This document shows positions 1 to 29,092 of a DNA stretch of 29,092 bases, piece by piece. The position numbers and the translations under genes were made by a program. How positions within the stretch are numbered: position 1 is the first letter of the stretch; each line of letters begins with the position of its first letter. The notes below the pieces were generated by a model that was given only the letters and a program-made list of their open reading frames with translations, searched no databases and was not told the origin of the DNA. Origin of the DNA: a virus (lineage: Duplodnaviria; Caudoviricetes); the IMG/VR virus record IMGVR_UViG_3300006851_000019, positions 1-29,092 of that record. The stretch is one strand, 5' to 3'.

Positions 1-1
1 A

Positions 2-262
2 AGACGAGATAAAAGCCAAAGATGGATATTAAATTTAGAAAATAAAGTGACTTTTATACAAGAGCGAATATCTGTCATTGAAAACGAACGAGAGAAAGCT
101 GTCTTAGAATGCATGCTGGACGGAATGAGCATGATCGCAATTAGCAAGCATATGGGGCTGTCTCGTAGACATATTTACAACATAAAAGAAGAAATCGTGT
201 ACAAGATTGCACACTTTGCACAGTTTTCCCAGAAGATGACAAAAGAAAAGCAATGCGGTTAA
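2..262 (+). CDS. Late transcriptional activator (ArpU/RinA-like position, C-terminal HTH), 5'-truncated by the window
   Basis: Frame is open from base 2; HTH-like segment LDGMSMIAISKHMGLSRRHIYNIK; lies just upstream of the packaging module. Confidence 0.65.
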   Translation, partial: RRDKSQRWILNLENKVTFIQERISVIENEREKAVLECMLDGMSMIAISKHMGLSRRHIYNIKEEIVYKIAHFAQFSQKMTKEKQCG

Positions 263-265
263 AAT
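207..265 (+). promoter_or_regulatory. Putative late promoter: TTGCACA direct repeats (207-213, 216-222, degenerate third at 225-231) and -10 TAAAAT (260-265)
   Basis: 9-bp-period repeats at the 3' end of the activator gene, followed by a -10 without an obvious -35, as expected for activator-dependent late promoters. Confidence 0.45.
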
Positions 266-324
266 GTGAGGTAGGCGCGGGGCGGATGTTGACCCCCGGT
301 ATAAAACAGAATATCAATCAGAAT

Positions 325-345
325 GACTCTTTCGGGTCTTTTTTT
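325..345 (+). terminator. Intrinsic terminator
   Basis: GACTC-TTTC-GGGTC stem with one G-U pair, followed by a T run. Confidence 0.6.
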
Positions 346-398
346 GGTATAAAGATATGAATCATATAGGCATAATAAATAACTGGAGGTGCTCCATT

Positions 399-557
399 AT
401 GAAAGACCAATCCACTAAAGAAATTACATCTGAATTGCTTCAGAGGGAAGGGATTAGTCACATAGAAGTAGAACCACATGAAAAAGTAACGATTACAACT
501 GGAACGACTTCAAAAAACATTGAAGGTCCAGCTATAATCGTTATAAATCAAGATTAA
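399..557 (+). CDS. Small phage protein, BC1881-like family (52 aa)
   Basis: SD GGAGGT 385-390 then ATG 399; motif ST.E...EL..REG...I.V.P.....I........GPAII.IN.D. Confidence 0.7.
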   Translation: MKDQSTKEITSELLQREGISHIEVEPHEKVTITTGTTSKNIEGPAIIVINQD

Positions 558-763
558 CCAATTCGCTGGTATCTAAAGGAGTTTTTAATATGTTGATGAT
601 GATAGCTCCCTTTAGATCCAGCGGACATTAAGCCACGATACACACTTTCAGGAACCCCAAAGTAATCATATGTGCCACTATGGAAGCTAATTCGCAAAGT
701 AGCTGATTGTGAATCGTATCCAACAGCTCGAAGGTTTGAGCTTGATACTGGGATCATATTCAT
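554..763 (-). CDS. KTSC-domain protein
   Basis: Canonical KTSC pattern M.PV.SSNL.AVGYD....TL.I.F.SG.Y.Y..VP..VY..LM.A.SKG.Y....IK; SD AAGGAGGT on the minus strand. Confidence 0.9.
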   Translation of the reverse strand: MNMIPVSSSNLRAVGYDSQSATLRISFHSGTYDYFGVPESVYRGLMSAGSKGSYHHQHIKNSFRYQRIG

Positions 764-791
764 ACAATTTGCACCTCCTTCTTATGAAACT

Positions 792-819
792 ATTCAACAA
801 ATAGGTAGTATTTTCCTGT
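792..819 (-). promoter_or_regulatory. Sigma-H-type promoter for the KTSC gene
   Basis: Minus strand ACAGGAAAA..GTTGAAT, i.e. AGGA-N18-GAAT. Confidence 0.65.
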
Positions 820-834
820 TTATTTACTTAATTA

Positions 835-861
835 GCAGGACTTTAGACTCTTTTGTCAAAT
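835..861 (+). promoter_or_regulatory. Sigma-H-type promoter for ORF 882
   Basis: GCAGGACTT..GTCAAAT, i.e. AGGA-N17-AAAT (one mismatch in the -10). Confidence 0.55.
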
Positions 862-881
862 ATTCTGACAGGAGGGATTGC

Positions 882-1121
882 ATGAGTATTATTGACGCTG
901 AAGGCGAATTCCTAGAAAGGCAAGCTGTCGAAACGCTACCTTCTCTTGAGAAAGAAATTTATAAAGACATGATTACAGCTGAAATTTACCAAAAACACAA
1001 CGAAAAAGCAGTGAAAGTTGTAGCTGATTGGCACAACATGACGGAAAAGGAAGTTACTGAATGTATGTTGAGGGTATATGAGTTTATTGAAGAATACATA
1101 CAACAGCATAAAGGGAAATAG
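882..1121 (+). CDS. Hypothetical moron protein (79 aa), possibly helical/HTH-like
   Basis: SD GGAGGG 871-876 then ATG 882; the longer 672 start overlaps the KTSC gene and is unlikely. Confidence 0.75.
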   Translation: MSIIDAEGEFLERQAVETLPSLEKEIYKDMITAEIYQKHNEKAVKVVADWHNMTEKEVTECMLRVYEFIEEYIQQHKGK

Positions 1122-1123
1122 TT

Positions 1124-1150
1124 GCAGGGTAACATCTCTTTTTGTCGAAT
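1124..1150 (+). promoter_or_regulatory. Sigma-H-type promoter for ORF 1187
   Basis: GCAGGGTAA..GTCGAAT, i.e. AGGG-N17-GAAT. Confidence 0.6.
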
Positions 1151-1186
1151 GAAGATATTGAAAGGGGATAAAAGGAGGCTAACTAC

Positions 1187-1408
1187 ATGGAAGTTCATAC
1201 ATTCACTGAAGAAGAATTAAAGGAATGGTTTAAAAAATCATCACATGAATTAAATGAGTATATTGAACTGTTAAGAGACGAAGCATTGAAAGGGAAGACA
1301 GAGGAAGAACAAAAGATAGTAGAAAACTACTATCAAAATGCTAGGAGATATGCAAAAGATTTGCACTCTATTGGTATGCCGAATAGCAGATCAAATAATG
1401 AACAGTAG
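1187..1408 (+). CDS. Hypothetical moron protein (73 aa, helical)
   Basis: SD AAGGAGG, own promoter and downstream terminator. Confidence 0.8.
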   Translation: MEVHTFTEEELKEWFKKSSHELNEYIELLRDEALKGKTEEEQKIVENYYQNARRYAKDLHSIGMPNSRSNNEQ

Positions 1409-1430
1409 TTATATTAACTATCTCAAGGGA

Positions 1431-1458
1431 AGGCACCCAACGCGGTGCTTTTTCTTTT
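1431..1458 (+). terminator. Intrinsic terminator after the morons
   Basis: AGGCACC-CAACGC-GGTGCTT followed by a T-rich tract. Confidence 0.7.
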
Positions 1459-1494
1459 GCCAAAAATACCTATTAGGAGGCGGTGACGATGTAG

Positions 1495-2115
1495 ATGACG
1501 AAACAACCCCATGCAAAAAAGAGATGTGGAGCTAAGACTAGATCGGGCAAACCCTGTAAAAATGGCGCGATGGAAAACGGTCGTTGTCGAATGCACGGAG
1601 GAAAGTCTACAGGCGCCCCTAAACGTAATCAAAACAGTAAAAAACATGGATTCTTTTCTAAATTCATACCCGAAGAAACATTAGAAATTATGGGTAGTTT
1701 GGGTGAGGTTAGCCCGGCTGATTTGATATGGGATCAGATCACGATACAGTACGCTGCCATTATTCGATCGCAAGAAATCATGTTTGTTGAAGATAAGCAC
1801 GACTTCACACAGTTTCTAAAGAAAGATAAAGAGACTGATTTTGCAACGGAAAAAGAATATGAAGTGCAATTTGCTTGGGATAAACAGGCGAGTTTTTTAA
1901 CTGCTCAATCTAGAGCGATGAGCGAACTTAGAAACCTAATAAAACAATTTAACGAAATGGCCCACGATGACGATGAAAGAAAGCTAAAGCTCCAATACAT
2001 GCAGACAAGCATTGATAAAAACAATGCCGAAATAGAGAAAATCAATAAAGAGAACACATCCGAAGCGCCACCAACTATCACCATTGTAGACGAGTGGAGT
2101 GAGGCGGATGAGTAA
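1495..2115 (+). CDS. terS: Terminase small subunit with N-terminal HGGxSTG zinc-finger-like domain
   Basis: [11 protein letters not shown]...[21 protein letters not shown]; [19 protein letters not shown] motif; precedes terL. Confidence 0.9.
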
Positions 2116-3457
2116 ACAGGTCACTGTCAACGTTCAAGAAGAAGTCAATCCGCATTTTAGAGAAGTGTGGACAACAAAGAAGCCATACAACATTCTAAGG
2201 GGCGGTCGTAACTCGTTTAAATCATCCGTGATAGCTTTAAAGCTTGTGTTCATGATGTTGTGGTACTTGAGGCGAGGAGAAAAGGCGAATGTTGTTGTTA
2301 TTCGAAAAGTGGCCAATACGCTAAGGGATTCTGTTTTCTTAAAGATTCAGTGGGCACTTGAAAAGTTTGGCTTGTTAGATCAATTTAATATGACGGTTGC
2401 CCCATTTAAGATTATGCATAAAGGCACCGGATCCACATTCTATTTTTATGGACAGGATGATTTTCAAAAGCTAAAATCTAACGACATTGGCAATATTATA
2501 GCGGTTTGGTACGAAGAAGCTGCCGAATTCGAAAGTCAAGAGGACTTTGACCAGACGAATGTTACTTTTATGCGACAGAAACATCCTCTAGCTGACTTTG
2601 TTTGTATATTTTGGTCGTATAACCCGCCAAGAAACCCTTACCATTGGATAAATGAATGGTCAGACAGTTTGATAGGTGAAGATAACTATCTAGTACATGA
2701 TTCTAGTTATTTGAATGATGAACTAGGTTTCGTAACTGAACAAATGCTACAAGATATCGAACGAGTCAAAAGAAATGATTATGATTATTATCGTTATTTA
2801 TATCTTGGAGAGCCTGTAGGACTTGGAACAAATGTTTATAATATGAATCTATTCAAACCATTAGACGAATTACCGAGCGACGATAGGATTATTGCACTCT
2901 ACTACTCAATCGACGGCGGACACTCTCAATCAGCAACAACGGCAGGCTGTTACGGCTTAACTGCAAAAAGAAAAGTCATCTTGTTGAACACGTATTATTA
3001 CAGTCCAGCTGGAAAGGCGAATAAGAAAGCGCCTAGTGAGCTTTCAAAGGACTTGCATACATTTATCACTAAGACGTCTCAACAAAGCTACTGGCAAGGT
3101 GCTAGGATTATGAATCGTACAATTGATAGTGCGGAGGCAGCGCTTAGGAATCAATACTATAAAGATTATGGACAGCATTTGAATCCTGTTAGCAAGAAAA
3201 AGAAAGTGGATATGATTGATTACCCTACCGACCTGTTAGCGCAAGGTCGTTTTTATTATTTAAAGAATCCATATCCAATCAACATGCCGAATGCAGATAG
3301 TAATGATATTTTCATCGAGGAGCACAAAAAGTTTAGTTGGGACGAGCAAACGATTGATTCAGACAATCCACGAGTCATTGAAGAAAATGACCATACTTGT
3401 GACCAATTTATATATCTATGCTTGTCAAATGCCCGTGATTTCAAATTGAAAGTGTAG
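2108..3457 (+). CDS. terL: Terminase large subunit, PBSX family
   Basis: Walker A GGRNSFKS, Walker B WYEEA, SYNPP, C-terminal nuclease NDHTCD; start at 2108 or 2099. Confidence 0.95.
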
Positions 3458-3468
3458 GAGGTGAACGT

Positions 3469-5010
3469 GTGAATATCATCGACCGCGTGAAATCTTGGTT
3501 TAAGAAAGGAGGTTACGCTTTGTCAGGACAAACACTAAAATCTATTAACGACCATCCTAAAATAAATATCGAACCAGAAGAGTTAGCACGAATTGAACGT
3601 AATTTACGCCAGTATGAGGGCGAATACCCCCAGATTGAGTACATCAATTCGCATGGCTATTTGAAAAAACGTGATTATATGACGCTGAACATGCGGAAGT
3701 TGAGCGCTGATGTGCTTGCTGGGCTTGTCTTTAATGAACAGTGTGAAGTATACGTCTCAGACGCAAATGACGAAGAAGAGAAGGAGAATAGCTTCCAATC
3801 AGCCCATGAATTTATTCAGCATGTGTTCGAGCATAACAAGTTTAAAAAGAATCTCTCAGACTACTTGGAGCCGATGTTCGCGCTCGGTGGCCTGACTGTT
3901 CGTCCTTATGTCAACGAGTCAGGTGAGATTGAATTTTCTTGGGCAATAGCTAACGCTTTTTATCCTCTCAGAAGCAATAGCAATGGAATTAGTGAAGGTG
4001 TTATGAAATCAGTCACCACAAAAGTAGAGCGGAACAGGACCATTTACTACACGTTGCTAGAGTTTCACGAATGGGAAGGCGACCTTTACGTCATTACCAA
4101 CGAACTTTATAAATCCGACAACAAAGGCGAAATAGGGCAACGAGTACCGTTAAGTGAACTGTATGAGGATTTACAAGAGCGAACGGAGATAACGGGATTG
4201 TCCCGACCGTTATTTAATTACGTGAAGCCGTCTGGGTTTAATAATATTAATCCACGTAGCCCGTTAGGTTTAGGGATTGCCGATAATGCAGTCTCCACGC
4301 TTAAAAAGATTAATGACACATACGATCAGTTCTGGTGGGAGGTTAAGATGGGGCAACGTACAGTGTTTGTCAATGATCAAATGCTAAACACTCTACCAGA
4401 CGAAAGCGGAGCGCCTCCTAAGCAAGTATTTGACCCGGATGTCAATGTTTACAAGTCCATTCATATGGGCGATGACAGCAATCCGGTTAAAGACGTTACT
4501 AACGACATCAGGACCGAGCAGTACACTGCTGCCATAAACCAGTCGCTTAGAACGCTAGAAATGGAATTGAAGTTGTCGGTCGGAACATTCTCCTTTGACG
4601 GCCGAAGCATGAAAACAGCTACTGAGATTGTTAGCGAGAATGATTTGACGTATCGGACCAGGAATGACCATGTGTACGAAGTGGAGCAATTTATCAAGGG
4701 GTTAGTCGTCTCGGTGCTTGAATTGGCAAAGGCTTACGGATTGTTCACTGGTGAAATACCAACATTCGAACACATAGGAGTTGATTTTGATGATGGTGTA
4801 TTCCAGGATAGAGCAGCGTTATTGCGTTTCTATGGTCAGGCTAAAACGTTTGGTTTCATACCGACCACCGAAGCCATTCAACGTATCTTCAAAGTACCGA
4901 AAGAAACCGCCGAGGAATGGCTAGACATGATACAACGAGAAGAAATGGCTATTGACCCTACACAGATTAGCGATGAAGCAGCAAGGCGAATGTTCGGTGA
5001 TGAAGAATGA
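3469..5010 (+). CDS. Portal protein (A118/SPP1 gp6-like)
   Basis: Follows terL, 513 aa; SPLGLGI.DN, GTFSFDG...KTATEIVSEN..TY.TR and VDFDDGVF motifs. Confidence 0.92.
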   Translation: MNIIDRVKSWFKKGGYALSGQTLKSINDHPKINIEPEELARIERNLRQYEGEYPQIEYINSHGYLKKRDYMTLNMRKLSADVLAGLVFNEQCEVYVSDANDEEEKENSFQSAHEFIQHVFEHNKFKKNLSDYLEPMFALGGLTVRPYVNESGEIEFSWAIANAFYPLRSNSNGISEGVMKSVTTKVERNRTIYYTLLEFHEWEGDLYVITNELYKSDNKGEIGQRVPLSELYEDLQERTEITGLSRPLFNYVKPSGFNNINPRSPLGLGIADNAVSTLKKINDTYDQFWWEVKMGQRTVFVNDQMLNTLPDESGAPPKQVFDPDVNVYKSIHMGDDSNPVKDVTNDIRTEQYTAAINQSLRTLEMELKLSVGTFSFDGRSMKTATEIVSENDLTYRTRNDHVYEVEQFIKGLVVSVLELAKAYGLFTGEIPTFEHIGVDFDDGVFQDRAALLRFYGQAKTFGFIPTTEAIQRIFKVPKETAEEWLDMIQREEMAIDPTQISDEAARRMFGDEE

Positions 5011-6188
5011 CGGAGCCGAGACAGCCTAGAGTAACGCCCTATCACTTGGATTTATGGGCAAGCAATATGTCTTATTTATACCAGTCGCTTGAGGGAGAAA
5101 TTGTACGTATTATCATCGACCGATTGAAAGGCGGTTCAGATGACATAACAGCGTGGCAAGCGCAGAAACTATCGGAATTACGTCTTTTTAACAACGATGT
5201 GACGAAGCTCCTTTCCGAAGTTACTAACGTTGCTGAGCCAGAAATACGCCGTATGTTTGAAGAGGCAGGGAACAGAATTGTAGATGATATTGATCGTGCT
5301 ATGCCTTATACCACTCTGCCGAAACCGAACAATCTTGATAACGTCATGAGGGGCTACTATGAGCAGTCCTGGAGCGAAATAAACAACTACGTGAACCAAA
5401 CCCTCATAACGACAAATTACGGTCAAGGGACAGCGCAACGGGCTTATACAGACGTTCTCAACCGGGCGACAGCGATGTTTAACACTGGCTTGTACACGTT
5501 CGAGCAGTCAGTTGAAAAATCTGTCATGGACTTGGCTCAACGTGGGATTAATTCAACGTTTGTCGATAGAGGAGGTAACACTTGGAGCCTTGAACGGTAC
5601 ACCAGAACCGTTTTAAAGTCCACTCTAGGTAACACCTATGACAAAGTGAGAAAAGACCGCATGGCTGATTATGACGTTCATACCGTTGTGGTAACAAGTC
5701 ATGTTGGCGCTAGGGAAGCCTGTTCGCTCATCCAGGGAAATGTTGTCGATTTAAGACAGCCAGGAGAAATGCCACCGGATAGTGAGTATAGAAGCATTTA
5801 TGATCCGTATTGGCAGGCTGATTATGGCGAAGCTTCGGGGCACCGAGGAATTAATTGCCGTCATTTGCACATCCCATTTATACCAGGAGTCAATACAAAC
5901 AATCAGCCGAAATATGACGCCGAATTAAATCAGAGGATAGCAGAAGCACGGGATACACAGCGTCGTATCGAGCGCGAGATTGTTCGCTATAAGAAAAATC
6001 TCATGGTAGCCGAACATTTCGGGAACGATAGCGCTAAATATTGGCGCATGATGGTTTCAAGGAGGCAGAAGGCTATGAGAAATCTATTGACGGGTGAGAA
6101 CGCCGAGTATTTAAGTCGTAACTATAAAAGAGAAAAAGTGTATACTCCATTATCGACACTGTTAGACGACTTTTCTTTTGATAATTAG
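5007..6188 (+). CDS. Minor capsid / head morphogenesis protein
   Basis: Follows the portal; SHVGAREAC..IQG and GINCRH motifs. Confidence 0.88.
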   Translation: MTEPRQPRVTPYHLDLWASNMSYLYQSLEGEIVRIIIDRLKGGSDDITAWQAQKLSELRLFNNDVTKLLSEVTNVAEPEIRRMFEEAGNRIVDDIDRAMPYTTLPKPNNLDNVMRGYYEQSWSEINNYVNQTLITTNYGQGTAQRAYTDVLNRATAMFNTGLYTFEQSVEKSVMDLAQRGINSTFVDRGGNTWSLERYTRTVLKSTLGNTYDKVRKDRMADYDVHTVVVTSHVGAREACSLIQGNVVDLRQPGEMPPDSEYRSIYDPYWQADYGEASGHRGINCRHLHIPFIPGVNTNNQPKYDAELNQRIAEARDTQRRIEREIVRYKKNLMVAEHFGNDSAKYWRMMVSRRQKAMRNLLTGENAEYLSRNYKREKVYTPLSTLLDDFSFDN

Positions 6189-6209
6189 GAGGTGATTCAT
6201 ATCTCGTTG

Positions 6210-6236
6210 GTAGCAGACGTTAGCTACTATTTTTTT
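6210..6236 (+). terminator. Intrinsic terminator upstream of the scaffold gene
   Basis: GTAGC-AGACGTTA-GCTAC followed by TATTTTTTT. Confidence 0.6.
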
Positions 6237-6338
6237 ATGCATAATTTCGTCTTTTTAGCACTTGCAGACGTTAAAGATTCAAGGCGGTTCGTGGTCGTAA
6301 CCCACGTAAAAAAACGTAACCAATGGAGGTAATCACTG

Positions 6339-6908
6339 ATGAACAGAGAGTTTTTAGAAGGATTGGGACTTGAAAAGGAAACTATTGACAAGGTAATGGC
6401 AGAGCACGGGAAGGCACTAAACGCTCATAAGGAAAAAGCTGATAAAGCCGAGGGCTTGGAATCCCAGATTGAGGACTATAAACAGCAACTAGCAGACCGA
6501 GATGAACAGCTCAATGAATTGTCTGAAAAGGCAAGAGGAAACGAGGAATTAACAGCTCAGATTGACGAATTGAAACAGCAGAACGAAACCACCAAAACAG
6601 AATATGAAGAAAAACTGCAACAACAAGCCTTCGAACATAAGCTTGAATCAACTCTCGCTGGTGCAAAGGCGAAGAACGTTAAAGCAGTAAAAGCGTTGCT
6701 GGACTTGGAATCTATCAAGTTGGACGGTGACAAGCTTCTTGGTTTAGATGATCAACTCACCAATTTGAAAGAAAACGAGTCTTATTTGTTTGAGCAAGAA
6801 CAGGAACCGAATCCCTCCCCGCAGATTGTTACGCCAGGCAATCCAGACGGAGGGAAGGGCGGCGGGGATAATGACCCGTTTGCGGCAAAATTGGCTAAAT
6901 ACAATTAA
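6339..6908 (+). CDS. Scaffolding protein (GP20-like)
   Basis: MNREFL..LGL....ID.VMAEHGK start, coiled coil, AKAKN.KAVKALLD...YLF. Confidence 0.92.
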   Translation: MNREFLEGLGLEKETIDKVMAEHGKALNAHKEKADKAEGLESQIEDYKQQLADRDEQLNELSEKARGNEELTAQIDELKQQNETTKTEYEEKLQQQAFEHKLESTLAGAKAKNVKAVKALLDLESIKLDGDKLLGLDDQLTNLKENESYLFEQEQEPNPSPQIVTPGNPDGGKGGGDNDPFAAKLAKYN

Positions 6909-6927
6909 TAGAAAGAGGTAATTTAAA

Positions 6928-7815
6928 ATGCCAACATCAAATAATAATCAAGCAGCACGTAGTTATCAAAAACAATTTAGACAATTATTACAAGCAGTCT
7001 TCCGTACGCAAGCATATTTCCGCGATTTTTTCGGAGGTAATATTGAAGCTCTAGACGGCGTTCAACATAATGAAACAGCTTTTTATGTTAAAACGTCCGA
7101 TATTCCAGTCGTTGTAGGTACTGAATATAACAAAGATACTAACGTCGGGTTTGGTACAGGGACGTCTAATAGCACAAGATTCGGTCCACGAACAGAGATT
7201 ATCTATACAGACACACCAGTTCCTTACACCTGGGAGTGGGTTTATCATGAGGGAATTGACCGACACACTGTAAATAACGATATGCAATCAGCGATTGCTG
7301 ATCGTTTAGATCTGCAGGCTCAGGCTAAAATAAAGCAATTTAATACGCAACATAGTCAGTTTATTTCTAGTGTTGCTGGACATGAAGCGACTGTAGAAGG
7401 ATATAACGAAGATGCTATTCTTGCATTATTTAATGAGCTCTCTAACTACTATGTAAACATCGAGGCGGTTGGAACTAAAGCAGCTAAAGTTACACCTGAA
7501 CTCTATAACGCTATCGTCGATCATCCACTTACGACGAGCGCTAAAAGTTCATCGGCAAACATTGATCAAAATAACATCTTGAACTTCAAAGGTTTCCAAA
7601 TTGAAGAAATCCCTGAATCAATGCTTCAAGAGGGCGATGTTGCTTACACGTATATTACAGGTGTTGGCAAAGCATTTACCGGCATTAATACAGCACGTAC
7701 TATTGAATCAGAGGACTTTGACGGCGTGGCGCTTCAAGGCGCTGGTAAAGCTGGGGAGTTTATACTTGATGACAACAAAAAGGCTGTAGCGAAGGTGACT
7801 TTATCGGGGGAGTAA
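6928..7815 (+). CDS. Major capsid protein
   Basis: Follows the scaffold, 295 aa; ARTIESEDFDGVALQGAGKAG motif; ends LSGE*. Confidence 0.9.
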   Translation: MPTSNNNQAARSYQKQFRQLLQAVFRTQAYFRDFFGGNIEALDGVQHNETAFYVKTSDIPVVVGTEYNKDTNVGFGTGTSNSTRFGPRTEIIYTDTPVPYTWEWVYHEGIDRHTVNNDMQSAIADRLDLQAQAKIKQFNTQHSQFISSVAGHEATVEGYNEDAILALFNELSNYYVNIEAVGTKAAKVTPELYNAIVDHPLTTSAKSSSANIDQNNILNFKGFQIEEIPESMLQEGDVAYTYITGVGKAFTGINTARTIESEDFDGVALQGAGKAGEFILDDNKKAVAKVTLSGE

Positions 7816-7877
7816 TAAACCCCGAAATTGACAATGTCACGCCAACGACTGACGGGGCAGTCATTAATTTAAGATAG
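7804..7877 (+). other. Putative programmed -1 frameshift site (TCG GGG GAG TAA) giving a capsid with C-terminal extension GVINPEIDNVTPTTDGAVINLR
   Basis: -1 frame open 7806-7877; homologous element at the tail-tube gene end; stop overlaps the SD of the next gene. Confidence 0.75.
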
Positions 7878-7887
7878 GAGGGCTTCA

Positions 7888-8643
7888 ATGTTTAGAATCT
7901 ACAAAGGTGATGAAGTTGTTGTAGAGGGTGAAAGCCCTCTTAATATCACCGGATTAGAACCGAATACAGCAGTATCGGCAGGTGAATATGAGGCGGTAAG
8001 GGTTGAGGATGACAGGGAGTCTGAAAGAGTGGATATCCCTGCATTCACCACGTTGCCGATTGAGGTAACAGGCGTGTCTGTAAACCCAACAAGCTTATCA
8101 CTAGACACGGGAGACACAGGAAACCTAACAGCAACCATTTCTCCATCCAATGCTACAAATCAAGGTGTATCGTGGCAGTCTAGCAATACAGATGTAGCCA
8201 CAGTTAACGATGGCGTTGTGACTGCTGTTAGTGCAGGGAGCGCTACAATCACCGTTACAACCAACGACGGAGGACACACGGCAACTTGTGAGGTAACTGT
8301 AACGGATCCAGTGATTAATGTGACGGGAGTCGCTCTATCGCCGCAAACGTCCAGTGCAGAGGCAGGGACAGCAGGGAATAGACAACTAACCGCGACTGTT
8401 TCGCCAGCTGATGCCACAAATAGCGGTGTGTCTTATTCGATCGCACCAAATACAAGCGGTTTATCTGTCAGCGCCAGCGGATTAATTGAATGGACCGCAG
8501 ATGTGCCTGCAGGTACTTATACAACAACTGTGACCACAGACGACGGTGGTCACACGGATACGCATGTATTAACATTAACCGAACCAGAGCCAGAGGAACC
8601 AGAAGACCCTGAAGATCCAACTGATCCAGAAGAGGGTGATTAA
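7888..8643 (+). CDS. Virion decoration protein: N-terminally incomplete FN3-like domain, two Ig-like (Big_2-type) domains and an acidic Pro-Glu tail
   Basis: ITGLEPNT....Y FN3 signature; VTGVSV.P..L.L..G....LTATI.P.NATN..V.W.SSN..VATV..G.VTAV.AG.ATITVTT.DG is a Big_2 pattern. Confidence 0.88.
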   Translation: MFRIYKGDEVVVEGESPLNITGLEPNTAVSAGEYEAVRVEDDRESERVDIPAFTTLPIEVTGVSVNPTSLSLDTGDTGNLTATISPSNATNQGVSWQSSNTDVATVNDGVVTAVSAGSATITVTTNDGGHTATCEVTVTDPVINVTGVALSPQTSSAEAGTAGNRQLTATVSPADATNSGVSYSIAPNTSGLSVSASGLIEWTADVPAGTYTTTVTTDDGGHTDTHVLTLTEPEPEEPEDPEDPTDPEEGD

Positions 8644-9038
8644 TGGTGGTTTATCTAACCTATGAGGAATTCAAAGAGTTGTCTCATTCCGATATTGATG
8701 AATCGACGTTCAATAGCTTAATTAAAAAAGCTAGTGCGGTTTTAAATAACATCACTAGCTATTTTTATGTCAAAAATGACATTGCCAAAGATAATGAATG
8801 GCGTGTGAATCAATTTAAACAAGCCTTATGTGCTCAAATTGAATACTTTCATGAATTAGGTGCTTCTACCTTTGAGGGCATTAATAAAGCTCCTCAGTCA
8901 TTCAGCGCAGGTCGTACAACGGTTACTAATGCTAGTCGCTCAAGCGGCGAAGGAGAAAATAAGTCTCTCGTGGCAGAGGATGTTTATATCTACTTGGAAG
9001 GGACTGGCTTACTCTATTCAGCCGTGAGCGTATGGTAA
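8643..9038 (+). CDS. Head-tail adaptor protein
   Basis: YLTYEEF start, FKQALCAQIEY, L.GTGLLY end; synteny. Confidence 0.8.
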   Translation: MVVYLTYEEFKELSHSDIDESTFNSLIKKASAVLNNITSYFYVKNDIAKDNEWRVNQFKQALCAQIEYFHELGASTFEGINKAPQSFSAGRTTVTNASRSSGEGENKSLVAEDVYIYLEGTGLLYSAVSVW

Positions 9039-9373
9039 TGACTAAAGTGCCTGCTGAATTCTGTATTGACAGCTTCGAGTACAAGGAGTATCTAGGTGAG
9101 AATAATTGGAGTGAGCCGGAATACGCCGACCCGGTAACTATTCGGAATTGCCGAATAGATCGCGGTTCAGAATACACGTCAACCACAGCAGGAAAACAGT
9201 TGCTTTGGAACGCGGTTATCTTTTGCTATGAAGGTATTACCACGCCTATCCCTAATTTTACAACGCAATCTATCCTCACTTTTGACGGTGTGGACCATGT
9301 AGTTACAAAAGTTATCCCGATCTATGAAGCGTATGAGAAAAATCTCTACTCCTATGAATTGGAGGTGGTGTGA
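9032..9373 (+). CDS. Head-tail joining / head-closure ('minor capsid') protein
   Basis: Synteny, size, C-terminal SYELEVV. Confidence 0.75.
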   Translation: MVMTKVPAEFCIDSFEYKEYLGENNWSEPEYADPVTIRNCRIDRGSEYTSTTAGKQLLWNAVIFCYEGITTPIPNFTTQSILTFDGVDHVVTKVIPIYEAYEKNLYSYELEVV

Positions 9374-9702
9374 TGGTGCAAGTGTCGATTGATCTCAATA
9401 GAGCAAAAGTAAAGATGTCACAACAGAGCGTACAGCGCGGCAGGTATGCCCTTGCTAACCAAGCTATGGCGGACATGAACCAGTTTGTACCGATGGACGA
9501 GGGAACTCTTAGGCAGACGGCTTCGGTTGATGTAACAGGTGAAGCAATCAGCTACAACACCCCTTATGCCCGTAGATTGTTCTACATGCCGATGTACAAT
9601 TACACCACACCGGGAACAGGTCCACGTTGGGATATGAAAGCTAAACGGATATTTATGAGTGATTGGATAAGGGCGTTCACAAAGGGGGCTGATTGGAATT
9701 GA
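9373..9702 (+). CDS. 'Minor capsid' / tail completion protein (HK97 gp10-like position)
   Basis: FVP.DEG.LR, YNTPYARRLFY, TTPGTGPRWD motifs. Confidence 0.8.
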   Translation: MVQVSIDLNRAKVKMSQQSVQRGRYALANQAMADMNQFVPMDEGTLRQTASVDVTGEAISYNTPYARRLFYMPMYNYTTPGTGPRWDMKAKRIFMSDWIRAFTKGADWN

Positions 9703-10093
9703 TTTCATTGAAAGGCTAACTGAAAGGGTAAACGATATACCAAATCTTCCTATCGATTGTAAGATGGGCTATCTTGGTATAGATGAGTCGTTCGTTGTTT
9801 ATCCGTTACCAGGCAGTCGAACGGTTTCAGAATTCATGGATGGAACGAAAGAGCAACACTTAAACTTCGAATTCGCAATGAAGTCACAGCTTCAAAGTAA
9901 AATTCATACTACTTTGTGGCTCGTTCAGAACGAATTAGACGAGTTGGAAGAGTTAGAAAGTCATGACGGTAGCTTTGAATTCGAGGAATTAATCATAACG
10001 AACAAGCCTTTTATCAATCAAATTGATGATCAAGGTTGGTTCGTTTTTTTGTTGGATATTCAAGCCAATATAACAGTTTTCAAGGAGGAATAG
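9698..10093 (+). CDS. Tail terminator / 'minor capsid' protein, probably starting at a non-canonical ATT
   Basis: Frame open from 9671 with no ATG/GTG/TTG until 9764; SD AAAGGGGG 9681-9688 then ATT GAT TTC ATT GAA AGG; YPLPGSR....MDG motif. Confidence 0.75.
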   Translation: MDFIERLTERVNDIPNLPIDCKMGYLGIDESFVVYPLPGSRTVSEFMDGTKEQHLNFEFAMKSQLQSKIHTTLWLVQNELDELEELESHDGSFEFEELIITNKPFINQIDDQGWFVFLLDIQANITVFKEE

Positions 10094-10097
10094 AAAA

Positions 10098-10550
10098 ATG
10101 GCTAGATTAAAAAACGCTGAGCGTAAACACTATGTGCAAGCATACGAACCAGGACAGGATGAGCCGGGGGAAGAGTGGTTTGAATTAGCTCACCTTATTT
10201 CTACCATCGGCGACGATACTCAGGAAGAGACAGAGGACGAAGCTTTCTATGATGGGGATGGTACGCCAGAAACGACTGTTACATCTGTTGCTCAAGCCTA
10301 CACACCAGAGGGTTACTATGACCCAGAGGATGAAGCGCAGGAGTTGATTGCAAGTTTGAAATTTAAAACAGGCGATGGACGTAAGATTTGGCACCGCGTT
10401 GTTCGTTCTGATGGCAAGAAGGAATGGGTAGGTGTGGCAACAGTGACAGCGATTGTTGCAGGGGCAGGAGACGCAAGCGCTTATGAGACGTTTAGCTGTA
10501 ACATTCGTTTTGATCAAATCCCAGAGGAGACTGATTTATCGGGGGAGTAA
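10098..10550 (+). CDS. Major tail (tube) protein
   Basis: YDGDGTPETTV motif, G.YD.ED.AQ, synteny; ends LSGE*. Confidence 0.9.
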   Translation: MARLKNAERKHYVQAYEPGQDEPGEEWFELAHLISTIGDDTQEETEDEAFYDGDGTPETTVTSVAQAYTPEGYYDPEDEAQELIASLKFKTGDGRKIWHRVVRSDGKKEWVGVATVTAIVAGAGDASAYETFSCNIRFDQIPEETDLSGE

Positions 10551-10612
10551 TAGCCCCGGTGGTTGACAATGTATCTCCCACAACAAATGGGGCGATTGTG
10601 ACACTAGAATAA
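10539..10612 (+). other. Putative programmed -1 frameshift site (TCG GGG GAG TAA) giving a tail tube with extension GVIAPVVDNVSPTTNGAIVTLE
   Basis: -1 frame open 10541-10612; 13/22 identical to the capsid extension; terminator begins at the -1 stop. Confidence 0.75.
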
Positions 10613-10636
10613 GAGGGGTTTATACCCCTCTATTTT
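10612..10636 (+). terminator. Intrinsic terminator after the extended tail-tube frame
   Basis: AGAGGGGT-TTAT-ACCCCTCT followed by ATTTT. Confidence 0.7.
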
Positions 10637-10655
10637 CATACTAGGAGGTTGAAAA

Positions 10656-11108
10656 ATGGTAAAAGTTGATATACAGCGAACAGGCTTTCCCGTGACGATT
10701 GGAACACTAGAATTGTGGTTCGATAGCTCAATCGAGAACCTAAGACGCTTCTTCAATGTTGATGAAATAGCGCAGGAGAGATTAAAAGAAGCACAGGAAA
10801 AAGCGAAACATATTCATTTTCCATTGGAAGTAAATGTTGAAACTATCGACAACATCGACGTAAAAACAGTAGACGCTGCCTTTGATGTGAATAAGGAATT
10901 TATAGCTGCACAGTACGATATCATTTTTGGTGATGGGACTTTCAAAAAGATTTACCAGCAATACCCGGACATTCTAGCACTAGAACAGGCGTTAGACCCA
11001 CTTGGCGCTGCCATTGCTGAGCGTATCGGAGAAATGGAAGAAGAGCGAACAGAAAAGATTGAAGCGAAGAAGAATGAATACTTGAAGAAAAAAGCACAGA
11101 AAAAGTAG
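10656..11108 (+). CDS. Tail assembly chaperone
   Basis: Follows the tail tube; IFGDGTFKKIY motif. Confidence 0.75.
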   Translation: MVKVDIQRTGFPVTIGTLELWFDSSIENLRRFFNVDEIAQERLKEAQEKAKHIHFPLEVNVETIDNIDVKTVDAAFDVNKEFIAAQYDIIFGDGTFKKIYQQYPDILALEQALDPLGAAIAERIGEMEEERTEKIEAKKNEYLKKKAQKK

Positions 11109-11116
11109 GTGATTAA

Positions 11117-11686
11117 ATGCGTCTCAACGACCCTTTAGTCACTTCTTTTTCATATGACGGCAAAGAATATGAAATCGATTTAGCTTTCGATAATGTACTC
11201 GATGTGTTCGATGTTCTTGACGATGAGACGCTAAGAGGATACGAAAAGGCTGAAATATGTCTTTCTCTGTTAGTAGGAGAAACATTTACGGGACTTGAAG
11301 CCGTCGAAATGTGGAATTATGTTTACGAAAAGTACATTAAAATTGAAAGTAAGAAGCCGATTGAATATGACTTAAAAGGAAATCCTATGCCCGTTCAAGA
11401 GGACGAGGAAACGGAGCGCTTCATTGATTTTGAGCAAGACGCTGAACATATCTACGCTTCATTCCGCCAGGCCTACGGAATGAATCTGTATGAACAGCAA
11501 GGAAAGCTTTCATGGAAAGAATTCCAAGCTTTGTTGAGTGGTTTGCCAAGCGATACGATTATGCAACGAGTTATTCAAATTCGATTGTGGAAGCCGTCAA
11601 AAGGTGATACAGCCGAATACAGAGAAAATATGCGGAAGCTACAGAAAATTTATGCGTTAAACGACATGGAAGATACCCCCGAGTAA
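11117..11686 (+). CDS. Gp15-family tail assembly protein
   Basis: Y.IDLAFDNVL, DFEQDA..IYASF.QAYG.NL, L.W.EF.ALL.GLP.DT....IQIR. Confidence 0.85.
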   Translation: MRLNDPLVTSFSYDGKEYEIDLAFDNVLDVFDVLDDETLRGYEKAEICLSLLVGETFTGLEAVEMWNYVYEKYIKIESKKPIEYDLKGNPMPVQEDEETERFIDFEQDAEHIYASFRQAYGMNLYEQQGKLSWKEFQALLSGLPSDTIMQRVIQIRLWKPSKGDTAEYRENMRKLQKIYALNDMEDTPE

Positions 11687-11728
11687 TGGTAAAATTTACT
11701 TACTACTTATGGTTATGGGGGGATTGTG

Positions 11729-12211
11729 ATGAAAAAGGGACTGATTTTACTTTTTAGTGTGCTGTTCTTGGTTGGTTGTGGTGACACTGATATCGAAAGT
11801 GAAACAGGAGTAGCGGAGACTGAAGAGGAAGAAAAGAGAGAGGAGATGTTAGAAACGGAAGTAATGTTGTATCTTTCAAAAATGACAAATAACTATTCCT
11901 CCGCATTTATAGCAACTACCTCAATAGATGAAAAGAACGAATATCTTACTAAAGCAATAACTGATATAAATTTAGCGGTTCTCGAAATAGAAGATGAGTT
12001 CGAAGAAGGCGCACCACCAACAAAAGAATTATTCGAATTAGCGGAGTTACTAAAAATTGCCATAGAGTCAGAAATAGCGGGTGACAATGAAAATGCGCAC
12101 AAGTACTCACATGAGGCAGGTGCAATAATAGGAGATTTATCCAGAGAATATTTAGATGGAGAGTTGCCGACAGCTCTTAAAATTATGACAGGTTTAGATG
12201 ACGCAAATTAA
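11729..12211 (+). CDS. Lipoprotein moron of unknown function
   Basis: MKK + hydrophobic stretch + lipobox LVGC; extended -10 TGGTAAAAT at 11687-11695; own terminator. Confidence 0.85.
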   Translation: MKKGLILLFSVLFLVGCGDTDIESETGVAETEEEEKREEMLETEVMLYLSKMTNNYSSAFIATTSIDEKNEYLTKAITDINLAVLEIEDEFEEGAPPTKELFELAELLKIAIESEIAGDNENAHKYSHEAGAIIGDLSREYLDGELPTALKIMTGLDDAN

Positions 12212-12223
12212 CACGAATTATTC

Positions 12224-12251
12224 AAGACATCTCATACGGGGTGTCTTTTTT
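12224..12251 (+). terminator. Intrinsic terminator of the lipoprotein moron
   Basis: AAGACATCTC-ATAC-GGGGTGTCTT followed by a T run. Confidence 0.75.
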
Positions 12252-12280
12252 CATGCCTAAAAAGAAAGGAGGCGAACGTA

Positions 12281-15200
12281 TTGGCAGATGGAAATATCCG
12301 TATCTCGATAGATGTGGACGGCAGGCAGGTCAATGTAGCTTCAAAAGAGTTAGATAACTTGGGGGCTGCTGGTCAAAAGTCAGGGCAAGGCGTTAAGGAA
12401 ACAGAGGAAAGCCTAAAAGGCGTTGGCGACCAGTCGAACAAGGCAAGTGGAGGTATAAGAAAGTTTGCTACGGCGCTCGGACTTGTTGCAATAGGAGCAG
12501 CTGCATTTAAAGTTTTACGCGGTTCGATGGACGACGCTATTTCTCGTTTTGACACTCTCAACCAATTCCCTCGTGTGCTTGAAGGTTTAGGTGTATCGGC
12601 GGAGGAAGCAGAACGTTCAACAACTAGGCTAGCAGAAGGTATTGATGGCTTACCTACTCTTTTAGATGATATTGCAGGTACAGCGCAGCGCATGTACACC
12701 TCCTTTAATGACATGGATAAAGCGACAGACTCGGCACTAGCTTTAAATAATGCTTTGTTGGCTTCTGGGGCAAGTACAGCAGACGCTCAACGTGGGACAG
12801 ATCAGTACATTAAAGCACTTCAAACAGGACAAATGGACATGCAGACGTGGCAGTCACTACAGCAAACGATGAACTTGGGACTTGTGAAAGTTGCAGAGTC
12901 CTTCAATATGACAGAACAACAATTGTACGAGGCACTTCAAAATGGACAAATATCTATCTATGATTTTAATGACGCTATGATTGAGCTTGGAACAGGAACA
13001 GGTGTTTTGGCAGACTTAGCGCGAGAAAATAGCACGGGTATAGCTACTTCATTTTCCAACTTGCGCGTAGCGGCTGCCAGAGGAATTGCACATGTCATTG
13101 AAAAACTGGACCAACTTTCACAAAATGTAACAGGAAACACGATTGCAGAAAATATAGATTCTATGAAAGATATCGTTTTTAGTGCTTTTGAAATGATAGG
13201 TTCAGTCATTGAAAGCACCACACCAGTTTTTTTATTTTTCGCTGATGGTGTGGCAATGGCGATACCAGTTGTCCAAGCACTAACACCTGCTATTGTCGGC
13301 TTGATGAGTGCTTATGCGGCGTACACAGTCATCACAAAAGTAACTGCTACAATCCAAGCCTCTAATGCCGTACTAAGAACAGCCACGGCGGCTAAAACAG
13401 GACTTACACTTGCGACGCAAGCTCAGATTACAGCACAAGCTGCCTCTGCTACGGCAACAAAAGCCGAAACCGTAGCTATTGCTGCTAAAACTGGGACGGT
13501 CAAATTGAGTACGTTAGCAATTGGAGTTATGACGGGGACTATTTCAGCCTCTACTGCTGCTAAGACGTTGGCTACTGCAGCAAGCTATGCACTAGGCGCT
13601 GCTTGGCGGTTCCTACTTGGTCCAATCGGATGGATTGTTGCTGGAATAGGCGCAATAGTCACTGCAACGATTGCTGTCGTCAAGTGGTTCAACCGAACAA
13701 GTGAAGAAGCAGAGAGGCTTAATGATGAGACTGAAAATCTTGGTTCAAGTACAGAGGCATTGGTTGATTCAATTAATAGTTCTTCTGAAGCGTACCAAAA
13801 CAATCAGCGGGATATCCGAACAACTGCTGAAGCTAATCAAGAACTGATGAACAAAGTCGAAGAATTAGCAGAGAAAGAAAACAAGTCTGCTGCCGAAAAG
13901 CAAATGCTTTCCAGTTATATAGACGAATTGAATAACTCAGTCGAAGGCTTGAATCTCGCATATGACGAAGAAGCGAATGCGCTCAATCTTTCATCGGAGG
14001 AAATGCGAGCAAGGATAGAATTAATGAGAGAGCAAGAGAAGGCACAAGAAGCGCAAGAGCGTCTGACTGAGATACTGAGAGAGCAGTCAGAAGTTGAACA
14101 GCAGCTTGCTGAGACAACTGAGTTGCGAGAGGAATGGAATAGAAAGCTAGAAGAAGGAGCCGTCACAGGTAGAGAACACCAACAAGCGTTAAAAGAATTA
14201 GAGGAACAAGAACAGACTCTAAAAGAAACCAACGATGAATTAGCCAATCAATATGAAGAAGCCAAAGCTACTATGTCTACAGCTATGGAGAATGTCACTG
14301 AAGCAGTTGAGAACGGCGTCATTCTCCAGACGCTTGCCTTTGAAGATTTATCCGAAGCACAACAGCAAATTGTAGATGATATGTCATCTAAGTGGGAAGA
14401 GTATAAAGATGCAGCCACTGATATGTTTAATACGTTATCTGACGAAGTGGAAATCACAGCAAGTGAAATGGCCGATAACTTAGAAGAGAACCAGCGCATT
14501 ATCAGCGAATGGGCTGATAATATCGCCATCCTTGCTGAACGCGGTGTCGATGAGGGTTTGCTTGACACATTGCGGGAAGCAGGACCAGAAAGTGCCGGGC
14601 ACGTTAACGCGCTTGTTAACGCTTCTGATTCAGAACTAGAAAGGTTGAGCGAAGCATTTTCTCAAGGTGGAGAAACAGCTACAGAAGCCTTAAGTAAGTC
14701 GCTGGGCATTGAGGAATCCGGTGTGATGGACGCAATCAGCCATTTAGTCACTGACACCGAAGACTCCTTAAGACAGCAAGTAGAATCAGCTGGATTTGAA
14801 GAAATTGGCGGATCCGTACCAGAAGGTTTAGCAGAGGGGATCGAAAGTGGTTCGGGAGAAGCCGAAAATGCCTCCAGGCAAATGGCAGATGATACAACAG
14901 ATGCGGCTAAAGGTTCTTTAGGTATTAACAGCCCATCTACAGTATTTCTCGAAATCGGTGGTAATGTCACAGAAGGCTTAGCACTCGGAATCACTCAAGG
15001 CTCATCGAACGTATTGCGAGCCGTTCAAGATATGTTCAATTCTGTACAACGAGAATCCATTCGAAGTTTTGAAAATATCACCAGTGATTACGATAGCGCA
15101 GTTGACGATATAGAAGAATCTCTTCAACGTTTGCCAGAAGTCACTATTGAGGCAATGGACAATATGCTCGATAGACTGAACGACGGAGCTGATTCTCACG

Positions 15201-16867
15201 TTCGAGTGATGGAGGCATTATCAAGGGATTTACTCACACCATTTGATAATACTCCTTCACAATTCGAATCCATTGGACGAGACGCAATGTCTGGATTCAA
15301 CAGAGGACTATCAGCGGGGGAAGCGCAAGTGATGGCGACTGCTAGAAGAATAGCGAACAGCGCGGCGGAAACCATGCGAAGAGCATTAGATACTCATTCC
15401 CCTTCTAAAGTAACCATGGAAATCGGTGAAGATGTCGGCGAAGGTCTGGCTATCGGAATCGAAAACAAGCAAAAAGAAGTAGATATGGTCACGGAGCGCA
15501 TGACGAACGCTATCATCAAGACGACGGAGGAAATGCACGAGGAGATTGAGTCTCTCGAAGAAGCGTCAAAAGAAGAAATTCTTGCTATTGAAGAAGAATA
15601 CGCTCGTAAGATTGAACAGATTAAAAAAGATGAATTCGAGAATTCGAAGAAATGGATTGACCAGCGTAAATACTACAACAATCTCTCGTTAATTGAAGAA
15701 CTTCAAGCGTGGGAAAGAATCCAAGCGAGATATGCAGGAGGTACCGAACAGCGAATCGAAGCAGATCGTCAAGTCTATCGCATGCGAAAGGAAATCACAG
15801 AAGAATTAACGTCCATCAACGAAGAATACATGGATAAAATGCAGGACGTTATGGACCGAGAAGCGCAAGAGGTGCAACGTCTCACAGAAGAATATGAAAA
15901 AGCTGTCGATGACCGTGCGAAATCTCTCTACAACTTCGCCGGTCTTTTTGATGAAATAAATAACGAGTCGGAAGTGTCCGGGCGGGAGCTTATGGCGAAC
16001 CTCCAAGACCAGGTCGATACATTTGCTGAATGGTCGGATAACATCAGAGAGTTAGCTGAAAGAGGGGTCAATGAAGGCCTCCTTGCTGAATTACGTGACA
16101 TGGGACCACGAGCAGCAGTAGAGATTAAAGCACTTACTTCTCTATCGGACGCGCAGCTGGAAGAATACCAGTCGTTATGGCTAGAAAAAAGTACATTGGC
16201 ACGTGAGCAGGCAACAGCTGAATTAGAGTGGCTAAAAGAGGACACTGAGGAGCAGATTGAAGAGATCAACAAGAATTCAGAGGAACAGCTAGAGGAATTA
16301 CGCGCTGAATGGGAAACAAAAATAAAACAAATCCGTCATGGCACTGTAAAAGAATTCAATGTGATGAAAGATGATATGTATGATATCAGCCTTCAAGCGA
16401 TGAATGGAATGATAAGCGGTCTTGAGTCCAAGCGCGGGGAATTACTTGCTAGAGCACGTTCGATTGTGAGAGAAGTCCAACAAGTCATGTCGAGAGCGCT
16501 TGATATCCGTTCTCCATCACGGTGGATGAGAGATGAAATTGGTAAAAATATGATACTTGGTTGGATAGAAGGTATTGACGCTGAGAGGGTTGCCATGCTC
16601 AGAAAAGCAAGCGAAATGGCCGAGTGGATGAAGCCACCATCCATATTTACATCCACACCAGAGCAAGCGTTAGGCGTGTCTCGTATGGCTTATACAGGTG
16701 GCTTAGGTGCTACAGGCGGAGGAAACTCTATCACGAATACACACAGCAACGCATACAATCCTACTTTCAATAACTATTTCACTCGTGACGAATCAACGCC
16801 AAGTGAAGTGGCTCGTAAGAATAAGCAGCAATCCCAACGTTGGGCGATGGAAATGGGGATGATCTAA
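12281..16867 (+). CDS. Tape measure protein (1528 aa)
   Basis: MADG.I.I start, AISRFDTL..FP tape-measure domain, hydrophobic segments, coiled coils, three xSPS repeats. Confidence 0.95.
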   Translation: MADGNIRISIDVDGRQVNVASKELDNLGAAGQKSGQGVKETEESLKGVGDQSNKASGGIRKFATALGLVAIGAAAFKVLRGSMDDAISRFDTLNQFPRVLEGLGVSAEEAERSTTRLAEGIDGLPTLLDDIAGTAQRMYTSFNDMDKATDSALALNNALLASGASTADAQRGTDQYIKALQTGQMDMQTWQSLQQTMNLGLVKVAESFNMTEQQLYEALQNGQISIYDFNDAMIELGTGTGVLADLARENSTGIATSFSNLRVAAARGIAHVIEKLDQLSQNVTGNTIAENIDSMKDIVFSAFEMIGSVIESTTPVFLFFADGVAMAIPVVQALTPAIVGLMSAYAAYTVITKVTATIQASNAVLRTATAAKTGLTLATQAQITAQAASATATKAETVAIAAKTGTVKLSTLAIGVMTGTISASTAAKTLATAASYALGAAWRFLLGPIGWIVAGIGAIVTATIAVVKWFNRTSEEAERLNDETENLGSSTEALVDSINSSSEAYQNNQRDIRTTAEANQELMNKVEELAEKENKSAAEKQMLSSYIDELNNSVEGLNLAYDEEANALNLSSEEMRARIELMREQEKAQEAQERLTEILREQSEVEQQLAETTELREEWNRKLEEGAVTGREHQQALKELEEQEQTLKETNDELANQYEEAKATMSTAMENVTEAVENGVILQTLAFEDLSEAQQQIVDDMSSKWEEYKDAATDMFNTLSDEVEITASEMADNLEENQRIISEWADNIAILAERGVDEGLLDTLREAGPESAGHVNALVNASDSELERLSEAFSQGGETATEALSKSLGIEESGVMDAISHLVTDTEDSLRQQVESAGFEEIGGSVPEGLAEGIESGSGEAENASRQMADDTTDAAKGSLGINSPSTVFLEIGGNVTEGLALGITQGSSNVLRAVQDMFNSVQRESIRSFENITSDYDSAVDDIEESLQRLPEVTIEAMDNMLDRLNDGADSHVRVMEALSRDLLTPFDNTPSQFESIGRDAMSGFNRGLSAGEAQVMATARRIANSAAETMRRALDTHSPSKVTMEIGEDVGEGLAIGIENKQKEVDMVTERMTNAIIKTTEEMHEEIESLEEASKEEILAIEEEYARKIEQIKKDEFENSKKWIDQRKYYNNLSLIEELQAWERIQARYAGGTEQRIEADRQVYRMRKEITEELTSINEEYMDKMQDVMDREAQEVQRLTEEYEKAVDDRAKSLYNFAGLFDEINNESEVSGRELMANLQDQVDTFAEWSDNIRELAERGVNEGLLAELRDMGPRAAVEIKALTSLSDAQLEEYQSLWLEKSTLAREQATAELEWLKEDTEEQIEEINKNSEEQLEELRAEWETKIKQIRHGTVKEFNVMKDDMYDISLQAMNGMISGLESKRGELLARARSIVREVQQVMSRALDIRSPSRWMRDEIGKNMILGWIEGIDAERVAMLRKASEMAEWMKPPSIFTSTPEQALGVSRMAYTGGLGATGGGNSITNTHSNAYNPTFNNYFTRDESTPSEVARKNKQQSQRWAMEMGMI

Positions 16868-16868
16868 T

Positions 16869-17744
16869 TTGTTTAAACTCATATTTATAAATTCAAGAGG
16901 TGAAAACATTGAATTGTTCGGTCGCCCCTATCGTTTGACGAGAGTGGAGGGACTAGGCGACGTCGGAGCAGATGTGCAGACACAAAAAGCACCGTACCAA
17001 GATGGGGAAAGTCTCATTGATACGGTGCTAGAGCCTCGTTTCATGACGCTCGAATTAAAGATTGTCGGTACAGATTTAGCAGATGTTGAAGAGAAACGGA
17101 GACGACTATCGACTGTTTTTAATCCAAAATTACAGCTGGGAACTCTTAGATATGTAAGGGGCGACATGGTTCGGGAGATAAAAGTAGTTGCTGAGTCTGT
17201 TCCTGTCTTCCCAGACGGACCAACAAACCGGGGACGAACGTTTCAAAAAGTGCTAATTAATATGGTCGCCCCCAATCCTTATTGGCAATCACCAACTATC
17301 GAAGAACAGCCTGCATACGAAGATTTATTTGAATGGCCATCCGACTATTGGGAATTAGGCGATGACGGCGACATCTACTTCGAAATGGGACTACAACGAA
17401 CAGAAAGAATTATTTTCAATGACAGCGATAGACCTATCCCATTCCAAGTTGATTTTTACGGACCGGCAGAAAGGCCGATGATTGAAAACCGCACAACAGG
17501 TGAATTTATGCAGATTAACAGACGTTTAGAAGAAAATGAAATACTCAAAATTGACACGGATGAAAAATCAGTCATTTTCGTGGACCAAGAGGGAAATGAA
17601 ACAAATGTGTTCAATTGGCTAGATTTAGGCAGCACATTCTTTGATTTACAGTTAGGAGAAAATGAGATCGCTTGTAATTGCGTCGTGTCCAGTCTTGGGA
17701 GAGACTTCGATATTTATTATCAGAAGCAATATACAGCGGTTTAA
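16869..17744 (+). CDS. Distal tail protein (Dit, siphovirus tail family)
   Basis: Follows the TMP; APYQDG, VFNPKL..G.L.Y, APNPYW, LQLGENEI motifs. Confidence 0.88.
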   Translation: MFKLIFINSRGENIELFGRPYRLTRVEGLGDVGADVQTQKAPYQDGESLIDTVLEPRFMTLELKIVGTDLADVEEKRRRLSTVFNPKLQLGTLRYVRGDMVREIKVVAESVPVFPDGPTNRGRTFQKVLINMVAPNPYWQSPTIEEQPAYEDLFEWPSDYWELGDDGDIYFEMGLQRTERIIFNDSDRPIPFQVDFYGPAERPMIENRTTGEFMQINRRLEENEILKIDTDEKSVIFVDQEGNETNVFNWLDLGSTFFDLQLGENEIACNCVVSSLGRDFDIYYQKQYTAV

Positions 17745-17755
17745 GGAGTGGTAAA

Positions 17756-19432
17756 GTGGCCGAACGTTATTTATTCTTCAATAGTATAGATGTAGATAGA
17801 CGGAGATACGGAGCACAAGACTTTGCTGACTACTTCGGCAGTGTGCTATCAACAGGTGTGCTTCATACCGACGAGGAACCAGGATTAATGGTCTCGGTTG
17901 AACAAGGGACAATGAACACAGTCATACAGCCTGGTAAATCAATTATGAAAGGGCACCTGTACGAAAACACAACGCCTCTTACACTTACACACAGCATACC
18001 TGAAGCAACCACAGATAGGATTGATAGGATTGTGTTACGCCTTGATTTAAGACAGTCAGAGAGGAACATCATGCTCCATGTGAAAGAGGGTGATAATTCA
18101 ACAAATCCTACACCACCAGCTTTACAGCGGGATGAATTGATATATGAAATTTCTCTTGCGCAGATTTACGTTCATCGAGGAACATCTACATTACAGCCCG
18201 TGGATTTAGTTGACGAGCGTTTAGATGAAGAGCTATGCGGTTTAGTTTCTTCGTTAATCAGCATACCGTCAGATCAATTGCAGACGTGGATACTCGCTAA
18301 GATTGATGACTTAAATATAGAAGCGGATGAGTTTGAGGAATTTTTGAACGATCTAATGCAGCGATATCAAGATAGATTAGCACAATGGGAACAAGATTGG
18401 CAGGATTGGTTTAACGATCAACAGAGCGAGAGTTTTATTTTGCAGAATGAGAAAGGGCAACCAGGTGGAGTTCCTGAGCTTGATGAAAATGGAGAAGTGC
18501 CAATTGGGCAGCTTCCTCCGATGAATTATGTACCAACAACAGAAAAAGGTGCCCCGGGCGGGGTTGCGACATTAGATAGTTCAGGAAATGTGAAACAAAG
18601 CGTCCCAAACCTTGGGAATCCTAAATATGTTCAAACATTCACTTCATCTGGTACGTGGACTAAACCGTCGGATATTACGACTGTTTACGTTGAAGTATTA
18701 GGAGCAGGTGGAGGGGGAGGGGGTGCACATGGATACACTGGTAGAGATAGAAGAGCCGGAGCAGGTGGTGGTGGAGGAGGCGCTTTATCTATCGGATTTT
18801 TTAAAGCGTCGGACCTTCTTAACACTGTAACTATAACTGTAGGAGCAGGAGGGCAAGGGGGAGCACCCGGTAGCACTTCTGGGGAAAACGGCACTACCGG
18901 AGGACAGTCAAGTTTTGTATCGGGAGGAATATCTATAAGTGCTTCGGGAGGTCGCGGTGGCCGAGGTACGGTGCATTCAACCAATAGTGTAAATGGCGGG
19001 CCTGGAGCTCCCCACTCGTCAGATATTTTCAATTCGTTACCCGGTGGACAAGGTTCTGAAGGATCGAATAGCCCATCAGAAGCGTTGGACACACTCATGT
19101 CTGCTCCGGGCGGCGGTTCGGGAGTCGGGGTTGGAAGCGGAAGAGATTGGACTAACGAAGGCTCTCCCGGCGGAACGTGTCTTTATTCGGGCCTTCCCCG
19201 AAGGCAAGGTGCTAGTGGGTATGGAAGAGATGGTTTGAACGGAACTAACAGCAATAATTGGATTGCTGGTAGCGCCGGTAGTGGTGGTACTGGAGGAGGA
19301 TCCGGTTATACCGGAGGAAACGGAGGAAATGGCGGTAGAGGTGCCGGTGGTGCTGGTGGTTCAGTCGGTTATGATGGCGGTGGGCGTGGAGGCAATGGGG
19401 GTAATGGATGTGTGAGAATATGGGCGTGGTAA
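17756..19432 (+). CDS. Baseplate-anchored tail fibre / receptor-binding protein with C-terminal glycine-rich domain
   Basis: SD AAGGAG then GTG 17756; FFNS...DRR.Y.A.DFA.YF and RIDRIVLRLD N-terminal domain; TFTSSGTWTKP...VEVLGAGGGGG Gly-rich domain. Confidence 0.85.
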   Translation: MAERYLFFNSIDVDRRRYGAQDFADYFGSVLSTGVLHTDEEPGLMVSVEQGTMNTVIQPGKSIMKGHLYENTTPLTLTHSIPEATTDRIDRIVLRLDLRQSERNIMLHVKEGDNSTNPTPPALQRDELIYEISLAQIYVHRGTSTLQPVDLVDERLDEELCGLVSSLISIPSDQLQTWILAKIDDLNIEADEFEEFLNDLMQRYQDRLAQWEQDWQDWFNDQQSESFILQNEKGQPGGVPELDENGEVPIGQLPPMNYVPTTEKGAPGGVATLDSSGNVKQSVPNLGNPKYVQTFTSSGTWTKPSDITTVYVEVLGAGGGGGGAHGYTGRDRRAGAGGGGGGALSIGFFKASDLLNTVTITVGAGGQGGAPGSTSGENGTTGGQSSFVSGGISISASGGRGGRGTVHSTNSVNGGPGAPHSSDIFNSLPGGQGSEGSNSPSEALDTLMSAPGGGSGVGVGSGRDWTNEGSPGGTCLYSGLPRRQGASGYGRDGLNGTNSNNWIAGSAGSGGTGGGSGYTGGNGGNGGRGAGGAGGSVGYDGGGRGGNGGNGCVRIWAW

Positions 19433-19445
19433 GGAGTGTTCAACG

Positions 19446-19709
19446 TTGATAAAAGCAGTTATAAAAAAAGGGATTGTTGTTAATAAAATAGTCGCTGATA
19501 ATAGCTTTGAAGTTGAGGGCGCAATTCTTGTTGATGTTATAGAAGGAAACGTAAATATTGGAGATAGATACGAAAAAATAGACGGAGAATATGTTTTTAT
19601 CAAGGATGAGGATGATACAACATCCGAACCCGCCGAAACGGAACTATTAACAGACTACATTCTCGATATTGATTACCGAGTGACTTTAATGGAATTAAGT
19701 TTACTATAA
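19446..19709 (+). CDS. Small tail-fibre-associated protein
   Basis: AVI..G.V.N.IV start typical of genes after Gly-rich fibres; C-terminal D.DYRVTL.EL. Confidence 0.7.
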   Translation: MIKAVIKKGIVVNKIVADNSFEVEGAILVDVIEGNVNIGDRYEKIDGEYVFIKDEDDTTSEPAETELLTDYILDIDYRVTLMELSLL

Positions 19710-19725
19710 AATAGGAGGAATCAAA

Positions 19726-19881
19726 ATGACATTAACTTACAGAGCGTGTAAATCGCAAATCGAAAGGAAATCCTATGCTACCAAGGAAGATATGCATCAA
19801 AAATTAGATATTTTCTTGATCGGTGACAGAATAACGCAAGATGAATATAAGGAATTGACGGACCTACTAAACGCCGAATAG
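19726..19881 (+). CDS. XkdX-like small protein (51 aa), missed by the ORF track
   Basis: SD AGGAGG then ATG; MTLTYRACKSQIERKSYATKEDMHQKLDIFLIGDRITQDEYKELTDLLNAE, with the RIT..EY.EL motif. Confidence 0.8.
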   Translation: MTLTYRACKSQIERKSYATKEDMHQKLDIFLIGDRITQDEYKELTDLLNAE

Positions 19882-19892
19882 GCGTATTTTTT
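19871..19892 (+). terminator. Intrinsic terminator after the XkdX-like gene
   Basis: ACGCC-GAATA-GGCGT followed by ATTTTTT. Confidence 0.65.
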
Positions 19893-19914
19893 ATGCCTGA
19901 AAAGGGGTGAGTGA

Positions 19915-21075
19915 ATGAAACTACCCATCCGAATCATGACACGAGACTTCGATCTACTAGGTGAAATTGATAGTTATGAATCCCTGCAAATAGAGCGAAG
20001 CTGGCACGGAATCGGCATGATTGAAATGCTTGTCAATCGATATAAAAAACACACGGATAAGCTACAGCGCGGTCACATCATCTTCCCGCACAATCACACC
20101 AATAAAGCATACGTCATCCGTCATAAAGAGATTGAGCTAGATGAACGGGGTAAGATCACCGAGAACTGGGTTATTCGTGCTTTGTCGTTAAAGTCGTGGC
20201 TGGCACAACGTTTAACCTTTCCGCCAGACCATACAGCATATGACAGGCGGCAAGGAAATGCCGAAACGATCATGTTGCATTATGTAGCTAATAATGTTAC
20301 GAATCCAACCGACAGCGCTCGAACCCTACCCGATATTGTGCTAGCGAATAATCTCAATCGTGGACCGCATATTGATTGGCAATCTCGATACAAGAATCTT
20401 GCAGAGGAATTGGAAGAGATTGGATTACTGTCGGGGCTTGGCTGGAATATCGACATTGATTATGAAAATAAACAATATGTATTTCGAGTGCTTGAAGGAC
20501 GTAATTTAGTAGCCACTCAATCGGAATTACCACCTGCAATATTTAGCCCGGAATTTAATACATTAGGAGAGCTTAAATACACCGAGTCAGAAATAGACTA
20601 TAAAAACTATGCTGTCGTAGCAGGACAAGGAGAAGGCGTTGATAGGCGTATTATCCACGTAGGAGATAGCGAAGGATTCGATCGTTATGAGTTATTTGTA
20701 GACGCTAGGGACGTCGAAGAAGAAATGGAAGAAGATGATGAGCGTGTCCCTCGTCCAGTAGAAGATATAGAAGCTGATTTAGAGAACAGAGGTCAGCAGA
20801 AGCTAGCAGAACACGAACAGGAAATATACATGGAAGGACAGTCTCTTTCGAAATCACGGCTTATATATGAACGCGATTATGACTTGGGCGATATGGTTAC
20901 TCTCCAAAATCGCGGCTGGGGTATCACATCTGACACCAGGATCACAGAAGTAAGCGAAATTTATGAAAAGGGTCGTCATCGACGAATTGAGCTTACGTTC
21001 GGCAATGACAGGCCGACATTGATAGATAAGATCAGGCAAGAGTTAAATGGGATGAAAATAGAGATGACTAGATAA
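19915..21075 (+). CDS. Siphovirus ReqiPepy6 Gp37-like tail protein (Tal/hub-like)
   Basis: LLGEID.YESL...R.W.G.G, N.AVVAGQGEG.DR, G.DR.ELFVDARD, Y..DYDLGD.VT motifs. Confidence 0.85.
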   Translation: MKLPIRIMTRDFDLLGEIDSYESLQIERSWHGIGMIEMLVNRYKKHTDKLQRGHIIFPHNHTNKAYVIRHKEIELDERGKITENWVIRALSLKSWLAQRLTFPPDHTAYDRRQGNAETIMLHYVANNVTNPTDSARTLPDIVLANNLNRGPHIDWQSRYKNLAEELEEIGLLSGLGWNIDIDYENKQYVFRVLEGRNLVATQSELPPAIFSPEFNTLGELKYTESEIDYKNYAVVAGQGEGVDRRIIHVGDSEGFDRYELFVDARDVEEEMEEDDERVPRPVEDIEADLENRGQQKLAEHEQEIYMEGQSLSKSRLIYERDYDLGDMVTLQNRGWGITSDTRITEVSEIYEKGRHRRIELTFGNDRPTLIDKIRQELNGMKIEMTR

Positions 21076-21103
21076 AAAAGAAGCACTCTCAAGAATGCTT
21101 CTT
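21074..21103 (-). terminator. Terminator with T-tract on the minus strand (possibly bidirectional)
   Basis: AAGAAGCA...TGCTTCTT inverted repeat preceded by an A run on the plus strand. Confidence 0.6.
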
Positions 21104-21181
21104 CACCATCTCCATATGATGGTACACAGTCAGCGCAACCAGAACTAAATTTAGGGTCACAATCAAACGAGAATCAGACAT
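21089..21181 (-). CDS. Small hydrophobic peptide (30 aa) MSDSRLIVTLNLVLVALTVYHHMEMVKKHS
   Basis: SD-like AAAGTGGTGA, ATG, single hydrophobic stretch, basic tail; stop lies within a minus-strand terminator. Confidence 0.5.
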   Translation of the reverse strand: MSDSRLIVTLNLVLVALTVYHHMEMVKKHS

Positions 21182-21228
21182 TTTATCACCACTTTTTTAT
21201 TTAGTGTGTGATTATTTTTTATTTTTAT

Positions 21229-21255
21229 GTAGGATTTACGTCCCTCCTGTCGAAT
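21229..21255 (+). promoter_or_regulatory. Sigma-H-type promoter for ORF 21279
   Basis: GTAGGATTT-N11-GTCGAAT, a close match to the RNAGGAWWW-N11/12-RNNGAAT consensus. Confidence 0.75.
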
Positions 21256-21278
21256 AGGTAGATGGGAGGGGGATATTA

Positions 21279-21596
21279 ATGAATGAAGAAACACCTTTAA
21301 CGGTAGAGGCTATTGAAAATGAAATACGGATTAGCGAAGAGGTAATTAATGATTTTGAAAAGCGTTTGGAGCGCTTAACAGAGGAATACAAGGCGCTTAC
21401 CGAACGGCTTATTGTATTAAGGGCTGTTAATGATAAAATTGGGAACAACGGCACAAAAGTTTTAGTAGAAGAAAACATTAGATATATTGCAGATGAGCGT
21501 TTTAAGTTAATTCCAGAAATTAAGGGAAAAAGGGCAAATATAGAACATTACCGTAAAATTATAGACAAATTAAACGAGATAAAAAACGAACTTTAA
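21279..21596 (+). CDS. Hypothetical coiled-coil moron protein (105 aa)
   Basis: SD GGAGGGGG, heptad pattern, own promoter and terminator. Confidence 0.8.
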   Translation: MNEETPLTVEAIENEIRISEEVINDFEKRLERLTEEYKALTERLIVLRAVNDKIGNNGTKVLVEENIRYIADERFKLIPEIKGKRANIEHYRKIIDKLNEIKNEL

Positions 21597-21620
21597 GCAT
21601 CCTTTACAGGGTGCTTTTTT
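21595..21620 (+). terminator. Intrinsic terminator
   Basis: AAGCATCCT-TTAC-AGGGTGCTT followed by a T run. Confidence 0.75.
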
Positions 21621-21670
21621 ATTTACGCAGAGACAAGAGGGGGAAAGTAACCTCCTAAAGGAGGCTAAGA

Positions 21671-21886
21671 ATGGGGTTTGCAGAGGTGGACAATGCAGTC
21701 ATACAGTTTTTTCTCACACAGGGACCGTTCGCGGTCCTTTTTGTTTGGCTTTTGGTCTATGTGATGAGGAAAAACTCAGAAAGAGAAACGCGGTTACATG
21801 ACACCTTAGACCGTTTTGCCGAGAAATATGATGTTGTGGTCGATGAGTTAAAAAAAATTCGAGAGAGACTAGGTAGGAGGGATTAG
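21671..21886 (+). CDS. BhlA/UviB-family holin-like protein
   Basis: TQGPFAVLFVWLL.YV...N..RE.RL motif. Confidence 0.88.
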   Translation: MGFAEVDNAVIQFFLTQGPFAVLFVWLLVYVMRKNSERETRLHDTLDRFAEKYDVVVDELKKIRERLGRRD

Positions 21887-21887
21887 G

Positions 21888-22154
21888 ATGAACGAAATAT
21901 TAGCGATGGCGTCTGTCATAGCGCCAGTGACAACGGGAATTGTCGGATTGGTGAAAAAGTCGGGGGTTTCTCATCGTTTTATACCGTTGATGGCTCTTAT
22001 TGTCGGTGTGCTATTGGGCGCAGCGGCTTTTTCTTTTACTGATTTGTATTTTGTTGACAGGCTTTGGGCGGGGATTATTTCGGGGCTTGCTTCTGTGGGG
22101 CTTTTCGAATTAGGCAAGCAGGCGAAGAAAGGAGATAAGAGAAATGACAAATAA
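21888..22154 (+). CDS. Holin
   Basis: Hydrophobic segments; R.WAG..SGL.S.GLFE motif; basic C-terminus; upstream of the endolysin. Confidence 0.88.
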   Translation: MNEILAMASVIAPVTTGIVGLVKKSGVSHRFIPLMALIVGVLLGAAAFSFTDLYFVDRLWAGIISGLASVGLFELGKQAKKGDKRNDK

Positions 22155-22269
22155 AACAGAATGCTCCATCTGTACGAAAGAAATTGACGTGATGGGAGAA
22201 TTCAACGGTGAACCAATGTGTCAGGACTGTTACCACGATCCAGAGAATGAGGTGTTTACGGATGACTAA
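22144..22269 (+). CDS. 41-aa CxxC-CxxC zinc-finger-like microprotein, missed by the ORF track
   Basis: SD AAGGAG, ATG 22144; MTNKTECSICTKEIDVMGEFNGEPMCQDCYHDPENEVFTDD; overlaps both the holin stop and the endolysin start. Confidence 0.7.
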   Translation: MTNKTECSICTKEIDVMGEFNGEPMCQDCYHDPENEVFTDD

Positions 22270-23143
22270 GATTTTTTTAGATCCTGGCCACGGAGGGCAG
22301 GACCCGGGCGCTACCGGTCACGGGCTCAGAGAAAAAGATATCGTTTTAACAATTTCTCGCTTTGCAAGAGAATATCTGGAAGCCAATTATCCTGGCGTCT
22401 CGGTCAAGATGAGCCGTACTGACGACAGATATGTCTCTCTTTCTCAACGTGCTAGTGACGCTAACAGATGGGGAGCTGATGTATTCGCTAGTATCCATAT
22501 TAACGCAGCGGTAAGCACAGCGAATGGGTACGAGGACTTTATTTTTAACGGTAATGTAAGTAATGACACTCATCAATTACAAAATGCGATACACAATAAA
22601 TTATCGCCATTTTTTCCAACAAATCGAGGGAAGAAGCGTGCTAATTTTGCGGTATTGCGTCAAACAAATATGCCTGCCGTATTAACAGAAAGCGGATTTA
22701 TAACGAACAAGCGTGACGCTGATTTTCTGAGAAAAACAAGTAATCTAAAGAAACTTGGACAGGCGCATGCGAAAGGAATTGCTGATTTTCTTGGATTGGA
22801 TAAGAAAGCAAGCGTAAACAAAAAGGAGGTAAAATACATGGATCCTAGCAGCCCTGCATTACGAAAAGACTTTGAAGAAAAGTTAATTCGTGCAGTAAGA
22901 CGTGGAATCATCGACAATAGCCATGTTGAACAATACAAAAATGGCACTCTTGAACAATCTAATGCCATTGCGCTCACTATGCTCATCCTTAGCCAAGAAC
23001 CAAGTACACAAGTTTATGACGCTCACAAGGAAGCGTGGGAGAAAGCAGAACAAAAAGGAATCATGAATGGAGAGCGGCCGAACCATCCACTCACAAGGTC
23101 GGAATTCGCGACTGTGGCTAATCGCGTCGGATTGTTGGATTAA
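22262..23143 (+). CDS. Endolysin: N-acetylmuramoyl-L-alanine amidase (Amidase_3) plus C-terminal SLH-like wall-binding region
   Basis: IFLDPGHGG.DPGA, EK, SIH.NA, PAVLTE.GF motifs; C-terminal GIMNG.RP..PLTR.EFA; SD GAGGTG before ATG 22262. Confidence 0.93.
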   Translation: MTKIFLDPGHGGQDPGATGHGLREKDIVLTISRFAREYLEANYPGVSVKMSRTDDRYVSLSQRASDANRWGADVFASIHINAAVSTANGYEDFIFNGNVSNDTHQLQNAIHNKLSPFFPTNRGKKRANFAVLRQTNMPAVLTESGFITNKRDADFLRKTSNLKKLGQAHAKGIADFLGLDKKASVNKKEVKYMDPSSPALRKDFEEKLIRAVRRGIIDNSHVEQYKNGTLEQSNAIALTMLILSQEPSTQVYDAHKEAWEKAEQKGIMNGERPNHPLTRSEFATVANRVGLLD

Positions 23144-23147
23144 GGCA

Positions 23148-23180
23148 GAGCAGGGGCTTATCCCTGCTCATTATTTATTT
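23148..23180 (+). terminator. Terminator after the endolysin
   Basis: GAGCAGGGG-CTTA-TCCCTGCTC followed by a T-rich tract. Confidence 0.7.
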
Positions 23181-23342
23181 GACGAAATTTTCTTTTGCGT
23201 AAGAAATAGTCACTTTGTCATTCTTGATGTCCATTTCTTTAATAATAGCGTTTTCTATGCGATAGCGAGCGCCGTCTTCTTCCTTGTTAATTCTGAGCGG
23301 TCACAATGCTGTCAAAAGGAATATAAAAAACTCCCTCCTCGT
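23175..23342 (-). pseudogene. Possible decayed small gene (ACG in start position, internal TGA)
   Basis: Strong SD AAGGAGGG then ACG; reads (T)RREFFIFLLTAL*PLRINKEEDGARYRIENAIIKEMDIKNDKVTISYAKENFVK*; upstream extended -10 TGTTATAAT. Confidence 0.3.
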
Positions 23343-23367
23343 AAAATCCCTCCTTAGTTATTTTACT

Positions 23368-23419
23368 CGAACACACTTTCGATTATAACATTGAAAAAGA
23401 ACTAACGTTCGTGTAAAAT
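23368..23419. promoter_or_regulatory. Two LexA (Cheo-box-like) operators within divergent sigma-A promoters
   Basis: CGAACACACTTTCG (23368-23381) and AGAACTAACGTTCG (23398-23411); plus-strand TTGAAA-N17-TAAAAT brackets the second box. Confidence 0.75.
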
Positions 23420-23445
23420 ATAACCAAAAGGAAGGTGATTTCCAG

Positions 23446-23664
23446 ATGGGGAAGCTCAAAGAACATAGCGCACATGATTATGTTTTGAAATCTTCTTTAA
23501 CAGGAGGAAAACCGATTCAGATTATTTATGAAGCGAAGGATGGCACTTTCAGTCAGAGGGTGGTCACTGTGTATAGAATGAATGAGCTCGATATTCTTGT
23601 TTGGTGTCATAGTAAAAAAGGAGTTCGTTCATTGAAGAAAGAAAGTATTTTGTCGGCAAGATAA
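23446..23664 (+). CDS. Small stand-alone WYL-like domain protein, SOS-boxed
   Basis: I.IIY...DG..SQR.V.V........VWCH.KK.VRSLK.ESILS pattern; SD AAGGTGA. Confidence 0.7.
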   Translation: MGKLKEHSAHDYVLKSSLTGGKPIQIIYEAKDGTFSQRVVTVYRMNELDILVWCHSKKGVRSLKKESILSAR

Positions 23665-23694
23665 AAAAGAGCAGGTTGTTCCTGCTCTTTTTTT
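23663..23694. terminator. Bidirectional intrinsic terminator
   Basis: AAAAAAGAGCAGG-TTGTT-CCTGCTCTTTTTTT between convergent genes. Confidence 0.85.
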
Positions 23695-23697
23695 CGT

Positions 23698-24195
23698 TCA
23701 TCCGTTAAGTATCTTACTTTTTTGTTCTTGAAACTCTTCTTCTGTTAACACTCCTGAATCCCTTAAATCAGCAAGTTTCTTTAACTCGTCCGCAACGCTT
23801 GTGTTATTCTCGGTAGTAGCAGCCGATTCTTTCTTCCCTATATTATCTCTTAAGTGGTTAATAAATCCGTCTATGTCTCCATCATTGACCCATTTGATTT
23901 TTACCTCATTACCACTAGCGAAGAAACTCATACTATGCCCCATCATCCCTTTACTTGCTTCAAAACTACTGATGTTTGAATAAGGAAAAGATTCTGTCTC
24001 GTATCCCGTTAATTTCTTCGCGTAAAAAAATAACCGCTTGTTAGTCGCTAGCATAACGCCATTTCTCACGCTGTCGGCTCCTAGTATTTTTGCTTCATAT
24101 GCACCTAGGATTTTGTACAAAACTTCCTCGTCTTGATCTAGATAATCCCTTGCCCTATCTGTTAACTTCTTCAATTTCTTTGATTCTTTCGCCAT
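23698..24195 (-). CDS. Bacterial PH-domain protein with C-terminal SHOCT domain
   Basis: G.MLATNKRL.F PH motif; VADELKKLA.L.D.GVLTEEEF..QK.KIL SHOCT motif; SD AAAGGGGA before ATG 24195. Confidence 0.88.
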   Translation of the reverse strand: MAKESKKLKKLTDRARDYLDQDEEVLYKILGAYEAKILGADSVRNGVMLATNKRLFFYAKKLTGYETESFPYSNISSFEASKGMMGHSMSFFASGNEVKIKWVNDGDIDGFINHLRDNIGKKESAATTENNTSVADELKKLADLRDSGVLTEEEFQEQKSKILNG

Positions 24196-24359
24196 TGTAA
24201 ATCCCCTTTCCTGATTATGCTTTTCCTCATTGTATAATACTTTTGTAGTGAAAAGAAGGATGTTATCGATCAATAAAAAGAGTTTCGCTCGTTAAATCCT
24301 CCCAAATATCTACCAAAAGATGATAGAATATATGCAGTTTTCATTATAGGGGGATTGTT

Positions 24360-26024
24360 GTGAAATATCTTAGGTACATAGTGTCGCTTGCTATCATATT
24401 TTCTCTATTTGTACCAAGCGCACTGGCAGAGAATGCTTTTTCAGACGTAAATGATGATTTTTGGGCAAAGGATGAAATTGAGTATTTAGCAGACGAGGGG
24501 ATTATAGGCGGTTATGATGACGGGACGTTTAATCCGAATGCGCCTGTAACTCGAAGTCAAGCAGCAATCATGCTTGTGCGTGCATTGGACTTAGAAGCCG
24601 ATAATCGCCCTGCAGCAGACTTCGCAGATATTAGCGACGACTATCATGCGTATGATGTAGTTGCTACTGTCCAGGACGAGGGAATTATAACAGGACGAGA
24701 CGGGCGGTTTATGCCGAATGACACGCTAACACGCGGTCAAATGGCTGCTGTCTTAAACCGTTCATTTGATTTTGAAGAAGGAAATGTTAGCTTTTCTGAT
24801 GTAAGTCAAGATTCTACATTTTATCAAGACATTGCGAATATTGCAGAAGCTAATATAACTACAGGATATAGTGAAGATAATACATTTAGACCAAACAATG
24901 ACACAACACGCGCTCAGTTTTCTGTATTTTTGGCCCGTGTTCTCGACGACTCATTTCGCGTATCTGATGATGAAGAAGACAACGGTGATGATGAAACTGC
25001 ATATCCTACAGTAAGCATGGAAGCTCACTTTTTAGATGTAGGACAAGGTGACGCTACACTTATCGTCAACAATCAAGGCGGTGTAATGCTTGTAGACGCG
25101 GGTACTCGCTCAGCAGGAGAAAAGGTTGTGGCGTATTTAAAAGAAGCCGGAATTGACACAATTGATAAGCTAGTTGCGACACACGCACACGCGGATCATA
25201 TCGGTGGAATGGTAGAAGTTATGCAGAATTTTGAAATTGGAGAAGTCATTGATAGCGGTATTCCTCATACATCTCAGACATACATAGAATATTTGGAATA
25301 CATTGATGACAACGACATTCCATTTACTGTTGCTGAGCCCGGAGATAAGGTTGACTTAGGTAGCGGAGTAGACATTGCTGTAGTTAATAGCGGGCAAGAA
25401 GGCGACAGTTTGAATAATGCTTCCGTATCTCTTCATATAGAGTATCAGGACACTAGCCTGCTCTTAACTGGTGACGCGGAAGAAGCAGCAGAGCGACGTA
25501 TTGTCAACAACTTCAATGTAGAAGCGGACGTGTTAAAAGTCGGTCATCACAGCTCAAATACAAGCTCTAATGACTTTTTCCTCGACGCTGTACAGCCGGA
25601 CCATGCAGTATTTTCATATGGAGAAGGTAACCAATACGGCCATCCGCATGATGAAGTGATTGATCGTTTACAGAATAGAGGAGCGGACATCTATTCCACT
25701 GCAGAACAAGGAAATATCGTGGCTAATTTCCATGCGGGTAACGTATCGTTTTATACATCCCCATGGGACATTGATGTAACGCCTGAACCAGAACCAGAGC
25801 CTACTCCTGAACCACAACCGGAGCCAAGCCCGGGATTAATCAATATTAATACAGCGAATTATGAGGAGCTGCAGGAGATAACGGGCGTTGGTCCTGTTAT
25901 TGCAGAACGTATCATCGAATACCGTAACACACATGGTGGCTTTGATAGCATTGAGGAGATCATGCAAGTGAGCGGTATCGCAGAAGGACGCTTTTCTGAC
26001 ATGAGGGATGAAATCACTGTATAG
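24360..26024 (+). CDS. Secreted S-layer-anchored protein: signal peptide, 3 SLH domains, ComEC-like metallo-beta-lactamase domain, Pro-Glu linker, ComEA-like helix-hairpin-helix
   Basis: FSDV...WA, F.PN...TR.Q SLH motifs; HFLDVGQGDA, THAHADHIGG, LLTGDAE, VGHH, N.YGHP; ININTA..EEL..I.GVG...A..I..YR...GGF..IEE...V.GI. Confidence 0.92.
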   Translation: MKYLRYIVSLAIIFSLFVPSALAENAFSDVNDDFWAKDEIEYLADEGIIGGYDDGTFNPNAPVTRSQAAIMLVRALDLEADNRPAADFADISDDYHAYDVVATVQDEGIITGRDGRFMPNDTLTRGQMAAVLNRSFDFEEGNVSFSDVSQDSTFYQDIANIAEANITTGYSEDNTFRPNNDTTRAQFSVFLARVLDDSFRVSDDEEDNGDDETAYPTVSMEAHFLDVGQGDATLIVNNQGGVMLVDAGTRSAGEKVVAYLKEAGIDTIDKLVATHAHADHIGGMVEVMQNFEIGEVIDSGIPHTSQTYIEYLEYIDDNDIPFTVAEPGDKVDLGSGVDIAVVNSGQEGDSLNNASVSLHIEYQDTSLLLTGDAEEAAERRIVNNFNVEADVLKVGHHSSNTSSNDFFLDAVQPDHAVFSYGEGNQYGHPHDEVIDRLQNRGADIYSTAEQGNIVANFHAGNVSFYTSPWDIDVTPEPEPEPTPEPQPEPSPGLININTANYEELQEITGVGPVIAERIIEYRNTHGGFDSIEEIMQVSGIAEGRFSDMRDEITV

Positions 26025-26034
26025 GAGTGATTGT

Positions 26035-26286
26035 TTGAAAAAGTACACAGTAGACAGATTTGAAGGAGAATTTGCTGTTCTCCTTCTTTCTTCTGATGAG
26101 TCGGTGCAAAAGGACGTACCGAAAGATCAATTACCGAACGACGTTAAAGAAGGCGACATTATAGAAGTTTCATTTAATGTAGATGGAACTGTTAAAGAGG
26201 CAATGATAAAAAGAGAAGAAACAATTAGTCGTAAAGAAAAGGCTCAGTCTTTGTTGGAGAAGTTGAAAAGTAAGAATAAAAAATGA
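26035..26286 (+). CDS. DUF3006-like protein
   Basis: SD AGGAG then TTG 26035; VDRFEG.FAVL...LP...KEGDII motif; usual neighbour of ComEC-like MBL genes. Confidence 0.8.
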   Translation: MKKYTVDRFEGEFAVLLLSSDESVQKDVPKDQLPNDVKEGDIIEVSFNVDGTVKEAMIKREETISRKEKAQSLLEKLKSKNKK

Positions 26287-26314
26287 GAGTAGGGACATCA
26301 TCCCTACTCTTTTT
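26286..26314 (+). terminator. Intrinsic terminator
   Basis: AGAGTAGGGA-CATCA-TCCCTACTCT followed by TTTT. Confidence 0.85.
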
Positions 26315-26468
26315 AAAATCTTTTTATATGGATGTTGACCACTTGTTGACTAACGCCGTCAACAATCATTCTATAATATCCTAACTAATCATACTAACAT
26401 TTTAAAAAACCTTGATACATCAGTATTTACAAAAATTAATCCTATCCAATCCTATCAAGTTAATTACT

Positions 26469-26513
26469 TTGACAGGGTGGAGGTCACTGGTTCGAGCCCA
26501 GTACGGGTCACCA
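26469..26513 (+). tRNA. 3' half of tRNA-Val(GAC) serving as att core (not a complete tRNA)
   Basis: TT-GAC-AG anticodon loop, GGGTGG, AGGTC variable loop, ACTGG-TTCGAGC-CCAGT T-arm, ACCA end; no D-arm or acceptor 5' strand upstream. Confidence 0.9.
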
Positions 26514-26527
26514 TACATATGAATGCT

Positions 26528-26559
26528 AAACCCCTTGTTATATAGGGGTTTTTTCTTTT
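26528..26559 (+). terminator. Terminator-like hairpin downstream of the tRNA fragment
   Basis: AAACCCCT-TGTTATAT-AGGGGTTT followed by a T run. Confidence 0.65.
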
Positions 26560-26628
26560 ATTAAATAATTAGTAAATGTCACTAGTGTGAAAGCAAATGA
26601 GCTATTGTTGACCGATTGTTGACCGATT

Positions 26629-27819
26629 TTACGAATTCCTGATTTCCTTCTTAGTGAAGATGTCGTTTAACTTGTTTGCAGCTTCTTGATCAGCTGCTTC
26701 TAATACGCGACCATACGTGTCCATTGTGATTCGTATATCCGCATGACCAAGCCTTTCGGAAATAACTTTCGCATGGACACCTTGGTTAATAAGGAAGGTG
26801 GCTGATGTATGTCTTAAATCATGAAGACGGATGTATCTGATTTTTTTTCGTTCGGTAAATCTTCTCCACCAGGTAGTTGGGGTAGTAGGGTAAAAGTGCG
26901 TTCCGTCATCATTGCAAAATAACCAATTGTGTTTCTCTTCTTTCCAATAGTCCCCAGCGTCCGATCTTAATTTCATGTTTTTCATGTGCAGTTGTTTCAA
27001 AAGGAGCATGATTGATTCCGGTACTGTGACAATCCTGGTTGATGTATATGATTTCGGGTCCTTCAAAACAGCACGTCCTTTTTCCCCGCGCACAATAGCT
27101 TGATCAATCTTGATTTGATTCTTTCCCCAATTTATTTTGTCTGTTTCTAAAGCAAGGTTTTCGCCACGTCTAAAACCACACGATAAAGCAAGAGAGATAA
27201 ACACTTGCCAGTGTAGGGGCTCTGATTCCATCGCTTTGAAAATACCCTCAACTTCCTGTTCATCATACACGTTGTCTTTTGCTTTTCGTTTTTCAGCCCT
27301 TGGTCTTTGTACTTTTGCTATCACATTTTCTGTGACAAATTCCCATTCTCGCGCTCTTTCAAAAACATTCCGCAATACTCTGTAAGAATATTGAACAGTT
27401 GAACCGGACAATTTCTTTTCTTTTCGTAAGTCGGATAAAAAATCAAGGATGTGCTTCGGTCTGATCTGTTCTAATCTCATGTCACCGAACACAGGTAAGA
27501 TATGGACATCTAAATGACTGTTATACGATTCGAGTGTTCCGGGTGATAGGTTCTCTTCCGCATAGTTTTTCTCCCAATGTCGCACAAACTCTCTTAAAGA
27601 CATCCTTTCAGGTTTGATGTACTCTCCTGACTCGACTTCCATCTGAAACTTATATAACTCTTTTTTCAGATGATCATCAAGTTTCTTTTTGGTTCGCAAA
27701 AGTTTTTCATCATCAATCTTTATTGTCTTTGTCCGTTTGTTTCTTTTTCCAGCAGCGTCATAACCGAGTTCAACAACTAATAAAAAAGAGTTCTTACCCC
27801 GCTTTTGATAGCTAGCCAT
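26629..27819 (-). CDS. int: Tyrosine integrase
   Basis: G.RRGE, HDLRHT, RLGH and TMDTY catalytic motifs; SD GAGGTGA before ATG 27819; adjacent to att. Confidence 0.96.
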   Translation of the reverse strand: MASYQKRGKNSFLLVVELGYDAAGKRNKRTKTIKIDDEKLLRTKKKLDDHLKKELYKFQMEVESGEYIKPERMSLREFVRHWEKNYAEENLSPGTLESYNSHLDVHILPVFGDMRLEQIRPKHILDFLSDLRKEKKLSGSTVQYSYRVLRNVFERAREWEFVTENVIAKVQRPRAEKRKAKDNVYDEQEVEGIFKAMESEPLHWQVFISLALSCGFRRGENLALETDKINWGKNQIKIDQAIVRGEKGRAVLKDPKSYTSTRIVTVPESIMLLLKQLHMKNMKLRSDAGDYWKEEKHNWLFCNDDGTHFYPTTPTTWWRRFTERKKIRYIRLHDLRHTSATFLINQGVHAKVISERLGHADIRITMDTYGRVLEAADQEAANKLNDIFTKKEIRNS

Positions 27820-27837
27820 AATTATCACCTCAAACTC

Positions 27838-28299
27838 TTACTTGCATGATCTAGTGTTTTCAGCTACTTTTTCAATAACTTTACTTTCGTACATCTCAAG
27901 CCTTCTTAATGCAAAATCAAACTCAACGTTAAAAAACCGAACTATGTCATGAGCAGTCACCCCCTTAATCTCTTTCAACATAAAGGTTGGAACACAGAAA
28001 TGATAAGCGAAGTGGTTCGCTTGATGTTCCTGCAAGTCAGTGAATAGCGGATGTAGTCTTAACTGATTGCCATAATGTCTAAGATAGTGACCTACTTCAT
28101 GCCCGAAAGATTGCCATTCCCTTCGCCTGTTTGTCCTTTTCAAAATGATAGAGTCGTAGTAACGAAATGTAGTTGTTCCATAGTGAATGGACAGCCCTAG
28201 ATTTTCCGCGATGATGTCGATTCTTAGTTGGTGTGGTTTTTCGATTGATAAATACTTGTACAATTCATTGATATAATCTTCTAAATGCGTGTACCGCAC
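27838..28299 (-). CDS. immA: ImmA/IrrE-family metallopeptidase (anti-repressor)
   Basis: HEVGH zinc motif, E.QAN.FA.HFCVP.FML; directly upstream of int. Confidence 0.9.
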   Translation of the reverse strand: MRYTHLEDYINELYKYLSIEKPHQLRIDIIAENLGLSIHYGTTTFRYYDSIILKRTNRRREWQSFGHEVGHYLRHYGNQLRLHPLFTDLQEHQANHFAYHFCVPTFMLKEIKGVTAHDIVRFFNVEFDFALRRLEMYESKVIEKVAENTRSCK

Positions 28300-28317
28300 A
28301 CCATCACCGCCTTAATG

Positions 28318-28331
28318 GGAATATACGTTCT
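28318..28331 (-). promoter_or_regulatory. LexA-like operator upstream of immA-int
   Basis: AGAACGTATATTCC on the minus strand, close to GAAC-N4-GTTC. Confidence 0.6.
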
Positions 28332-28396
28332 GTTTATGGGTAAAAAGAAAAGCCCGATCGGTCAGAGCTTCAATAGGGTTTTATGTTGTGTATAAG

Positions 28397-28405
28397 TGGT
28401 ATAAT
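28397..28405 (+). promoter_or_regulatory. Extended -10 sigma-A promoter for ORF 28435
   Basis: TG-G-TATAAT, 30 nt upstream of the start. Confidence 0.65.
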
Positions 28406-28434
28406 AAAAGTATCAACTAAGGGGAGGGTTAATA

Positions 28435-28644
28435 GTGAGTAGAAAAACAAATAAAACCCCACACCTATACAGGAAAAAACCTGTTGTTGTTGAGGCGTAT
28501 CGTGTAGATGAAGAGCAAAAAATAGAAACCCTAGAAGGAACAATGACCGCAGCCCCGGGCGATTGGATTGTTAAAGGTGTTAACGGTGAAAGATACCCTG
28601 TAAAGCCTGATATTTTTGAAAAAACTTATGAAAAAGCAGACTAA
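28435..28644 (+). CDS. PGDYG-like small phage protein (69 aa)
   Basis: [10 protein letters not shown]...[30 protein letters not shown]; SD GGGGAGG. Confidence 0.85.
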
Positions 28645-29042
28645 GCTTCATTGATTGCCTTCTCAATTGAAGGTTTGGTGAAACTTTTCGCCCATGAGGC
28701 TCCTTTCCCTAATAAGTTAGATGGACTTGTGTTTGAGTTTTTTATTTTTACTGCAACAAACTTCAACTCTAACTCGGCAGCTTTATCAATTTCCCATGTG
28801 CACCAACTGCTTTTGTATGTTTCTTCACCGATTAAAACTATAATTTTATCGCAGGTCCCTAGCCTCCTAGATATTGCTCTTTTAATAGCGATTGGATTGT
28901 CTGAGTTGACGGATACATCTGTTGAACCATCTTCGAAGGAAATAGAATTAAAGTGGTCAGCATCGTTTTCAGACCAAGCATGTAATAAATTTTTATAATT
29001 TCGATCGTTGTCATAGTCATAACTAATAAATACCTTCTCCAT
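28641..29042 (-). CDS. Thoeris ThsB-like TIR-domain protein (DUF1863/MTH538 type, 133 aa)
   Basis: VFISYD..D, IVLIG..T..S.W..WEI with the catalytic Glu; SD AAGGAGGG before ATG 29042. Confidence 0.9.
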
Positions 29043-29047
29043 ATTTA

Positions 29048-29092
29048 TCAACCCTCCTTTTCCTTTCGATGCATGCTTGCCCAATTTACATT
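29048..29092 (-). CDS. 3' end of an upstream gene (…NVNWASMHRKEKEG*), possibly a SLATT/DUF4231 effector; cut by the window edge
   Basis: Open frame to the edge, stop 5 nt before the TIR start; N.NW resembles the C-terminus I recall for DUF4231 proteins; only 14 residues visible. Confidence 0.35.
   Translation of the reverse strand, partial: NVNWASMHRKEKEG

Follow-up and report, generated by a model that had tools for sequence, protein, structure and literature searches.

In the Listeria phages A118, A500 and PSA, paired frameshifts affect the capsid and tail genes, as set out in a review that treats Lactobacillus phage A2 alongside (PMC5009743). In Bacillus phage SPP1, the frameshift product gp17.1* carries an FN3 domain (fibronectin type III) on one in four tube subunits and is dispensable for infection (PMC8718954). 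Another mode of attachment is found in the baseplate of Lactococcus phage Tuc2009, where the crystal structure has a 25-residue C-terminal hairpin of BppU completing the sheet of BppA domain 2 (PDB 5E7T; PMC4742702). This half-domain is a 57-residue beta-sandwich belonging to a separate accessory protein, and the composite resembles a titin domain (PMC4742702).

The window analysed here, a whole stretch of 29,092 nucleotides of phage DNA, has head-tail genes that fall in A118-type Pfam families, and profile matches bear out the identification of the two genes concerned as those of the major capsid and major tail proteins (Table 1). As in the Listeria phages, the slip would occur at the 3' ends of these two genes; however, the Listeria-type extensions are described as Ig-like (PMC5009743), whereas here only a 22-residue piece would be added and the remainder is a separate gene. 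SPP1 has a whole FN3 in a single chain and on the tail only, in contrast to what appears to be a split FN3 for both head and tail; the whole-FN3 counterpart within the phage's own relatives is locus L038. The likeness to BppU and BppA lies in the modelled acceptor, the top match of which is the BppA domain-2 fold. The BppU hairpin, however, is in frame and on a baseplate protein, to which the tags have no sequence match, while the tags would be added by a slip to capsid and tube; and the BppA half-domain lies on the C-terminal side of a sugar-binding module, while the acceptor is N-terminal to Ig-like (Big_2) domains.

We infer that some ribosomes slip back one base at the 3' ends of the capsid and tail-tube genes, which would add a 22-residue tag to part of the subunits of each. 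This tag is predicted to be a two-strand hairpin equivalent to FN3 strands one and two; it would fill out the five-strand half-FN3 at the N-terminus of the protein encoded next to the capsid gene, and since tags on head and tail would complete the same half-domain, the same Ig-bearing protein would be anchored on both. The frequency of the slip would then set how many sites are decorated. We put the probability of this anchoring at about 0.8. By analogy with Ig-like virion domains in general, the protein probably serves to present its Ig-like domains so that the particle adheres, weakly and non-essentially, to the cell surface or matrix. No description of a recoded tag combined with a half-FN3 acceptor was found in the literature searched, and the accessible parts of PMC7533335, PMC9692632, PMC6669499 and PMC6950010 contain none of a frameshifted hairpin. 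The system would join two known tricks, the recoded extension and hairpin complementation, into one that can be tested.

Table 1. Coordinates of the capsid, tail-tube and acceptor genes and of the features associated with the tags.
Feature	Positions	Strand	Remarks
Major capsid protein, 295 aa	6928–7815	+	phrog_840 major head protein, E 1e-123
Shared 18-mer, putative slip site G GGG GAG (7806–7812) plus zero-frame stop	7800–7817	+	site type recurs in many relatives
Tag of the capsid protein in the -1 frame (22 codons and a stop), predicted to form FN3 strands A-B	7809–7877	+	
Possible 3' stimulatory stem, capsid site (C4 run paired with G4 run)	7820–7857	+	weakly supported
Putative decoration protein (251 aa) made up of the acceptor, two Ig-like stretches (Big_2) and an acidic tail	7888–8643	+	next gene after capsid
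Acceptor domain, N-terminal 58 aa, FN3 without first two strands	7888–8061	+	fibronectin and 5e7t_B profile matches
Major tail (tube) protein, 150 aa, stop codon 10548–10550	10098–10552	+	phrog_820 major tail protein, E 3e-56
18-mer copy 2, putative slip site 10541–10547	10535–10552	+	
Tag of the tail protein in the -1 frame (22 codons and a stop)	10544–10612	+	
Possible 3' stimulatory stem, tail site	10553–10593	+	in MFE fold, z only -0.8
Intrinsic terminator-like hairpin	10612–10631	+	

The initial annotation had noticed that both genes end in the same 18 nt, and these two copies are indeed identical; they are the only exact repeat of at least 17 nt, and hence the longest, in the whole 29 kb window. 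They give the capsid and tail-tube proteins the same C-terminal end, Leu-Ser-Gly-Glu-stop. Both copies are covered gap-free by contigs of run X1, which is possibly the source of the window, so these contigs are not an independent confirmation. Translation of the -1 frames gives GVINPEIDNVTPTTDGAVINLR for the capsid (stop 7875–7877) and GVIAPVVDNVSPTTNGAIVTLE for the tail tube (stop 10610–10612), with the ends, equal length, 13/22 identity and seven synonymous codon pairs exactly as that annotation had named them. The "same 22-aa tag" that it described does comprise 22 codons in both cases, but judged from their sequences the tags are homologous rather than the same, and each tagged subunit would gain 21 residues net; should the slip come after GAG has been decoded, Glu may stand at the junction instead of Gly. 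Without Met, the computed masses are 34,602 or 34,674 for the tagged capsid protein and 18,577 or 18,649 for the tagged tube protein, each pair distinguishing Gly from Glu at the junction. The -1 stops had been said to abut the next Shine-Dalgarno site and the terminator, and the capsid tag stop in fact overlaps an SD-like site while the tail tag stop touches the terminator stem (z -3.2).

The proposal that selection acts on the -1-frame peptide is supported by the pattern of the mismatches 3' of the 18-mer, which number 8, 4 and 12 at positions 1, 2 and 3 of the -1-frame codons. The BLOSUM score is 61 in this stop-free frame versus 1 and 16 in the remaining two frames, which contain stops, and when the same 24 substitutions were placed at random, a single trial in 100,000 came up to the observed score, and 0.3% came up to the observed identity. 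The tags have no PHROG match, and each stops after 22 residues, short of a whole Ig or FN3 domain. The addition is as short as first described; it is most likely the first two strands of an FN3 and not a stand-alone peptide. The acceptor gene was absent from the original account of the tags. That ribosomes might read through the capsid stop and on into the following ORF was rejected: the frame matches, but three stops lie in between.

A programmed slip, also proposed at the outset, is well supported by comparison, with 53 non-redundant tag sites behind several slip-type sequences; 43 of these were called as -1, five as +1 (one of them, the L014 capsid, being a mis-call from an internal frame break in the record) and five as in frame. 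The heptamer of the window departs from the canonical X XXY YYZ form, which 12 of the 41 aligned sites have. No phage precedent for G GGG GAG was found in the literature searched; the sole phage match for a G-run heptamer was a ribosome binding site and was rejected. A C4/G4 stem accompanies 24 of the 29 non-canonical sites versus none of the 12 canonical ones, with weak covariation. RNAalifold, run on 41 of the 43 sites called as -1 (all but L013 and L047), gave a consensus with zero pairs, and single folds at both slip sites gave z from -1.5 to 0.15. For an upstream SD as stimulator, there was a weak signal near the site only.

The protein downstream of the capsid gene matches phrog_341 (E 3e-67) and, over two stretches, Pfam Big_2 (E 4e-22). 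These Ig-like domains follow the acceptor, which looks like an FN3 reduced to its final five strands and which, alone, is modelled at pLDDT 94.5. The best PDB match of this model in Foldseek is 5e7t_B, domain 2 of Tuc2009 BppA, with a TM of 0.69, an rmsd of 2.2 and a probability of 1.00 but an E of 0.13, and the acceptor profile matches the same chain over residues 230–283 with an E of 0.043. Single-sequence searches of the PDB with the acceptor gave no match. Pfam fn3 (PF00041) is matched weakly, below the Pfam cut-off, by three of 20 acceptors (best E 0.004), and the match of the acceptor to the L038 FN3 is also weak (E 0.0012, probability 19%). The tag profile gave no alignment with the L038 FN3 and only chance matches, neither FN3 nor BppU, among PDB sequences. 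Prediction of the tag-acceptor complex scored 0.53, a weak pass, versus 0.05 for the best control, with a partner pLDDT of 71 and 98% of contacts agreeing between runs. Of 157 solved pairs, 116 came up to the mark used, as did two of 215 mismatched pairs; 18 of the solved pairs and both mismatched ones did so with scores of 0.60 or less. This pass may stem from a resemblance to 5E7T or to complete FN3 domains.

Among 125 sequences, the tag is present at all 109 loci with the acceptor and at none of the 16 without it, a count that is circular since the tag profile was built from tags beside acceptors; the loci are also redundant and related. The second tag, held out from the building of the profile, was found in 21 of 30 non-redundant acceptor groups. 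Fourteen loci with related capsids comprised two with acceptor and tags, ten with neither, one with a weak match, and L038, in which a +1 shift leads into a whole fn3 domain on the capsid and on the tail. Tags also lie behind unrelated capsids and tubes, reached by -1, by +1 or in frame, the last in phiEf11, SN8 and Kayvirus. In natural one-frame fusions (P0111, P0118, P0191, P0212, P0163 and others), a tag-like stretch directly precedes the acceptor; these fold as a whole FN3, P0118 as a tandem FN3 (E about 1e-7). A whole seven-strand FN3 in one chain occurs only in the fusions and L038. The acceptor, matched by 486 phage records, is N-terminal with nothing preceding it in 127 of the 150 profile matches listed.

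Proteins of PHROG 341, namely the Triavirus Ig-like protein, phi12 gp38 and Kayvirus TmpH/TmpI, are annotated as major or minor tail proteins and occur in virions; their N-terminal domain is the acceptor described here. The neck decoration proteins of phage 812 were rejected as a counterpart since, in the accessible part of their description, they are encoded by other genes. Published virion data of relatives fit the pairing of tag and acceptor. In Triavirus virions, the acceptor is a separate protein of 15,871, and a peak at 25,208 was left without assignment (PMC5923470); the computed mass of the +1-tagged tail protein of phage 47 is 25,206, and none of 57 ORF starts (190–260 aa) comes within 15 Da of the peak. 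A cleavage fragment could also account for this peak. The tagged capsid, predicted at about 32.3 kDa, is absent among the shared peaks listed. In phi12, which is 99.9% identical over the stretch concerned, the acceptor gp38 is a major band and the capsid gives two bands, both lacking the N-terminal peptides; its authors attribute the second to a second cleavage site (PMC8569155). That band is shifted by an apparent 3.1 kDa, more than the 1.9 kDa predicted.

The tags might be made by a real slip and yet act without the acceptor, for instance by making contacts at the surface or in head-tail assembly, with the acceptor folding alone or with itself and binding elsewhere. The confident model of the lone acceptor and the lack of a sequence match between tag and known FN3 strands are in keeping with this; we consider it unlikely, given that the tag is missing from the 16 acceptor-less loci, that natural fusions and the whole FN3 of L038 exist, and that BppU/BppA is a solved precedent. 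It is very unlikely that the tags are left over from a copied cassette and retained as RNA or DNA signals without translation: the strong GGG and CCC codon bias, which shows selection at the RNA level, and the non-canonical slip site would suit such an origin, but the codon-position pattern, the fixed tag length, the in-frame tags and the match to the 25,208 mass argue for translated peptides.

Still less probable is a second recoding step, after the first slip, by which ribosomes at the end of the capsid tag would enter the acceptor ORF and yield a one-chain FN3, as SPP1 and L038 do with a single slip. Although the tag adjoins the acceptor in all 30 groups, a stop ends it, the acceptor lies in a different frame and comes with a start signal of its own, the gaps between them vary from 6 to 92 nt in relatives, a terminator rather than an acceptor follows the tail tag, and acceptors occur at their free mass in virions (PMC5923470). 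Least probable of all is a tagged form due to slippage of the polymerase, not the ribosome, on the five-G run, where one added base would yield the same frame. Five bases are short for polymerase slippage, and the relatives have codon-phased ribosomal sites of known types (G GGA AAN, CCC-stop).

Beyond this locus, we lean slightly towards a portable plug-and-socket display among phages of Firmicutes, in which a recoded 20-residue hairpin on unrelated capsids and tubes would capture any protein beginning with the half-FN3, a slip tuned by the 3' stem would set occupancy, cargo would be freely swapped, and acceptors ending in a tag would chain on the virion in a pilus-like manner. If the anchoring by tag and acceptor is true, it would explain the virion attachment of the PHROG 341 family, which is common and misnamed "major tail protein" and the 486 records of which include therapeutic Kayviruses and enterococcal phages. 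It would also account for short unexplained frames behind capsid and tube genes, give a new reading of virion bands and peaks without assignment, and provide a small natural tag-catcher pair for protein display on phage particles. The cargo counted under the portable-display reading comprises Big_2, G5, other Ig and Thr-rich stretches. Acceptors that end in a tag of their own are Kayvirus TmpH, P0002 and small proteins of 85–92 aa.

Both the capsid and the tail gene of this temperate siphophage, whose window carries packaging, head, tail and lysis genes and an integrase end, finish, as the initial annotation had it, on an identical 18-mer. It is the sole exact repeat of at least 17 nt in the window. 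A recount also bore out the annotation's 13/22 identity between the two 22-codon tags, with seven synonymous pairs, and the tag stops do abut the following start signal and the terminator. Only the -1 frame is free of stops after the 18-mer, and its similarity score was matched in 1 of 100,000 random placements of the same 24 substitutions. The tag feature at the two genes is real; that ribosomes slip at the putative site G GGG GAG within the 18-mer is very probable, and the frameshift would add a net 21 residues (by computation, the capsid would gain ~2.2 kDa and the tube 2.0-2.1 kDa). Several head-tail genes of the window fall in A118-type Pfam families, and the named capsid relatives are from Bacillaceae and Clostridia (64-84% identity). 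In run X3, whose contigs were aligned to the window, the tail tag cassette is precisely what is missing from one contig of a relative, where 15 different letters replace window 10538-10610; another contig connects 7868 to 8620, skipping across the acceptor gene.

Positions in the window of the features discussed
Feature	Position	Remark
Major head protein	6928-7815	
18-mer, capsid	7800-7817	
Tag, capsid	7809-7877	
ORF with N-terminal acceptor	7888-8643	PHROG 341; two Big_2 stretches starting at residue 59
Major tail protein	10098-10550	
18-mer, tail	10535-10552	
Tag, tail	10544-10612	
G AAA AAG near end of first tail chaperone gene	11099-11119	canonical-looking; just 5' of stop
Acidic lipoprotein-like ORF	11726-12211	no Pfam or PADLOC match
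SLH + metallo-beta-lactamase-fold + HhH protein and DUF3006	24360-26286	
ThsB-like TIR-domain gene (Thoeris)	28641-29084 (-)	

The acceptor, the first 58 residues of the ORF after the capsid gene, matched no Pfam family. A profile of 20 acceptor domains matches fibronectin FN3 repeats over their C-terminal part (best E 0.0012) and Tuc2009 BppA at residues 230-283 (E 0.043, not significant alone). BppA is also the top fold match of the acceptor model (pLDDT 94.5; TM 0.69, rmsd 2.2, E 0.13, again not significant alone), followed mostly by FN3 domains. In the Tuc2009 crystal, as described in the available text of PMC4742702, the 25-residue C-terminal hairpin of BppU fills out the sheet of a BppA domain to give a composite titin-domain-like fold, and this is exactly the domain that the window acceptor matches. 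Sequence comparison matched the tag to neither FN3 nor BppU. A Bxb1 tail-tip protein (PDB 9d93, chains Sa/Sb; TM 0.67 to the acceptor model) is possibly a further case, or a whole FN3.

Complex prediction gave 0.53 for tag plus acceptor, a pass that the tool grades as weak, vs 0.05 for the best of three controls, with 98% contact agreement and a partner pLDDT of 71. In the benchmark, 116/157 solved and 2/215 mismatched pairs passed, the passes at or below 0.60 being 18 solved pairs and both mismatches; with domain halves as input, passes tend to reflect resemblance to solved structures. Over all lines of evidence, we put the probability that the tag docks onto the acceptor at about 0.8.

A six-frame tag scan of 124 loci and the window (reversed controls peaked at 14.2 bits) found a stop-terminated tag in 109/109 loci with an acceptor and in 0/16 without. 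Since the profile was derived from acceptor-adjacent tags, only a second tag tests the association fairly; 21 of 30 acceptor groups (grouped at 90% identity) contain one. Of the other nine, five are loci shorter than 8.2 kb, and in one a tail tag in frame was spotted by eye. The loci share kinship, and these counts ignore the tree. Among 14 capsid-relative loci, two have acceptor and tags, ten (two of them short) have neither and one is a weak match; L038 differs in that a +1 shift on capsid and tail alike appends a complete fn3 domain (E 5e-11 and 2e-12). Close relatives therefore show three states: no FN3, whole FN3 and split FN3. Pairs of tandem acceptor genes occur at L093:7989-8400 and L094:7989-8410, where a tag in frame lies upstream and the capsid bears a -1 tag. 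Internal frame breaks in the L014 and L030 capsids and at the L015 acceptor start may reflect error or decay.

The acceptor is N-terminal in 127 and internal in 13 of 150 listed profile matches, and several of those 13, among the matches listed, have a tag-like stretch in frame ahead of it. The model of one of these fusions, P0118, has two domains resembling tandem FN3 (E ~1e-7; its alignment contained window fragments). An acceptor at the start and a tag at the end are combined in Kayvirus TmpH, in P0002 (90% identity to the window acceptor) and in several proteins of 85-92 aa. The Kayvirus trio (L042:3337-4746) consists of ORF95 (in-frame tag), TmpH (acceptor, Ig and tag) and TmpI (acceptor); the mass of each has been observed in virions. 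Acceptor-linked cargo is diverse (Big_2, PF05345, PF07501, Thr-rich), and, by analogy with virion Ig domains in general (available text of PMC8718954), Ig-like cargo may be adhesive.

The 53 non-redundant tag sites comprise 43 at -1, five called +1 (one mis-called) and five in frame. Among the slip sequences are canonical G GGA AAN, A runs and CCC-stop, as well as the G GGG GAG of the window; the literature searched yielded no precedent for this last one. The Gly codon of the tag is GGG in 31 of the 43 -1 sites vs 11% background, and pairable C4 and G4 runs occur at 24/29 non-canonical vs 0/12 canonical sites, suggesting a 3' stem that would assist weak slip sites. Covariation of the runs is weak (9/500 shuffles), RNAalifold found nothing on the -1 sites, and kinship alone could produce the pattern.

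Published virion data exist for relatives. One of them, phage 47, carries +1 tags on its capsid and its tail protein, together with an acceptor (profile E 1e-28). In MALDI of Triavirus virions (available text of PMC5923470), the peak at 23,295 is assigned to the tail protein and that at 15,871 to the Ig protein; the listed peaks at 25,208 and 12,598 carry no protein assignment. The tagged tail protein of phage 47 computes to 25,206, and 0/57 alternative ORF starts tested fit the 25,208 peak; that of phage 3A would compute to 25,246, so it is the phage 47 version that the peak matches. The peaks listed in that text do not include the tagged capsid mass (~32.3 kDa). In phi12, 99.9% identical in this region, the capsid forms two bands (29.5 and 32.6 kDa), with N-terminal peptides missing from both, and the acceptor protein gp38 is a major band; the authors suggested a second cleavage site (available text of PMC8569155). 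On our reading, the Triavirus and phi12 data fit tagged proteins. Paired capsid and tail slips appending Ig-like parts have been reviewed (PMC5009743), and hairpin completion of a partner domain is the solved Tuc2009 case (PMC4742702); their combination was not found in the literature searched, which covered few subscription papers.

Elsewhere in the window, a lambda-type G-GT fusion of the first tail chaperone gene with the following gene, whose frame is -1 relative to it, is closed by a TAA immediately 5' of the second gene's ATG. The lipoprotein-like ORF lies between the tail chaperones and the tape measure gene. The TIR-domain gene adjoins an M78 peptidase and the integrase, and any partner would fall past the window end. 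The SLH protein and DUF3006, between the lysis genes and the integrase, are probably either host genes or cargo encoding a surface nuclease.

Follow-up and report, generated by a model that had tools for sequence, protein, structure and literature searches.

Organization of the locus

The window, by which we mean the whole 29,092-nucleotide stretch analyzed here, is a 29 kb record of a soil virus that is about 73% complete and whose head and tail module is of the A118-like siphophage type. The genes are arranged in the order terminase, portal, minor capsid, scaffold, major capsid, ORF 7888–8643, connectors, tail tube, chaperones and tape measure. The genes of the major capsid protein (6928–7815, 295 aa; phrog_840 major head protein, E 1.3e-123) and of the major tail, or tube, protein (10098–10550, 150 aa; phrog_820 major tail protein, E 2.9e-56) are the carriers of two putative C-terminal tags, and ORF 7888 encodes the protein that is proposed to bind them. 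All features described here lie on the + strand.

Two contigs of the possible source run, neither of them independent of the record, cover the region: one spans 6946–10015 with a single differing letter and no gaps, and the other spans 10021–10700 with no differing letters. In addition, one contig skips 7868–8620, and in a single low-depth contig positions 10538–10610 (the tail tag) are swapped for 15 letters; these two contigs were not used as evidence. An internal promoter for ORF 7888 was also considered and found to be unsupported, the segment 6200–11200 containing seven promoter-like sites as against 9.8 in shuffled sequences, i.e., no excess.

Gene ends and tags

The capsid and tube genes end in an identical 15-mer, TTATCGGGGGAGTAA (7801–7815 and 10536–10550), which reads TTA TCG GGG GAG TAA in codons and places a shift-prone G-run and a stop at the last codons of both genes. 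When up to two mismatches were allowed, the window contained two matches to this 15-mer, both of them at these gene ends; the mean in shuffled sequences was 0.03, and two matches were reached in 0 of 100 shuffles. The G GGG GAG of the window is an imperfect X XXY YYZ heptamer, and no stable stimulatory hairpin was detected 3′ of either slip site (z −0.17 and −1.13). Among 86 distinct tagged gene ends, the commonest context was GGGGGAGTAA (24 of 86), and the second commonest −1 site was G GGA AAG, the heptamer of the lambda tail-chaperone gene. The tag is reached by a −1 shift in 61 of these gene ends, by a +1 shift in 18 and in frame in seven. Judging from these sequence patterns, frameshifting is likely at both gene ends of the window.

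Read in the −1 frame, the capsid gene gives GGVINPEIDNVTPTTDGAVINLR followed by a stop (7806–7877), and the tube gene gives GGVIAPVVDNVSPTTNGAIVTLE followed by a stop (10541–10612); 14 of the 23 residues are identical in the two stretches (61%). Beyond the normal last codon a −1 shift would add 21 residues to each protein, namely the capsid tag VINPEIDNVTPTTDGAVINLR (7812–7877), predicted from its translation and its likeness to the naturally fused protein P0106 (see below) to form strands A–B, and the tail tag VIAPVVDNVSPTTNGAIVTLE (10547–10612). The tail tag matched the tag profile, in which it is itself included, with E 1.9e-10 among 2968 stop-terminated peptides, and it received a score of 24 in an independent scoring whose seeds were taken from five public phages. 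Directly 3′ of its stop are a terminator-like hairpin (10612–10631), a weak call from a pattern scan in which the regional count did not exceed that of shuffles, and a tail chaperone gene; the original prediction that the tail gene is tagged and has no Ig gene after it is therefore correct.

In FN3 domains, strand B ends in a conserved Trp. No Trp column is present in the alignment of 59 tags, and the tag profile gave no match of note among solved structures. Thus, the proposal that the tags follow the pattern of FN3 strands A–B holds for a part of the pattern and fails for the Trp that ends strand B.

Start of ORF 7888 and its distance from the tag

ORF 7888 was expected to have its own start signals, and it does: the Shine-Dalgarno sequence AGGAGG (7876–7881) is located 6 nt 5′ of ATG 7888 and overlaps the TAG stop codon of the capsid tag. 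The ATG is in the 0 frame of the capsid gene and not in the tag frame. Purine-rich sites, judged by eye, were found 5′ of the start in 57 distinct ORFs containing a catcher, as we call the N-terminal half domain described in the next section.

In the window merely 10 nt separate the tag stop from ATG 7888, and whole Ig-like domains are often appended by frameshifting in such phages, according to the accessible part of PMC5009743. Both points would suit a reading in which recoding occurs once more, by readthrough, a shift or a hop, and joins the tag to ORF 7888 in a covalent capsid-FN3-Ig-Ig chain. The 40 adjacent tag-catcher pairs, which come from 44 of the 57 distinct catchers with one locus counted twice, argue against it: the gap varies from 8 to 58 nt, the pairs are spread over the three phases as 14, 13 and 13, and the tag stop is TAA in 22 pairs and TAG in 18. 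As the tag and the catcher have no fixed frame relation, covalent fusion is unlikely. Furthermore, the catcher is provided with a ribosome-binding site of its own, and a chain of this kind would leave the tail tag unexplained, there being no catcher downstream of the tube gene. Taken together, the chain appears hardly credible, in accordance with the original observation that no covalent fusion is evident.

The catcher domain and its cargo

The first 57 residues of ORF 7888 (7888–8058) constitute the catcher, an FN3-like half domain with predicted strands C-C′-E-F-G in the AlphaFold2 model. As proposed originally, two Ig-like domains follow it: a Big_2 domain (residues 59–136, 8062–8295; PF02368, E 3.6e-22) and a He_PIG-like domain (residues 140–233, 8305–8586; PF05345, E 1.4e-7, 32.2 bits with a cut-off of 24). 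The C-terminus is an untagged tail rich in Pro, Glu and Asp that extends up to 8643. No Pfam match was found for residues 1–57 at E ≤ 0.1. The whole ORF matches phrog_341 with E 2.8e-67 (residues 2–139), and residues 2–57 alone match the same family with E 9.3e-18. This is the sole catcher within the record, and its closest named relatives are from Oceanobacillus, Siminovitchia and Virgibacillus genomes.

The catcher model, built from 44 catchers, has a pLDDT of 96.6, a value that shows neither a need of a partner nor stability without one. It was compared with 48,161 solved chains, and the best structural match was to residues 230–284 of BppA of phage Tuc2009 (54 aligned residues, rmsd 2.0, Z 7.2, where Z values below 8 are middling according to the comparison tool). 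The same protein was ranked first by Foldseek (E 0.097), and the comparison with FN3tt residues 34–91 gave Z 5.1 and rmsd 1.9. Nearly all structures in the match list were FN3. The catcher aligned over its full length with the last two-thirds (C–G) of FN3 domains, while the first two strands were consistently omitted, so the claim that ORF 7888 starts as FN3 strands C–G lacking A–B agrees with the model.

Characteristic features of FN3 domains include a Tyr on strand C, a Leu in the E–F loop and a Tyr on strand F. Across the 44 catchers Y5 is invariant and Y34 is present in at least 90%. The catcher also contains a GLEPNT motif and has about five residues more before the strand-F Tyr than canonical FN3. 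A single-sequence search of the catcher against solved structures gave no match, and with its profile the PDB matches, to fibronectin and to 5E7T, were no more than weak (5E7T profile E 0.81).

Natural fusions and the predicted complex

Searching 1.84 billion representatives with the catcher profile revealed 388 proteins at E ≤ 0.001. Among 224 stored proteins, catcher-like domains of at least 25 bits occupied the N-terminus 194 times and an internal position 24 times. A tag-profile match was located immediately 5′ of the internal domain in eight of the 24; on visual inspection several others have a tag-like segment upstream, whereas P0200 lacks one. In P0106, the segment preceding the catcher-like part is identical to the capsid tag of the window at 10 of 18 residues, and the catcher-like part is identical to the window's catcher at 23 of 57.

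The 90-residue fused domain of P0106 (residues 240–329) was modelled with a pLDDT of 95.9 as six strands of at least three residues plus short bridges, the tag part forming strands 7–14 and 17–23. Foldseek gave six FN3-type matches to this model at E ≤ 0.001 over 93–104 columns, the best full-length FN3 match having E 6.3e-4; this full-length match refers to the homologue P0106. The fused P0106 domain scores 14.1 with Pfam fn3 (PF00041), below the cut-off of 25 bits. Because of this score and the missing strand-B Trp, the models indicate that tag plus catcher is FN3-like by fold and not a member of Pfam fn3.

The predicted complex, calculated with the catcher alignment and the tag alignment, scored 0.53 as compared with 0.02 for the best of three controls; at least 95% of contacts agreed between runs, the partner had a pLDDT of 71, and the modelled tag chain held seven upstream residues that are absent from the natural product. 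Of 157 solved complexes, 116 reached the mark set for such predictions, as did two of 215 mismatches; 18 of the 157 and both mismatches did so with a score of 0.60 or less, and these benchmark counts are only roughly valid for custom alignments. It should be mentioned that the halves of split domains tend to pass complex scoring through their likeness to solved structures, and the score may partly reflect likeness to solved FN3 structures and to 5E7T. The predicted complex thus weakly supports docking of the tag on the catcher.

A weak complex score, together with the high pLDDT of the catcher modelled alone, would also be expected if the tags served another role, such as shell or host binding, and the catcher folded by itself, or by forming a swapped dimer, and arrived at the virion in a different way. 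Seven relatives with a like gene-end site that leads to an acidic low-complexity peptide, and with no catcher, fit this explanation too. It is distinctly unlikely given that natural fusions place tag and catcher adjacent in one domain, that a like half domain is completed in trans in 5E7T (accessible part of PMC4742702), and that this type of tag never occurred without a catcher in the 35 loci picked by capsid and the 28 picked by tube likeness (see below). The originally proposed split FN3 domain, on the other hand, is supported by the C–G alignment of the model, the natural fusions, the co-occurrence described below and the lack of a kept frame.

Distribution of tags and catchers in phages

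The five public phages that were first opened for their catcher were all tagged. In phiEf11 the capsid tag is in the −1 frame, the tube tag is in frame and the catcher follows the tube gene; PLE3 has −1 tags on both genes; PMBT2 has +1 tags on both, the tube tag containing an internal TAG; SpT152 has a +1 capsid tag and an in-frame tube tag. In Kayvirus 812, gp155 carries a tag, gp156 is organized as catcher-Big_2-tag, and gp157 contains a catcher. Nine tags from these five phages were used as seeds for scoring gene-end peptides. Among 3181 candidates 180 scored at least 12 and one scored between 8 and 12, leaving a clean gap.

In total, a tag was present at 96 of 97 catcher loci, the remaining locus (L132) having a weak one; Enterococcus prophages that hardly differ from one another make up many of these loci, and certain contigs appear in more than one set, so the counts overstate independence. 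Among the 83 loci flanked by 4.5 kb on either side, two tags were found in 76, three in one, one in five and none in one, a partly circular count as the profile was built from the same loci. All 56 tagged ORFs tested with PHROGs were major head or major tail genes (head families phrog 840, 544, 247, 10 and 29; tail families 820, 88 and 238). These 56 were drawn from 89 distinct tagged ORFs by omitting near-duplicates, the window's own ORFs, overlapping out-of-frame ORFs and catcher-tag proteins.

We also analyzed loci picked by carrier genes. Of the 35 relatives picked by capsid likeness, some of them on short contigs, only L039 had this catcher, and it alone had these tags. Seven of the 28 loci picked by tail-tube likeness contained a catcher and both tags, and 21 contained neither, although in three of these 21 the upstream sequence is not long enough for the catcher to be judged. 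The resulting 7/0/0/18 table gives a Fisher value of 2e-6, which we do not rely on because the loci are related. In a tree of the window and 22 of the 28 tube relatives (six short, duplicate or broken rows were omitted) the trait changed six times, the same as with shuffled labels, and at least three changes are forced; the window's nearest tubes (87–89% identical) have no catcher and no tags. Depending on the phage, the catcher gene follows the capsid gene or the tube gene, and the distant tag is kept either way: in the window the tail tag is 2.7 kb away from the catcher, and the tail tag nevertheless tracks the presence of the catcher. Hence, the co-occurrence of tags and truncated FN3 genes, suggested originally as a check, was found both at the catcher loci and among the tube-picked loci.

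The seven relatives mentioned above, which have a like gene-end site with an acidic low-complexity extension and lack a catcher, are L016, L023, L040, L156, L166, L168 and L173.

Homologues in phiEf11 and Kayvirus

The phrog_341 family, labelled 'major tail protein', includes TmpH and TmpI of Kayvirus and ORF16 of Enterococcus phage phiEf11, and 486 phage records contain an N-terminal catcher domain. The label looks wrong.

According to the available part of PMC5221750, phiEf11 virions contain two forms of the capsid protein that differ by about 3 kDa, and it was proposed there, as speculation, that a −1 shift extends the capsid protein by 21 residues. In the same part of that paper, mass spectrometry yielded no extension peptide, the catcher protein ORF16 was not among the identified proteins, and the resolved bands of 27–85 kDa were all larger than ORF16. 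TmpH (AFN38181.1) is the product of the catcher-Big_2-tag gene of Kayvirus, and it was detected on virions by immunogold, on the tail only (available part of PMC8236893). In phage 812, of whose 142 kb genome about 78 kb were scanned, tags were found on gp155 and TmpH only and none on capsid or sheath genes. PDB entries 9ROX and 9ROZ contain the tag carrier gp155 of phage 812 without its tag; no paper describing these entries was found. Neither of the two studies, in the parts available, gives a docking mechanism or links the extension to ORF16 (PMC5221750, PMC8236893).

The detection of TmpH on tails only (PMC8236893, in part) and the lack of a tag peptide from phiEf11 (PMC5221750, in part) are what one would expect if docking were real and confined to one site, or if the G-run slipped too rarely, one of the tags being idle. 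The slip sites of the window, which have no stimulatory hairpin, the internal TAG in the tail tag of PMBT2 and the single tag at five of the 83 well-covered loci point in the same direction. Against such a restriction, exactly two tags are present at 76 of these loci and three at one (with a profile from the same loci), both tags appear or vanish with the catcher in seven of seven unbiased loci, and the distant tag is kept whether the catcher follows the capsid or the tube gene. We regard docking at one site only as unlikely and docking at both head and tail as the preferred reading.

A parallel class with Trp

At two loci (L030 and L031) both genes carry +1 tags whose last residues are L-x-W, while the remainder of the FN3 domain, 64 residues long, is encoded separately; Bacillus phage BpsS-140 is split in the same way. 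In PfEFR-4 a whole FN3 domain is encoded as a +1 extension of the capsid gene. The strand-B Trp was found in L030, BpsS-140 and BppU of Tuc2009. When viral contigs were searched for further catchers of the Trp type, nothing beyond the two starting contigs was recovered. As judged from the sequences, the coexistence of intact and split states suggests how the split may have originated, its direction being unproven.

The existence of intact frameshifted forms (PfEFR-4, as well as gp17.1* of SPP1 in the accessible part of PMC8718954) means that such a domain could break easily, and the tags might accordingly be decaying, functionless relics of it. The length and pattern of the tag are kept, however, on eight unrelated carrier families and via −1, +1 and in-frame routes, and the tail tag, 2.7 kb away, still tracks the catcher, making relics highly improbable. 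We rank both the relic and the covalent double-recoding explanations low, in view of the kept tag pattern and the mixed phases, respectively.

Relation to known systems

In chaperone-usher pili, one N-terminal strand is donated to another protein (donor-strand complementation), and the engineered SpyTag/SpyCatcher pair is joined by a covalent isopeptide bond. In both of them, as predicted here, a short peptide of one protein completes the Ig-like fold of another. They differ in that the pili donate a single N-terminal strand and SpyTag is covalent, whereas a C-terminal two-strand hairpin is predicted here.

The closest precedent is Lactococcus phage Tuc2009, known from a crystal structure. According to the accessible part of PMC4742702, a 25-residue extension of BppU forms a hairpin that completes the sheet of BppA domain 2 (residues 230–286; PDB 5E7T), and the composite was likened to a titin domain (Legrand et al., 2016). 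As far as this source is available, the arrangement predicted for the window resembles that of Tuc2009, in which a C-terminal hairpin on a virion protein completes a separate sandwich of about 57 residues. In Tuc2009 the separately encoded half domain of BppA bears adhesion cargo, and the catcher aligns with just this half domain. The differences are as follows: (i) in Tuc2009 the tag is in frame, ends in Trp and is located on one baseplate protein, while here the tags are likely frameshifted, lack Trp and are located on both capsid and tube; (ii) the half domain of BppA is C-terminal with carbohydrate-binding cargo, while the catcher is N-terminal with Big_2 and He_PIG-like cargo. The tag profile gave no significant match with Tuc2009 BppU, and the likeness in sequence is faint. 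Therefore, the mechanism is not new in kind; the original prediction, which offered it as a candidate new system, had missed the solved BppU/BppA precedent (PMC4742702, in part).

Ig or FN3 domains appended by frameshifting are described for SPP1 gp17.1*, Listeria phages PSA, A118 and A500, and Lactobacillus phage A2 (accessible parts of PMC8718954 and PMC5009743). In the SPP1/PSA/A118 type a minority of subunits is extended by an outward Ig-like fold, and a −1 shift, a +1 shift or an in-frame route can stand in for one another (same sources). Shift-prone sites terminate the major capsid and tail genes of these phages, as they do in the window. In those phages, as far as described there, a whole domain is covalently attached, whereas the extension in the window stops after 21 residues and does not form a complete Ig-like or FN3 domain, the rest being encoded by a separate gene that would serve two carriers.

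No description of head-and-tail docking through a frameshift tag with swappable cargo was found in searchable full text, a corpus outside which most subscription papers lie. The accessible parts of PMC12886913, PMC13433997, PMC12917162, PMC13370021, PMC7260188 and PMC6669499 contain nothing on a head-and-tail tag system. Completion by a hairpin is already known from a phage (5E7T), and the frameshift tag shared by head and tail is, as far as we found, undescribed.

Proposed mechanism and its significance

We consider it probable that the window encodes a non-covalent, split FN3-like docking device common to head and tail. A minority of ribosomes would slip by −1 at the identical G-run ending the capsid and tube genes and would thereby add a 21-residue tag. 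The slip sites and tags, the fact that ORF 7888 starts independently, the co-occurrence and the natural fusions can all be read directly from the sequences. In the models, which provide the strand assignment and the complex, the tag is predicted to be the A–B hairpin of an FN3-like sandwich whose other five strands are predicted to come from the ORF 7888 protein, a product of separate translation. We infer that this protein would bind the tag hairpin non-covalently, completing its own fold, so that its two Ig domains would be displayed on the head as well as the tail, where this cargo may provide weak adhesion to cell surfaces. The phage would gain one swappable decoration gene for two shells with neither shell protein lengthened. 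The suggestion that frameshift frequency sets decoration density cannot be general because several relatives have an in-frame tail tag.

It can further be hypothesized, at about even chances, that this is a general plug-and-socket type of decoration, in which a 21-residue hairpin tag on unrelated capsid, tube or accessory proteins captures a half-FN3 catcher, and proteins having both catcher and tag form non-covalent chains or fibres. Such a system would belong to phages of Gram-positive bacteria, with the tag reached by frameshift or in frame; its cargo would be interchangeable (Ig, G5, HeH-like, Thr-rich or none), and gp155-TmpH-TmpI of Kayvirus would be an example of a chain or fibre.

If the docking device of the window is real, it would explain the virion attachment of a common, mislabelled family found in 486 phage records, including therapeutic Kayviruses and Enterococcus phages. 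It would also imply hidden capsid and tube isoforms that are missed by genome annotation and standard proteomics, and the tag and catcher, being a natural pair of a peptide and a small protein, may be of use for phage display. One modular device would then unite two known elements, frameshifting of shell proteins and the hairpin-completed sandwich of Tuc2009.

Tags and catchers in related loci

Eleven of the proteins analysed from the profile search with the catcher (the predicted FN3-like half domain) carry a tag of their own, the short extension predicted to supply strands A-B, at the C-terminal end. They include P0003, which is 90% identical to the catcher of the window, as well as P0133, P0136 and P0139. 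Catchers ending in a tag were located in L115 (9971-10249), L119 (9295-9573), L136 (2645-2923), L101 (9992-10531) and Kayvirus 812 (L002, 2492-3004). Such proteins could chain head to tail or complete their own fold. Two consecutive catcher genes are present in L136 and in phage 812.

A second, Trp-bearing class was also revealed, in which both the capsid and the tube genes have +1 CCC-TAA tags and the canonical FN3 remainder is encoded separately. This split form is present in L030, L031 and phage BpsS-140, while in phage PfEFR-4 the FN3 domain is frameshifted but intact, not split. Regions of this class lie at 6891-7197 and 9129-9202 in L030, 5926-6201 in L144 and 4400-4674 in L143.

Relatives devoid of the catcher (L016, L023, L040, L156, L166, L168, L173) retain a shift-like end of the tube gene, where the shifted frame encodes a short acidic Pro/Glu-rich peptide. 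The tube tag of phage PMBT2 (L004, 7238-7303) contains an internal TAG codon; its close relatives L107-L109 have Gln at the same place.

The catcher of Lactobacillus phage PLE3 (L003) has a Thr-rich tail, and Thr-rich catchers were likewise found in L071 and L117. The next gene in PLE3 (5355-6233) encodes a 292-aa protein that is glycosyltransferase-like by eye.

Other genes in the window

Between the tail chaperone genes and the tape measure gene lies a 161-aa lipoprotein-like ORF (11726-12211, plus strand), with a signal and an LVGC lipobox as judged by eye. It matched phrog_11062 weakly and had no Pfam match, and is likely an inserted accessory gene. A 554-aa gene (24360-26024, plus strand) combines SLH, metallo-beta-lactamase-fold and helix-hairpin-helix regions. 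Since the lysis genes flank it on one side and the integrase (26629-27828, minus strand) on the other, it may be phage cargo, akin to a surface nuclease.

Related structures

The Kayvirus tag carrier, gp155 of phage 812 (L002, 1837-2469), is named 'putative Ig-like protein' in PDB 9ROX/9ROZ, which contain only its residues 2-175 and lack the tag; we found no publication for these entries. The second-best match of the catcher model (Z 6.2) was the N-terminal domain of a Bxb1 tail-tip protein (PDB 9d93, chain Sa, residues 7-71). The Bxb1 domain may be another split FN3.
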